In this document: piece after piece, positions 1-64,000 of the stretch | Layout: every line of letters starts with the position of its first letter | Position numbering within the stretch: position 1 is the stretch's first letter | IMG/VR virus record: IMGVR_UViG_3300022696_000117 | Coordinates: 1 to 64,000 of that record | Direction: 5' to 3' (one strand) | DNA length: 64,000 nt | Origin: a virus | The notes under the pieces: generated by a model | Databases searched by the model: none | What the model was told of the DNA's origin: nothing | The model's input: the letters and a program-made list of their open reading frames with translations, nothing else | Position numbers and translations under genes: made by a program

Positions 1-515
1 TTGCGCCGAATCTTCTCTACCTCTCCCTGGGAGAGATCAACCCGAAAGTCCCCGGCGGTCGGGACCGGCTGGATGTCTACCTCGACCCTGTATCTGTCCG
101 GCAGCTCCGTCACGTCAGGATATTCATTCCGATCAAACATCGTGCCGAGGGTCTGTTCGCGGCTCCGGACGAATCTCGGGTACTCGATGCACAGCTCATT
201 GACGAATTTCTTTCGCTCCTGCATCAGGTCACCGAGCCCCTGCATGAAATCGAAATGTATCTTCGCCGGCATTATCCGATAGGCCGAATTCCAGGGCATG
301 CTGTGCTTGTCCCTGAACTTCTTGATCTTGCCGTTTGAGGTTACGATTTTGGCCAGGGCCTCCTTGGGGAGGAGGTTTTTGGTGTACTTCCCGGCGTCCT
401 TGTCTGCCTTGTTGCGCTCGTTGGTCTCCTGGGTGACCGCCTTGTCGACGATCTTCCCGGTCCAGGTAGACATGTGAACCTGAACGAGCATTGCCTTATT
501 GGTGATGTCGGTCAT
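1..515 (-). CDS. DUF3150-like protein, runs off the window edge
   Basis: Hand translation MTDITNKAMLVQVHMSTWTGKIVDKAVTQE...GKYTKNLLPKE...HSMPW...FDRNEYP...PVPTAGDFRVDL; upstream AAGGAG RBS; family usually found near MoxR-type AAA ATPases. Confidence 0.6.
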   Translation of the reverse strand, partial: MTDITNKAMLVQVHMSTWTGKIVDKAVTQETNERNKADKDAGKYTKNLLPKEALAKIVTSNGKIKKFRDKHSMPWNSAYRIMPAKIHFDFMQGLGDLMQERKKFVNELCIEYPRFVRSREQTLGTMFDRNEYPDVTELPDRYRVEVDIQPVPTAGDFRVDLSQGEVEKIRR

Positions 516-537
516 TTTTCTTCTCCTTGGTCTTGGG

Positions 538-843
538 TTATTCTTCCGGGCTTGTGATCAGGCCGTTGTTGATTGCTTTTCTGATAATCTCCCTTCGGTG
601 GACCAACCCATACCGCTTGTCGTCGGCTTCGGACCACCCCGGAAGATCCCTGATGTCAAACATGTGGCTGTCAGAATCAAACATGGCGTCCGGATCTGTC
701 GTGTAGTGGTAGTCCATCCGCTGGCCCTCTTCGTCGTTCTTGTACGTGTGATAAACGCTGGTGTCGTTCTTGTACGTGTGATAAACGCTGGTGCCTGAAA
801 AAACCCAGAACAACTCAGGATCCACCCATTTATAAGGCATCAC
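538..843 (-). CDS. hypothetical protein with an in-frame 10-aa tandem duplication
   Basis: ORF coupled to its neighbour; TSVYHTYKND occurs twice. Confidence 0.7.
   Translation of the reverse strand: MMPYKWVDPELFWVFSGTSVYHTYKNDTSVYHTYKNDEEGQRMDYHYTTDPDAMFDSDSHMFDIRDLPGWSEADDKRYGLVHRREIIRKAINNGLITSPEE
733..792. repeat. perfect 30-bp tandem duplication
   Basis: gtcgttcttgtacgtgtgataaacgctggt at 733-762 and 763-792. Confidence 0.97.
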
Positions 844-1181
844 AACCTCCCTTTCATTTTGAGGGCGACATGCTTGGCCAGAACCTTCTGGCCCTGCTCG
901 CTCTCTTCGTCAATGTTCATCATTTCCAGCCACTGCCGGGGATGTTTCCTCTCGGAGACCCCGAAAATGGAGGCATACAAATACGGACTGTCTTCGTGGA
1001 GCTTCCTGGCAAAGGCCAGGGTCTCCACATGTCGGTAATAAGTGTGCGGGTCCCGGGCGGTCGGCGCCGGGACGTCGCGGAATAGACTCCGATAATAATC
1101 GTGCGGCCTCCAGCGGCCGGCCTGGTCTTTCTTGCCAAGCCGCCGGTGGGCGCCAGGCGGTAGCCGCTGTGGTTGATACAT
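840..1181 (-). CDS. hypothetical protein, C-terminus similar to 1181..1426
   Basis: Ends IDEESEQGQKVLAKHVALKMKG; overlapping start/stop coupling. Confidence 0.7.
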   Translation of the reverse strand: MYQPQRLPPGAHRRLGKKDQAGRWRPHDYYRSLFRDVPAPTARDPHTYYRHVETLAFARKLHEDSPYLYASIFGVSERKHPRQWLEMMNIDEESEQGQKVLAKHVALKMKGRL

Positions 1182-1426
1182 TATCTGCCTCCTTTCATCC
1201 TCCAGGCGACGTGTTGGGCGAGAATCTGTTTCGCTTCTTCGCCCTCCGGGTCTATGCCGGAGGCTTCTATGAAGAGGTTGGGAAACATGAACGGCTCGAC
1301 ATTGGAATACTTGAACAGGTTTCTTGTCACAGTTTTCATGGAGTGGCAGTTCGCGTATTCATTCATGAGGTGATTGGCTGAGACGTGGAACCTTTCAGCC
1401 AACCTCTGGATCAGCTTCCCGGTCAT
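1181..1426 (-). CDS. hypothetical protein, C-terminus similar to 840..1181
   Basis: Ends IDPEGEEAKQILAQHVAWRMKG; ATGA overlap with the AAA gene. Confidence 0.7.
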   Translation of the reverse strand: MTGKLIQRLAERFHVSANHLMNEYANCHSMKTVTRNLFKYSNVEPFMFPNLFIEASGIDPEGEEAKQILAQHVAWRMKGGR

Positions 1427-2445
1427 TCCTGCACCACCACATCCTTGTGTTTCACGGCCCACTCAATGAAGGCCCGGGTGTTAGTGATATCGCCGTTCTT
1501 CGTGACGGCGTCAGTGACCAGCAGGACCGAGAACTCCTCGGGCATGCGGTTGGCGTATCGAACGATTCGCCCGAAATTCTCCTCGTCGGCCTTGTGGCTC
1601 AGGGCACCACACAGAGCATAAAGGACCGGGATGTTTTCGGACTTGGCCATGTCAGGGACCGGCGCATTGTCCGGGTCCATAATGACCTTGTCGACGTTCG
1701 GCAGGTTTCGGTAGACCTTGAGGAAGCTCAGGAACTCAACGGCGAAGCCTTCGCCGGCGGCTCCTTTGTAGACCTCGAATTCCATGCCCTGGGGGACTCC
1801 GCCGTCCATCGACATCAGATCGCCGACGTTGTGGATCGTTCTCGGGCAGGGGCTGTTGACCAGCTCAAAAGTGGGCTGGAAATCGTGGAGTAAATTCGGC
1901 TTGAACCGCATGCAGGCGATCAGCTCTGTGGGGACGCCCTTCTTTAGTGCCCACACCACCCAATCGTTAAGGTCGGGTTCCAGCTCAACGATGGTCTTGA
2001 ACCTCGACTTTACCGGCTCAAGCATTCCGGTCACACCAGCCTTGTGCTGCTTGCGGTTGGTGGCACCGACGAATGCGACGTGTTCGGAGACCTTTTTCCC
2101 GTTGATCTCACGAGCAAGCAACGGCTGCATAAGCGCTTTCTGAACCGCAGGTTCCGCTTGGCCCACATCGTCAAAGAAGAACGCCGTCAGTTCGGATGCC
2201 TCGATCATCGACAGAAGTTCACCGAAGGGAAGGAATTCAGCCTTGCCATCGACAATGGCCGGCAGTCCCTTGTAGTCGGTGGGGTCGCTGATAACCGGGT
2301 GAGAGATGATGACGTTGGCCCCGACTGCTACGGCAGCCTGCTTTACGATGTCGGTCTTCCCGATGCCCGGGGCCCCCGCTACCAGAACGGGGTACTTGGC
2401 TTTGATGGTTGATTCGAGAAACATTTTCAATTGACTCGGTTTCAT
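1423..2445 (-). CDS. MoxR/dynein-related AAA+ ATPase
   Basis: Walker A GAPGIGKT, Walker B FFDD, sensor GATNR, SRF arginine finger, PCPRT. Confidence 0.88.
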   Translation of the reverse strand: MKPSQLKMFLESTIKAKYPVLVAGAPGIGKTDIVKQAAVAVGANVIISHPVISDPTDYKGLPAIVDGKAEFLPFGELLSMIEASELTAFFFDDVGQAEPAVQKALMQPLLAREINGKKVSEHVAFVGATNRKQHKAGVTGMLEPVKSRFKTIVELEPDLNDWVVWALKKGVPTELIACMRFKPNLLHDFQPTFELVNSPCPRTIHNVGDLMSMDGGVPQGMEFEVYKGAAGEGFAVEFLSFLKVYRNLPNVDKVIMDPDNAPVPDMAKSENIPVLYALCGALSHKADEENFGRIVRYANRMPEEFSVLLVTDAVTKNGDITNTRAFIEWAVKHKDVVVQE

Positions 2446-2490
2446 GTAGTCCTCCTTGGCTTTTTGTTTTTGGGTTCCAATTGGGAAAAA

Positions 2491-3021
2491 TCATGCCGCA
2501 GATCCGGCCAGGTCATTCCAAATTTGTTTGAGATGCCACTCTACGGTTTGCTCTTCGTCTTGGATTTGGAGACTTTCGACTGTCAAGCTGCCAGAGTCAA
2601 ATCTGTTATCCACGCAGTCATCATCGACTCCCTGGATAACGAACTCAACTTTTTTGGTATACAGGTTCCTGTGATATTTGACCCACGAATCATATTGGCG
2701 GTGTTCGTAACCATTCAGAAAGTCTGGAAGCGTTTCACTTAAAAGAAAACTGGCATCGTCAATTACATCTACAATTCTGGTTACAACCTCCTCTTCGTCG
2801 CTACCTTCGGCCGATGGGTCTGGATCGACATGGAAAAAGGTTACATAGGGGCCGTAAAAAGCAATTGATATGGGCTCAAGCGCGAACGCCTTCAGGACAT
2901 TCAGGGTCCCGGCTTCACGCCGGAAGTTTTTCATAACCTGCTCAGTAACATTAAACGCTCCCACGTTGGGGGCACCGGCCATTTCCGGGTTGTCAGGCCG
3001 GCAATAAAATATGCACCACAT
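2491..3021 (-). CDS. hypothetical protein
   Basis: 176-aa ORF with GGAGG RBS in a co-directional array. Confidence 0.65.
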   Translation of the reverse strand: MWCIFYCRPDNPEMAGAPNVGAFNVTEQVMKNFRREAGTLNVLKAFALEPISIAFYGPYVTFFHVDPDPSAEGSDEEEVVTRIVDVIDDASFLLSETLPDFLNGYEHRQYDSWVKYHRNLYTKKVEFVIQGVDDDCVDNRFDSGSLTVESLQIQDEEQTVEWHLKQIWNDLAGSAA

Positions 3022-3076
3022 AATCCCTCCCTGGTTCCCGCTTGGGGAAGTTCAGGGCGCAAAAATGGCCCTGGGT

Positions 3077-3637
3077 TTAAATTTTAAAGGGTAACCTGCT
3101 CACTATCTCAGAAGCTGTCTGGTCTCTTCTGATAGGCTCGGTCTTGAATTCGTATAATTCTCCGTTAAGCTCCGCCAGCATCCATCGACACCAGTCGAGC
3201 GTCAGGCCGAAATGGTCCTTGGCATTCACCGAATCCTCCCGTTCGATCATAACTTTTTTCACCTTTGAGTACCAGCCGGCCTGCTCTGCCCGGCCTCTCG
3301 CGTCCAGACGGTCCAGATATAGGATGGCTACGGCATGCTTGAGTTTTTCTATCACCTTCGGCATCTGTTTCAAGATGGCGTGTTCTGCATTTGAAACTGG
3401 ATGGATACGCAGCTCTGCCGAGACCAGGCTCCTGCTGAACTTGAATCTCAGCTTCTCTTTCGGCTCTCCGATAAAGTCCAGCACCCTAATTGTGATATCG
3501 AAATCCCCGAGTGCTCTGCCTTTGGTCAGAGAGACCCAGGTGAAGCTGTTGAGCTTTTGTATCGCCTCCCTGTTCGGAGTGATGCGATGTGCCACGACTA
3601 AGGCTGTGGCTACTTCCTTGACTCTTTGTGGGTTCAT
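3077..3637 (-). CDS. hypothetical protein
   Basis: 186-aa ORF with ATGA overlap. Confidence 0.65.
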   Translation of the reverse strand: MNPQRVKEVATALVVAHRITPNREAIQKLNSFTWVSLTKGRALGDFDITIRVLDFIGEPKEKLRFKFSRSLVSAELRIHPVSNAEHAILKQMPKVIEKLKHAVAILYLDRLDARGRAEQAGWYSKVKKVMIEREDSVNAKDHFGLTLDWCRWMLAELNGELYEFKTEPIRRDQTASEIVSRLPFKI

Positions 3638-4011
3638 TTGAACAATCCTTCCAGTTGTCTGGCGACGTTCTTTGCCAGGGCAGAATCGCTTGGCCAGGCT
3701 ACCATGATGTTTCCGGTAAGAAGATCCCTTGCTCCGTCATGTCGAGCTATGATCAGCATGGCTCGTTCGTGAACATAATAGGAGTGCCGCCGCAGCTTCA
3801 CGATGTATTTGCCGAACATGAATTCTACATAATCATCCGTGCCGGGCGCAGCCTTCATTTCGACCAAGGACGCCACCAGATATTCGGCCAGCTCATCGGC
3901 AGTTTCCACCACGCCATCAAGAACTATCCTCCCCACCGGCAACCCCATCCTGCGCTTGGCGGAGACATGCGCCACCATCTCATCCGGTGAGTTGTAGACC
4001 GGGTCGGTCAT
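3634..4011 (-). CDS. hypothetical protein, paralog family A
   Basis: YNSPDEMVAHV and VETADELAEYL motifs. Confidence 0.65.
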   Translation of the reverse strand: MTDPVYNSPDEMVAHVSAKRRMGLPVGRIVLDGVVETADELAEYLVASLVEMKAAPGTDDYVEFMFGKYIVKLRRHSYYVHERAMLIIARHDGARDLLTGNIMVAWPSDSALAKNVARQLEGLFK

Positions 4012-4307
4012 GAGTCCTCCTTTCCGAACACGTCGCCGAAATGGTTGATTAGGGCCTGGATTGTCCTTTCCCGGGCCTCCTCCAGGGTATGCCCCAACCC
4101 GTATCGCTTATACGTGACCTGGTATCTTGGTGGCCCCAGGTCATTTTTTATGTAAAGATCGAAGTGTATGTATTCGGCTCCGGTCAGCGGCGTAGCATCG
4201 AATTTGATCTCTTTGTACCTGAACCAAGTCTTAACAACCCGCGGCCTCCCGATCCTCCACATCACGATCAGGTGATCGGCCAGCTCTTCAGGGCTTTTGT
4301 AGTTCAT
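4008..4307 (-). CDS. hypothetical protein, paralog family A
   Basis: MNYKSPEELADHL; AGGAGG RBS. Confidence 0.65.
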   Translation of the reverse strand: MNYKSPEELADHLIVMWRIGRPRVVKTWFRYKEIKFDATPLTGAEYIHFDLYIKNDLGPPRYQVTYKRYGLGHTLEEARERTIQALINHFGDVFGKEDS

Positions 4308-4689
4308 GGCGCCTCCTGTTCCTCTGTTCAGACCTGTACCCCCTGGCATATTTGAAAGCCCATGCGATATCCTTCCTTAGCTTCGCGGCCAGCTCGGCAT
4401 GAAGGTCGGCGTTAGGAAGGCTAAACCTGCTGTACCGTTCTAAACTGTTGTGCTCGCCCCAAGTGGACGCCAAAGAGACAGGGGGCTCTTCGAGCCCGAC
4501 AGGCTTTGGTCTCACCAAGAGATCAAAGGATCTACTTATAGGATGGGGATAGCGCTGTAACATTATTACAACATCTCTGAACCTTACATGCACAAGCCCG
4601 CCGTGCGCCTCCGCCTTCCTGGCAGCCAAAAGCAGGTAGATTGCGAGTTCATCCACATTCTTGAATAAGTTCGGCTTCAGTGTCTCCAT
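4288..4689 (-). CDS. hypothetical protein, paralog family A
   Basis: FKNVDELAIYL motif. Confidence 0.6.
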   Translation of the reverse strand: METLKPNLFKNVDELAIYLLLAARKAEAHGGLVHVRFRDVVIMLQRYPHPISRSFDLLVRPKPVGLEEPPVSLASTWGEHNSLERYSRFSLPNADLHAELAAKLRKDIAWAFKYARGYRSEQRNRRRHELQKP

Positions 4690-5230
4690 CTTCTTCCTCC
4701 TCCTCCACGATCACGCCGATATCCACCAGGTAGGCGCGCTCCTCTTTCCACCAATCGTCAATATATTCGGCGGACCCCCTTACTGCCTTGTTCAGAGGCC
4801 GAAGGGCGCCGAGGAAGCGTTCGGCTTCTTTCAGGCCGTCGGAAGCATCGGTAGCATCATCGTCATCCTCTATGGAGTATGCGATAGCCTCCACGTTGAC
4901 GACCTTATCAACGTCGATGGTCGTTGAGTATCCCCGGCCTCGGACTCCATGGTATGAATATCCATCCGGGTAAAACGTGGCGCCCCTACTTCCATCCTGG
5001 TAGATATTCCAGTCGTATCCGTACTCATCCTTGATCCAGTCCTGGATATATTCGATCTCCTGCTCGATGTAATGGTATAAGCTGTTGTAGAAATGCTCCC
5101 ACTCGTCGTCATCCACTTCCGGCCAGAAAGCAGAGTACGATCCATTGTGATATACGTTTCTCCACTCCTCCTCAATCTCCGGGACCAACTCTTCCAGGAT
5201 TTTAAGGCAGGCGATTTGTCTTGCGTTCAT
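4649..5230 (-). CDS. highly acidic, aromatic-rich hypothetical protein
   Basis: 193 aa rich in D/E/Y/W; AAGGAGG RBS. Confidence 0.7.
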   Translation of the reverse strand: MNARQIACLKILEELVPEIEEEWRNVYHNGSYSAFWPEVDDDEWEHFYNSLYHYIEQEIEYIQDWIKDEYGYDWNIYQDGSRGATFYPDGYSYHGVRGRGYSTTIDVDKVVNVEAIAYSIEDDDDATDASDGLKEAERFLGALRPLNKAVRGSAEYIDDWWKEERAYLVDIGVIVEEEEEDGDTEAELIQECG

Positions 5231-5245
5231 GGTTCCTCCTTGGCT

Positions 5246-5530
5246 TCAGCAGAAGATGTATTCAATGGCGCTGTGGACTATATAAACACACGGCTGGCCC
5301 TTGAACTTGGACTTGTGGAAGCTCACCGCATAATCGTCTTTGATGTGGAAGTCGCAGGCTCCGGGCTTGTCCCTTTCGCCACGGTACGAATAGTCCGGGA
5401 ATATCTCTTCCACGTGTGGAGGCTTGACGTATTTTTTGAATGTCTTCCAGGTTATCTCCCGGCTGTTGTCGATCATTTCGTGAAGCGCCTCAACATCCTT
5501 GCATGAGACACAGTTGATTAAATATTTCAT
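5246..5530 (-). CDS. hypothetical phage protein
   Basis: 94-aa ORF with AAGGAGG RBS. Confidence 0.7.
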   Translation of the reverse strand: MKYLINCVSCKDVEALHEMIDNSREITWKTFKKYVKPPHVEEIFPDYSYRGERDKPGACDFHIKDDYAVSFHKSKFKGQPCVYIVHSAIEYIFC

Positions 5531-5728
5531 GGTTCCTCCTTGGCATTTTTCGGTTATAAATCATCACCACACTATGCTTTTAGCCTTTTCGGAGACGTCC
5601 GGCGGTAGCCGGGCGCCTCGGGAAGGGCTAAATCATGAAGCCCAGTCTTTTCTACTTTTTCGACTTTGGGGATATCTTCTGTCTTAAACGTCATTGTGAG
5701 ATGGCATCTGTCGCCCATATTACCTCCA

Positions 5729-5829
5729 GGTTACATCAGGTTACATTTTTACACTGAAAAATGTAACCTATGTTAAGTTAATAACCTCGGGCACTTACGG
5801 CCCGAGGTTACAAAGTTACAAAAGTTACA
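5729..5829. repeat. small GGTTACA/TGTAACC iteron cluster (satellite origin element)
   Basis: Six RGTTACA copies in an intergenic gap; the 21-mer at 5802-5822 is identical to 17945-17965. Confidence 0.8.
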
Positions 5830-5846
5830 AAAATTTTCGTAGATTT

Positions 5847-6170
5847 TTAGTGGAGCAAATCTCCGGCCCCGATCCGAACGAATTTCTCTTTAAGCTCGGG
5901 GTTGAGGCCCGGGTCGATGCCCTTTATGATGAGGTCGGTTTTCATGTCTTTCAGGTAATCGACGAACTCCTCTGCCGATTCGAACTCGGTCAGATTGACG
6001 TCACCCTCTGCGAACTCCACCACCTGAAGGGCTTCCGGGTTGCACCAGCTCCCATAATACCAGGCGTCCTGCCGGGTATCCACCTGCGCCCACCCTTTCT
6101 TGGTTGAGCAGAGGTTGAAGTCGAACTGGTAGCGGTCGCAGTCCGGGATGAACCAGTGTTGGGTTTTCAT
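5847..6170 (-). CDS. hypothetical phage protein
   Basis: 107-aa ORF, DRYQFDF...GWAQVDTRQDAWYYG. Confidence 0.7.
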   Translation of the reverse strand: MKTQHWFIPDCDRYQFDFNLCSTKKGWAQVDTRQDAWYYGSWCNPEALQVVEFAEGDVNLTEFESAEEFVDYLKDMKTDLIIKGIDPGLNPELKEKFVRIGAGDLLH

Positions 6171-6436
6171 GGCGTTTCCACCTCCCTACCAGGGTAATAG
6201 GCTATGGCTTCACCCTTTTCATCGAAATATTTGATGCTCCAGGTCGGGTGACAGTTGTGCTTACCCTTGCCCATCTTCAGGGTGTTGGTGAACTTCACGT
6301 CCAGATTGCAGGATGAATTCATACCGACGATGGTGCCGGGCTCACCGTCCACCTCCACCATCATCCCGAGCCTGGGAAAGGAGAGCCCCCGGCATCGCTG
6401 GATGTCTTCGATAAACTGCTTTTCTTTTTTGGTCAT
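6167..6436 (-). CDS. hypothetical protein (SH3-like pattern)
   Basis: GMMVEVDGEPGTIVG...LDVKF...CHPTW. Confidence 0.65.
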   Translation of the reverse strand: MTKKEKQFIEDIQRCRGLSFPRLGMMVEVDGEPGTIVGMNSSCNLDVKFTNTLKMGKGKHNCHPTWSIKYFDEKGEAIAYYPGREVETP

Positions 6437-6446
6437 GGCGTCTACC

Positions 6447-7598
6447 CTAAACCCGCATCGGCATAACGATCCCCTTGAAGGTCTCGTCGCCGCCGTTTAC
6501 GTGAATGGCATCATCGCTACCCCGACCGAATCCGAGGCAGGTCTTGCCGTTTTTCACGCCGGTCTTGATGGCGTGGATGAGCAGCTCTGCGTCTACGCCG
6601 ATCTCGAACGGTTCGTTCGGGATGCGGCCGTCACATTTGACGTCAGGCTTTTCGAACTCGCCGACGTCGGGGTTTGAGGAACGGAAGTTGATATTCTCCT
6701 CATTGATCGTCATGATCACACCTCGGTATGCTTTGGATCGGACCACAAGAGCCTGTTCCAGGGCCCTTTTCAGGTCGGCGGTGTTTACCTCGACGAAGTC
6801 GGTCCGGCTGAGGTCGTCGACCAGTGAATGGTATGTCGGGAAGTCCGAATCGAACGGCCTGGTGTAGACCGTGATCGGATCGGTGCCGTATTTGGCTCTC
6901 GGCTTGATGCTGAATCGGGACCAGCGCTCATAGGAATGGTCCAGAACCACCGACTCGGCCAGGAGCGCCACCTTTTTCAGGGTGGCCTTTTCGATTAGGA
7001 GCTGATCGTCGGTCAGGATTTCCAGAGGGACCGAATACAGGCAACTCCCGTCGGTGGACACCATTTGATTGTTGGGACCATCGAAATAGCAGGCGTTCGT
7101 GTGGGCCCGGGTGTCTTTCTCTTCTTGATAAAGCCCGGGCGGCATCCACATTTTCAGAACATCCGGCTTGTCGAGGTCCAACATTGTGAAGGTCTGGCCG
7201 ATCTCGGGCACATCCGGGAAGTCTTCGGGCGGCTGGACATGCAGGCCCCTATAGGGGCCGATCGCAAGCGAGACTTCGCGGTACGAGATCGATGTGTCTC
7301 CGATCTCGTCGGGCTTGACGTAGTGAGTCTCGAAATCCAGGCCGAGTTCAATTTCCGGATCTCCGGACTTCTTCAGGATGTCCAGCAGCATCTTCGGGTT
7401 GATGCAGCACCCGTCGTCTGAACCTGTGGCGTCCTTAATTTCTATCGGGACCAAACAGAAATTGGTCATGTCGGACCCGATCACCGCCTCGTGCTTCGCG
7501 GAGATACAGACGCTGTTGGTTACTGCCAGAGAGGTGCTTCCGGCAAACTTCTTGGCGATCTCGACAGCGTTGACGAGATCATTGCGATTGATTCGCAT
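6447..7598 (-). CDS. dnaN: DNA polymerase III beta (sliding clamp)-like protein
   Basis: 383 aa; MRINRNDL start, PEDFP, MVSTDG, FPTY, C-terminal IVMPMRV typical of beta clamps. Confidence 0.85.
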   Translation of the reverse strand: MRINRNDLVNAVEIAKKFAGSTSLAVTNSVCISAKHEAVIGSDMTNFCLVPIEIKDATGSDDGCCINPKMLLDILKKSGDPEIELGLDFETHYVKPDEIGDTSISYREVSLAIGPYRGLHVQPPEDFPDVPEIGQTFTMLDLDKPDVLKMWMPPGLYQEEKDTRAHTNACYFDGPNNQMVSTDGSCLYSVPLEILTDDQLLIEKATLKKVALLAESVVLDHSYERWSRFSIKPRAKYGTDPITVYTRPFDSDFPTYHSLVDDLSRTDFVEVNTADLKRALEQALVVRSKAYRGVIMTINEENINFRSSNPDVGEFEKPDVKCDGRIPNEPFEIGVDAELLIHAIKTGVKNGKTCLGFGRGSDDAIHVNGGDETFKGIVMPMRV

Positions 7599-7890
7599 GG
7601 GCTACTCCTTTTGTTTTTTGGGTTATTTTGGATCAGGGTTAAACAGGGTAGGGGGAAGAACCTTCGGAGCACAGCTTCAGAGGGAGTTAGCGGGGGCCAG
7701 GGCGACGGCCCCCGCAGCCAAGGAGCACAGCAGTTCGAGGTGAAGGTTCGCCCTCGTGAGCCCCGATTCGAGATCGAGGCTCAAGGCGGCGAGCCTTTGC
7801 GGGTTGAAATAAAAAGCCCCCGGGAGACAGCCCCCCAGGGGCCGGGCACCCAGGTAAACCGAATTGAAACCTGGGCGCCCTGTGATTGGT

Positions 7891-7980
7891 TCAGGGTAGA
7901 AAGTAGCTGATGGCCATGCTTATCACGATGATGGCCAGGGCGATCTTTGTATGGTACGGATCGTCGTTGTGCTTACTCAT
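7891..7980 (-). CDS. 29-aa single-transmembrane peptide (absent from the ORF track)
   Basis: MSKHNDDPYHTKIALAIIVISMAISYFLP*, with GGAGG upstream. Confidence 0.5.
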   Translation of the reverse strand: MSKHNDDPYHTKIALAIIVISMAISYFLP

Positions 7981-8125
7981 CGTTCAAATTTTCCTCCTTT
8001 GGTTTTGGGTTGGTATTTTCAGGTTTTCACGGAACTCCATTGTGATTGGGCCGATGCGCTCCTCCCAGGCGCAGAGCGGCTCGATCGGGGGTGGGGTGTG
8101 GGAGATTGGTTAAGTTTTTGAGTAT

Positions 8126-8410
8126 TTACCGAAGCCAATTGGGCAGGCCCTTTAGGTCCTCGGGCTCCACCTCTTTGTATTCGGCTTCATAGACTGGGGT
8201 GCCGTTGGCTTCGGCGTATTCGCGGACTGCCTTGCCGGCAGGGGTGTACTTGGGCGGCTTCCATCCAGAGCAATGGTCGTATTCGTCGCATCCGTGCTGG
8301 TCCTGGTCCACATCTCTCGGGTCGAGCAATTCACCGTTCGGCCCGCGGAGACACTTTTTGAAGGTGTTGTAGTAGCAGTTCGTACAGTTTCTTTCGGGTA
8401 CGTGAGACAT
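8126..8410 (-). CDS. Cys-rich hypothetical protein
   Basis: CTNC...C motif; AAGGAGG RBS. Confidence 0.65.
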   Translation of the reverse strand: MSHVPERNCTNCYYNTFKKCLRGPNGELLDPRDVDQDQHGCDEYDHCSGWKPPKYTPAGKAVREYAEANGTPVYEAEYKEVEPEDLKGLPNWLR

Positions 8411-8456
8411 AAAGCCTCCTTGCCCCGTCGTGGGAACCGGGGCGGTGGTGGGTGGG

Positions 8457-8714
8457 TTATGGTTTGTTTTTGGGCTTGACCTCTACGATATCGGCCACGT
8501 TGCCGTCCCTGTTTCTGACCTTCAGAACGCAATAGCCGTAGTAGTTAGCGGCAGCGATATAAAAAGCCTGCCCGGTGGCCATAGCCTCTTCGAAATCAGC
8601 GTAGACAGACTTCCTGTCGAGCGAGACGAACTCGGGGGAAAGGCCGATATACCCCGAATCCGAATGAGAGCATATTTCGTCTATCTTCTCTTCAGAAGCG
8701 AATGTTCTCTTCAT
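8457..8714 (-). CDS. hypothetical protein
   Basis: ORF with GAGGAGG RBS. Confidence 0.65.
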   Translation of the reverse strand: MKRTFASEEKIDEICSHSDSGYIGLSPEFVSLDRKSVYADFEEAMATGQAFYIAAANYYGYCVLKVRNRDGNVADIVEVKPKNKP

Positions 8715-8723
8715 AAACCCTCC

Positions 8724-8906
8724 TCAGCAATGTTGCGGATATTTTGCGACGATGATCTCGTAGACCTCCGGTCGCCAGTCCCGGACCAACGATAACAGCC
8801 GGGGCCGGTCGTCGATGTTCACCTTCCGAAGGAAGTCTATGGCGATTGCGTTTGCGACCGGCTCGGGTGGGCCGGTCGCGTATGCGGGGTGGGTGAGAAA
8901 ATCCAT
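8724..8906 (-). CDS. hypothetical protein
   Basis: Start overlaps the ParB stop. Confidence 0.55.
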   Translation of the reverse strand: MDFLTHPAYATGPPEPVANAIAIDFLRKVNIDDRPRLLSLVRDWRPEVYEIIVAKYPQHC

Positions 8907-17301: not shown

Positions 17302-17723
17302 TCTTCCCCCTTCCCGGGCCGATCATCCAGCTCCGGCCTTGTTTCCAGTGTCCACAGAATAGAGAGGAGCGAGAATATAGCCCCTCCCAGGTGGTGCTTC
17401 TTGACTCCGAGCTTCTCGGCATCCGGGTCCCAATCCTCCCGAAGCCAGAAGAAGACGATGATATGCCTCAAAGCCGCCGCCGCCATTACCGATGTGAAGA
17501 ATCCCTTCCTCCAGGACTCTCTTTGATATTTGAGGAGGCCCTCCTGATACGCAGGAACCACATATTTGACCAGCATGTCCATAGGCAAAAGAGATACATC
17601 CGGCTTTGCCTCCTCCTTGTAGTTTTTAGGAGCCATATCTCCTACAGAGGTTACAACGACACCCTCCGATTTGTAACCGGAGCCCCTCCCAAGCTTTACT
17701 CTATCCCAAAACGACACATCCAC
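17298..17723 (-). CDS. dATP/dGTP diphosphohydrolase-domain (DUF5664-like) protein; start uncertain
   Basis: KPDVSLLP...GLLKY..SWRKG...AALRH....ED.D....HHLGGA. Confidence 0.78.
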   Translation of the reverse strand: MDVSFWDRVKLGRGSGYKSEGVVVTSVGDMAPKNYKEEAKPDVSLLPMDMLVKYVVPAYQEGLLKYQRESWRKGFFTSVMAAAALRHIIVFFWLREDWDPDAEKLGVKKHHLGGAIFSLLSILWTLETRPELDDRPGKGEE

Positions 17724-17753
17724 CTCCTGATTAAAGGAATTATCTTTTCGAAA

Positions 17754-18192
17754 TGTAACCTCGGTTACATCTTTCGCACATTGGTTACAGTTTTTGTTAC
17801 CTGCCGAGCGGCCTGTTTTCGGCCCCTTTCACAATCAAGATATCGTGCGCTAACCCCCCGATTGTTGAAAATGTAACCTTTTGTAACCTAAATGTAACCT
17901 CTCTTTTTGCCAATGATTATAACATCTTACAAAGCCAATTTTTACCGAGGTTACAAAGTTACAAAGAAAAATGTAACCTCATATTATGGCGACTTCGGCC
18001 TCTTGATTTTTTCCTCGCATTTTTTTGCCGGTTACATTTCCATGTAACTTTTGTAACCTGGCCCTGAGTTACACCCCTATATATATATATAACCTAGTAT
18101 ATAACTATTTATTATTATTATTATTATAGGGCCTCATCCGGATGAAAGTAACCGTAAAACTTGAGGTTACATCCAGGTTACAAAAGGTTACA
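17754..18192. promoter_or_regulatory. putative replication origin: iteron field with an AT-rich core
   Basis: About 16-18 copies of RGTTACA/TGTAACY in both orientations around a (TA)n/(ATT)n tract at ~18078-18128. Confidence 0.78.
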
Positions 18193-18206
18193 TTTTTAAC
18201 ATCGTC

Positions 18207-18716
18207 CTATATACAGCTGTTATCATTGGTATATTTTCCGCTGGCATGTCTGGCACGATACGTAGCTTTCGCCTCTCCCACTGACTCGTCCGCGTGGTGC
18301 CTCTTGCCGTGCAGCTTGAGGTGGTGGCTGCGACAAAGCCATGTGATGGAAAGCGGCTTTGAGTAGTCCTCGTGATGAGCTTCAGCGTCCGCCTTACCAC
18401 ATACGCTGCACCGTCCCTTTTTTATCTCGCCGGATCTTATGCCGTTGGACACAGCGATCCTTGCCTTATATTTCTCGTGGTTCACAGCTCTGCGCTCCCT
18501 CTGCTTGGAAACCGCATATGCTCTCCGCTCCGGATCTTTCCATCTGCGCTTCTCATATTTAGTATAGTGGTCGATCCGCTTTCTATAGTTTTTGGACACA
18601 TCCTTTTTAGCGCAAAGCTTGCACTTGTTCAGGTGCCCATCTGCCATCGCCGGATGCCGGTAAAACTCATCGAGGCTTTTAACCTTTTCACACTTAAAAC
18701 ATTTTTTAGTAATCAT
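18207..18716 (-). CDS. HNH-type endonuclease
   Basis: KKCFKC..K...EFY...CKLC; CSVCG...EAHHEDYSKPL.ITWLCRSHH..LH. Confidence 0.78.
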   Translation of the reverse strand: MITKKCFKCEKVKSLDEFYRHPAMADGHLNKCKLCAKKDVSKNYRKRIDHYTKYEKRRWKDPERRAYAVSKQRERRAVNHEKYKARIAVSNGIRSGEIKKGRCSVCGKADAEAHHEDYSKPLSITWLCRSHHLKLHGKRHHADESVGEAKATYRARHASGKYTNDNSCI

Positions 18717-18729
18717 ATCAGTACCTTAT

Positions 18730-19227
18730 CTAAAAGGGAATATCCTCGTCATCAGGCGCCTGCGTAGGATCGTATCCGCTGCCCCCAACACCCCCCCCAT
18801 TATTCGTTGGTATCTTGGGGGTCGAGCCGGCCGCACCGGCGCCGCCGCCCGCCGCCGCGTCGGGTGGGGCTGACCCTTGCTGTTGGTTGTTGGTGCCTCC
18901 TCCGAGCATCTGGAGGTCCCTGGCGATGATTTCCGTGGTCCAGCGGCGGTTGCCTTCCTTGTCCTGCCACTCCCTGGTTTGGATTTTGCCTTCGATATAA
19001 ACCTTGGAGCCTTTGGTGAGGTACTGGTTGCAGATCTCGGCGAGGCGCCTGAAGGCCACTATACGCAGCCACTCGGTCTTCTCCCGCTTTTCGCCGGTGC
19101 TCTTGTCGGTCCAGGATTCGGACACGGCTACCGAAAAGTTCGATACCGCCGTGCCGTCGTCCATATGTCTTGCTTCCGGGTCCCGTCCGAGGTTCCCTAC
19201 GATAATCGCTTTGTTTACACCCGCCAT
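18730..19227 (-). CDS. ssb: single-stranded DNA-binding protein
   Basis: [16 protein letters not shown]...[16 protein letters not shown]...DDEDIPF. Confidence 0.97.
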
Positions 19228-19228
19228 C

Positions 19229-19459
19229 TCACCTGCCTCCCTTCGTCTGTTTCATGATTGCATCTTTTGCCTTCTCGACCTCTTCCCGGACCTCCTGGAA
19301 GAAGGCTGCGTGGCCGTACATACGGATACACCTGGCCAGCCATGCCGTTGGTCTGATTTCCGGGTAGTTCCCGGGGACTCCGTCCATTTCCATGCACATC
19401 GCCTTGATCTCCTGTCTCAGAAGGGCGTTGAACTTCGCTGCATCGTCTTTAAGGTTCAT
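19229..19459 (-). CDS. hypothetical protein
   Basis: Coupled ORF. Confidence 0.55.
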
Positions 19460-19905
19460 GGTGTGACGTCCTCCACTACGCCCATCGCGCGTCTGAATTC
19501 GGTTGTCCTTTCTTCTTTGGACAGCTTCTCGAAAGCCTTCTGGACCTGCGAGCCCTGCGAGTCGAGTATCTGTCTGAGCATACTCGCCTTGGCGTCTTCC
19601 ATGGTGAGGTGGATGTTGCCCATCCTCATCGGCTTCCCTGGTCCGCCTGGAGAAAAGGTCTCCGCCAGCGTCCCCTTCTTTTTCATCCTCTCCGCCGCCC
19701 GCGCCGCCGCCATCATCCGTTTGCAGTGGTTGGTCAGCATGATGTGGGCTCGTTCCTGAAGCTCCTCGGCGCAGGCCTCCGGATTGTCGTCTGGTTCGAG
19801 TTCGGCTTCGAGCCGGATCTCGGGGAGCGCCCCGAAGCCATCGGCGGGGAAGTCGCCACGAGCCTTCACTGCCGTCGCTACAGCCGTAATCTTGGTAATC
19901 CTCAC
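19456..19905 (-). CDS. hypothetical protein
   Basis: GTG start overlapping the lysozyme TGA, with GGAGG upstream. Confidence 0.55.
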   Translation of the reverse strand: MRITKITAVATAVKARGDFPADGFGALPEIRLEAELEPDDNPEACAEELQERAHIMLTNHCKRMMAAARAAERMKKKGTLAETFSPGGPGKPMRMGNIHLTMEDAKASMLRQILDSQGSQVQKAFEKLSKEERTTEFRRAMGVVEDVTP

Positions 19906-20717
19906 CGTGGCACCTCCTCCCCCGTCTCGATCATGTGCTTCAGCCGGACCGCCCGGCCCTTGACCTGGCAGAACCACTTCGAGTCGGCCATCTCAGTGCC
20001 GGCGTCCAGCCACCGCTCATCCTTGACCGCGGAGATAAACCGCTTGAACCCGAGAAACCCGGCCATGCCGAGGTTGAAGCGCATATCGATGAGTGCATGC
20101 TGTCTTGCATCGGTGAGGTTCGGCCAGTTCGGGAAGGTTCTTTCCATATCGATGACGCATTCGTTGATGTCTCGATCCAGAAGGATCATCGCCTCTGCGT
20201 GAGAGAGCCCCTTCTTGTCGAGGCATCTTCCGACGCCGATCGTGGGATGCCCCGTGATCGTGTCTCCCGGACCGAGAGGCTTTCCGTCGTAATCGTCGTA
20301 GACCGTCAGCCGCTGGCCCTCGTGTTCAGCGAGCTGCTGTTTCAGTCGATCCCATTTCATATTGTTTTTCTCCTTTTGCTTGGTAATCCATTCTGATTTT
20401 TCAAGGACGGCTCCGGCCGCTTTGGTCCAGGCTTCTTGGACCCGCTTCGAGGCGGCTTCCCATTCGTTTTTGAACGTAAGCCCGAGATATTCCCTGTGCG
20501 TCTCGTAAGCGGTGGAGGCCAGCCATGCCATAGAGGCACCAGCCGGCGGTTCCTCTTCGGGTTCCGGTTGGGAAAAATTGACCGATAAAAAATCCTTCCG
20601 GAGTTCTTTCCCGCAGCGGCCGCAATTGATTGTGGAGACCCACCGGCCTTCGCCGTCTACGCTGACAATCGCGGGGCTTGAGTCGTCGTGCATGCCGAGG
20701 CTGCAAAGGATGCTCAT
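19902..20717 (-). CDS. T4-type/GH24 lysozyme (domain from ATG 20360) in frame with a 119-aa N-terminal Zn-ribbon-containing region
   Basis: LAEHEG.RL.VYDD...PTIGVGR...ALIDMRFNLG..GFLGF...SKW..QVKGRA.RL; internal AAGGAG RBS before 20360. Confidence 0.85.
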   Translation of the reverse strand: MSILCSLGMHDDSSPAIVSVDGEGRWVSTINCGRCGKELRKDFLSVNFSQPEPEEEPPAGASMAWLASTAYETHREYLGLTFKNEWEAASKRVQEAWTKAAGAVLEKSEWITKQKEKNNMKWDRLKQQLAEHEGQRLTVYDDYDGKPLGPGDTITGHPTIGVGRCLDKKGLSHAEAMILLDRDINECVIDMERTFPNWPNLTDARQHALIDMRFNLGMAGFLGFKRFISAVKDERWLDAGTEMADSKWFCQVKGRAVRLKHMIETGEEVPR

Positions 20718-21028
20718 CCGTCGCCTCCGTCGTCCTGGTCCGTCTTTCTGGCCAAGCCTTTAAAAATGATCGGGGTGAAGCTTTCGTCCAGCTTTGCCAC
20801 CGCGACACTGTCGTCGAGCAGTCCGGACCTGAAGGCGACAAGGGCGCCCGGATCGAACCCGCTGGTCGTGACATGGCTTACCCGTTCATCCTGCACGAAG
20901 ACCGCGGCAGCCCGCTTTGCAAAATCAATCACCGTTTCCATTTCCTCTATGTCAATAATCATGCCCATATCAATCCTCCACCCCCTGATGCCTGCACAAC
21001 CCTTCCCGCAAATCCTTCCCGCAGACAT
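20714..21028 (-). CDS. hypothetical protein; true start probably ~20964-20970
   Basis: Coupled ORF. Confidence 0.5.
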   Translation of the reverse strand: MSAGRICGKGCAGIRGWRIDMGMIIDIEEMETVIDFAKRAAAVFVQDERVSHVTTSGFDPGALVAFRSGLLDDSVAVAKLDESFTPIIFKGLARKTDQDDGGDG

Positions 21029-21185
21029 TGCATTTTGGTACGGGGTGATGGAAAGAGCCTTGGAGGCAGCACATTTCAGGCTTGCTCATGACGTGCGACG
21101 GGTGCCGCTCCCAGGTCCTCCAGACAGTTTTTTCGCATGCGGCGCACTTCCATACCACCGGGTATCGCTTGGTTGCCCTGCTCAT
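20970..21185 (-). CDS. small Cys-rich (Zn-binding) protein
   Basis: CAAC...CNVCG motifs; ATGA overlap. Confidence 0.5.
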   Translation of the reverse strand: MSRATKRYPVVWKCAACEKTVWRTWERHPSHVMSKPEMCCLQGSFHHPVPKCNVCGKDLREGLCRHQGVED

Positions 21186-21805
21186 GGCTTGATCCTCCCG
21201 AACATGTTGCAGGCAGACCCGGTCCAGCTTGAAAATATTCTTTCCGCAATCACCTTTTTTGTCAGGGCGATAGTCGCCCTTATGTCAGCCATGGCGTCAT
21301 GCGCGTTGGCCAGGGCTATACCGAAGTGCTTGCACATGGTTTCAAGCTTACAGTCCTTGGTTTCGATGATCCCTGCCCTCCAAAGGCAAACCAGAACAGG
21401 GTACGGATCTATCGGCTGGAATTGAAGATGATCCCAGAAGGCATATGGCCCTCCTGAGCACTTTTCATACCATGCCGAAAGAAACTGGAGGTCGAACTGG
21501 TTATTGTATCCTCCCGGGATATACCGTTTGGCTTTGTTTTTTCTGAAGCCATGCCTGTCAAGGATGCAATTTAATTTTTGGTATGCTTCCAGCGGATCCA
21601 TGAACGTGCTGATCTCATCCATGGCGACTCCGTTCACAGCAAGAGCTTCTTTGGAAATCAGATCCCCCTTGAAGGGCTTCATCTTCAGGTTGAACTCTTC
21701 GACAAGCCCTTCCTCGGTTTCGATCGCCCCAGCTATTTGAATTACACCATGCCTGCCAGGCTCGGTTCCTGTAGTTTCAAGGTCATTCCAGAATATTCTT
21801 TTCAT
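21182..21805 (-). CDS. DEDDh 3'-5' exonuclease (DnaQ-like)
   Basis: DLETTG, GYN..FD, AHDAMADI. Confidence 0.92.
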   Translation of the reverse strand: MKRIFWNDLETTGTEPGRHGVIQIAGAIETEEGLVEEFNLKMKPFKGDLISKEALAVNGVAMDEISTFMDPLEAYQKLNCILDRHGFRKNKAKRYIPGGYNNQFDLQFLSAWYEKCSGGPYAFWDHLQFQPIDPYPVLVCLWRAGIIETKDCKLETMCKHFGIALANAHDAMADIRATIALTKKVIAERIFSSWTGSACNMFGRIKP

Positions 21806-22149
21806 GGCCGAACCCCCGTAGCCATCTGAAGCTCATAGATGGCTCGTTCAAGATGCCCGAGGTTGTCCGCGGGATCGCTCGTTTCGTCGGTCTCTATCCT
21901 GATTACGATTCGGTAGATCTTTCCGTCTTCGGTCTCGAAGGTTCCGTCGGTTTCGACAGGCCTGCCGGGAGGGGCAAGCGGGCTGACTTGCTCTGAAACA
22001 TAGACGACGTATCTATCGGTCCGGACCCCGTTTACCGCCGGCTGCTCCACGATCACTTCAGCACCCCAGGCCGACGTTGCTAGTAAGATCGCACCGGCTG
22101 CTATCAGCTTTGCCGGTTTGTCGCAAAGATCGCAGAATGCTCGTTTCAT
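21802..22149 (-). CDS. hypothetical protein with an internal signal-peptide-like segment
   Basis: CDLC followed by LIAAGAILLATSAWGA. Confidence 0.5.
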   Translation of the reverse strand: MKRAFCDLCDKPAKLIAAGAILLATSAWGAEVIVEQPAVNGVRTDRYVVYVSEQVSPLAPPGRPVETDGTFETEDGKIYRIVIRIETDETSDPADNLGHLERAIYELQMATGVRP

Positions 22150-22352
22150 GCTCCCTCCAAAATCATCACGGCCGAGTCATAGGCTTCCTCATAGCCCTGG
22201 CCGACAGGGCTGTAGAGGTCTTGCTGAATATATCCCGGCAGGCTCTTAAAGCATTTCCAGCAGAAAGACTTCCCCCTGGCTTTCATCTTGCCGCAGATGC
22301 ACTCCTCGCTTTTGAGTTGGTCGATGTAAAAAAGTCTGTCGCTTGGTTTCAT
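22146..22352 (-). CDS. small Cys-rich protein
   Basis: CICG...FCWKC; ATG 22352 overlaps the upstream stop. Confidence 0.55.
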   Translation of the reverse strand: MKPSDRLFYIDQLKSEECICGKMKARGKSFCWKCFKSLPGYIQQDLYSPVGQGYEEAYDSAVMILEGA

Positions 22353-23038
22353 TTTTTCTCCACTTTTTTGAAAGTTATGGCCCAGACCCAGGGATTTGAA
22401 AGCCAGTCGATACCAGGCTTCTTCCCGTTCAGAACCTCCCAATATTCGTAGAAATGCTCCGAGGGGTACTGGCCGATGTAATCGTTGCCAGCGGGGGTGA
22501 CGACTGCCGTAGATTCGAATCCCTCGGCAATCGCGTCCTCTTCGCTGATTTGATTGAGTCGTTGAACCCGAATATCCGTGATTTCAAGGAATATCCGGCA
22601 GACCCACTTGGGCATGAAGATGGAGGGGCGCCAAGGGCCCTCGTCGAGACTGTCGGCCTTGTATTCGATCGGCCGAGTTTTTAAATATTCCAGGTCGAGG
22701 CCCTTGAGGCTTCCTTCGAGAATATCTGGGTCAAGGGCTTCGTATCCAGCGAATGCCTGCCCCTCCCATAGCCGCCAGGTTTCCCGAACCCACAAGCGGT
22801 CGCCGACCCTTCCATATGGACACAGATATGCCCGTGGCTCAAAGATCCCGGTTTTCCCTGTCTTACTCAACGGCATCCAAAGGCTTTCCCCGTCCACTTC
22901 CCCATTCTCGAACCGGTCCAGATTGCTCGTACCGGTGCAAACAGGCTGCGGCCTCAAAGGCCTTCGTGTCTGCGTCTTCCGCCCATTCAAAATCAAACGA
23001 ACCATCTCGGTGCTGAATAAAGTCGGCAGCTCCCTCAT
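22349..23038 (-). CDS. ASCH/PUA-like conserved phage protein
   Basis: LFSTEMVRLILNGRKTQTRR, GDRLWVRETW, WRPSIFMP, NPWVWAITF. Confidence 0.8.
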   Translation of the reverse strand: MRELPTLFSTEMVRLILNGRKTQTRRPLRPQPVCTGTSNLDRFENGEVDGESLWMPLSKTGKTGIFEPRAYLCPYGRVGDRLWVRETWRLWEGQAFAGYEALDPDILEGSLKGLDLEYLKTRPIEYKADSLDEGPWRPSIFMPKWVCRIFLEITDIRVQRLNQISEEDAIAEGFESTAVVTPAGNDYIGQYPSEHFYEYWEVLNGKKPGIDWLSNPWVWAITFKKVEKK

Positions 23039-23420
23039 CGTTTGTCCTCCCTCCCTTCGCTCATCCTGATCCCATACGTGACCCACTTGAAGGCCAGAAA
23101 CGATCTCCCCAGATCGTCCTTTTCCGTTCGCCACACTTTGATTTTCTTGGTCATGGTTTTCTCCTTGGTTAAATTTTGTAGGGCGTGTGAACAGGACATT
23201 CATCGAATTCACACGTCAGTCCCCGCTTGGCCATCTCCTTTACCAGCGTCCGGCATCTCCGGCAGTAGTACCAAAGCCCGGGAGCCACCGGTCGCCGCCC
23301 ACACATTTTGCACGTCCGTTTCTGTCTGGGCTCCTTCGCCCGTTCCGGATTGTGCTGCCTCGAAAGCATTGTTTCTCCCTTCACCCAAAAAGGTCCCATT
23401 TGGGAAAATTCAGGACAAAA

Positions 23421-25976
23421 TTAATTGAGACATCTGGCCCCCACCGGGCCCATTACCGCGTCGTATCTGAAGATCATAGATCTCCGGCTCTTCGATGTCT
23501 GGTTCCACGAGTATTTCACCGCTCTCTGCGACTCCATGAATGCGGAGTGATTCTCTAGCGCCTCCTTCAGCTCCTTGGTAGAAGCAACTACCTTATACCC
23601 TCTTTTGTCGAGGGCCTTGGTAAGCTCCGGAAGATGAAGCCTGATTTCGTTCGCGTCCGGCTTCAACATGAGGCATAGCCCGATATCTTCATTCCATTCC
23701 TCTTCGCCGATGCCGAGGACCAGGTCGAAGAAATATTCGGCCAGGGCGCCGGCTTCTCGGGAACACTCCTTCTGTTTTGCGATCCCGATCTCTTGAAGAT
23801 ATGACTCCAGCGGATAGGCGATTCCGAGTTGGTCCATGAAGAGCCGATGGAACGCCAGGACCGTGGCGTGATTCTCGTTGATTCGGTTATCCGAGATGTA
23901 GCATCTCAAATCGGCTTTAGCCCGAACGAACTCCTGGAACCATGTGTCTTTGTAGTGAGGATGCTGCTGAATGACTGAAATGTAAAATGCGCCGAAGTCT
24001 GAAAGGGGGATGTCGCGGAGTTTGTCAAAGGCGAGCTTGGATCCGATGCTCTGATAGTCCTTCGAGAAATAAGAGGATATGACCCGCTCCCTCTGCGGCT
24101 TGTTTTCCCATGGTTCCCTGTTCTGGGCGAAGGCGATCCCGCCCTTGAGCTTCAGGGTCTCCGTCCTGTTGTCGGTGGACTTGATCCCCTTGATCTGGAG
24201 TGGGGCGTCATTGTATCCGCCGAGGACGAAGCGAAAATCAAACTTGGCTTTCTGCGCCGCCTTGTCCGCCTCGATGATGCCCTGGAATAGATTGGATCTC
24301 TGTGAAAGCAGCCGCACGATCCCGACCGCCGTGTCGCTCGGTTTGATCTGGTGGCCCTCTTCGTCAAGGCACTGCATGGCGTTCAGGAACACCATCATGT
24401 TCGATTTGCCGGTGCCGGGTTCTCCGTAATAAGACAGGAACGGAAACTGCCGGCATTTGGCTTTGATGTCGCCGACGAACCACGACGCGATGGTCCACGC
24501 AACTCCGACAGCGGCCCGGTCCCCCCATGCGTCGATCAGGAGGTTATAGATATCCTTAATCGGTGTTCCGGTCGTGGGGACCAGGTCCGGAAGCTGTGCG
24601 GCTCTCAGGAACCGCCGCGTACCACAGTCGAAGATTCCCGTTTCCTGGTCCGGGTAGACGATCTTCCTGGTCTGGTCGATCATGAACTCTCGGAATACGT
24701 ACCCGCCTGACTCACGATCATAGCCCTTCTGCTGAAGCTGTCTGACGATTGGTGCCTTGGATGTGGTGATCTGGTTCAACAGGCTCACCACCGGCGCCTT
24801 CTCTCCGCTCCACACGGCGTTCGCTCTGGACAAAAAGAGCGTCGTCATCTGGGCCGCGGAGCTTAACTCATTCGCCGTTGCCGTGAACCTGGTCGGTGCG
24901 CCCTTCGGCTTTCGCACCTCGATATTGTATCGGTAGACCGGCTCATCCGGGTTCTGGTTTTCCAAAAGAAAGGAGACGACGCGGCAGGTGAAGTTCGACA
25001 CCGGGCTGCACATCACTTCCGGCTCCTTTTTATTGCTGAGGGAACTGAAGTAATATTTGCTTCCCCAGTCGAAAAGCCCGGCCGGTTTCCCGCGATGCTC
25101 GTACCAGACCTGGGCATACTCCTGGGCGTTCTTTGCGATCGCAAGCCGCCCCATGAACAGAAGCTCCTCCCATTGTGTGTCGATCCACGCGGCCGCGTCC
25201 TGGGCGTCTTTGGTGACCAGAAGATCGTTCCAGTCGCCATGCGGAAGACACACGTGCTGCATGTCCGGATGCTTCTTGTGCCAGTTGCGGTGAGCCTTCC
25301 ACCCGGCGGAATCGTTGTCGAAGGCGAAAATCAATTCCTTCCACATCGACAGGTCTATGTTCGCCGGGTCCCGCTTCGACGCCAGAACGGCGATCGCCTG
25401 GAAGCCCATCTCGATCAGGGCCAGGGCGTCTATGACACCCTCGGTAACGTATGTCGGTTTGGAGTAATCATAGCTCAGGGCCGGGTGCTGCCAGTACAGA
25501 CCCTCCTGTGATCCGAAGCCGTGGCCTTTCTGCTCACCCTTGGGAGGGTTGAAAATCCGTCCGTTCCATACCTCCTTGCCCGCCGAGTTTACCCCCACAT
25601 AAAAAAGAATGCCGCCGACCCCGAGGCCGCGGCAATTTTTTATGTACTTGAAATTCAGACCCTCAGCCGCCTTTTCGATTCCGCGAATCGACAGGAACCT
25701 TTTCGCCGGCAGATGAGGGTCTGTTTCTGTAGCGGGGTATCTTTCCTCGATCGAGGAAAGCAGGTTGGGAAAAACCCTTGTTATGGCGGTCGTTTCGCCG
25801 CATTTGTTGTTCCGGTGGCATATGATGGCCAGAGGAGAGGCCGAGTAGGCAAAGGCTTCCGGCCGTTGACATTCCGGGCAAATTATGTTCTCTATGTATT
25901 TCCCAACAATCTTCGCTTTGGGACTCCAATAGGGAGAATCCCTAAGCTGTTCCAAAATTTCGTCTGCTGAAAGCAT
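23421..25976 (-). CDS. Zn-finger / TOPRIM primase / P-loop helicase replication protein
   Basis: CPEC..CHRNNKC, VTEGVIDALAL, AFDND.AG, DWNDLL, Walker A GEPGTGKS. Confidence 0.9.
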   Translation of the reverse strand: MLSADEILEQLRDSPYWSPKAKIVGKYIENIICPECQRPEAFAYSASPLAIICHRNNKCGETTAITRVFPNLLSSIEERYPATETDPHLPAKRFLSIRGIEKAAEGLNFKYIKNCRGLGVGGILFYVGVNSAGKEVWNGRIFNPPKGEQKGHGFGSQEGLYWQHPALSYDYSKPTYVTEGVIDALALIEMGFQAIAVLASKRDPANIDLSMWKELIFAFDNDSAGWKAHRNWHKKHPDMQHVCLPHGDWNDLLVTKDAQDAAAWIDTQWEELLFMGRLAIAKNAQEYAQVWYEHRGKPAGLFDWGSKYYFSSLSNKKEPEVMCSPVSNFTCRVVSFLLENQNPDEPVYRYNIEVRKPKGAPTRFTATANELSSAAQMTTLFLSRANAVWSGEKAPVVSLLNQITTSKAPIVRQLQQKGYDRESGGYVFREFMIDQTRKIVYPDQETGIFDCGTRRFLRAAQLPDLVPTTGTPIKDIYNLLIDAWGDRAAVGVAWTIASWFVGDIKAKCRQFPFLSYYGEPGTGKSNMMVFLNAMQCLDEEGHQIKPSDTAVGIVRLLSQRSNLFQGIIEADKAAQKAKFDFRFVLGGYNDAPLQIKGIKSTDNRTETLKLKGGIAFAQNREPWENKPQRERVISSYFSKDYQSIGSKLAFDKLRDIPLSDFGAFYISVIQQHPHYKDTWFQEFVRAKADLRCYISDNRINENHATVLAFHRLFMDQLGIAYPLESYLQEIGIAKQKECSREAGALAEYFFDLVLGIGEEEWNEDIGLCLMLKPDANEIRLHLPELTKALDKRGYKVVASTKELKEALENHSAFMESQRAVKYSWNQTSKSRRSMIFRYDAVMGPVGARCLN

Positions 25977-26106
25977 CCGATCCCCACCCCTTTTTAAATT
26001 GGACGATAGTTAAATACCTGCCTGGGAATCAAACATGTATCCAATTGGGAAGATTGAGGCGTTAAAAAAATTACCAGTGGTTTGCTCAGAATTTTTTAGG
26101 CCGGAG

Positions 26107-26535
26107 CTACTTCTCTTTTTTTTTCTCTGCGCCTTCCTCCCAAAGGCGTTGAAGAAGCTTCCCTGGGTCCGTTCCGGACTCCTGAAATTTTAAGGCATAC
26201 TTACGAAGCGTCTCGTTTTCGTATACCGTCAAAGTGTGTATGTAATTTGCCTCTGCCTCATTTAGGTCCAGCTTTTCCTTCATTTCTTGTACGCTCAAAA
26301 TACCACCCCCTATAAAAAGTGCGAGGTGTTCCTCTGTCACCGTTCTCTCATGCTTTTCAAAATGCACATATTCGCTGAGTCGGTTTTGAGGCACCCCTGT
26401 AACACTGGAGATCTCTACGTAGGTCCACCCCTCTACGGAGGCCATAAACGCAAGCTTGCGCCCCACGTATTCAGTCACTTTCTCCAGTAGTTCCTTTTTT
26501 TCTTTACGTCTTAGCCAACTTACTTTCTTAGCCAT
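26107..26535 (-). CDS. XRE-like HTH repressor
   Basis: GWTYVEISSVTGVPQNRLSEY; divergent from the rightward operon. Confidence 0.65.
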   Translation of the reverse strand: MAKKVSWLRRKEKKELLEKVTEYVGRKLAFMASVEGWTYVEISSVTGVPQNRLSEYVHFEKHERTVTEEHLALFIGGGILSVQEMKEKLDLNEAEANYIHTLTVYENETLRKYALKFQESGTDPGKLLQRLWEEGAEKKKEK

Positions 26536-26679
26536 TCTACAAAATCCTCCTTTGTTGGACAATGTTTTCCCAAGCAGTTTTTGGTTCTCGGGAGTATCTA
26601 CAGGAGGTCAGCGGACAAGTCAAGAATTTTTTCCCAATTTTTTACCCAAAACTTTTCCCAACTCTTTTCCATTTTCCGC

Positions 26680-26708
26680 TTGACTTTTCCCAGACGGGAA
26701 ACTATAAG
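26680..26708 (+). promoter_or_regulatory. sigma70-type promoter for the rightward operon
   Basis: TTGACT-N17-TATAAG. Confidence 0.65.
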
Positions 26709-26918
26709 GGATCTTAGCGGGGATAAGCCTGAACTTTCAGGCCCCCGAGTTGACAATACCCCGACGGCTCGGGACGGCACCCGAGCCGTCAAACCAATCT
26801 TAAAAGGCGAAAGGAGGAGTCGGTGTAGACGAAAACAAAGATTGAATCGTTTAGAGTGCTGTCAAAACTGCCCGGGCCTATCTGGGGGCCCGGGTAACTT
26901 CACCAAGGGAATCTCAAC

Positions 26919-27509
26919 ATGCAGACCATCAATTACTCACAAATAGTCGGATATCATCATGCCAGAAAAGGCCGTCCGCTTCGAAAGCCGACCCGCGGCG
27001 AACTCGACACAATCCTGACCCTTGCCTACGCGATGGCGCTACACGGCTGGATCGTCGAACAAACCGCACCGCCGGCGCCCGATGCGTCGACTGATGAACA
27101 GATCGAATATATCACCATGCTTTCACTGGCTGATTCGGTGAGAGAGCAGGTGATGGAGGCGTACAAAGGCTACGACTGCGCCGTATCCGAAGAGCAGGTC
27201 AAGGAAATCGACAAAAAGATCGACAAGCTGAAGGCAAAGATGTGGTCTAAACCGCAGACGATGCAGGTCTACTGCTCGTTCGTTCTGAAGCGGATCAGCG
27301 ATCACCTCGAAATTCCGAAGCGAAAGTTGAAAAACGGCCGTGTGGTTCCGAAGAAATCCGGCTGGATCAAAAACAAAGGTATCCGCGAATCATTAAAAGC
27401 GGTCAATTCCTGTGTCTACTCCCTCCTCCAGCATTTCGATCCGGAGACCGATGACGTAGACGCGATGGACAACGGAAAAGAAGCCCAGAGATATTGGGCA
27501 ACACTGTAA
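26919..27509 (+). CDS. hypothetical protein
   Basis: First ORF of the rightward operon. Confidence 0.65.
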   Translation: MQTINYSQIVGYHHARKGRPLRKPTRGELDTILTLAYAMALHGWIVEQTAPPAPDASTDEQIEYITMLSLADSVREQVMEAYKGYDCAVSEEQVKEIDKKIDKLKAKMWSKPQTMQVYCSFVLKRISDHLEIPKRKLKNGRVVPKKSGWIKNKGIRESLKAVNSCVYSLLQHFDPETDDVDAMDNGKEAQRYWATL

Positions 27510-27520
27510 AGGAGGATACA

Positions 27521-27736
27521 ATGAGCGAATGGATGTTCAAGATAGGCGAAACGGTAGCCATAAAGGCGAGTCGAGAATGGGGCGAGGTTATCGGCCGGGC
27601 CGAATACGCCCAGACCGAACCACACTACCTCATAAGATACAGGGCTGCTGACGGCCGAGCTGTCGAAGCGTGGTGGGGGGAGTCTTCTCTGGTGACGGAA
27701 GACTCGCTGGAAGCCAGTGCTCCGGGGGAGGCCTGA
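27521..27736 (+). CDS. small SH3-like phage protein
   Basis: FKIGETV...GEVIGRAEY...YLIRYRAADGRAVEAWW. Confidence 0.65.
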   Translation: MSEWMFKIGETVAIKASREWGEVIGRAEYAQTEPHYLIRYRAADGRAVEAWWGESSLVTEDSLEASAPGEA

Positions 27737-27960
27737 TGCGGGAACAAAAAGCAAAGAACCTGCGCCGCATGGTTTACGGCGATCTGGCCAGAAGAGGACA
27801 CGGCTACGTTCGCAAAGACGGCGGCTATATGGCCACCGGGCGGAGACGGATCTACCGGGCTGCAAAGAAGGCCATCAAAGAAAATCCTGAACTGTCGGCA
27901 GAAGCGGTGGTCGAGGCCCTGACCGTCGAGGCGGTCAAGCATAAAATGATCAGAAAATAA
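27736..27960 (+). CDS. basic hypothetical protein
   Basis: TGATG coupling. Confidence 0.55.
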   Translation: MREQKAKNLRRMVYGDLARRGHGYVRKDGGYMATGRRRIYRAAKKAIKENPELSAEAVVEALTVEAVKHKMIRK

Positions 27961-27970
27961 GGAGAAAAAA

Positions 27971-28378
27971 ATGTCGCAATTATCAGTAAGACCGGTAACC
28001 CTGGAGAATCTCGGCGGCGGAGTCCTGGCCGAGAAATTTGATGTTTCCTGGCAGCGGGTCATGGACAACCTCATGGACCCGAACACCAAGCAATCCGTGA
28101 ATCGGGAAATCAACATCAAAATCAAGATCAAGCCGTCCGAGGAACGCGAGATTTGCAACCTCGAAATCGAATGCACCGAGAAACTGGCGCCGGATTACGG
28201 TTACGGCACCATGGTCTTCATCGACAAGGACATCAAGGGCAAGCACGAAGCCTTCGAAAACAATCCGCGGCAGCCGCAACTTCCGTTCAAGGAAAAGGAA
28301 GATGCCACCGAGCCCGCCGATGAAGAAACCGAATCCAAAAACAACGTCCGAGTGATCGGGGGAGGGAAGAAAGAATGA
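27971..28378 (+). CDS. conserved phage protein, partner of the DUF2303-like neighbour
   Basis: LENLGGGVLAEKF...V..N..DPNT....REINIKIKIKP...KLAP. Confidence 0.65.
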   Translation: MSQLSVRPVTLENLGGGVLAEKFDVSWQRVMDNLMDPNTKQSVNREINIKIKIKPSEEREICNLEIECTEKLAPDYGYGTMVFIDKDIKGKHEAFENNPRQPQLPFKEKEDATEPADEETESKNNVRVIGGGKKE

Positions 28379-29124
28379 TCGATTCAAGCTTTATAGACAA
28401 GATCGAATCCATGGCGCTGCCGGTCAAGGTGTCCAGTCTCAACGGTGAGCATATCCGCAGGGGCCAGTACAACTATGAGCTGGTCCGGCCCGAGCCCTTC
28501 CCGGCGGTATCCGTCCGGACCCTCACTGGTCTTCTGGATTACATCGGTGAAAAAATCGACGGTGGCTGCGATGGTAATTTCATCCATGTCTCCAACCCGA
28601 GCCGGGTATCCCTTTGTGGTTTTTCAGACGAGGATAAGCATCGTGATGTCTATGCCGAGGCAGGCGCCATGCCCTGCGAGTTTCCATTCAACACTTACCA
28701 TGCCCACGAAGAGTTCATCGTTCGTGCCATGGCGGCTTTTGTCCGAAACGACAAGCTGGTCGAGGTTCTTCAGGCCGTCTCCACCATGCGGCACGAGAAG
28801 ATCCAGACCTCCAGGGACGACAACATGAGCCAGGAGATCAGCGTTCGTGAGGGGATCTCACGATCCTTATCGGTCAAGATCGAAAACCCGGTCACCCTCC
28901 AGCCGTATTCCACATTCGCAGAGATAGACCAACCTGAGAGAGACTTCGTTCTCAGGTTTAGAGGGGGTGGTGACCGCGGAGACATCAGCCTTGCCCTTTT
29001 CGAGGTCGACGGCCGGTCTTGGGAGGGTGCGACCGTCCTCCAGATCAAGGCATATCTGGTCCAGAGGATTCAGGAGCTGGTTGACGCAGGAGTAATCAGC
29101 AGAGCGATTCCGGTGATCGCCTAA
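28375..29124 (+). CDS. DUF2303/YfdQ-like conserved phage protein
   Basis: TLTGLLDYI...NPVTLQPYSTFAEIDQPE..FVLR...ALFE.DG..W. Confidence 0.6.
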   Translation: MIDSSFIDKIESMALPVKVSSLNGEHIRRGQYNYELVRPEPFPAVSVRTLTGLLDYIGEKIDGGCDGNFIHVSNPSRVSLCGFSDEDKHRDVYAEAGAMPCEFPFNTYHAHEEFIVRAMAAFVRNDKLVEVLQAVSTMRHEKIQTSRDDNMSQEISVREGISRSLSVKIENPVTLQPYSTFAEIDQPERDFVLRFRGGGDRGDISLALFEVDGRSWEGATVLQIKAYLVQRIQELVDAGVISRAIPVIA

Positions 29125-29136
29125 AAAAACAAGGGG

Positions 29137-29442
29137 GTGTGGATGCGGTACAAGGATTTAGTGGGAGAGGTTTGGGAAAAAAGCTCGGACCTCAGAAGCA
29201 GAAACGCAGCGCAGCGAACCGTAGACCTGGTGATCTCCGTCTTTAAGGAGGCCCTTCTCGCCGGAGACGACGTGAAGCTGCCCAAATTCGGCAGGCTTCA
29301 GCCGAGAACGGCCAAGAAGAGGACAGTGATGTCTCCACTCATTCCTGGAGGCGGATCGGTAGAGGTCCCAGAGCGGAAACTGGTGAAATTCGACGCATAC
29401 AAAGGCCTCAAAGAGGGGCTCAACAGCGGGGGTGGAGAATGA
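29137..29442 (+). CDS. HU/IHF-family DNA-binding protein
   Basis: EALLAGDDVKLPKFG....AKKR...P....VEVPERKLVKF. Confidence 0.88.
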   Translation: MWMRYKDLVGEVWEKSSDLRSRNAAQRTVDLVISVFKEALLAGDDVKLPKFGRLQPRTAKKRTVMSPLIPGGGSVEVPERKLVKFDAYKGLKEGLNSGGGE

Positions 29443-30695
29443 CTGAAATAAGGGATCGGGCGCTGGCCGTAATCGACCAGGCGCCGGAAGAAGTTAAAGG
29501 GTATCTTCTTGCGCTGGAGAAGAAGGACGTGGTGGCCCTCGGGATAGATGAGGCGTTCGTTCTGAGGGATTCCGAGGGCCAGATCAAGGCGTTCAAGCAG
29601 ACGGTGCATTTGTCGCTTCAGAATGGGGGCCTGATTCAACCTGTTTACAACGGCCCTTCCGTCGTGTCGGCCCAGGGCTACGAAATAATTAACGAGGCCA
29701 CAGGGGCCAGCGTAATCTTCCCGAAGACTGTGCTGGTCGACGGAGAGGAGAAGCCCAATCCGTTTGTGGTCCGGGAAAAAGGCCACATCACGCAGATAAT
29801 CTGTCGGGCGGTGGCCTTCAAATACAGCTCTAAGGGCATTCCCATGACCCGGGACTGGACCACCGTTTACGACGTCAGGAAGTATCGAGCCGCAGACCTG
29901 TTCGCCAAAGCCAAGAAATTTCCGCAGGCGTTTATGGCCCTGCCGGCGGACATGAAACCATCGGACCTGGATCTCGACATCAAGGGGCCGCAGGCATGGG
30001 CCAAGACAGAGATCAACGATGAGGTAAATCTCTGGTACAACACCCGCCATCCTGAGTGTCTCGATTGGCTGAAACATATCATCAACCGGGAGAAAAAGGT
30101 GCTCGACTACGCACAGACCTTCGCGGCAAGAAACGCCGCAAAGCATCTTCACGGAATCCAGAGGCCCCCGGGGCAGATCGGCCAGAATGGGAACACCGTC
30201 CCTGTTCCAGCGTGGACCTTCACGGTCCTCTGTTGGAGGCCGGTCGGGCAGAACATTATCAAGTGGGATACGGCACAGTACGAAGCCCTCCAGGGCCGGG
30301 TTGATCGAATGCTGAAGGGTGAAAACGAGTTCAAGGGCCAACATCTGGACTACAAGGCCGGCTCAGAAGAGATCGACCAGGAAGCCTATGCCGATCCCAC
30401 CGTGATGGAACCGGAAGACGGCCCGGCTCAGATCGAGGTCCAGGAATTCGAGGGCCCGGAAGGGGCTGATGAGCCCAACGAGGCCCCCGACGACTCAGAG
30501 TCGGTCTCCGGTCCGAAGTTGGATTACGTCACACAGGTTTCGTCCATTCGAGACGATCCCGAGCTAAATCGATTCTTTCTTGAAGCCTGCGATGCGCTCA
30601 AGATCGATCCGAAGGCAGAACTGTCCCAAGAGCAGGCAGAGGCGTTGTTTCAGGGCATCTCCAACTCGATAGACCAGGCCGACAAGGAGGGATAG
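29439..30695 (+). CDS. hypothetical protein, possible ssDNA-annealing recombinase
   Basis: Position in the recombination block; globular N-terminus with an acidic disordered tail; no diagnostic motif recognised. Confidence 0.35.
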   Translation: MTEIRDRALAVIDQAPEEVKGYLLALEKKDVVALGIDEAFVLRDSEGQIKAFKQTVHLSLQNGGLIQPVYNGPSVVSAQGYEIINEATGASVIFPKTVLVDGEEKPNPFVVREKGHITQIICRAVAFKYSSKGIPMTRDWTTVYDVRKYRAADLFAKAKKFPQAFMALPADMKPSDLDLDIKGPQAWAKTEINDEVNLWYNTRHPECLDWLKHIINREKKVLDYAQTFAARNAAKHLHGIQRPPGQIGQNGNTVPVPAWTFTVLCWRPVGQNIIKWDTAQYEALQGRVDRMLKGENEFKGQHLDYKAGSEEIDQEAYADPTVMEPEDGPAQIEVQEFEGPEGADEPNEAPDDSESVSGPKLDYVTQVSSIRDDPELNRFFLEACDALKIDPKAELSQEQAEALFQGISNSIDQADKEG

Positions 30696-30696
30696 C

Positions 30697-31764
30697 ATGA
30701 TCACAAGGGTATGGGCGAGAAATTTCAAGGGAGCCTCATTCAAGCAGCCGCTATCCGAAAGAACGCTTTTCGTTGGTCCAAACGGCATCGGGAAAACGCT
30801 TCGAGCCCAGGCGCTGACCCTGGCGGTCAATGGATATATTCCCGGGACATCGAAGCTGAACCGGGATATCCACGCCGCCTACGCCACCGCCGCGAAGATG
30901 GCGGTCGGGTTCGAGCTCGGCGGGATCCAGTTCGAGAGGATTTTCCAGGCTGCCGGCGAGAAAGTGTCGTGCCTCTACAGGATCGATGGAGCAAAATATA
31001 GCGCCAAGGACTTCCAAGTGGAGATGGCCAAGGCAGGCGACCCGCAGATTTGCGACCTCACGGCTTTCCTTGGCCTGTCGGACCCGAAAAAGATCGAGGA
31101 GATATTTAAGTCCTATCCGCCGTCAGGGAATCTTAAGGGTATTGAGTCGGAGGTTCACCGAGCTAAAGAAAAAATCAATATCTACAATAGAGAAATCCAA
31201 TCCAACGAAAGAAGCATCGAGCGTCTGTCCAAATCCAGGGCCTCACTCGAACTTCCGGCCGGGACCCTCCCTGAGCTTCAGGCCCGGATTGGATCCCTCG
31301 AAAAGGATCTCGCTGAAGCGCAGGAAGAAGAACGCAGGCAAAGGGATGAGCTGCAGCGAGAAAGGGAGGCCGAGGAGCGCAGGGCCGTTGAAAAGAGGCA
31401 GGCTGAACTGAAAGCCAAACGCGATGCTGAAGAGGCTGAGGCCAGGCGGCGTGAGCAGGAGGATTTTGAGCGCAGAAAGGCGGCATGGGAGGCCAAACAG
31501 AAGCGCGAGGCCGAGGAGCTTGAGCGGAGAAAAGCCGAGGAGGCTTCCCGCAGAGAACAGATGAAGGAAGAGAGCCTTCATCCTCCTGGCTCGAAAGATC
31601 CTCCGGTCCCTGAGCCTCAACCTGCACCAGAACCGGTCCATATCGGTGCGATCGCGTCCATCAACCGGATTATTGCAAAAATGAACGAGGGGGGATGCCC
31701 GAATTGCTCCGCAAAGATGACTGCCATTATTGAGCGCAGGAAGCTTAAAGGAGGTGCTGCATGA
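30697..31764 (+). CDS. Rad50/SbcC-like ATPase, N-terminal half
   Basis: ARNFKG, Walker A GPNGIGKT, long coiled coil, terminal CPNC. Confidence 0.82.
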   Translation: MITRVWARNFKGASFKQPLSERTLFVGPNGIGKTLRAQALTLAVNGYIPGTSKLNRDIHAAYATAAKMAVGFELGGIQFERIFQAAGEKVSCLYRIDGAKYSAKDFQVEMAKAGDPQICDLTAFLGLSDPKKIEEIFKSYPPSGNLKGIESEVHRAKEKINIYNREIQSNERSIERLSKSRASLELPAGTLPELQARIGSLEKDLAEAQEEERRQRDELQREREAEERRAVEKRQAELKAKRDAEEAEARRREQEDFERRKAAWEAKQKREAEELERRKAEEASRREQMKEESLHPPGSKDPPVPEPQPAPEPVHIGAIASINRIIAKMNEGGCPNCSAKMTAIIERRKLKGGAA

Positions 31765-32414
31765 CTGAACTTGACATGATGACCACGCAGGTAGGGGCCC
31801 TCAAACAGGCGATTCACGACGAGCGGGCCAAGCGGGATCTCTTCGTGAAGGCGTCCACCCTCGATGAGGAGATCCAGAAGATCTCATCCGACACCGAGGA
31901 GCTTCGTGAGCAGCTCAAGGACGCGAAAGCCAAACACGCCGACGCCATACGCCGAAGAGACGAAGCGGTCAGAACCTCCCTCGGGGCCATGGAGCGAAGA
32001 ATCCAGAAGATGCTGCCTTTCGGTGAAGCGGCGCTCAATCTCACCGAAGATGGGCGGCTGGTAATCGGCTGGATCATCGGAGAAAAAAGCATCCCCTATT
32101 GGGCACTTTCCGGGGGGCAGAAGATGATTTTCGATCCGGCTCTCGCCTTCGCCATGCTCGGGAAAGCGCAGTCCAAGATCGTGATCATGGAAGGCGCCGA
32201 GATGGACACCCGCCATCTCACGGAAACCATACAGCAGATCGCCGAAAGCCGGCCGGAGGCGCAAATCATCTGCGCCACCTGGCACGAACCTGACGGAGAG
32301 GTTGATGGATGGGAAACCGTGAAGCTGGAGGGGTCCGATGCCGAAAGCGGGGCACAGGAGGAAGGCGAAGAAGAAGTGGATGACTCACAAGAAGGCGAAG
32401 ACGAAGGCGCATAA
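31761..32414 (+). CDS. Rad50/SbcC-like ATPase, C-terminal half
   Basis: Coiled coil, ABC signature LSGGQK, Walker-B-like IVIMEGAEMD, H-loop ICATWH; own AGGAGG RBS. Confidence 0.8.
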   Translation: MTELDMMTTQVGALKQAIHDERAKRDLFVKASTLDEEIQKISSDTEELREQLKDAKAKHADAIRRRDEAVRTSLGAMERRIQKMLPFGEAALNLTEDGRLVIGWIIGEKSIPYWALSGGQKMIFDPALAFAMLGKAQSKIVIMEGAEMDTRHLTETIQQIAESRPEAQIICATWHEPDGEVDGWETVKLEGSDAESGAQEEGEEEVDDSQEGEDEGA

Positions 32415-32619
32415 GCTCTTCGACCAGTTGTGGCAGGGGGGAATGATGAGCCGGTCGGATGCTTATCGATGGTTGTCCGACCGGCTCAATATCCCGCTTC
32501 ATCGGTGTCACTTTCGATATTTCGGCACAGGAATGTGTAAGCGGGTGATCAGGGTCATGAACCAGGTTAAACCAAGGGAAATCAAAAATGAATATCACAG
32601 ACAAACCACAACTCAATGA
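32338..32619 (+). CDS. DUF3268-like C-terminal fragment protein
   Basis: AHKLFDQLW...MSRSDAYRWLS..L.I....CH...F....C. Confidence 0.6.
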   Translation: MPKAGHRRKAKKKWMTHKKAKTKAHKLFDQLWQGGMMSRSDAYRWLSDRLNIPLHRCHFRYFGTGMCKRVIRVMNQVKPREIKNEYHRQTTTQ

Positions 32620-34363
32620 GCACCAGCAGGCTGCGGTTGAGGCATCGGAGCCCAGGGTCCTTGTCCGGGCCGGCGCAGGCTCCGGAAAGACTCGAGTTCT
32701 CACCGAGCGGATCGCATACCTGATCGAGGACCGTCAGGCAAGTCCGCACGAAATCATGGCCTTCACCTTCACCCGGAAAGCCGCCCAGGAAATGAAAGAA
32801 CGGCTCCTTGTGCGGGTCGGAAGCGCCGCCCACAAGATCGACATCGGTACATTCCATGCCGTGGGCCTCGATTTCATCCAACGCCATGCCGAAATGATCG
32901 GATTCAGGCAGGCGGTGACCGTATACGGTGAATGGGAAACCAACCACCTGATCGAAAGGGCCGCTGAGGCCCTGGGGTATAGGACAGGGAAGAAATGGAA
33001 GACACCGAAGAAGCTCATCGTGGATACGTTCAAGAGTTGCGATGAACGAGGCGAGGAGCCGGAACGGCTTCATCCGCTTCGGCCGCTTTTCGATTCCTTC
33101 ATGACGACATGCAGGTCGAACAACGCAATGCACTTCGGAGCCATTCTGGTGCATTTCAGGGACCTGATTCAGTGTATCAAGAATCTCTATCCCATCCAGT
33201 ATGTGTTGACCGACGAGGCTCAGGACAATGATGAGTTACAGTGGGAGATTTTGGAGCTTCTCCAGGAGCAATTCGGGGCGGAATTGTTTTGCGTTGGTGA
33301 TCCTGACCAGTCCATTTACGAATTCCGTGGCGCCGTTCCGCAATATCTGATCGAGCACCAGGACGATTTCGCCGTTTATGATCTTCCGGAGAACTATCGG
33401 TCTTTCAGGCCGATTGTGGAGGCGGCGAACAGCCTCATTGGGCACAATAGCGACCGTATCGGAAGCCCAATGTCCTGCGCCAGGGCCGGCGGTGATTCGA
33501 GCGCAAGCTTTGTGCTGGAGAATTTCGACAGCGCCGTTGTGGTGGAATATTTGAAGGCCCGGAAGCTGGAGCCATCCAGAACCGCAATCCTCGCCAGAAA
33601 TCATTTTCTTCTGATGAAACTCGCCAATATCATGGACGAGCAGGGGATCCACTACCATTATATCGGCAAAAAAAGCTCGATCACCAGGACCGAGGAGTTC
33701 CAACGATTTCACGCCTACATGAAGCTGTTGGTCAATCCGTATGACGACTTCTCATTCATGCTGGCATCCGAAGCCCTTGGTGTTTCTGTCGAACAGCTGA
33801 GGGCCCTGCGGCTGGAATCTACCCAAACAGGCGATGGGGCGTTCAGCATCTGGAGCCGGCAGGAGTTCAGCAGCCCCCCGAAATGGGTGGAGTTCTTTAA
33901 TACCGCCCACAAGGACAGCTGGAGCGTTTACCGAATTGCCGGCTTCATCCAGGACAACGGCGGCTTTGAAGACGATAAAGTCTGGCGGTTCGTCATGGAA
34001 TGGTTCGAGGCGAACCCGACCGAGAGCCTGGAGGAGTACCTTTATTGGGTTTCCACCTACGACATCCATGACGAGCTTGCAGACGACAGCAGCCAGGATT
34101 GCTATCAGCTGGCCACCATCCACGGCGCCAAGGGCCTCGAATGGCCCAACGTGATCATCGCCGGGGTGAACGAGGGCCTTTTGCCGTCGTCTCAGGCGAT
34201 TCGGTGCGGCGATATCGAGGGTGAGCGGCGGCTGATGTATGTGGCCATGACCCGGGCCGAAGAAAAGTTGATCCTTACGATCCGTCCGGAGGAGACCGTG
34301 AACGCCCGCGGGCAGGTGAACGTGAATCCTGTGAGCCGGTTTGTGGAGGAGGCGGGGTTATGA
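32588..34363 (+). CDS. UvrD/PcrA/Rep SF1 helicase
   Basis: AGAGSGKT, TFTRKAA, GTFHA, DEAQD, VGDPDQSIY.FRGA, NYRS, TIHGAKGLEW, YVAMTRA. Confidence 0.96.
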   Translation: MNITDKPQLNEHQQAAVEASEPRVLVRAGAGSGKTRVLTERIAYLIEDRQASPHEIMAFTFTRKAAQEMKERLLVRVGSAAHKIDIGTFHAVGLDFIQRHAEMIGFRQAVTVYGEWETNHLIERAAEALGYRTGKKWKTPKKLIVDTFKSCDERGEEPERLHPLRPLFDSFMTTCRSNNAMHFGAILVHFRDLIQCIKNLYPIQYVLTDEAQDNDELQWEILELLQEQFGAELFCVGDPDQSIYEFRGAVPQYLIEHQDDFAVYDLPENYRSFRPIVEAANSLIGHNSDRIGSPMSCARAGGDSSASFVLENFDSAVVVEYLKARKLEPSRTAILARNHFLLMKLANIMDEQGIHYHYIGKKSSITRTEEFQRFHAYMKLLVNPYDDFSFMLASEALGVSVEQLRALRLESTQTGDGAFSIWSRQEFSSPPKWVEFFNTAHKDSWSVYRIAGFIQDNGGFEDDKVWRFVMEWFEANPTESLEEYLYWVSTYDIHDELADDSSQDCYQLATIHGAKGLEWPNVIIAGVNEGLLPSSQAIRCGDIEGERRLMYVAMTRAEEKLILTIRPEETVNARGQVNVNPVSRFVEEAGL

Positions 34364-34635
34364 AGCAAGTATACAAATACATTCTTCGCCTTGATAGGCC
34401 TATCTGTGAAATACCAAAAGGCGGCACAATCCGCCATGTGGATGAGCAGCTCGGAAATATTTGCGTTTGGGTTGAAGTTGACCCTGATCAGCCAAAAGAG
34501 AAACGGCGCTTCGAGATTTACGGGACAGGCCATACGATTAGAGAAGATATGGGCGTAACCCGTGTGTACCTTGGTTCCGTGAAGCTTGAAGGTGGTGCGC
34601 TCATTTTTCATATTTATGAGCACACCGGTATATAA
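34360..34635 (+). CDS. conserved small phage protein
   Basis: VYKY.L...P.G...W..VDP....R.F.IYGTGH. Confidence 0.65.
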   Translation: MKQVYKYILRLDRPICEIPKGGTIRHVDEQLGNICVWVEVDPDQPKEKRRFEIYGTGHTIREDMGVTRVYLGSVKLEGGALIFHIYEHTGI

Positions 34636-34658
34636 TCCAGGACACTCGAGCGTACAGA

Positions 34659-36056
34659 ATGAAACTCACCATCTCCAACTACCTCCAGCTCTACGGCCAC
34701 CCGATGGAGTTGGAGAAGCACCTCACCAGGCTCCTCACCATCCAGAACCCGAGGTGGCTTGACAACGAGAAGATGAACCGGTGGCAGGGCAATACCGCTC
34801 GATTCCTGACCTATTTCCACACCGACGGCCTCGGGACGATGTCCGTACCCCGGGGCCTGGCCGTGCATGTCTGGAGGTGGTGCAAGGATCATGGGGCAGA
34901 GGTTGAGGTTGAGGATAAACGGGCGTCTTTTCCTGGTCTCAACATCAACTTCATGGGCCGCGGCCTTCGGCAATATCAGGTAGAAGCCGCGGAGGCCGTC
35001 CTGAAAAGAGACGCGGGGGTCCTCTGCGCTCCGACCGGGTCCGGAAAGACCGTCATGGCGCTTTATCTGATTGCAAAAAGGGACCAACCGACGGTCATAG
35101 TGGTCCACACGAAGGACCTGGCCAACCAATGGATAGACCGCATAGGCCAGTTCCTCGGAATAGACGCCGGAGATATCGGACTGATCGGGGCTGGCAAGAA
35201 GACCGTCAATCCGAATGGCCTAAATGTGGCCCTGGTTCAAACCCTGTACGGCTGCGCCGATGAAATCGCATCCCATATCGGCCATCTCGTGGTTGACGAA
35301 TGCCACCGGGCCCCGAGCCGGACTTTCAACGAGGCCGTAACCGCGTTCTCATCCAAGTACATTCTCGGCCTCACAGCCACCCCGTTCCGCCGGGACAAAA
35401 TGACCAACCTGATTTATTGGTTTCTCGGTGATCAGGTCCATAAAATAGAGCCGGACGGCCTTCGAGAAGACGGGCACATTCTCACCGCGGATGTGGTGGT
35501 CCGCAAAACCGACTTCAAGGCGTATTCCGACCCTAAGAACGAATACGCCAAGATGCTCTCGGAGCTGTCTTCTGATCTCCACAGGAACCGCATGATCGTT
35601 CAAGACGTGGCCGACATCGTAAACTCCGAAGAAGAGGGCGTGTGCCTGGTCCTGTCAGACAGGAAAGAGCACTGCGAGATCCTGAAGTCGGCGATTACCA
35701 CCGAAAAGAAGATCCCGGCGGTCGTTCTTACCGGAGACACGCCGAATAAGCAGCGAGAAATGATCATCGACATGGTCAACCGCGGGGCGGTGCCGGTTGT
35801 GGTGGCCACCGGGCAGCTCATCGGCGAAGGGTTCGACTGCAAGAACCTGACGAACCTTTTTTTGGCCATGCCGATCAAGTTCTCAGGGCGCCTGATCCAG
35901 TATCTCGGCCGGGTGCTTCGGCCTGCGCCGGGCAAGGAGCGGGCGCTTATCTATGACTACGAGGATGCCAAGGTGGGTGTTCTCCGCAATTCCGCCTCCG
36001 GGCGGAGGAGGGTGTATAGGCAAAATGGATTTTCGATCACAAGAGAGGGAGCTTGA
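34659..36056 (+). CDS. SF2 DExH helicase (ResIII/UvsW-like)
   Basis: LRQYQ, APTGSGKT, VVDECH, GLTATPFR, GEGFD, QYLGRVLR. Confidence 0.95.
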   Translation: MKLTISNYLQLYGHPMELEKHLTRLLTIQNPRWLDNEKMNRWQGNTARFLTYFHTDGLGTMSVPRGLAVHVWRWCKDHGAEVEVEDKRASFPGLNINFMGRGLRQYQVEAAEAVLKRDAGVLCAPTGSGKTVMALYLIAKRDQPTVIVVHTKDLANQWIDRIGQFLGIDAGDIGLIGAGKKTVNPNGLNVALVQTLYGCADEIASHIGHLVVDECHRAPSRTFNEAVTAFSSKYILGLTATPFRRDKMTNLIYWFLGDQVHKIEPDGLREDGHILTADVVVRKTDFKAYSDPKNEYAKMLSELSSDLHRNRMIVQDVADIVNSEEEGVCLVLSDRKEHCEILKSAITTEKKIPAVVLTGDTPNKQREMIIDMVNRGAVPVVVATGQLIGEGFDCKNLTNLFLAMPIKFSGRLIQYLGRVLRPAPGKERALIYDYEDAKVGVLRNSASGRRRVYRQNGFSITREGA

Positions 36057-36432
36057 ACTGTTTGCGCCTCCGGATTACTGGACGATGCCGGTGGAGGCGC
36101 TGAAGGAAATAGCCGGTGGGTGCGGCGCAGGCAGGGGGCTTGGCGATACGCTGGTTCCGGATACCGCCTGGGGGTTATCGATCAAGCCGGCCTGCAAAAT
36201 CCACGATTTCATGTACCATTTCGGCGAATGCCTGGAAGACAAAAAGGCTGCGGACAGGGTGTTTTTGAACAATATGATCAGGATTATCGAGGCAAGAACG
36301 AGGTTCTCCTTTTTGGCACGGCTCCGCCTTCAGCGGTGCAGAACCTATTTCTTCTTCGTCAAATATTTAGGTGGGCCGGCATTCTGGAAACGCAAAAATC
36401 CCGACGCAACAATCGGAAAGGTAGCCGCATAA
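36025..36432 (+). CDS. phospholipase-A2-like / DUF1353-related small protein; start uncertain
   Basis: GCG...VPD....I.PACKIHDFMY......K..ADRVF. Confidence 0.55.
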   Translation: MDFRSQERELELFAPPDYWTMPVEALKEIAGGCGAGRGLGDTLVPDTAWGLSIKPACKIHDFMYHFGECLEDKKAADRVFLNNMIRIIEARTRFSFLARLRLQRCRTYFFFVKYLGGPAFWKRKNPDATIGKVAA

Positions 36433-36686
36433 TGGAGTTGAGTCTGCACGAAATGGACACACTGGTCGACATGATCGCCGAGAGGGTCGCCCAAAAGCTG
36501 GAAGCCAGGCTTTCACCCGGGAAGTGGCTGACGTTCGAGGAAGCCATGCGGATGATGAAGATCAAGTCAAAAGACACCCTCCGGAAGCGATTGATCGATG
36601 GTGACGTATACGGGATCAAGGACGGGGGGAAGTGGAAGGTTGATCGGGAATCTATCGAGGATTATTTGAATCAGGAGAGGGTATGA
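36432..36686 (+). CDS. excisionase-like HTH protein
   Basis: WLTFEEA......SKDTLRK.L..G...G.K.GGKWKVDRESI. Confidence 0.8.
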   Translation: MELSLHEMDTLVDMIAERVAQKLEARLSPGKWLTFEEAMRMMKIKSKDTLRKRLIDGDVYGIKDGGKWKVDRESIEDYLNQERV

Positions 36687-36744
36687 CGTGCCGGGGGGGG
36701 TGTTCTCGGCTAATATCAGGGAAGTTTTACCTGTTAATCAATGG

Positions 36745-37134
36745 TTATACTTTTATACAAGAAAGGGATTAATTATGTACAATATTGAACAGATGGGCAT
36801 GATAACGGAAAGAGAATGCGAACCTGATTATAAAAAGGTCGCTGAAGTCAAGGAAAAAGAGCTTGATTTGATTTCGGATTTGATTTCTAACCTTTGTTTA
36901 TTTGCCGATATGGTCGGCACACATGGGTTCAGAGATGCACACGGCAGAAATATGTTTCATGAGTTTTTGGGCACTCTGTCCCTTGACAAAAGGAATCGTG
37001 AGAAACAGTTGGAAGAGTTGAATAGTCGTATAGAAAAAAAAGTATAACCCAGCGATGAACACGGACAAGCAGGGCATCGCTTTTGTAGCAGATTCATAAT
37101 CACCGGTTGCCCTGCTTGCCGGTTATCTATTACG
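36745..37134 (+). mobile_element. integron-type gene cassette (ORF plus attC) without a linked IntI
   Basis: Left core G|TTATACTTTT (36744-36754) is the reverse complement of AAAAGTATAAC (37038-37048); attC 37042-37140; AT-rich ORF. Confidence 0.78.
36775..37047 (+). CDS. cassette-borne hypothetical protein (90 aa, helical)
   Basis: ATG after AAAGGGA; stop TAA lies inside the R'' box. Confidence 0.7.
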   Translation: MYNIEQMGMITERECEPDYKKVAEVKEKELDLISDLISNLCLFADMVGTHGFRDAHGRNMFHEFLGTLSLDKRNREKQLEELNSRIEKKV

Positions 37135-37140
37135 TTAAAA
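37042..37140 (+). other. attC recombination site
   Basis: R'' GTATAAC, 5-nt spacer, L'' GATGAAC with one unpaired base, stem AAGCAGGGCA/TGCCCTGCTT, L' GTTATC, 6-nt spacer, R' GTTAAAA. Confidence 0.8.
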
Positions 37141-37150
37141 AAGAGGCATA

Positions 37151-37375
37151 ATGGCCGAGATAAAGCTATGCGCTACGACTAAGGATGGTCCGTCCATGCC
37201 AAGTGACCTGTCGGCTTGGACAGCGGACGAACCCTGGCCGGGTGGAGGCACCGTCAAGGTTTTGAAGTTTGGCATCGGAGATTCCACAATTACAATCTGG
37301 CCGGCTGACCCGGACAAAATTCATAATCTTAGCGCCAGGCTTTCCAAGATCGCTTATGAGCTGAAAGGGGGGTAG
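37151..37375 (+). CDS. hypothetical protein
   Basis: ORF with GAGG RBS just after attC. Confidence 0.55.
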   Translation: MAEIKLCATTKDGPSMPSDLSAWTADEPWPGGGTVKVLKFGIGDSTITIWPADPDKIHNLSARLSKIAYELKGG

Positions 37376-37534
37376 GGCGAATGACCTTCGAAGAATGGCT
37401 CCGCACCCTCCCGGATGAATATCCTGCGGAGGGGTACATTTGCGGCTTACTGCGGATGGCTTGGAATGCGGCCCTTTCCGAAAACGGTCATGAGTCCTTG
37501 ACCAACCCCCACAACCCTGATAACTCAGTCTCTA

Positions 37535-38578
37535 ATGAAAGCGAGACTGTGGAAAAGAAATAACGGCCAGTATTATGCCCTGTGGGAGGAGGATGGGCGG
37601 ACCCGGCAGAAGTCCCTTAAAACCGACTCCCTCAAAATAGCCAACCGGCGGTTGAAAAACTTCAACCGGGATCTGCTGGCCGGCAGCGTCAAGAAGCTCT
37701 CCCAGACAGTCCCGAAGGTCACCCTCGGCGAGCTTCGGGAAGCCTTCCTCAAATTCAAAGACGGCAGGGTGGCCAAAACCACCCTTGCCATCTACGAAAC
37801 CTCTTTTGATCACGCAGAAAAAACCCTCGGGGAAGATATCCCCATTACGCACATCACACAAAAGCGCCTGGAGCAGGTCATGGACGACATGATGGCGTCC
37901 GGGCTCAAGCCTCCGACCGTCAACAAGCACCGACGGCACCTGCGGACGGTTTTCAACCAGGCCTACGATTGGAACTATCTGGAGAAGCCGATCAAGATGC
38001 CTAAGCCTCTGCGAGAGGAGGAGCGTCTCCGGTTCCTGTCAATCGATGAACTCAGAAAGCTCATCGATTGCATCGACGATCAGGAGTTTTTCGACTTCTG
38101 CATGTTGTCGGCCTACACCGGAATGAGATCCGGGGAGCTTCTGAGAATGATGCGGGGCCACGTCGACCGGCCGGAGGGTTTTCTATTGGTCACCTCTGAA
38201 CAGAAAAACAAGGCGGACTGGATTATCCCGATCAATGACCATGCGAGGGAGATCCTGGACAGGTGCCTTTCCAGAAATCACGGACCGAGAGTGTTTCCTA
38301 AATGGCGGCTGGAGTGGGTTTCGAAGAAATTCAAGAAATATGCGAGGAAGTCAGGCTTGAAAGATTGTCGGTTCCATGATCTGAGGCATACCTTTGCAAG
38401 CCACCTTGCAATGGGTGGCCAGGATCTCCTGGTCATTCAGATGCTCATGCGCCACAAGTCCATGTCGTCGACGATGGTGTACGCCAAGCTGTCTCCAGAA
38501 CACCTTTCCAGGGCCAGCAACAGCCTTAACTTCGGCCCGATGCCGATACCTTCCACGAAGAAGGACGGCAAGGCATAA
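37535..38578 (+). CDS. int: tyrosine integrase
   Basis: TGMRSGEL (R), QKNK (K), FHDLRHTFAS (HxxR), MRH, TMVYA (Y). Confidence 0.96.
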   Translation: MKARLWKRNNGQYYALWEEDGRTRQKSLKTDSLKIANRRLKNFNRDLLAGSVKKLSQTVPKVTLGELREAFLKFKDGRVAKTTLAIYETSFDHAEKTLGEDIPITHITQKRLEQVMDDMMASGLKPPTVNKHRRHLRTVFNQAYDWNYLEKPIKMPKPLREEERLRFLSIDELRKLIDCIDDQEFFDFCMLSAYTGMRSGELLRMMRGHVDRPEGFLLVTSEQKNKADWIIPINDHAREILDRCLSRNHGPRVFPKWRLEWVSKKFKKYARKSGLKDCRFHDLRHTFASHLAMGGQDLLVIQMLMRHKSMSSTMVYAKLSPEHLSRASNSLNFGPMPIPSTKKDGKA

Positions 38579-38630
38579 TGGAACCCAAAGTGGAAAGCAT
38601 CCCCCAAAACAGCTGCTTCCAAGGTCTGTT

Positions 38631-38936
38631 TTTGCAATATCTTTGCAATGCCCAGAGATTGTGTTTCCATTGCAAATCCATTGCAAAATTTTTCCTATTG
38701 CAAAAACCTCTCAGATGGCTTACCGTAAATGACTGAATTGAGGGGTTATTTTTGGTACGCCCGGCAGGATTCGAACCTGCGGCCTACGGATTAGAAGTCC
38801 GTTCCAGCCCACAGCTGAAAACCCCGCAATTTCAAGTAATTCCCTAAAAATCAGACCCTTGTAAAGCTTTCCCGGATGGGTAAAATGGACTAAAACGGGC
38901 CATTTCGGGCTCATTTTTCATTGCAAAACATTGCAA
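38631..38936. repeat. integrase arm-type sites flanking the att core
   Basis: TTGCAA/CATTGCAA repeats at ~38631-38650, ~38668-38705 and ~38919-38936. Confidence 0.7.
38753..38803 (-). other. attP core: 3' half of tRNA-Arg(UCU)
   Basis: ACGGA-CTTCTAA-TCCGT anticodon arm, GCAGG-TTCGAAT-CCTGC T arm, CGGGCGTA-CCA; no D arm or 5' acceptor strand; 175 bp downstream of int. Confidence 0.9.
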
Positions 38937-38980
38937 TTCTACCCAAACGGGTAAAGTAAAGGATACCAGCCAGGAATAAA

Positions 38981-40816
38981 ATGGCCAAGTTCAACGCAGC
39001 GTATCGCAACGGCGGGGAGGGAATGACCCAATGGGTTGAGGATTTCGTTCGGATGCCGATCTATCCGGAGGGCAGCCCTATTCCAGTTTGGGTTCCCATG
39101 AACGACCTGCCTCAAGAGCCCAATCTCGACACCGGAAGGTCATACCAGACGATATGGGACGCACAGAAAGACATCCTCCACGAGGCCCTCGCCATGAAAA
39201 ACGGCCGGTTCATCCACCGGCTGATCGTCCTGTGCTGGATGCGTGGCGAAGGAAAGACCGTCATAGGGCCCTGCCTGATCAATCTGTGGAAATTCATGAA
39301 CTGGCCCAGGCAGAACATTGTCCTCGGAGCCAACTCCAAAGATCAGACCAAGTTCATCACTTTCGATATCATCCGTGACATGATTCTGAACAGCCCCAAC
39401 CTGCTTGCGTTGGTCGGCAAGAAGAATATCCGGGAAAAAGAGATCCGGCTGAGAGACGCAAAAGGCAACGTCGTGTCAACCATCAGAGCTGTCTCATCTT
39501 TTTCCGGCATCCTGTCGAACATCACCGGGTACGCTTTCAGCGAAATCTTTCAGATGAACAACCCGGAATTTTTCCAGCAGATCGACGGATCCATCCGAAA
39601 TGTTCCCAACGCGATGGGCGTCATCGACTCCACAGTGTCATCGAAGGACCATATCCTGTACCAGCTCTACGAAGCCGATCGTGACGGCCAGGACCCGACC
39701 ATCTATTTTTCATACCGGTGCTCTCACGATGGCGACTATCGAGATTACTGGCATCCCAACCAGAATCAGAGTCAGCTTGACTCATATCGGGTGAAGTTCA
39801 AGGCAGGCAACGGGTTCAAGCGGTATTTTCAGAACCTGTGGTCTGCCGGCTCCGAAAAGTTTTTTCCGGAAGAGATCATCGAGGCATCCTATTATGTCGG
39901 TCTCTATGGGCGACCGAACGATTTCAACGGAATCAAGGAGCAGATATCCAGAATACATGGACTCAGGCGGGAGATTGATGCTTTTGCCAAAAAGGATGTC
40001 GAGCTTGCTGATTTCAAAATCAGATTCGAGGTCGCCCGAAAAGAGCTTCAACCGGTTGAGGACATCTACCAGCTTGGTACGACCCAGGGCCTCCCGCGGC
40101 ATTGTTCAATCGATGAGCTGGAGGATCTCTCCGACTTTTTCGATACCGATTGGGCCATCGCCGCCGGCATCGACCGGGCCGACCCGGGAAAGACCAGGAC
40201 CGGGGCAAGAACCATGCTGTCCGTGGTAGGCAAGGGCATGATCGGCAGCCGATCCAATCCGCATCTCTGGACCTCGATTGCCAAGGACTATATCTATTGC
40301 GTCCTCCATGTGGCCGACATCGCAGATCATAGTTTGGTCGGCATCAAAGCCGAAATCCTGAAATGCCACGAGGAATATGAAGGGGTGGATCTGGTATCGT
40401 CAGAACGATTCGGGCTTTGGGATCTGAAGGAGTGGGGTGAGGAGAACGACATACGGTTCGACCTGATATACCCGACCTTCGATCGCCAGAAGGACGCCTT
40501 CTACGAGTTTTTCCGGATCATGGATTCGGGCCGGCTCAAGATGCCGCGAGTGTATGTCCCGGGGTCCCGGAGTTCGGACATTCTCCGCGAGGAGCTATCA
40601 ATGTTCGAGAGCGAAATCAGATCAGAGACGCAGGGCTGGTTCGGTTCTCCTGAAAAGAAAAAGATGAAAGGCGTCCAGGACGATTTGGTCTTTGCAATGG
40701 CGTGGGCCGTCTACGGCGCCAGGGTTCTCACCGTAGACGACTTTCGGGGCAGGGGGGCAAAGGTTGAGTTCGGGGATTCTATTTCTCCGAGGGGATTGCT
40801 CGGAGCGTATGCTTGA
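38981..40816 (+). CDS. terL: terminase large subunit
   Basis: Q motif (WDAQK), Walker A WMRGEGKT, GANSKDQT, motif III DST, nuclease GIDRAD...QDDLVFAMAWA. Confidence 0.85.
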   Translation: MAKFNAAYRNGGEGMTQWVEDFVRMPIYPEGSPIPVWVPMNDLPQEPNLDTGRSYQTIWDAQKDILHEALAMKNGRFIHRLIVLCWMRGEGKTVIGPCLINLWKFMNWPRQNIVLGANSKDQTKFITFDIIRDMILNSPNLLALVGKKNIREKEIRLRDAKGNVVSTIRAVSSFSGILSNITGYAFSEIFQMNNPEFFQQIDGSIRNVPNAMGVIDSTVSSKDHILYQLYEADRDGQDPTIYFSYRCSHDGDYRDYWHPNQNQSQLDSYRVKFKAGNGFKRYFQNLWSAGSEKFFPEEIIEASYYVGLYGRPNDFNGIKEQISRIHGLRREIDAFAKKDVELADFKIRFEVARKELQPVEDIYQLGTTQGLPRHCSIDELEDLSDFFDTDWAIAAGIDRADPGKTRTGARTMLSVVGKGMIGSRSNPHLWTSIAKDYIYCVLHVADIADHSLVGIKAEILKCHEEYEGVDLVSSERFGLWDLKEWGEENDIRFDLIYPTFDRQKDAFYEFFRIMDSGRLKMPRVYVPGSRSSDILREELSMFESEIRSETQGWFGSPEKKKMKGVQDDLVFAMAWAVYGARVLTVDDFRGRGAKVEFGDSISPRGLLGAYA

Positions 40817-41419
40817 TCAAAGCATTATTTTGAGTTCAAGTTCCGATATGTCGAAGGTATCAGCCTCGTTGCCGGTCAGAGAAACGGTTATGTAAACAGA
40901 CGGCCAGGCTTCTGTGATTCCAGAGAAGTCGAGTTCATCCTTCCATAACAACAGGTCTTCCCATTCATTGACCGTCGACATCGGAACCCATGTTTGCGAA
41001 AAGATAGTGGTCCCAACGTCTCCTTCCATGCCCACATAGAAAGCGGGTGAGCCAACATCAGTTCTTCTGCATCTGGCTCTTATTTCAGCTTTTGTGGCTT
41101 TTCTTAAAATTGATCCTGATATGCTGCTATACCGCCACAAGTTAAGGCTGTAGGTGTCGCTTGCGTTGGTGTTTATGGCCGTGGCGTAATCGGTGTCAAC
41201 CGGTGCGTCGATTCCATTTGAAATCAACTTATACCTGTCCCCATCCAGGCCGACCGAGGCGGCGAAGTTTCCGCTCCACACTCCGGTAGCAAACGCACGA
41301 ACCGGATTTTGCACAAACATCAGGGTTTCAATTGAAAGGCTTACTTCTGAGATTGCGTCTTCCATCCCGGAGGCTATTTCTCCGGAAATAACCACATTTC
41401 CTGATTCAGGCCGTATCAT
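40817..41419 (-). CDS. tail-associated protein, possible carbohydrate-binding fold
   Basis: End of tail operon; beta-rich, NEWEDL...FDISELEL. Confidence 0.5.
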   Translation of the reverse strand: MIRPESGNVVISGEIASGMEDAISEVSLSIETLMFVQNPVRAFATGVWSGNFAASVGLDGDRYKLISNGIDAPVDTDYATAINTNASDTYSLNLWRYSSISGSILRKATKAEIRARCRRTDVGSPAFYVGMEGDVGTTIFSQTWVPMSTVNEWEDLLLWKDELDFSGITEAWPSVYITVSLTGNEADTFDISELELKIML

Positions 41420-42528
41420 ATAACACCCCCATAAATCGTTACTTCGTTTGATTCAGAAAGATCGGTTATGTGGATGCCGACCTTGAAGGCGCCCTTCAGG
41501 TCCCAATCTACATCAGGTGATCTGTACTTGCCGGTTGCATCTTGGAACTGAGCGGTCCCCATGGCTGATCGCTTGGTCGTCAAAACATCCAGATCCTGAA
41601 CGCTGCCGGAGTGTGTGACTGTCAATTTCGGATAATATGAAACATTGTCTATGTAAAACTCGGTCAAACCCAACATGCTTAAAAACGGTTCAGGCTGGAG
41701 GTATATCCATACCGAAGCATCTCTGACCCACTCAGGCCTGTCTACTGCCGCCTGGACGGCTGCGGCCACATTAGGTGACGTCTCCCATGTTCCGTTGGTG
41801 CCTGGCGACAAATCCCAATCAACTCCTGTCGAAGATTCTGCAAGCGCCATGAAGGCGAAAGCCCTGTCTTTGTCGGTTCCGTTCGCGCTCAGGACGGCTT
41901 CTACTTGCTTTTCGGTGAACGCATATACTTTGAGATTTTGCGCGTGGCCCCCGTAGCTGGCCGCCAGCCTTAAATCGATGGTGGCGGAATCTATCGTGGT
42001 TCCCCTTTCGGCGTCTATCGCCGGAAACTTTAGAAGCTGCGTTACCGTTTCGCTGTCTCCGTCTGCGGACTTTTCGCCAACCCATGCGTTTCCTGGGTAA
42101 ATAACGTAATCTTCCCATACAGCGGCTTCGAGTGTACCTCCGTCTGGGTACATTGCGCCGTACTCGTGTCGATCCGAGTATTCCTGCTCCATGGTCCCGC
42201 CGCCGGTTTTTATCATAGAGACGATTGGCGTCATGTCCACGGATCCATCTATTTGGCTATGAACAGGGGAAACGACCAGAGACGACTTGTCCCCTACCGG
42301 CAGCATATTGTCGACCAGGTCGTCAGGCAGGCTGGAAAGGTCGACCGTGTCGGGGCTCGAAACCTCGACAGTAATTCCCCTGATCTTTTTCATCTCAGCA
42401 GCTCGGCTTGCGATATCAACCACCTGGATGTATCGAAGGTTCTGGTACTCATCCCTCTCGTTGGCAAGCCGTGTTGCAACGATGTCGCCAATGTCTGCTT
42501 CTTTAACCTTGACTCCGTATTCCATCAC
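41416..42528 (-). CDS. virion protein with an inserted DNRLRE-like beta domain
   Basis: LLKFP..I..GTTIDSATIDL...SPNVAAAVQAAVDRPEW...PKLTVT. Confidence 0.5.
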   Translation of the reverse strand: MMEYGVKVKEADIGDIVATRLANERDEYQNLRYIQVVDIASRAAEMKKIRGITVEVSSPDTVDLSSLPDDLVDNMLPVGDKSSLVVSPVHSQIDGSVDMTPIVSMIKTGGGTMEQEYSDRHEYGAMYPDGGTLEAAVWEDYVIYPGNAWVGEKSADGDSETVTQLLKFPAIDAERGTTIDSATIDLRLAASYGGHAQNLKVYAFTEKQVEAVLSANGTDKDRAFAFMALAESSTGVDWDLSPGTNGTWETSPNVAAAVQAAVDRPEWVRDASVWIYLQPEPFLSMLGLTEFYIDNVSYYPKLTVTHSGSVQDLDVLTTKRSAMGTAQFQDATGKYRSPDVDWDLKGAFKVGIHITDLSESNEVTIYGGVI

Positions 42529-42535
42529 AATCTCC

Positions 42536-43582
42536 TTATTCTTCCGGTTCTTCCGTCTGGATGTCTATTAGGTCGACCGAGCCCAGTATCGGCGCCATGA
42601 GTTGGGCCTGCCTTGGAGCGTTTGGGTCAGGTGGGTAGGCTCGGTACGGCGTTGCGAGAGCAATCAGGTCTACGAGCATCTGTGACATGTCTGGGGAGTA
42701 GTCCACTTTATATGGCGGTTCGTCGTTGTCGTCGTCAGGGTCCATATTAACCGCCTGCGGTTCTCCGAAGATGCGGCTCCCTGCGATAATATTGCTGGTT
42801 CCGCCTATAGCAGGGTTGGTCATTGACCCGTCCATTTGCTGAACCGCATATACTCCAGACATGGGAGAATACCCCCATGAGAAAGCAAGATATGCGTAGT
42901 CCATAGGGGCGGGGTTCATTGGAACATAGTCAGCTTGAGACTTGCCTTCTATGTTGGTTGTCGAACGGTATGTGCCTGGGTGGTCTGGAAAATCTGTGTG
43001 CCCGAGAAGTATGCGCAGGCCCCTGTCGTAGGCGTTGTTTTGCGGAAATCGCGGATCGTATGAATATTGAATGTTGTTATACTCAAAACGGAACAGCGTG
43101 TCCCCTGACATTGTGAATTCGTATGTGAATATTCTTTCCGGGAAAGTTTTTGTTCTCCATTTTGTTATCGGCACGTCGTCCTTCAGGTTCCACATTTGGG
43201 CGTAGGCGGTTTCGACCCAATTCCCTCCTGGGTCTGTGTATATCGCCAAGGCTCCAAAGATGGCGACCCTAATTCGGCACGGCTTTACGTCTTTCACGAA
43301 ACCGACCACCTCAAAAGTTTTTACGCCAACTGACGCCCTGTGTCTGTACGCCAGGACCAAGACCCTGTCTCCGGCGTTGAAGGCAGACCAGCCGTTATCA
43401 ACCACCTGCTGGCCCTCGCAGTGGTAGAATATGGGAACGTCAGCCTCTTCTCCATGATCATCTATATTTACGACTGCGGTTTTCGTGTCGCCATCGACTG
43501 AAACGATTGTGCCCTGTTTCATTGCGGCGTCGAAAACGTCGGTTACATTGTTTCCGAAGTCGATATATTCGTGCTGTTCAGC
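42536..43582 (-). CDS. tail tip/spike-like protein with N-terminal OB fold
   Basis: GTIVSVD....A.V......VPIFYHC......AF..GDRVLV. Confidence 0.55.
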   Translation of the reverse strand, partial: AEQHEYIDFGNNVTDVFDAAMKQGTIVSVDGDTKTAVVNIDDHGEEADVPIFYHCEGQQVVDNGWSAFNAGDRVLVLAYRHRASVGVKTFEVVGFVKDVKPCRIRVAIFGALAIYTDPGGNWVETAYAQMWNLKDDVPITKWRTKTFPERIFTYEFTMSGDTLFRFEYNNIQYSYDPRFPQNNAYDRGLRILLGHTDFPDHPGTYRSTTNIEGKSQADYVPMNPAPMDYAYLAFSWGYSPMSGVYAVQQMDGSMTNPAIGGTSNIIAGSRIFGEPQAVNMDPDDDNDEPPYKVDYSPDMSQMLVDLIALATPYRAYPPDPNAPRQAQLMAPILGSVDLIDIQTEEPEE

Positions 43583-43584
43583 CA

Positions 43585-44904
43585 TCAAGCGCCTTCCCAA
43601 CCGATTTTCATCGGGATGATTACATAATTCGATTTTGCCGGGTCCAGGGCAGAGCCTTCAGGAGCGTCCGCGGTAAAGCCGAAGGTGTTGGCCCAATGGA
43701 CCGTTCCGTCTTTGGCTCGAATGACCGAAAAGCCGGTCTCCTTAAACTCAGGCCGGATCATATTTGCAAAATGCCTTGGAGACGCAAGCCACCCACCGAA
43801 AACACTTTCAGCGTCGTTGAAACCCTTGGCCAGATTTTCGCCAGTCCCCATTTCCTGTGCGTTCATTCCGTATCCTGTCGCTGTTATCCGCTCCTGCGAG
43901 CTTGATCCGTCAGAGCCTGTGTGCCCTATAAAGCTATTGGATACCATATCCTTGCAGTGGTTCTGAGCGGCAGACGCAAGGTTGGTATTGATGCTTAGTC
44001 TTCCCACGCCATGTTCTTCACGCAGGGCGTTGATCAAATTCAGCAGAATCCTCGTTTGACTCCTAAGCGCCGAGTCGTCTTCACCTGAATATTCAACCTG
44101 CCCGAGGTCGCAATTCAGATCGCATGAATCTTGAGCGCTCATGAGAAAAACCCAATCTCCGACCTCGTAGTCAACATGGTCCGATGCCCTGCATGCGTAG
44201 AGGACGCCTTCTACCTCGACGATATAGTAGATGGTCGTTGAGTCGTAATCCCCCCTGACCTCTTTGACAACTCCACCCGTGATTGAGCACGTCCGATAGT
44301 ATTTTTTCCCGCAGACGACCTCTTTTTCCCTTTTACCATCGGTAAAAAAAAGGTGGGCCCTGGCTTCCATTCCCGGGACCATTATGCCGTTGTCCAGAAC
44401 GTCGTATTCCTGTGGCGGTATTTTATAGGATTTGCAGTCCGTCCTCTCGTTTTTGTCTACCTCTGTCCTCGGCACTCCGTTTCGGCTGCCCGACTTGTAG
44501 GTTTCCGCAAACAGCTCTCCACTGGTGTCATCAAGCCCCTTGTGCCCTGTCACAACCGTTCTGAACCATTGGCAATGATACGGCCGGTAGACATCGATAT
44601 GGGGGTACGGCTCCAGCGACGTGACGGCCCCGCTTATCGGGTGGAATGTCTCAGGGTCTCTGGCGATGCTGATGCACTCTTCCAGGACGTCGCAATTGAA
44701 AGGCTCGTAATCGGCCGAGTTCGGTAGCCTGACGATCACCCTGTTCCTTTCGATTTCCATTTCCGGATCTCGAATCGCCAAGGTGATCAGTTTTTTTTCT
44801 TCGCTGACGCTTGCACCCTTTCCGCAATTCTGACCGGATGGTTCTGCATAGCAGGAGCCCGGGACAGTTCCGCACAGGGGGATGTATATCTTCCTGCTTC
44901 CCAT
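43585..44904 (-). CDS. tail protein with a CAP/SCP domain near the C-terminus
   Basis: LINALREEHG...L..AAQNH.KDM....F.GH.GSDGS...RI...GY...GENLA...W.ASP.H..N. Confidence 0.85.
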   Translation of the reverse strand: MGSRKIYIPLCGTVPGSCYAEPSGQNCGKGASVSEEKKLITLAIRDPEMEIERNRVIVRLPNSADYEPFNCDVLEECISIARDPETFHPISGAVTSLEPYPHIDVYRPYHCQWFRTVVTGHKGLDDTSGELFAETYKSGSRNGVPRTEVDKNERTDCKSYKIPPQEYDVLDNGIMVPGMEARAHLFFTDGKREKEVVCGKKYYRTCSITGGVVKEVRGDYDSTTIYYIVEVEGVLYACRASDHVDYEVGDWVFLMSAQDSCDLNCDLGQVEYSGEDDSALRSQTRILLNLINALREEHGVGRLSINTNLASAAQNHCKDMVSNSFIGHTGSDGSSSQERITATGYGMNAQEMGTGENLAKGFNDAESVFGGWLASPRHFANMIRPEFKETGFSVIRAKDGTVHWANTFGFTADAPEGSALDPAKSNYVIIPMKIGWEGA

Positions 44905-46271
44905 TATTCTTCGTCTTCTTTCGGCTCAGGTATCGTTACCTGATAGGTAGCCGATTTGCCGTCTTTGTCGGCTGAAACCTGATAGGTAGCCTTCGGCGTC
45001 AAAAGCCCCACCCCGCACGAACCATCTGTTCCGGTAACGAAGGTCTGGCCTCCTATCCTTACTGTGGCCCCCGGGACCGGCGAATTTTCGCTGCAATCCC
45101 ATACCACGACCACGTCGTATTCTTCAGGGCCGAGCGATTTTTCGTCGGTGAAGTTGACCGTAAGAGAGGCGCTTTGATCTCCCTGCACCGCCACCACGAG
45201 GGCCGGCACAGGCCCTATATCAGGATCTCCTAGGTCGCCTATTCTTTCGTCAACTACCAGGCTCCACCGGTCGAACTTGACGAAATAGTAGACCTTGAGG
45301 ATCGCCGTAATTTTTTCAGGGACTGTTATTTCTGCGCCGCTAAACCTGGGAGATACTCCAGGATCTCTTCCGATCCACTCCCATCCCTGGATACCTGAAG
45401 GCGTTGAGGAGAGGGACGCTGAAGGTGCGTTGCCGAACTGGACGTCCTGTTCGATCGGCATCTTGCTCCTTACACCGCTCCCTTCGGGCCTCAGCCTGCC
45501 CCAGGTAGACCTCATCGTGTAGTCTTCCCGGGTTGCCTTAAAAACCCGAATGTATGCCTTTTCTCCGAAGACAAATTCCGACTTTACGGTGGGCTCCGCT
45601 TCCGGGTCTTCAGGATCAGGAGGCTCTACGTTCATGTCTTCGTCAAGGGCGAGGGACAGGCTTCCGTGCGTCTCATCAGCACTGCCATCTGAAAAGTTCA
45701 CCGTAAGGTTCGCTTTTTGGCTTCCCTGTATCGCAATGACCAGGGACGGCATGGCATCCTCATCGCCTATGCCGAGGCCGCCGGTTCCGTTGTCGACCTT
45801 CAGGCTCCAGCGATCGAATCGAACAAGATATTTAACCCTCAAAACTCCTATCGTCGGTTTCTCAAGGGTTGCAACCGCCTCTGTGAACGACGGCTCGAAT
45901 CCAGGGTCTGTCCCGACCCATTCCCACCCCTGGATTGTTGACGGAACAGCCGAAAGAGACCCCTCAAAGGTTTGGGTGAATACGATGTCTTCCGTTATGG
46001 GCGTTTTGCTTTCGACCTCTTCTTTTTCGAGCTTGAGCGTCCCCCATGTCGTGAGCATGGTATACGGATCTGTATTCGGTCTGGTGACCTTGATGTATGC
46101 CTTTTCTCCGAAAGCGAACTCAGACTTTATTGTGGGCTCTCCCCCTGGTTCGGCAGCCGGTTCAAGATTCATGTCCTCGTCGAGCGCGAGAGCGATAGAC
46201 TTTTCTCCTCCGGCCTCTCCCTCTATCCCGAATTGCACCTCAAGTGTGGCTGATACTTTGTCTGCGCCCAT
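44904..46271 (-). CDS. tail protein with two tandem ~180-aa domains and a C-terminal Ig-like domain
   Basis: LALDEDMN.EP...PT.KSEF.FGEKAYI twice; VPGATVRIGG..FVTGTDG. Confidence 0.75.
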   Translation of the reverse strand: MGADKVSATLEVQFGIEGEAGGEKSIALALDEDMNLEPAAEPGGEPTIKSEFAFGEKAYIKVTRPNTDPYTMLTTWGTLKLEKEEVESKTPITEDIVFTQTFEGSLSAVPSTIQGWEWVGTDPGFEPSFTEAVATLEKPTIGVLRVKYLVRFDRWSLKVDNGTGGLGIGDEDAMPSLVIAIQGSQKANLTVNFSDGSADETHGSLSLALDEDMNVEPPDPEDPEAEPTVKSEFVFGEKAYIRVFKATREDYTMRSTWGRLRPEGSGVRSKMPIEQDVQFGNAPSASLSSTPSGIQGWEWIGRDPGVSPRFSGAEITVPEKITAILKVYYFVKFDRWSLVVDERIGDLGDPDIGPVPALVVAVQGDQSASLTVNFTDEKSLGPEEYDVVVVWDCSENSPVPGATVRIGGQTFVTGTDGSCGVGLLTPKATYQVSADKDGKSATYQVTIPEPKEDEE

Positions 46272-46775
46272 CTATTGCTCCATTACCCAACAAAGCACTG
46301 ATATGGGCTCTCCGCTGCCGGGCGCAGTCACCGATCCCCGTATAAACTTGGCCCTGTAGGTAACCTCGGCAATCCCGAAGCCCTTTTTGGAGCATCTTAC
46401 ATTCTCTCCGTCTGGGCTTGGGCTCAGTGACCCGAGCCCAGACCCTACCCACTTGTAACTGAACGAGTCGGATATCGGCTTGCTGACACTTGCAGAGCGC
46501 GAGTTTGAAAACGTGATTCTCTCCTTGACCGTCATGGTGCCTGTCCCTCCGGAGCTGGCGCCGCCAATGTTGCTTTCCATCCTGGTTATGGAGAGGTTGG
46601 CCGGCTTTACGAAGATCCTGATGTGGGCGGCCGTTCCGAACGGAAACTGAGTTCTGCCCTCGTTTGCCTCGTCGTCCAGCTCCATGGATATAGATGGCGA
46701 GCTGTCGCTTGACTCTTCGCCTTCTTCCAGACCGAACGACACCTCTAATGTCGCGTGTGCTTTTTCTTCAGCCAT
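46272..46775 (-). CDS. tail protein, single-domain paralog of 44904..46271
   Basis: ATLEV.FG.E...ELDDEAN...F.FG..A.IR...E.ITF...SAS.S.P...W.G. Confidence 0.7.
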   Translation of the reverse strand: MAEEKAHATLEVSFGLEEGEESSDSSPSISMELDDEANEGRTQFPFGTAAHIRIFVKPANLSITRMESNIGGASSGGTGTMTVKERITFSNSRSASVSKPISDSFSYKWVGSGLGSLSPSPDGENVRCSKKGFGIAEVTYRAKFIRGSVTAPGSGEPISVLCWVMEQ

Positions 46776-47046
46776 CTATCTTTACCCTCCTGATAGTGCG
46801 AAATCCTGATAGCCCTGATATTCCGGTTATGACATAAAGCCCGGTGTTCGATTTTTCGAGAAAAACATTTGCGCCTATGGGAACCTTGCCTATCGTAGAC
46901 GGGCATGTAAAAAACCGGTCTCCGATCTGGACCTTGTAGGATCGGCGCAAGGCAGCCTTCAAGACCGTCCCTGTTTGAGACGCTTGTGAAGACGCAGACG
47001 AAGGCGACAGGCTTTTTTGAAGAACGCTTATGAGAGAGAAAGACAT
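46768..47046 (-). CDS. small tail protein
   Basis: Coupled ORF with an OB-like pattern. Confidence 0.55.
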   Translation of the reverse strand: MSFSLISVLQKSLSPSSASSQASQTGTVLKAALRRSYKVQIGDRFFTCPSTIGKVPIGANVFLEKSNTGLYVITGISGLSGFRTIRRVKIDG

Positions 47047-49160
47047 TTTATGACCTCAGCGTCGTCCCAGATGGCCGGTCCCTCCATTCTTATTGTGACC
47101 CTTCTCACCTTATTGTTCCCGACACATTCCACGTTTTCGTTTTGGATGAAAGCCGTGCTTCCATCCACGCAATCATCATGATGCGGGGCTGCGAAAGATG
47201 TCAACTCCGTATCATAAATTATGGCATCCAGCTCTGCCGTGCCTCTTTCCACACAGGCTGCCTCGGTCGTCAGCGCGTTGTCGGAAACTGGCGGAGCAGA
47301 CTTATCTCCTGCTCCGATCTCTACGATCACCGCCACCGATGCGGGGTTGTAATAGCTGAACACAGCCAGCAGGTGCTCTATCCTGTGCCGGACAATCTGA
47401 TATCTGCGATATGTGGACTCATATTTGATTTTGGCGACAGCCCACAAGCCGTCGCTCAACACGATGTCTTTGGTATGCGGGGTCCATTTATATTCTCCTG
47501 ACCCCGGCATTTTTCCGATCCATGCGAACTTCAGTATCTTGGTGATGGGGTGGCTTACAGAAGCTTTGCCCTCGGTGAAGGTGATCAGCTCTCTGTCTTC
47601 TACCGGCTCATCGTCATCATCATCGTCTTCCTTTTTCTCTACGATAGGAAATACATGAGAATGTTCACCGAGATCGATTATTTCACCGGCTGTGAGATAT
47701 GTTTCCAGCGGCTTCGGCGGTTCGTTTCCGGGCCAATACGCCCTGACGTGTACCGTTTGTCCGATTATCGGCGAGCTTTCCTCCACCTCCAATGTCGGAG
47801 ATTCAGAGGTGTCGCTTCCGACTCCGGATACCATGATCGCATTGTAGTCCTCTCCGTATCGTATTTCAGGCCCGGAAATGCTTACCAGACGGGTCCGGTC
47901 ATACGACACATCCGGCTTTTGCTTTTGCATGTAGACCGGCCGGGTCGGCCATTCTTTCCTGATTACGATTTCCTCTCCGGGCCCGCTTCTCACGATGGCT
48001 CTCAGCTTTCCGGCGATAGTCTGTAAGCAGGTGATGGGATCTGCATCGAACTCGAAGCCGGCCGGCAGGGGCCAATCGGCGATCTCCCATACTATCCTTC
48101 CGTGCGGCAGAAGGGTTTCAGCTACCTCTTTGGCGCTGGCAGGCTCTTCCAGGACCGGCGCTGACCAATCCTCTGTCAGATACTCCGGTTCGTTCCTGGC
48201 GGACAGGCTGAGGCACGACAGCGAAAACTGGTGCTCCCCGCTCGGCTTTCTGGCGTCGATTATGAACTTGTATATCTTGGTTCCGATGTGGACCTCGACC
48301 CGACATTCTCCACGATGTTTTTTCGGATTAACGGCATAAAACAGCTCCCTGTCCGAGGACGACAGCTCCAGGGTGTTGTGGACGCTGCTTTCGTCGAGAG
48401 AGATAGACGAGGAGGTGATCCTGTGGTTCACCGGCATGCCGTCGATGTAGATGATGTATTTCGTGGTAATCGGTATCGGTGTGCCGCCGCTTCCGCCAGG
48501 CACCGGCATGACGGTTCCGGGCCGGCCGGGCGGGGTTGCGATTTCTACCGAAGGCCGAATGGTCTTCGGCCTCCCGAGCCTGTCGATAGACAGAAGCTGT
48601 GAATAGAAGACATCTTTCTCGTGGAATCGCTCAAGCGCATCAAGCATGCTCGCTCGTTCACCCGGAGACAGTTTTTCGTCGAGCACGATAGATGTCCTGA
48701 ACACTCTGTTCAGGATCTCGGAAATTTCGACCGTGGAGACGTAGGTCCGATTCATCCGGTCTTCCAGCTCGATTATGTCAGGGTTCCGTTCGAAGGTTTC
48801 GGACAGCGTCAACATGGTTGATGACTGAACCCCACGAGACAGGGTGTCGCAAACGAGCAGCGCTTCAGTGAAGACATGGGCCAGTTTTTCCAGGAAAACA
48901 GTGTCTGAGGAGCCGCCGGACATTTTATCCGAAAGCATGAGGCCCGAACTCGACGGAACCCCCCTCGACAACCTTTCCAGCAGGTTCAGGCCTGTGGCCC
49001 AGACTGCCCCTGAAAGTTTTTCTAGGCAGGCCAGGTCTTTCGGGTTTTGCTCAAAGCAATCAGACAGGTCGAAGCCGGAAGATACCGACATCCTGTCGGA
49101 CAGAACGACCTCGCTGTAAAACTCGTCTCCGGAGCTTCCGAGAAGGAGGAGGAGCGTCAT
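47028..49160 (-). CDS. tail hub/baseplate-like protein with an N-terminal repeat region
   Basis: Short L.(D/E).L.R repeats, then YNAIMVSG and ACVERGTAELD hub-like segments. Confidence 0.55.
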   Translation of the reverse strand: MTLLLLLGSSGDEFYSEVVLSDRMSVSSGFDLSDCFEQNPKDLACLEKLSGAVWATGLNLLERLSRGVPSSSGLMLSDKMSGGSSDTVFLEKLAHVFTEALLVCDTLSRGVQSSTMLTLSETFERNPDIIELEDRMNRTYVSTVEISEILNRVFRTSIVLDEKLSPGERASMLDALERFHEKDVFYSQLLSIDRLGRPKTIRPSVEIATPPGRPGTVMPVPGGSGGTPIPITTKYIIYIDGMPVNHRITSSSISLDESSVHNTLELSSSDRELFYAVNPKKHRGECRVEVHIGTKIYKFIIDARKPSGEHQFSLSCLSLSARNEPEYLTEDWSAPVLEEPASAKEVAETLLPHGRIVWEIADWPLPAGFEFDADPITCLQTIAGKLRAIVRSGPGEEIVIRKEWPTRPVYMQKQKPDVSYDRTRLVSISGPEIRYGEDYNAIMVSGVGSDTSESPTLEVEESSPIIGQTVHVRAYWPGNEPPKPLETYLTAGEIIDLGEHSHVFPIVEKKEDDDDDDEPVEDRELITFTEGKASVSHPITKILKFAWIGKMPGSGEYKWTPHTKDIVLSDGLWAVAKIKYESTYRRYQIVRHRIEHLLAVFSYYNPASVAVIVEIGAGDKSAPPVSDNALTTEAACVERGTAELDAIIYDTELTSFAAPHHDDCVDGSTAFIQNENVECVGNNKVRRVTIRMEGPAIWDDAEVIKCLSLS

Positions 49161-50602
49161 TATTCGTTGGTCACCCGAATCGGGGTGATATTGTTTTCTT
49201 CAGACTCGGTTCCGGCAGGAACGATCTGTCTGACCCAGATATACATGGCCCCGAGGTGGGTGCTGAATTGAAGCTTGTCTCCGGCAGTCGGAGACCCGAT
49301 CCACCCGAGGTGGTCGACGGTGAATAGAGGCTCACCGGAAGCTGGATTGACAGGGGCGCAATCAGACGAGACGTTAAAAGTCCCAAGCGATCCGCCATTC
49401 ACTCCGGTCACTTGAAACGTGGAGGAGGAAGAGAACGTCAGCTCATAAGCGTCCTCTTCCACGCCGTCGTTCACAAGCTCAATCGGGTAGCTCGTCTCGT
49501 CATATATTCCGCCGGCGGAGGTGTCGTTAAATCCGTCGTAGCTCGCCACCAGATCACCGCCCTGGAGGGCTCCGGAGGCGTATGTGTTCGTTGCGCTGAA
49601 AGCTGTCGCTACCTGGCCGTCCAGGTCGATCGTGCAGATATTCCCGGAATAGGACCAACATTTGTCCCAATAGGTGATGGTTATGTCGGTGCCGTTGTCA
49701 GGGGCGGATACCCATGTCGGCTGAGTGGTCCAGGCCCCGGTCGCCGGGTTTATCTGGCCACCGGTGCAGTGGCCCTCGCAGTTCCCGTCTGAATCGAAGG
49801 TGATGGTCTGGCTCACGCCTGAGCAGGTGGCGGTGATCGTAGGCATAAAGTCCGACTTGATCAGAAGACCGTTGGTAATGCCGGACAAGGCCGAGAGCGT
49901 CGGCTGAACCGCACCGGTCCCGGTTCCGATTGATTCGTCTGTGGTTTTGTTTTCCGGCAGGGGAATTTTCTGTTCGTTGGAAACGCCGGTCTCGTATGTC
50001 ATTACCAAGTCGTTTCCCAAATAGCGCCCTTTTGGGTAAACCAGGTCCGAAGAATAGGTGGCCTTGGACCATGTGCCGTCAGCGTATGAGACCGAATCTC
50101 CGACCTTCACGTCAGAAGCCAAGGTCTGGCCGGCTTTGAACTGATCAGACAGGTAGAGGTATCCACCAGGTACGAACTCCGCTTCGTCGCCCTCCATCTC
50201 AAGCTCAAGCTGAGACTCTCCTCCGGACAGAGATGAGTTGAGTTTGCCTGCGCCGACCCACAGCTTCAGGTCTGCGCTCAACTCTGACTGAACATCTGTT
50301 TCTGTCCCGAGGGCCATCGTTTTTCTGTCTCCGCCATTGGTTGGAGACATAAAAAAGGCCATGGCGTTCAGCGCGGTTTCCGGGGGCGATCCGGACTTTT
50401 CGTTCTTGGCGCCGAACTTCCTGTAGACCGGCTCCTTCGGGCCACCCGGGTATCTGCCGGCCAGAAGATCCATCGCCGAAACATAGTCGAACAGGTTCAG
50501 CTGCGCTCCGGAGATGATCGGAACCCGCCCGATCCGACCGCCGTTTGCCGCGGTATCGGTGTTGTTGACTGCCTTATAAAAAACCAACGACTCAACGCTC
50601 AT
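49160..50602 (-). CDS. tail tip / distal tail structural protein
   Basis: TDTAANGGRIG...NLFDYVS...YRK; S/T/G-rich; WVRQIVPAGT. Confidence 0.65.
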   Translation of the reverse strand: MSVESLVFYKAVNNTDTAANGGRIGRVPIISGAQLNLFDYVSAMDLLAGRYPGGPKEPVYRKFGAKNEKSGSPPETALNAMAFFMSPTNGGDRKTMALGTETDVQSELSADLKLWVGAGKLNSSLSGGESQLELEMEGDEAEFVPGGYLYLSDQFKAGQTLASDVKVGDSVSYADGTWSKATYSSDLVYPKGRYLGNDLVMTYETGVSNEQKIPLPENKTTDESIGTGTGAVQPTLSALSGITNGLLIKSDFMPTITATCSGVSQTITFDSDGNCEGHCTGGQINPATGAWTTQPTWVSAPDNGTDITITYWDKCWSYSGNICTIDLDGQVATAFSATNTYASGALQGGDLVASYDGFNDTSAGGIYDETSYPIELVNDGVEEDAYELTFSSSSTFQVTGVNGGSLGTFNVSSDCAPVNPASGEPLFTVDHLGWIGSPTAGDKLQFSTHLGAMYIWVRQIVPAGTESEENNITPIRVTNE

Positions 50603-50612
50603 GATATGCTCC

Positions 50613-51017
50613 TTAAAGTTCCATGATTTTAATCGTCAAACTGTGGAATCTGTCATTTTCCTCGAAAACGGGCTTGTTCATGTGGATCGGGACGGCTGAA
50701 ATCACCGGTGGGTCTTCATGCGGAAACCTGAACTTGATTTTTGCTCCATGGTGGTTCCAAACGTACTGTGCGTCAGGCACCTGGGTAAGGGCGTGAAGAT
50801 CGGCCAGGTCTTTGAAAAGGATGGTGGCTGTTGTTTGAGTCCCGGCGAACACCCTTATCGGATTGTAATCCGGGCCCTCGAATAGAATTATGTTTCTGGC
50901 CAGCGCCCGCTCGACCACCGAGAATACCCCGGTGAATGCCAGCGGCTCCTGCTCTACAAGCTCGCTCGGCAATAGCACCAGACGCTCGGTCTCGTTAATA
51001 TCCCATAGCGAAATCAT
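50613..51017 (-). CDS. distal tail (Dit-like) protein
   Basis: Directly after the tape measure; ends TIKIMEL. Confidence 0.5.
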   Translation of the reverse strand: MISLWDINETERLVLLPSELVEQEPLAFTGVFSVVERALARNIILFEGPDYNPIRVFAGTQTTATILFKDLADLHALTQVPDAQYVWNHHGAKIKFRFPHEDPPVISAVPIHMNKPVFEENDRFHSLTIKIMEL

Positions 51018-54000
51018 TCGGTCTCCGTCGTTTTTCCATTCTGATTTGCTCCTTGAACTGTTCTATCTGGTCTACTCTGTCGTAAACCTGAACTGTGGTA
51101 TTGCCAAGAGTTAAATCCATTTTCCCCATATTTGTTGCTTCCTGAGCCGGACGAACGGCCCCACCGGTTGCGAAATGCTGAACGACCTGCTGTGTGAACT
51201 GAGGAACCATCTTCGGGACCGATATCTTGGGCATGACAGGTTTCACCGGCCCACCGAGGCTGAACTTCTGCACGAAAGAGCTCATGATGTCCTTTGCGTC
51301 GGACTTGGATCTGGATCGGAGCCAATTGAAGAAGCCGTGGCCGCCGAAGTTCTGCACGGTCGGCACGTCGATGACATGCTCGTTCGGTGTCAGCATGGCC
51401 GGTACGGTGTCTCCGGTTCCGGACCCGGGCACCCGGCCGCCGGTTGCGTATTTCAGGGGGGTGTCGCCCATCTTGCTGGTGATGTCCTTGGCCATCTTGG
51501 CAAGTTTTTTGAGCTTGCCTTCTGCTTCGGTGGTGTCCAGCTCGAATTTGGTTCCGGACTCAAGCTTATCCATGAACTCACCGGCCTTCTCCCTCGCCCT
51601 GTCGAGACCGGCATTGACTTCTTGTTCCAGCCGCTTCCCGATCGCTTCCAGCCGACCGTCGGTTACGGCCAGGGTCTTCTGGAGGGTGGCTGTGTGTTCC
51701 TCGGTTTTGGCCTGTGCTCTCTCCAGAACCTTAATCCGGCCTTCCTCTTCGGATTTAAGCGTGGAGAACATTTTCTTGACCGCTTCGGTGGATCTGGACC
51801 TTGCCCTCTCTGCGGAGATGATGACCTTTTCTTCGTCCTTGATCTCTCCCGTCATACCCTTGGCGGCGTTCATCGCCTCCTTGATGAGCTTGATCTTTTC
51901 TTCGTACCGATCGTTGCCCATCGCAACCGCTTTGTTGTATTTCTCGTTGATCTCAGCCCACTTGTCCTCGTAGGCTGCCTGTTCCGACATCCCTTCGCGT
52001 TTTTGGTCGCGGAGCCATTCTTCAACCGATTTCTGTTCTTCGGCCAGGCCCCTGCGAATATCGAGGATCTCGTTTGCGACATCCTTTTCCATCTGAAGGG
52101 ACGCTTCAAGCTCAGACTTCAGGGCCTGCCTGGCTTCTTCGTAATGCTTCTTCTTGGCTCTAAGCACCTGCTCGTCGATGTCCTTGACTTCCTCGGCGTA
52201 TTGTTTTTCAGCCTTGGTCATCTCCTTGGCCACATCGACGACGATCTTCTTTTTCTTTTCGGCGCCCTGGACCCGGTTCTGGGCGTCTGACTCGTAGAGG
52301 CGCTTCTTGGCCTCGTTGGCCTCCTTTTCGAGCGTCTCCATATCGATGTAGAATCTTTTGGTGCCTGCCAGAACATCCTGGTTGTGCTTGTCGATCAGGC
52401 CCTCGTTCATCGACCAGAATTTGTGGCGCTCGATGGCGTATTCGAGATCCAGGCGTTCCTGGTCGGTGATGGCCTCGGCTGTCGCCGCGGTCTCCTTGTT
52501 CAGGGCATCTTTTTTGATCCCGAGCGACCTGGCCGCGGCGTCCTTTTCCTTGGCCGCATAGTCGTCCAAGGCCGTGGCAGCAAGCCCGAGGGATTCTCTG
52601 ATGGCGCTGACCCGCTCCTGGGCCATTTTCAGGTTTATGGCTCTGATCTTGTCTTCAATGGTCTGCACCTGGCTGACATCAGGAACGATGCCGTAATATT
52701 GCGCCAGGGCCGCATTCTGTTTTTTGGCGGCGTCTATTTCTTCGCCTGACAACTTGGAATAATCACCAATGGATTCTTTGAGAGAGGCCAGGAACAGCTC
52801 CTTACCCCTGGCGTATTTTTCTTCGGTGCTGAGGGTGCCGAGATAAACCCTGACTTTTTCTGCATGGGCCTCCTTTGCGATCCGGATCTCTTCTTCCGAC
52901 ATCTCCGAGAGAACCCCGATAGATTCGTTCAGGGCCTTGTAGAGCGGGCTGTTTTTCGGAGAGAAGCCTGAGATCTCTTTCTTGAGGAAGGTGCTTTCAG
53001 CCTCGACCTTGAGCCGTTCAAGTTCGGTGATTTCATTCTGGTAGGCTTCGATCTTCTTGGAGGATTCCTCCTGGATTCGCTTGGTCTTGGCCGCGATGTC
53101 GTCCAGGACATTCTGGATGGATGCCTGGCGGGTAACCTTCATTTCGTCTTCGGCGATCTTTTTAAAAGCCTCAAACCTTTCACGCCAAATCGACTGAACC
53201 GTAGCAGAAATCTCTTCTTCGGTGTGTTTCATCGACTTGGCCTTGTTCTGATAGGCAATCGCTTCAGACTTGGTGTCAGCGAAGAACTTTTCGAAAGAGA
53301 TTTTCCTTCTTGAATCCAGTTTTCCGTAAAACTCCTCGAATTCGTTGTACGTGCTTTTTAGAACCCTATGGTCTCTGCTTCCGGTTTTGCTCCAGTCGAA
53401 CAGTTTTTCGAAGAGAGATTTTTTAGGCATTGCGTCGTTTACTTTTTGGGTGCCCTCCTTCACGATGCCCAAAAACTCCAGGATGGTCTGCCAGAAAGAC
53501 TTCTTCGCAGGCTCTCCGTCTTCACCAACGAAAGAGGTGACTATCCGTGGCCTCAAAGCGTTCGCTTCTCTTTCGAATTCTCTGGTGAGGCCGGTCATTT
53601 CTTCGGTTTTTTCTGACAGATCAGTTTCGCTCGACCCCCTGCCTCTGAACCAGACAACGGCTTTTGCAACCAGGCCTTTGCTGATCGTCTCCATCGCCCG
53701 CTTCATTCTGACTGCAACACTGTCGACCACGTTGTCATCGAGCATCGCTTCAAGCGGGTTGATGTCCTTGATGGTCCGCTCCACCTCTTCAAGGGAGGTT
53801 TCAGTCTCGGATTTTATTCTGTTGAAGAACCCGGATACCAACCCAAGTCCTGGAATCTGGTCTGTTATCCAGGCCATGGCCTCCGCAAAGGACTTCTTTA
53901 CGTCAAGCAGAAAGGCATGGATGTAGCCATATGCTTTCATGGTGTAGTCGTTCACCTTCATCGGCAAAGTGCCGAATAGGTCCATGTCGCCTATGATTCT

Positions 54001-57000
54001 GCCGAGATCCCAACCGATGAAGAAAGCCTGAACCGCAGCCATCACCATATTAAACTTGGATGCCACGGTAGCCGCTGCGCCCGCTATCTTTGCCAGGCCG
54101 GTACTCAGACCTGGGACCTTCGCAACCATGGCAGTAAATGCCTTGGCGGCCGAGGACCCGTGCGTAGACAGTTTGGCGAATGCGGTTCTGCCTATTTCGG
54201 AGAGGCCGGTAATGGCTTTTCGTGCCAGGTCCGCAGAAGAAGCCATTACCTTGAACGGTCTTTGTGCGAATTTGAAATACTCTTGCAGCCCCTTTATTCC
54301 AAGCTTGATGCCGGCCACCACGCTTTTGTTCTTATCCATGAAGTCGACAAAAGCAGCGGAGATCCCGTTTTTAGCGTCAGAGGCAATCTTGGCTGGGGCT
54401 GTGAGCGCATCAGTCAGGGCCGTTTTCACCTTCTCAGCGGCGATTTCCGCCTTGTCGGATATGCTTGTCTTTAAATCGAATCCGAGCGTGAAGACTTTCC
54501 CGACATTGGCCATCATGCCGATAGATTTTTTGGTCCAGGCTTCAAAAATTGAACTCATGGCGCCGAGGGCATCGGCCCATTTCGGGGAGAAGTAACCAAC
54601 CGTGTTGTCTATTACGGCCCTGAACGAGTCACCTATGGTAGAAACAAAGCCAAGCGCAATGCCTTCCGCCTCGTCGAGCTTTTTGTTCAGGCCTACAAGG
54701 AAGTCCTCTCCGTCCTGGCCCACCAAAGAGATGATGTATCTTGCGCCCATGTGATAGGCGTCTTCTGCAAGCTGTCGAAGCTCTTTCCCGGTGTTCAGGA
54801 TTTTGTCGATCAGCGGCTCACCATTGTCTGCAATGAACCGCATCGTGAAATTGGTGTTCAGCTTCGATAGAGACGCCTTGAATTTTTCAGAGAAGAACAG
54901 GAACTCGTCCAGCCTGTCTTCAGGGGTCTTTTCGCCCTCATCAGTCACGAGGTTTACGACGAAATTCGGAGAGTGTTTCTTGACCGAATCTGAAAACTCT
55001 TCGAGCTTGGCTTCGGTGGCGTCTATAGCGTCGCCCACAGGCTTTCCTGCGCCGTCCGTGAAGAAGGTCTTGACCTTTTCTGCGTTCTTGTCTGCCTTCT
55101 TGAAGATGCCCCTTATAGAATGGACGACGTTTGAGGCGAAGGCAATTGGGTCGTCTCCGTCCTCCGTCTCTATACCGAGACGCATGATGGCGTTGATGTT
55201 GCCTACGCTCTTCGAAAAAGATGTCGCCTTCGAGATATTCTTCTTTACGCCATCCGTGAAGCTGTCGCCTTCGTCGGTCCCGAAGAAAATTGAAAGACCG
55301 GTCTTCAGACGGCCGGTCCAGGTGGAGAATTTGTTCAGGTTTTCCTTCAGCAGATCAACCTGCTCAGAAACAGGAACACCTTCCGTGGTCCCGTCGCTTC
55401 CGGTAAAGGCTATCCTGAATAGAGCCGCCCCGGCCTTGGCTCGGTCCAGAAGACTGCCCTCGCCTCTGAATTGGGCATAGAGATTACTCAGCTCATCTCC
55501 GCCCTCTACCGAGATTTCGACCTTTTTTTCACCGGATAGGGCATCGGCTTTTTTGCCGAGAGTATCGAGTTCTTTAGACGCTTCCGCGACAGCCGGTCCC
55601 AGGTTGAAAAAACCTGATATTGCCTTGACGGCTCCGCTTCCTCCAATCTTGGAAAAGAATCCGGACGCCGACTCCGCAGCGGATGACAATCCATCTCTCA
55701 GCTTTTCTGCGGTCTCGTATGCCCCTATGAGGGCCTTCGGCATATCTATGCCGAACTTTTCGCCTATCTTCTGTACGGTGATCAGCGCACCGCCGACCGA
55801 GTCGATCATATCGGCGGCTTGCTCTTCAACCGGCCGGCCGTCGTCTCCGAGGATTCCAAAGGTGAGCGTGGCCTTGAGGTCGTTCACCTTGGTCACCAAG
55901 GCTGTGGCGGCCATCAGCGCCTTCTTGGCCTCCTCCGGGATCGGCGCACCGGTCTTTGCAGCCACTACGCCGATCTTCAGCGCGGCCTTGGCTGCATTGA
56001 TGGTGTTCTGCGTCTTTTCGACGTCGCCCATGACCGCTCTGAGTTTGTCTTCTATGGGCATTTTTTGACCTTCGTCAGAAACGAAGACCTCGAAAGCGGT
56101 TTTCATGCCCGATATGGTGCCGGATGCCTCGGAAAATTTCCCCATCATTTTCTCGATGGCGTCATCAAGGGGTATCCCAGTAGCGTCCGAAAATTCGGCG
56201 ATGAAGGAAACAAGCAGGCCACCGATAAACTTGACGAGGGACATGAATTGGTCCTTGGCCCACGACAACCCCTCAGAAAGCGGCATGCCTCCGATCTTTA
56301 TGTCTGCGGTCATTTCGGCAGTGGTTTTGTTGATATAGTCTGACAGGGCCTTGAACTTACCCTTGACCCACTCTACTATCCCCCCGAATGAAATCCCTTC
56401 TTCCGTTTCGAACTTGGCTCTGAACTTTGTTATTGTTTCGTTTATTGAGTCGGAAAGGAGCTTCATCCTTTTTTTGATGTGCTCCATCTGCTCTTCAAGA
56501 GGTGCCCCGTCCTTGGTCCAGAATCTCACCGAGAAAACAGCGCCGAGAGTCCCGATTACCTGCTTCAAGCCCTCGAACCCCTTCAGGGTTTCTGATATCC
56601 TTTGCGTAATCGGCTTCCCGTTTTCTGAGGAAAACTTTATCTTGAACTCGGACGCCTTTCCTTTCACATACTTTGATGCCTCTAAGATATTCTCTTTCAC
56701 CCACTTCAAAGTAGACGAAAGCGGGTTTCCTTCTCCATCGGTGAACTTCGTAATAAAGCTGGTCACCACCCGCCCGACCCGGCGGGCCATCCCCATGATG
56801 CCGCCTTCCATATCCTTGATTTTTTCTGTGAGCGGCTTTACACTGTTGTTTTCGCCCATGAAGGAGACGGTGAAGGTGGAGACCAGGCCCTCAATCAGGC
56901 CTGCCAGGCCCTCTGCGGACTTGGCGACCTCTCCCATTTTTGCGGTGGTAGCCAGTCCGTCGGCTGACAAAAAGTCTGTGGTGAAGGTGCTCCCGAGATT

Positions 57001-60000
57001 AGAGACCAGGTCGCTTAGGCTTTTGGACTCATCGATGATATCCAGAACCCGGTCTTCAAACGGAATGCCGGTTTCGGCTTCGAAGGAAACCATGAACTTG
57101 GTGGCCATCTTGCCGATCTCGGCAGCCACGTCATACCCTGCCTCAACTGTTTTCAGCGCGGCTTCATCGAAAGGTATCCCGTCGTCAGAAACGAACATAG
57201 CCGTGAAGTAGGATTTCAGGCTGTTGATCTTCTCGGACGTGTTCTGGGCGAGAGAAAGGATTTCCCGACTTTCCTCGGACAGGTTTGCGCCGCCCTCTCC
57301 CTTGAAGAGAGTCGTGAAGGTAGCCTTGATGTTGTCTATCTGCTCAGACGTACCTTTTATCCGCCCGTAAACGGACTGGATCGTCTCGAACAGGGGCTTT
57401 TCATCCTTGTCTGCGTCTCCGATAAAGGCGACCTTGAAGATGTTTTTGGCCGCAAACATCTTGCCGATGGTGCTTTTGTAGAGACCGAACGCCTTGGTCA
57501 TGGCCCCGGTCATCAACTCGAAAACAGATGGCCACTCCTTCACATCACCGGCTGCTTCGATTTCAAGGGTGATCGGATCTTTCTGTATTTCCTTCTGGCC
57601 GTCCTTGATGGTTTTGCGGATCTCTTCTATGGCCTTGTCGACCGGTAAGCCCCCGGATGTCTGGAAGTCGACATTGACGACCGAATCGGTCTCTTCGGCA
57701 TCCTTTCTGAGGTCACCGAGTTCGGCCTGGATCTCTTCGATTTTTTCACCGAGGAGCTTTGTGTCTGAAGCAGTCCCGGTGAACACCAGATTGATATTGC
57801 CGTCTACAGCGGTGTCAGCCCTGAACTGGTTGATGTATCCGGTCATTTCCTCGAATGTTTCTTTGAGCCGGGATGTGTTCAGGGTGAACGGGGTCTGGCT
57901 GATCTCCTCTATTTTTTTGCGGTATCCCTCAAGGATGGCTTCGGTCTGCTGGATCTCGCCCCTGATGGCGTCCATCTGGGTTTTGAATTCGGCTCTTTGC
58001 TTTTCGAGGATGGCAACAGCCGCTTCGTGGCTTTTGGTGATGCCCTCCTTGGCCGCGTCGGCTGTCTGCTCGACCGAAGCAATGGTCTTTCCGGATTCAT
58101 CAACCACGTCCCGGGCCAGGCCCTTGAACATGGATTGGGCCTCTCGGACCATCTCAGCGTTCTGAGTTTTGATGCCTTCCGCCAGGAGCCGGTTGGCCTC
58201 TTCACGATCGTTCAGCCACCGCTCCTCGTCGGACATGGTTTTCTGTTGAACGTCCCGCATGTCCTCCATGTAGGACTTGTTTACATTCTCGATCGCTTCG
58301 TTGGTGGACTCTACCTGGCCGCGGAGCCGATCATACTGGCCCTCCAGCTCCCGAATGTGACCGGATACGATGCTCTTGACCTTGTCGTAGGCCCTCCGGA
58401 TACCGGCAACATATTTCTCGTTGACCACCTCCATGTAGCCGATAATTCTGCCCTCGGCCTCCTGGCGGGAGATGGATGCCTTGCGGTACTCCCTGACGGT
58501 CTGATCGATGAAGCCCCTGACTATCTGGACCGCCTTCTGCTCACGGTCCTGGACCGCATCGAGCATCTTGTTGTTTTCGAGCATGTAATCCGCATACTCT
58601 TTTGCCCTGAGCGCGGCCATACTTTCGATCCGGTCCTTCTCGGCCAGGTTCAACTCTTCGGCCCGGTCCTTGAACTGAGAGATCCTCGACCCCAGATTCT
58701 TGTTGAATTCGACGAATCCTACTTTGTCCGCCGCCGACATGTCGTCGATCATTCGTCGGTAGTCTCTGGGAAGCTCCTGGACTGAAGATCGAAACGTGGC
58801 TGCTACACGGCCCACCCTTCCTTCAACCTCTGCGATCGCTGACAACATGGCATCGGCCAGGTCCCTCGCCACTTCAGGACCCACACGCATCGAGTTTATC
58901 ATTTTCAGAATCTCGACACGGTTCATCCCGTACTTCTGGTTCAGGACCAAAAAGGTTTTGGCCAAGTCCCTTATGTTGTCCTTATAGTTTTCAGTGGCCT
59001 CATCAAGCTGTTCTATTAGAACTTTCTGGCCTGGAGCCGCCAGAAGGGGGGATAGGTTTTCGCTCGGCATGGCAGCTGTTCGCTGCCGCTCCATCATGTC
59101 GTATAGAGCCTGAAGCGATTTGGCTTGCTCATCGAGTTCGCCGGTTATTTTGACTTTCTCAACCTCAAGCATGGCTTCTGCGAGCTTCGGATAAGCTAAA
59201 GAGGCGAGGTCGACAACCCCCAGAAGGTCTCTTAGGCTTTCGGCAAGAGATCCTTGTTCCTTTGAGAATCTTTCAAGCATGTTTTCGTATGAATCGTCCG
59301 GCCTCTTTGAGAGCTCTTCGAGTGTTCTCCGGTAAAAAGAAAGGGTCTCCGCACTTTCTTTGAACGCGATGGCCTGAATTCTCGCCTCTTCAGATGTCCT
59401 CTGAAGCGCCGTGCTAAACCTATTGAGGATGATCAACAGGCCGGATATTGCCGTGGTCCATACAATGAAAGGGTTGGCCTGGAGCGCCCGCATGAGCCCT
59501 CTCTTGGCCCATATGGCTGCTCCGGCGGCACCGAAAGACGTGGCTACCCTGGTGAGGTGCTTAGCAAATACAACGATTGCTGTCCCTGCGAAGGCTTTAT
59601 TGAGAAACTGAGCCGCTTTAGCAAGGCTGGCGATCCCTGCCGTAGCAAGCCCAAGCTGAGTCACCAGCCCCCCGAAATCGCTTTTTACGAAACTTTCAAG
59701 GCCCGTGAAAACCACCTTCATGGTATCGGCCAAAACGCCGAATGCGCCTGCGAGACCTCTTTCACCAATAGCAATCGCAAGGTTGCCGGCCCGGTCGGCC
59801 GCATTCTTGAACTTGACCGCGAGGCCAAGGGCCTGGGTGTCAGCCATCTCCATGGCGGTCCCAAGGCGCTTGACCATGTCCATGGCCTCGTCGTATTTGC
59901 CGCTCATGAATGCTTCTGTGATGGCGGCGGCTGCCTGGGCGCCACGAAGCCGGAAGTAATCGTAGGCCTTGCCCATGTCTACGGCGCCCTTGGCGTTGTC

Positions 60001-61518
60001 CCACAAAAGGCCGGATAGATTCTCCAAAACCTTTTCATATCCGATCAACTTCGGATTAAGGTCTTCGAGGGCCACGCCCTGGGCCTGAAGGGCAGCAGCC
60101 ATTTTATCGGTAGGGGCCAGCATTTTGGCGATTACCTGCCGGAGGCCCGTACCGATGGTAGACGCCCGCATACCATTATTTGCAAGAACCATCATGGAGG
60201 CTGCGACCTCTTCCAGAGAGACTCCTGCCTGCGAAGCCGAGATGCCTACGTAGTTGAAGGATGTCCGGAGCTTATCGACTGTCAGTTTCGACTTGTTGAT
60301 GGCGTTGGCGAAAACATCCGCGATCCGGTTCGCCTCCTTGGCCTCGATGTTGAAGGCCCGCATCGTGGAGGTGACCAGATCGGCGGTGGTCGCCATGTCG
60401 GTGAGCGTACCGGTGGCGAGGTTGGCGACGGCCTGGATGGTCTCGATGGCTTCACCGGCTGACAGACCGGCCTGGGCCAGAAGCACCATGCCTTCGCCGA
60501 TCTCGGTGGAGGAAAACTTCGTTTCTCTGGCGATATCGAGCATCTTCGTCGACATCGCCTCGATCTCATGGATGGTGGCGCCGCTGATGGCCTGGAGGTT
60601 TTTCAGGGCCTGGTCGAAGTCGATGATGGCGCTGGTTCCGGCTCTGAGCGCATTGATAAAACCGAAGACCACCGTGGCCGAAGCCATGAAGGTGGCGTAT
60701 TCCTTGAATTTGTGGATCACCTTGCCGAGGATGCTCTCCTGTTTGCCGAGGGCTTCGGTGACCTTGTCGGTGCTGGCCTTCGCTTTATCCGCGGATGCTC
60801 CGGTTCGGGCTTGGATGTTATTCAGAAGCCCCATTGCCGAGTGCATCTTCTGAGCCTGGGTGATCTGCCTTTGGGTGGCGGCGGATAGCTGATCGTAAGC
60901 CAGCGTTATCTTGCCGAGACCTGCGGCTCCGGTCCCGGCCGCAGAGGCGAAAGCCCCGAACATCCCAAGGGACTTCTGGCTTTGAGCGATCCATCGGGTG
61001 AGCCCGGCGACAGATTTGTCGATCTGTCCGGTGAACGCAGCCATGGACGCCCTGGCTAGGACAGCACCCTGAGAGATGCGGCCCATCTCCTGGGTCCACT
61101 TGGCTGACCCCCTGGCGATCCCCTGAACCTTCTGGAGGTATTGATCGAACCCGGCCCTTACCTTGGCCAGGTTTTTGTCGGTTTGAAGGACGACGTTGGC
61201 AGCCGTCCGGTTGGCTGTTGAAAACTTGTTGATGCCCTGGGTTACGGCCTTGAAGGCGTTTTCGTAGGCCTTGCCGCGTTTGGACATCTGCATCAGAGAT
61301 TTGTCAAATTCTGATGTTGCGGATACGGCTTTTTTTATTTCGCTGGAGCTACGCCCGATTTTCGCAAAAGCGTTGGAAATTTCAACGGCGGCGGCGCTGA
61401 CTGTCTTCGCTTTCGCTTCTATTTTGCCGAAAGCTTTGTCGACTGATATAAGCTCATCTAGAAGCGTTTTTGCATTGGCTTCAAATATCGCCCCTAATGT
61501 AACCGTGGTGTCGCTCAT
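50995..61518 (-). CDS. tape measure protein, ~3507 aa (TP901-type core)
   Basis: FDQALKNLQAISGAT...LAQAG...ANNGMRASTIGTGLR; C-terminal YATGGRVPGSGTGDTVPAMLTPNEHV; start 61518 inferred (ORF open to 61587). Confidence 0.95.
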   Translation of the reverse strand: MSDTTVTLGAIFEANAKTLLDELISVDKAFGKIEAKAKTVSAAAVEISNAFAKIGRSSSEIKKAVSATSEFDKSLMQMSKRGKAYENAFKAVTQGINKFSTANRTAANVVLQTDKNLAKVRAGFDQYLQKVQGIARGSAKWTQEMGRISQGAVLARASMAAFTGQIDKSVAGLTRWIAQSQKSLGMFGAFASAAGTGAAGLGKITLAYDQLSAATQRQITQAQKMHSAMGLLNNIQARTGASADKAKASTDKVTEALGKQESILGKVIHKFKEYATFMASATVVFGFINALRAGTSAIIDFDQALKNLQAISGATIHEIEAMSTKMLDIARETKFSSTEIGEGMVLLAQAGLSAGEAIETIQAVANLATGTLTDMATTADLVTSTMRAFNIEAKEANRIADVFANAINKSKLTVDKLRTSFNYVGISASQAGVSLEEVAASMMVLANNGMRASTIGTGLRQVIAKMLAPTDKMAAALQAQGVALEDLNPKLIGYEKVLENLSGLLWDNAKGAVDMGKAYDYFRLRGAQAAAAITEAFMSGKYDEAMDMVKRLGTAMEMADTQALGLAVKFKNAADRAGNLAIAIGERGLAGAFGVLADTMKVVFTGLESFVKSDFGGLVTQLGLATAGIASLAKAAQFLNKAFAGTAIVVFAKHLTRVATSFGAAGAAIWAKRGLMRALQANPFIVWTTAISGLLIILNRFSTALQRTSEEARIQAIAFKESAETLSFYRRTLEELSKRPDDSYENMLERFSKEQGSLAESLRDLLGVVDLASLAYPKLAEAMLEVEKVKITGELDEQAKSLQALYDMMERQRTAAMPSENLSPLLAAPGQKVLIEQLDEATENYKDNIRDLAKTFLVLNQKYGMNRVEILKMINSMRVGPEVARDLADAMLSAIAEVEGRVGRVAATFRSSVQELPRDYRRMIDDMSAADKVGFVEFNKNLGSRISQFKDRAEELNLAEKDRIESMAALRAKEYADYMLENNKMLDAVQDREQKAVQIVRGFIDQTVREYRKASISRQEAEGRIIGYMEVVNEKYVAGIRRAYDKVKSIVSGHIRELEGQYDRLRGQVESTNEAIENVNKSYMEDMRDVQQKTMSDEERWLNDREEANRLLAEGIKTQNAEMVREAQSMFKGLARDVVDESGKTIASVEQTADAAKEGITKSHEAAVAILEKQRAEFKTQMDAIRGEIQQTEAILEGYRKKIEEISQTPFTLNTSRLKETFEEMTGYINQFRADTAVDGNINLVFTGTASDTKLLGEKIEEIQAELGDLRKDAEETDSVVNVDFQTSGGLPVDKAIEEIRKTIKDGQKEIQKDPITLEIEAAGDVKEWPSVFELMTGAMTKAFGLYKSTIGKMFAAKNIFKVAFIGDADKDEKPLFETIQSVYGRIKGTSEQIDNIKATFTTLFKGEGGANLSEESREILSLAQNTSEKINSLKSYFTAMFVSDDGIPFDEAALKTVEAGYDVAAEIGKMATKFMVSFEAETGIPFEDRVLDIIDESKSLSDLVSNLGSTFTTDFLSADGLATTAKMGEVAKSAEGLAGLIEGLVSTFTVSFMGENNSVKPLTEKIKDMEGGIMGMARRVGRVVTSFITKFTDGEGNPLSSTLKWVKENILEASKYVKGKASEFKIKFSSENGKPITQRISETLKGFEGLKQVIGTLGAVFSVRFWTKDGAPLEEQMEHIKKRMKLLSDSINETITKFRAKFETEEGISFGGIVEWVKGKFKALSDYINKTTAEMTADIKIGGMPLSEGLSWAKDQFMSLVKFIGGLLVSFIAEFSDATGIPLDDAIEKMMGKFSEASGTISGMKTAFEVFVSDEGQKMPIEDKLRAVMGDVEKTQNTINAAKAALKIGVVAAKTGAPIPEEAKKALMAATALVTKVNDLKATLTFGILGDDGRPVEEQAADMIDSVGGALITVQKIGEKFGIDMPKALIGAYETAEKLRDGLSSAAESASGFFSKIGGSGAVKAISGFFNLGPAVAEASKELDTLGKKADALSGEKKVEISVEGGDELSNLYAQFRGEGSLLDRAKAGAALFRIAFTGSDGTTEGVPVSEQVDLLKENLNKFSTWTGRLKTGLSIFFGTDEGDSFTDGVKKNISKATSFSKSVGNINAIMRLGIETEDGDDPIAFASNVVHSIRGIFKKADKNAEKVKTFFTDGAGKPVGDAIDATEAKLEEFSDSVKKHSPNFVVNLVTDEGEKTPEDRLDEFLFFSEKFKASLSKLNTNFTMRFIADNGEPLIDKILNTGKELRQLAEDAYHMGARYIISLVGQDGEDFLVGLNKKLDEAEGIALGFVSTIGDSFRAVIDNTVGYFSPKWADALGAMSSIFEAWTKKSIGMMANVGKVFTLGFDLKTSISDKAEIAAEKVKTALTDALTAPAKIASDAKNGISAAFVDFMDKNKSVVAGIKLGIKGLQEYFKFAQRPFKVMASSADLARKAITGLSEIGRTAFAKLSTHGSSAAKAFTAMVAKVPGLSTGLAKIAGAAATVASKFNMVMAAVQAFFIGWDLGRIIGDMDLFGTLPMKVNDYTMKAYGYIHAFLLDVKKSFAEAMAWITDQIPGLGLVSGFFNRIKSETETSLEEVERTIKDINPLEAMLDDNVVDSVAVRMKRAMETISKGLVAKAVVWFRGRGSSETDLSEKTEEMTGLTREFEREANALRPRIVTSFVGEDGEPAKKSFWQTILEFLGIVKEGTQKVNDAMPKKSLFEKLFDWSKTGSRDHRVLKSTYNEFEEFYGKLDSRRKISFEKFFADTKSEAIAYQNKAKSMKHTEEEISATVQSIWRERFEAFKKIAEDEMKVTRQASIQNVLDDIAAKTKRIQEESSKKIEAYQNEITELERLKVEAESTFLKKEISGFSPKNSPLYKALNESIGVLSEMSEEEIRIAKEAHAEKVRVYLGTLSTEEKYARGKELFLASLKESIGDYSKLSGEEIDAAKKQNAALAQYYGIVPDVSQVQTIEDKIRAINLKMAQERVSAIRESLGLAATALDDYAAKEKDAAARSLGIKKDALNKETAATAEAITDQERLDLEYAIERHKFWSMNEGLIDKHNQDVLAGTKRFYIDMETLEKEANEAKKRLYESDAQNRVQGAEKKKKIVVDVAKEMTKAEKQYAEEVKDIDEQVLRAKKKHYEEARQALKSELEASLQMEKDVANEILDIRRGLAEEQKSVEEWLRDQKREGMSEQAAYEDKWAEINEKYNKAVAMGNDRYEEKIKLIKEAMNAAKGMTGEIKDEEKVIISAERARSRSTEAVKKMFSTLKSEEEGRIKVLERAQAKTEEHTATLQKTLAVTDGRLEAIGKRLEQEVNAGLDRAREKAGEFMDKLESGTKFELDTTEAEGKLKKLAKMAKDITSKMGDTPLKYATGGRVPGSGTGDTVPAMLTPNEHVIDVPTVQNFGGHGFFNWLRSRSKSDAKDIMSSFVQKFSLGGPVKPVMPKISVPKMVPQFTQQVVQHFATGGAVRPAQEATNMGKMDLTLGNTTVQVYDRVDQIEQFKEQIRMEKRRRPNDFAMGY

Positions 61519-61630
61519 CGCGTCGCATATCCGGGCCCTCCCTTTGGGGCGATCCCTTATGTGGATGGGGAGGGGGAAGCCGGCCAAGGGTAAACCGGCG
61601 TTCGGGAGCTACCCTATCCCCCAAGCTGGA

Positions 61631-62050
61631 TCAGTGAAGGACCGTACCGATGAATCTTTTGTGCTCCATCCGGAGCTGTTCGGACCATTCCTTCCGTTCT
61701 TCTTTGGTCAGGTGCTCGTAAGTCCGAGGATCCCCGGGAACACAATCCCGATATTTCGGGCTCACGTATGTCATCGGATCTTCCTTCTTTTGATCTGAGG
61801 CGCCGCCATCCACTTTTGCACCGTGGATACCGGCCTCAAACTTCATCCGTTCGACTTCACGTTTCTGGCCGTGGGTCGTAAGCACCTCGATCTGGCCTAT
61901 CGTCAAGCCGCCTTCGAGGAAGCTTCGTTGGTAGATGTCTCGGAGGGTGTATCCGGGGTATCGTTCGAGGACATAGGTGCAGGCTTCTTCGAATGAGTAC
62001 CCTCCGCCTTCCGTTCGAAGAGGTGCCTGTACTTGTCCGCCAGCAAAGGG
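61631..62050 (-). CDS. tail assembly chaperone 'T' segment, -1 frame
   Basis: -1 frame is open from ~62057 to 61631 (...YSFEEACTYVLERYPGYTLRDIY..FLEGGLTIGQI...). Confidence 0.7.
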   Translation of the reverse strand, partial: PFAGGQVQAPLRTEGGGYSFEEACTYVLERYPGYTLRDIYQRSFLEGGLTIGQIEVLTTHGQKREVERMKFEAGIHGAKVDGGASDQKKEDPMTYVSPKYRDCVPGDPRTYEHLTKEERKEWSEQLRMEHKRFIGTVLH

Positions 62051-62412
62051 GCTTTTTCAATCGCCCGCTGATAGTTTACCTCGAAAATGATTTCCATCAC
62101 CTCCAGAAACTGATCGTTATCAATCTCCTCCAGGAGGTCTTCGCCCTTGTGTTCGCCGCAGGTGGCCAGGGTGAGGCTTTCGGCAGAGTTTCGTTGAAGC
62201 GTTCCGACGATGGTGGTCACCCAGGCCATGGGGTTTCTGGCATCATCGGTGGTCATGCTCATGGCGCTGTTGAATGCGTCGGTGATCAAATCGGTCATTC
62301 GAAACTGGCCGGCGACCGACAACGGATACAGGGTGATGGTCATCGGGTTTCGGATTCCGATATCAAGGGTTTTGACCTTCGGGTTCAGTTTTGCAGCATC
62401 GTCTCCAGGCAT
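61903..62412 (-). CDS. tail assembly chaperone 'G'
   Basis: Between the tail tube and tape measure genes; AAGGAG RBS. Confidence 0.78.
   Translation of the reverse strand: MPGDDAAKLNPKVKTLDIGIRNPMTITLYPLSVAGQFRMTDLITDAFNSAMSMTTDDARNPMAWVTTIVGTLQRNSAESLTLATCGEHKGEDLLEEIDNDQFLEVMEIIFEVNYQRAIEKAPLLADKYRHLFERKAEGTHSKKPAPMSSNDTPDTPSETSTNEASSKAA
62044..62050 (-). promoter_or_regulatory. -1 ribosomal frameshift slippery site C CCT TTG
   Basis: X XXY YYZ heptamer in the correct phase, just after GAA AAA. Confidence 0.65.
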
Positions 62413-62494
62413 ATGCTTTTCTCCTTATAAGGCCGGCTCGCCCACCTGGTATCCAAATGGGAAAGCCGGATTCAAAAAAAATGGGACAAAAAAA

Positions 62495-63415
62495 TTACGC
62501 AGCCTGCTGGAAGTAGATCCGTCCGAGCGGCCCGATGCCGTCGGTGAGGTTCAGGTTCCAGGCAGCGTTACCGCCGCTGATGTCTTCATGGGCCTGAGAA
62601 CCCTGGAAGACGATCGGGACGTTGGATTCCTGCTCGGCCTGGGCCGCGTCTATACCTGAACTCGACTGCGCCCGGGGCAGGATGATGATCATCTTGTGGC
62701 CGTCGGCGTACTCGAAGATCGCTTCGACCCGCACGTAGGCCGGCTGTCCGCCGACACCGAGCGGAATGGAGCCCTGATCCACGTTGCCATACAGGGCGGT
62801 GCCGGTCTCGGCCTTGGTTGTCCAGAAAGTGAAGCTATCATCTGCGGTCCAGGTTCCGGTGAAAAAACTGGCAGGGATGGTGAAGTAGGGGTTTCCGTCA
62901 TTATCCGGAGCCATCTCGGAGTCGAGCGCCGCGAAGGTGTAAACCACTCCGCTTTTTTCTCCGATGATTTTGCCGGCCGTGGCACCGGTGAAAAACACGG
63001 TGAACCTATCGTTCACCGCACCGCCGGCATCGTCGACCGTAATATCTCCGGTGGTGGTCCCGGCATCCGAATTCGTCTCTCCGACATGGATGGCGGCGGA
63101 GACATCCCCGATCGGGTCCAGGCCGTTGGCCAGGGCGTAGTTGAACGGCTTGTGCTCCAGGAAGGCACACTCAACGGAAGCCATAGTGGACAGGGCTTCG
63201 ACGCCGTCAAGGTTCTTCGGGGTCCCGGACTCGTAGTTGTAATTCTCCCGGGTGGCCGTCAGCTTGGTCGATGCCATGGCGCCGATGGAGTTGGCCGCGG
63301 CCAGACAGGGCAGGGGGTTGGAAATGTTCGCGGCGGATTTCCCGACACGAATCTGCATGAATCCAAGGTTTCTGGATTCTACGTTCTTTGATACCGGTCC
63401 TCTTGAGGTAGACAT
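62495..63415 (-). CDS. major tail tube protein with an inserted decoration domain
   Basis: Synteny; LGFMQIRVG...SIGAMAST...RVEAIF...IILPRAQ. Confidence 0.75.
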   Translation of the reverse strand: MSTSRGPVSKNVESRNLGFMQIRVGKSAANISNPLPCLAAANSIGAMASTKLTATRENYNYESGTPKNLDGVEALSTMASVECAFLEHKPFNYALANGLDPIGDVSAAIHVGETNSDAGTTTGDITVDDAGGAVNDRFTVFFTGATAGKIIGEKSGVVYTFAALDSEMAPDNDGNPYFTIPASFFTGTWTADDSFTFWTTKAETGTALYGNVDQGSIPLGVGGQPAYVRVEAIFEYADGHKMIIILPRAQSSSGIDAAQAEQESNVPIVFQGSQAHEDISGGNAAWNLNLTDGIGPLGRIYFQQAA

Positions 63416-63436
63416 AGTTCAGTCCTCCTGAAAAAA

Positions 63437-63898
63437 TTAAATGGTGTTTGCCCATCTCGCCCGAACCGTGAGCGGCGAGACCTTGGTTTGATCAATACCC
63501 TTGAAATTCGGCCCTGGATCGACACGATCTATCATGAGGTGACCGATCTCGGTCCAGGGCGAAACTGTTGTGTCGTAAAGCGGGACCGCTTTGATGCCGT
63601 TGGCCTTGGCCGGGTCCACGAGGTATTTCATGACGGTGTCCTTCAGCCTGGCCCCTTCGATTCCTTCAGGATCTTCCTGGGTGCAGCAGAAGACCGTCCA
63701 CACCGCGGCAGGAAGGTCCGACGCATACGGATCGATGGTTTCCACGTTCACCACGATCCACTTGGTCCAGCCATCCACGGCTTCGATTCCAGCGTCGAAC
63801 AGCACCTTGATTTCTTCGGTCGTTTCCAGGTTATCGACATGGAATTTGACCAAAGAGAGTTTCAAGTTGAGCTCGCTCGAATCGGCAGGCAGGCTCAT
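63437..63898 (-). CDS. tail terminator / completion protein
   Basis: Size and position directly upstream of the tube gene. Confidence 0.55.
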   Translation of the reverse strand: MSLPADSSELNLKLSLVKFHVDNLETTEEIKVLFDAGIEAVDGWTKWIVVNVETIDPYASDLPAAVWTVFCCTQEDPEGIEGARLKDTVMKYLVDPAKANGIKAVPLYDTTVSPWTEIGHLMIDRVDPGPNFKGIDQTKVSPLTVRARWANTI

Positions 63899-64000
63899 CT
63901 CTTGACAGCCCTCCGAATCATTTCCTGTTCACTGAACTTTTTCGGCTTCCCGCTGAGAACCGCTTTCTTGATGTGGTCCCGTTCTTTCTGGAGCTTTTTC

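Follow-up and report, generated by a model that had tools for sequence, protein, structure and literature searches.

A lone integron gene cassette, probably inserted by a host integron integrase, between the excisionase-like and integrase genes of an uncultured temperate phage

What is the AT-rich unit that separates an excisionase-like gene from the integrase gene of an uncultured temperate phage, and how did it come to lie there? The DNA analysed here (the window) is the first 64 kb, or 64,000 nucleotides, of an 82,155-bp virus record in IMG/VR (IMGVR_UViG_3300022696_000117) that is classed as linear and ~75% complete. Around the unit all genes lie on the + strand, in the order of two helicases, a 159-aa protein, the excisionase-like gene, the AT-rich unit, ORF74, ORF60 and the integrase (Table 1). 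An integron gene cassette is an ORF, usually promoterless, followed by its attC site, with TT at its start and the crossover G at its end. A complete integron consists of intI, attI and Pc, and a CALIN of at least two clustered attC sites.

Table 1. Coordinates of the cassette, its attC site and the neighbouring phage features (positions in the window; a slash marks the crossover point)
Feature	Position	Strand	Evidence or remark
HTH_17 excisionase-like DNA-binding protein, 84 aa	36432–36686	+	PF12728 32.5 bits; phrog_66 'excisionase and transcriptional regulator'
Left junction	36743–36754	+	phage GG, then cassette start TTATACTTTT, equal to the outer part of the cassette's own R'
Gene cassette unit, 390 bp	36745–37134	+	starts with TT of the left G/TT, ends with G of the right G/TT
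ORF90, 90 aa	36775–37047	+	ATG 36775; stop TAA 37045–37047; ribosome-binding site AAAGGGA 36762–36768
attC site, 99 nt	37042–37140	+	folds, rule-based scan, covariance models R1 and R2, arm motifs
attC R'' GTATAAC	37042–37048	+	contains the ORF90 stop codon
attC left spacer, 5 nt	37049–37053	+	unpaired
attC L''	37054–37060	+	bulged G37057
attC bulged A37061, CGG, bulged A37065	37061–37065	+	CGG at 37062–37064
attC stem, 11 bp	37066–37076 with 37108–37118	+	
attC loop, 31 nt	37077–37107	+	
attC return arm, CCG and L'	37119–37121 and 37122–37127	+	no bulges
attC right spacer, 6 nt	37128–37133	+	unpaired
attC R'	37134–37140	+	
Right junction, hybrid R' GTTAAAA	37134–37140	+	G from the cassette, TTAAAA from the phage target
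ORF74, phage gene just downstream of the cassette	37151–37375	+	homologues P0015 (83% identity) and P0016 (60%), Logan assemblies
ORF60, phage gene after ORF74	37381–37563	+	
Phage tyrosine integrase	37535–38578	+	PF00589 83.8 bits; phrog_1 238.5 bits; TIGR02249 32 bits (cut-off 265)
tRNA 3' part, anticodon loop reads Arg-TCT	38756–38818	-	Rfam tRNA 32.7 bits; within a 400-bp non-coding stretch after the integrase

The preliminary description, made from the letters and their open reading frames, had placed a complete integron cassette at 36744–37140. Structure, covariance model and sequence homology agree on a complete cassette between the excisionase-like gene and the integrase; its features were all present and only its limits were slightly corrected, the unit spanning 36745–37134 and the attC site 37042–37140. 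The unit consists of one ORF, ORF90, whose stop codon lies inside R'', and it begins with TT and ends with G. Its GC content is 39.7%, against 54–55% in both flanks, and the absence of a promoter that had been described held as well: promoter- and terminator-like matches in 36300–37700 were near shuffle background (three promoter-like matches against a mean of 1.1, s.d. 1.0), the sole coding-strand promoter-like match upstream of ORF90 (9/12) overlapped the start codon, and no convincing sigma-70 promoter or intrinsic terminator was found in or around the cassette.

The two ends of the unit fit together as would be expected of a circular cassette recombined at G/TT. Positions 36743–36754 and 37038–37049 form a perfect 12-nt inverted repeat, and the last G of the cassette (G37134) joined to its first six bases (36745–36750) is the exact reverse complement of R'', so that the upstream core first noticed as complementary to the R'' side proved complementary over the whole heptamer. 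In the circular form of the cassette the R box is 11 bp long and the bottom strand is predicted to fold at −26.4 kcal mol−1 into the textbook attC shape. Deletion of 36745–37134 in silico left the spacer GG/TTAAAA with the ribosome-binding site and the start of ORF74 intact, and thus reproduced the restored G/TT spacer expected from the first reading of the sequence. The left junction reads GG/TT; as a target, GTT conforms to the GWT consensus reported for attG sites. An alternative delimitation, that of an element with terminal inverted repeats bounded by the 12-nt repeat, was rejected, as the right breakpoint of related phages lies 85 nt past the repeat, at the end of the attC site.

As defined by Nivina et al. 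2016 (PMC5027507), attC sites carry R'' and R' cores with conserved AAC and GTT (R'' being RYYYAAC-like and R' GTTRRRY-like), unpaired spacers of 5–6 nt, and extrahelical bases at position 16, sometimes 20, and 23 or 24. There are 6 bp from the first to the last extrahelical base, the first being usually a bottom-strand G and the last a conserved bottom-strand T, while the terminal structure is variable and total length ranges from 57 to 141 nt (PMC5027507). The candidate site, at 99 nt, has spacers of 5 and 6 nt, an L region of 3+3+3 bp and bulges at positions 16, 20 and 24 (G37057, A37061 and A37065), which the bottom strand reads as C, T and T. R'' and R' pair, with a third base that is off the strict R/Y consensus, as it is in several real control sites; the first bulge is a bottom-strand C (top G37057) rather than the usual G, and sites in the control arrays also vary there. 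In geometry the site matches VCR2 and attC-oxa2 as described in PMC5027507, and its bulge layout is the same as in real Vibrio and Shewanella attCs. The hairpin was better than all of 200 shuffles on both strands (z of −3.2 and −3.3), in keeping with the fold with unpaired bases that had been pointed out.

The site was then sought by rules and by models built on unrelated attCs. A scanner coded from the geometry in PMC5027507 and run over both strands of the 82-kb record returned exactly one site, 37042–37140, and in 60 dinucleotide-shuffled genomes it returned 0.05 hits each, with inner stems of 4–6 bp against 11 in the candidate. Positive controls were the records MK672802, MZ568829 and MH445380, phages reported to carry true integrons (Qi et al. 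2023, PMC9892861). The inner-stem rule was relaxed once, as a perfect inner stem had missed real Vibrio attCs; the relaxed scanner recovered Vibrio-type, Shewanella-type and class 1 attCs in the control loci (L005, L006 and L008), where the sites found share the 5-nt left spacer and the bulge spacing with the candidate, and it still gave one hit in the phage under study. A very relaxed version was too noisy and was dropped.

Covariance model R1 was built from 24 real attCs and rebuilt as R2 from 41 real sites aligned to R1, the training sites being Vibrio, Shewanella and class 1 attCs only. R1 picked up further attCs, untrained, in the control arrays. With its filters off, it ranked the candidate top in a 14-kb stretch (19.0 bits, E of 0.011), at full length and with the predicted ends exactly; with default filters it missed the candidate. 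R2 scored the candidate at 23.2 bits (E of ~0.004 in the 64-kb window), again over the full length and with exact ends, where the next best hit reached 9.2 bits; both models are home-made and short-calibrated, so that these E-values are rough and 23 bits is a moderate score. Beyond the window, over the last 18 kb of the record, nothing scored with R2, and in 86 kb of integron-free phage DNA used as a negative control the best R2 hit was 15.8 bits. The check by an attC model, which could have exposed the site as noise, thus came out in its favour. At the left junction R2 found no attI- or attC-like features. A remnant attC at that junction had been considered and was discarded, the resemblance being weak and by eye only, with no model hit.

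A search by arm sequence related the site to those of bacteria. The arm pattern fixes 25 bases but places no constraint on the spacers, the central stem, the loop or the bulged bases at positions 16 and 20; its chance expectation is ~0.07 matches in 596 Gb. It matched 50 bacterial genome loci and two IMG/VR viral contigs, all of them attC-like, and both viral contigs are cassette arrays by model R2. Most bacterial matches fall in a 90-nt repeat that is conserved in Pirellulaceae and other Planctomycetota; further families occur in Nitrosomonas, Burkholderiales, Casimicrobiaceae, Ectothiorhodospiraceae, Rokubacteria and others. An integron integrase above the TIGR02249 cut-off (431–492 bits) was present in five of five genomes tested, and at three loci (L050, L051 and L030) it lies 1–3 kb from the matched site, within the same 8-kb locus. 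At L050 and L051 the IntI gene and the attC site are on opposite strands, which is the canonical integron arrangement.

The L box and bulge layout of the candidate, GAT-N-AAC-N-CGG ... CCGGTTATC, also occurs in chromosomal integron attCs of Burkholderiales-type Betaproteobacteria, of Gammaproteobacteria and of Pirellulaceae; with the Burkholderiales-type sites the candidate has in common, besides, a left-arm 14-mer that includes all three bulged bases and a right-arm 10-mer. These arm motifs are common to the attCs of IntI-bearing bacteria, a kinship in sequence that places the candidate among the attC families on which real integrons rely. In its stem, loop and R box, however, the candidate is AT-richer than, and unlike, all 50 bacterial sites (46% GC for the candidate, against 47–71% in the related sites scored by R2), and thus no single donor lineage can be named.

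Several observations were made along the way on the bacterial and viral loci. The 90-nt repeat is near-identical across Novipirellula, Rhodopirellula, Stieleria, Rubripirellula, Aporhodopirellula and Pirellula (L012–L061), with a close 91-nt variant in a Gimesia MAG, and Novipirellula sp. SH528 encodes three full IntI genes. One of the two viral contigs (L062, in IMG/VR provirus G002, positions 576–7645) is a temperate phage with an integrase gene at 576–1694, followed on the + strand by an array of ~7 to 10 same-family attCs (3194–6447) and then, on the minus strand, by an ssb and an exonuclease gene. Small ORFs lying between these attCs also use the minus strand and are thus reversed relative to the attC orientation but co-oriented with the phage early genes; no IntI is encoded in the record. 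The other contig (L064/L010, in IMG/VR G001) has at least eight same-family attCs on one strand, at ~1000–5700 of a 16-kb 'viral' contig; this could be an array carried by a phage or a piece of a bacterial integron entered among the viruses.

The integrase that neighbours the cassette was read at the outset as a phage enzyme rather than IntI, and profile scores bear this out (Table 1). When three real IntI proteins were compared with it by tblastn, the match was confined to the catalytic C-terminal motif. Over the whole 82-kb record IntI was absent: TIGR02249, with its cut-off of 265, gave no more than 32 and 29 bits. Outside the window lies another tyrosine recombinase gene (G000:C1:78231–78785, minus strand), which scored 28.8 bits with TIGR02249 and is likewise not an integron integrase. 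With one attC and no IntI in the record, the locus is neither an integron nor a CALIN and is best described as a lone cassette.

Related phages bear on the limits of the unit. Only two public runs contain small shares of the region (0.07 and 0.05), and their habitat label, hypersaline lake, hints at a salt-lake origin of the phage. Aligned on 34000–40000, they yielded short contigs 83–95% identical to the phage. A 422-nt contig matches 36694–36746 and is then <80% alike for 366 nt; a 266-nt contig matches 37134–37239 and is, leftward, unlike the window (<80%) for 153 nt. With identity in the left flank at no more than ~83% and an alignment threshold of 80%, the left breakpoint looks sharper than it is. 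Judged from these alignments, the breakpoints fall on both predicted crossover triplets, which supports a discrete unit. The preliminary description had expected relatives with a precise empty site: the breakpoints at 36746 and 37134 are where it would have them, but the empty site was not found, and in the two hypersaline-lake runs (34000–40000) no relative contig spans the cassette or shows an empty-site joint. Between the junctions the relatives carry unlike sequence rather than a clean deletion, which could be a diverged copy, a different cassette or a fast-evolving region; a diverged copy is possible because P0002 is 76% identical to ORF90 and the ORF74 homologue 83% identical to ORF74.

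Searches further afield added little. Viral scans with the integrase, the excisionase-like protein, ORF74, the ORF90 pair and P0015 gave no close relative, ORF74 was not found in 53 genomes of the order of G008, and the scans returned no second genomic context for the cassette. An ORF74 homologue in one IMG/VR contig (L009) has no cassette before it and is translationally coupled to another upstream gene, from which it follows only that ORF74 and the cassette do not form a conserved module.

The reading that we favour, at a probability of roughly 0.68, is that 36745–37134 is a genuine and complete cassette that was inserted by the IntI of a host at a secondary, or attG, G/TT of the phage. From the G/TT junctions we infer the insertion step, which would have run as follows. 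The temperate phage would reside or replicate in a bacterium with an active integron, whose IntI would recombine the folded bottom strand of the attC of a circular cassette with a plain G/TT in the phage, namely in the spacer between the excisionase-like gene and ORF74, which would serve as a secondary or 'attG' site. The cassette would end up in the orientation of the phage operon and be transcribed by read-through from upstream. With its attC intact, it could, in a host with IntI, be excised again or be joined by further cassettes, and the phage could then carry it between cells.

Such a cassette might also have entered without IntI acting on the phage, by illegitimate or homologous recombination with a bacterial or phage array. 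Mosaicism is common in phages, arrays of same-family attCs exist in other viral contigs, and off-target or illegitimate recombination has been raised for attC clusters by Qi et al. 2023 (PMC9892861). Yet exactly one unit was moved, with both ends at a G/TT crossover, where random breakpoints would rarely fall; no leftover of a neighbouring attC gave a model hit on the left, and once the unit is removed the target is a simple GTT. Entry of this kind is accordingly held to be distinctly unlikely. That the unit is an ordinary phage moron with a terminator-like hairpin, its likeness to attC being coincidental, is very improbable. A phage moron is an accessory gene flanked by its own promoter and terminator, and here nothing of either kind rises beyond background; moreover, the geometry is that of an attC, the scores are significant with models built from other, unrelated attCs and the arm sequences match attCs beside IntI genes, all of which outweighs the facts that small AT-rich genes beside int are typical of morons and that attC sites can act as weak terminators (PMC9892861).

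The main alternative, itself a variant of the favoured reading, would make the G/TT a standing dock of the phage lineage, at which the cassettes or arrays of relatives are swapped by host IntI via the resident attC and where the present cassette would be the occupant of the moment. It would account for relatives of the two runs that diverge exactly at 36746 and 37134, for the lack of an empty-site joint in those runs, and for the 7 to 10 same-family attCs that in G002 (L062) separate the integrase gene from those for ssb and the exonuclease. The unlike sequence, however, could be a diverged orthologue (P0002, 76% identical to ORF90; closest ORF74, 83%), only one attC is present here, and the left junction lacks attI- or attC-like features by the model, so that a dock is thought unlikely. 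In more general terms, temperate phages of integron-bearing hosts might keep an attC-bounded 'cassette slot' beside the integrase that host IntI reloads; we offer this as a rather doubtful idea, under which the G/TT by ORF74 would be a recurrent dock, filled with different cassettes in related phages, and the G002 array its expanded form. Should it be true, host integrons would supply accessory genes to phages, possibly for counter-defence, and phages would be a regular shuttle of cassettes.

Insertion by a host IntI at a secondary site, as favoured above, has a laboratory counterpart. Loot et al. (bioRxiv 10.1101/2022.09.11.507474) reported that cassettes insert at minimal genomic GWT sites, termed 'attG', and earlier work on insertion at secondary sites is cited in PMC4889954. 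The phage locus resembles such insertions in having a single cassette with an intact attC outside an integron, a GTT target and a crossover at G/TT; judging by its sequence, the neighbouring genes are undamaged and the cassette should in principle be excisable by IntI. The events of Loot et al. took place in the laboratory, in the chromosomes of E. coli and V. cholerae and with class 1 and Vibrio cassettes, whereas the present one is natural, concerns an uncultured temperate phage and an environmental cassette, and is known from sequence alone.

Phages with attCs, CALINs and integrons have been described by Qi, Rajabal, Ghaly, Tetu and Gillings 2023 (PMC9892861), who showed that phage attCs are substrates of IntI1 and proposed a route of cassette transfer. 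In their survey, which counted only elements with two or more attCs, 21 of 10,705 phages were positive. The lone cassette would fail this two-attC filter and, unlike those elements, sits in the excisionase–integrase module and not in an array, with both junctions clean enough for the insertion event to be read. Cury et al. 2016 (PMC4889954) set aside 431 isolated single attCs as indistinguishable from false positives. The present site is likewise a single attC far from any integron integrase, but it is backed by the complementarity of the cassette start, the foreign GC content, the breakpoints of relatives and the identity of its arms to those of attCs next to IntI genes.

The locus is thus a clean natural example that links phage attCs, attG insertion and lone attCs, all three of which are published, and it reveals no new mechanism. 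A single attC can be validated by its own anatomy, that is, by start complementarity, bulge spacing, kinship with IntI-adjacent sites and breakpoints. Lone cassettes, if this one is read correctly, occur in temperate phages as the laboratory 'attG' route predicts, and a natural case would be added to the proposal that integron cassettes travel between bacteria in phages. At 390 bp and with one gene of 90 aa, the unit is also a small and well-bounded substrate for testing cassette transfer by phages.

With no promoter of its own and the same orientation as the phage genes around it, ORF90 would be expressed by read-through from upstream. The cassette might also, as first suggested, tune read-through from the excisionase-like gene into the integrase gene, or encode a defence function. 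Its homologues, of ~90 aa, came from metagenome assemblies only, on short contigs; P0002 is the closest of them, and eight more single-stretch matches share 31–43% identity. AlphaFold confidently predicts a hairpin of two helices behind a disordered N-terminus (pLDDT of 82). Against Pfam, PHROG, PADLOC, PDB sequences and two fold libraries ORF90 gave nothing significant, the fold and profile searches yielding only non-specific matches to helical hairpins (E of at least 0.4). No match was found among plasmids and phages by tblastn, a genome scan with the ORF90 pair was empty, and so were the metagenome scans with ORF90 and with P0002.

Downstream of the integrase, the non-coding stretch at 38579–38980 that precedes the terminase gene holds the 3' part of a tRNA without its 5' half (Table 1). 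ARAGORN found no complete tRNA there, the 5' half being missing, and metagenome contigs continue from this piece into true tRNA 5' halves. As only the 3' part and no whole tRNA is present, the piece looks like the attP core, and it is probably that of a temperate phage; judging by the missing 5' half, the record also looks like the phage in its circular or excised state, attP lying in mid-contig. Many metagenome contigs pile up on the piece because it matches host tRNAs. Compared with the five IntI-bearing genomes, the tRNA fragment had a best match of 88% identity. The gene after the tRNA stretch is read as a putative large terminase subunit; it has no Pfam family, and a tblastn search of phages with it gave no match.

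A few minor features of the spacer and of the two small phage genes may be recorded. What are here two ORFs, ORF74 and ORF60, with a stop codon and 5 nt between them, correspond to a single fused 119-aa protein in P0015, a close relative from a Logan assembly; ORF60 overlaps the integrase start by 29 nt. A 13-nt inverted repeat (36704–36716 and 37148–37160; 85% complementary) flanks the cassette on both sides, and its arms, now 431 nt apart, would in the cassette-free spacer be ~40 nt apart and able to pair over the start of ORF74.
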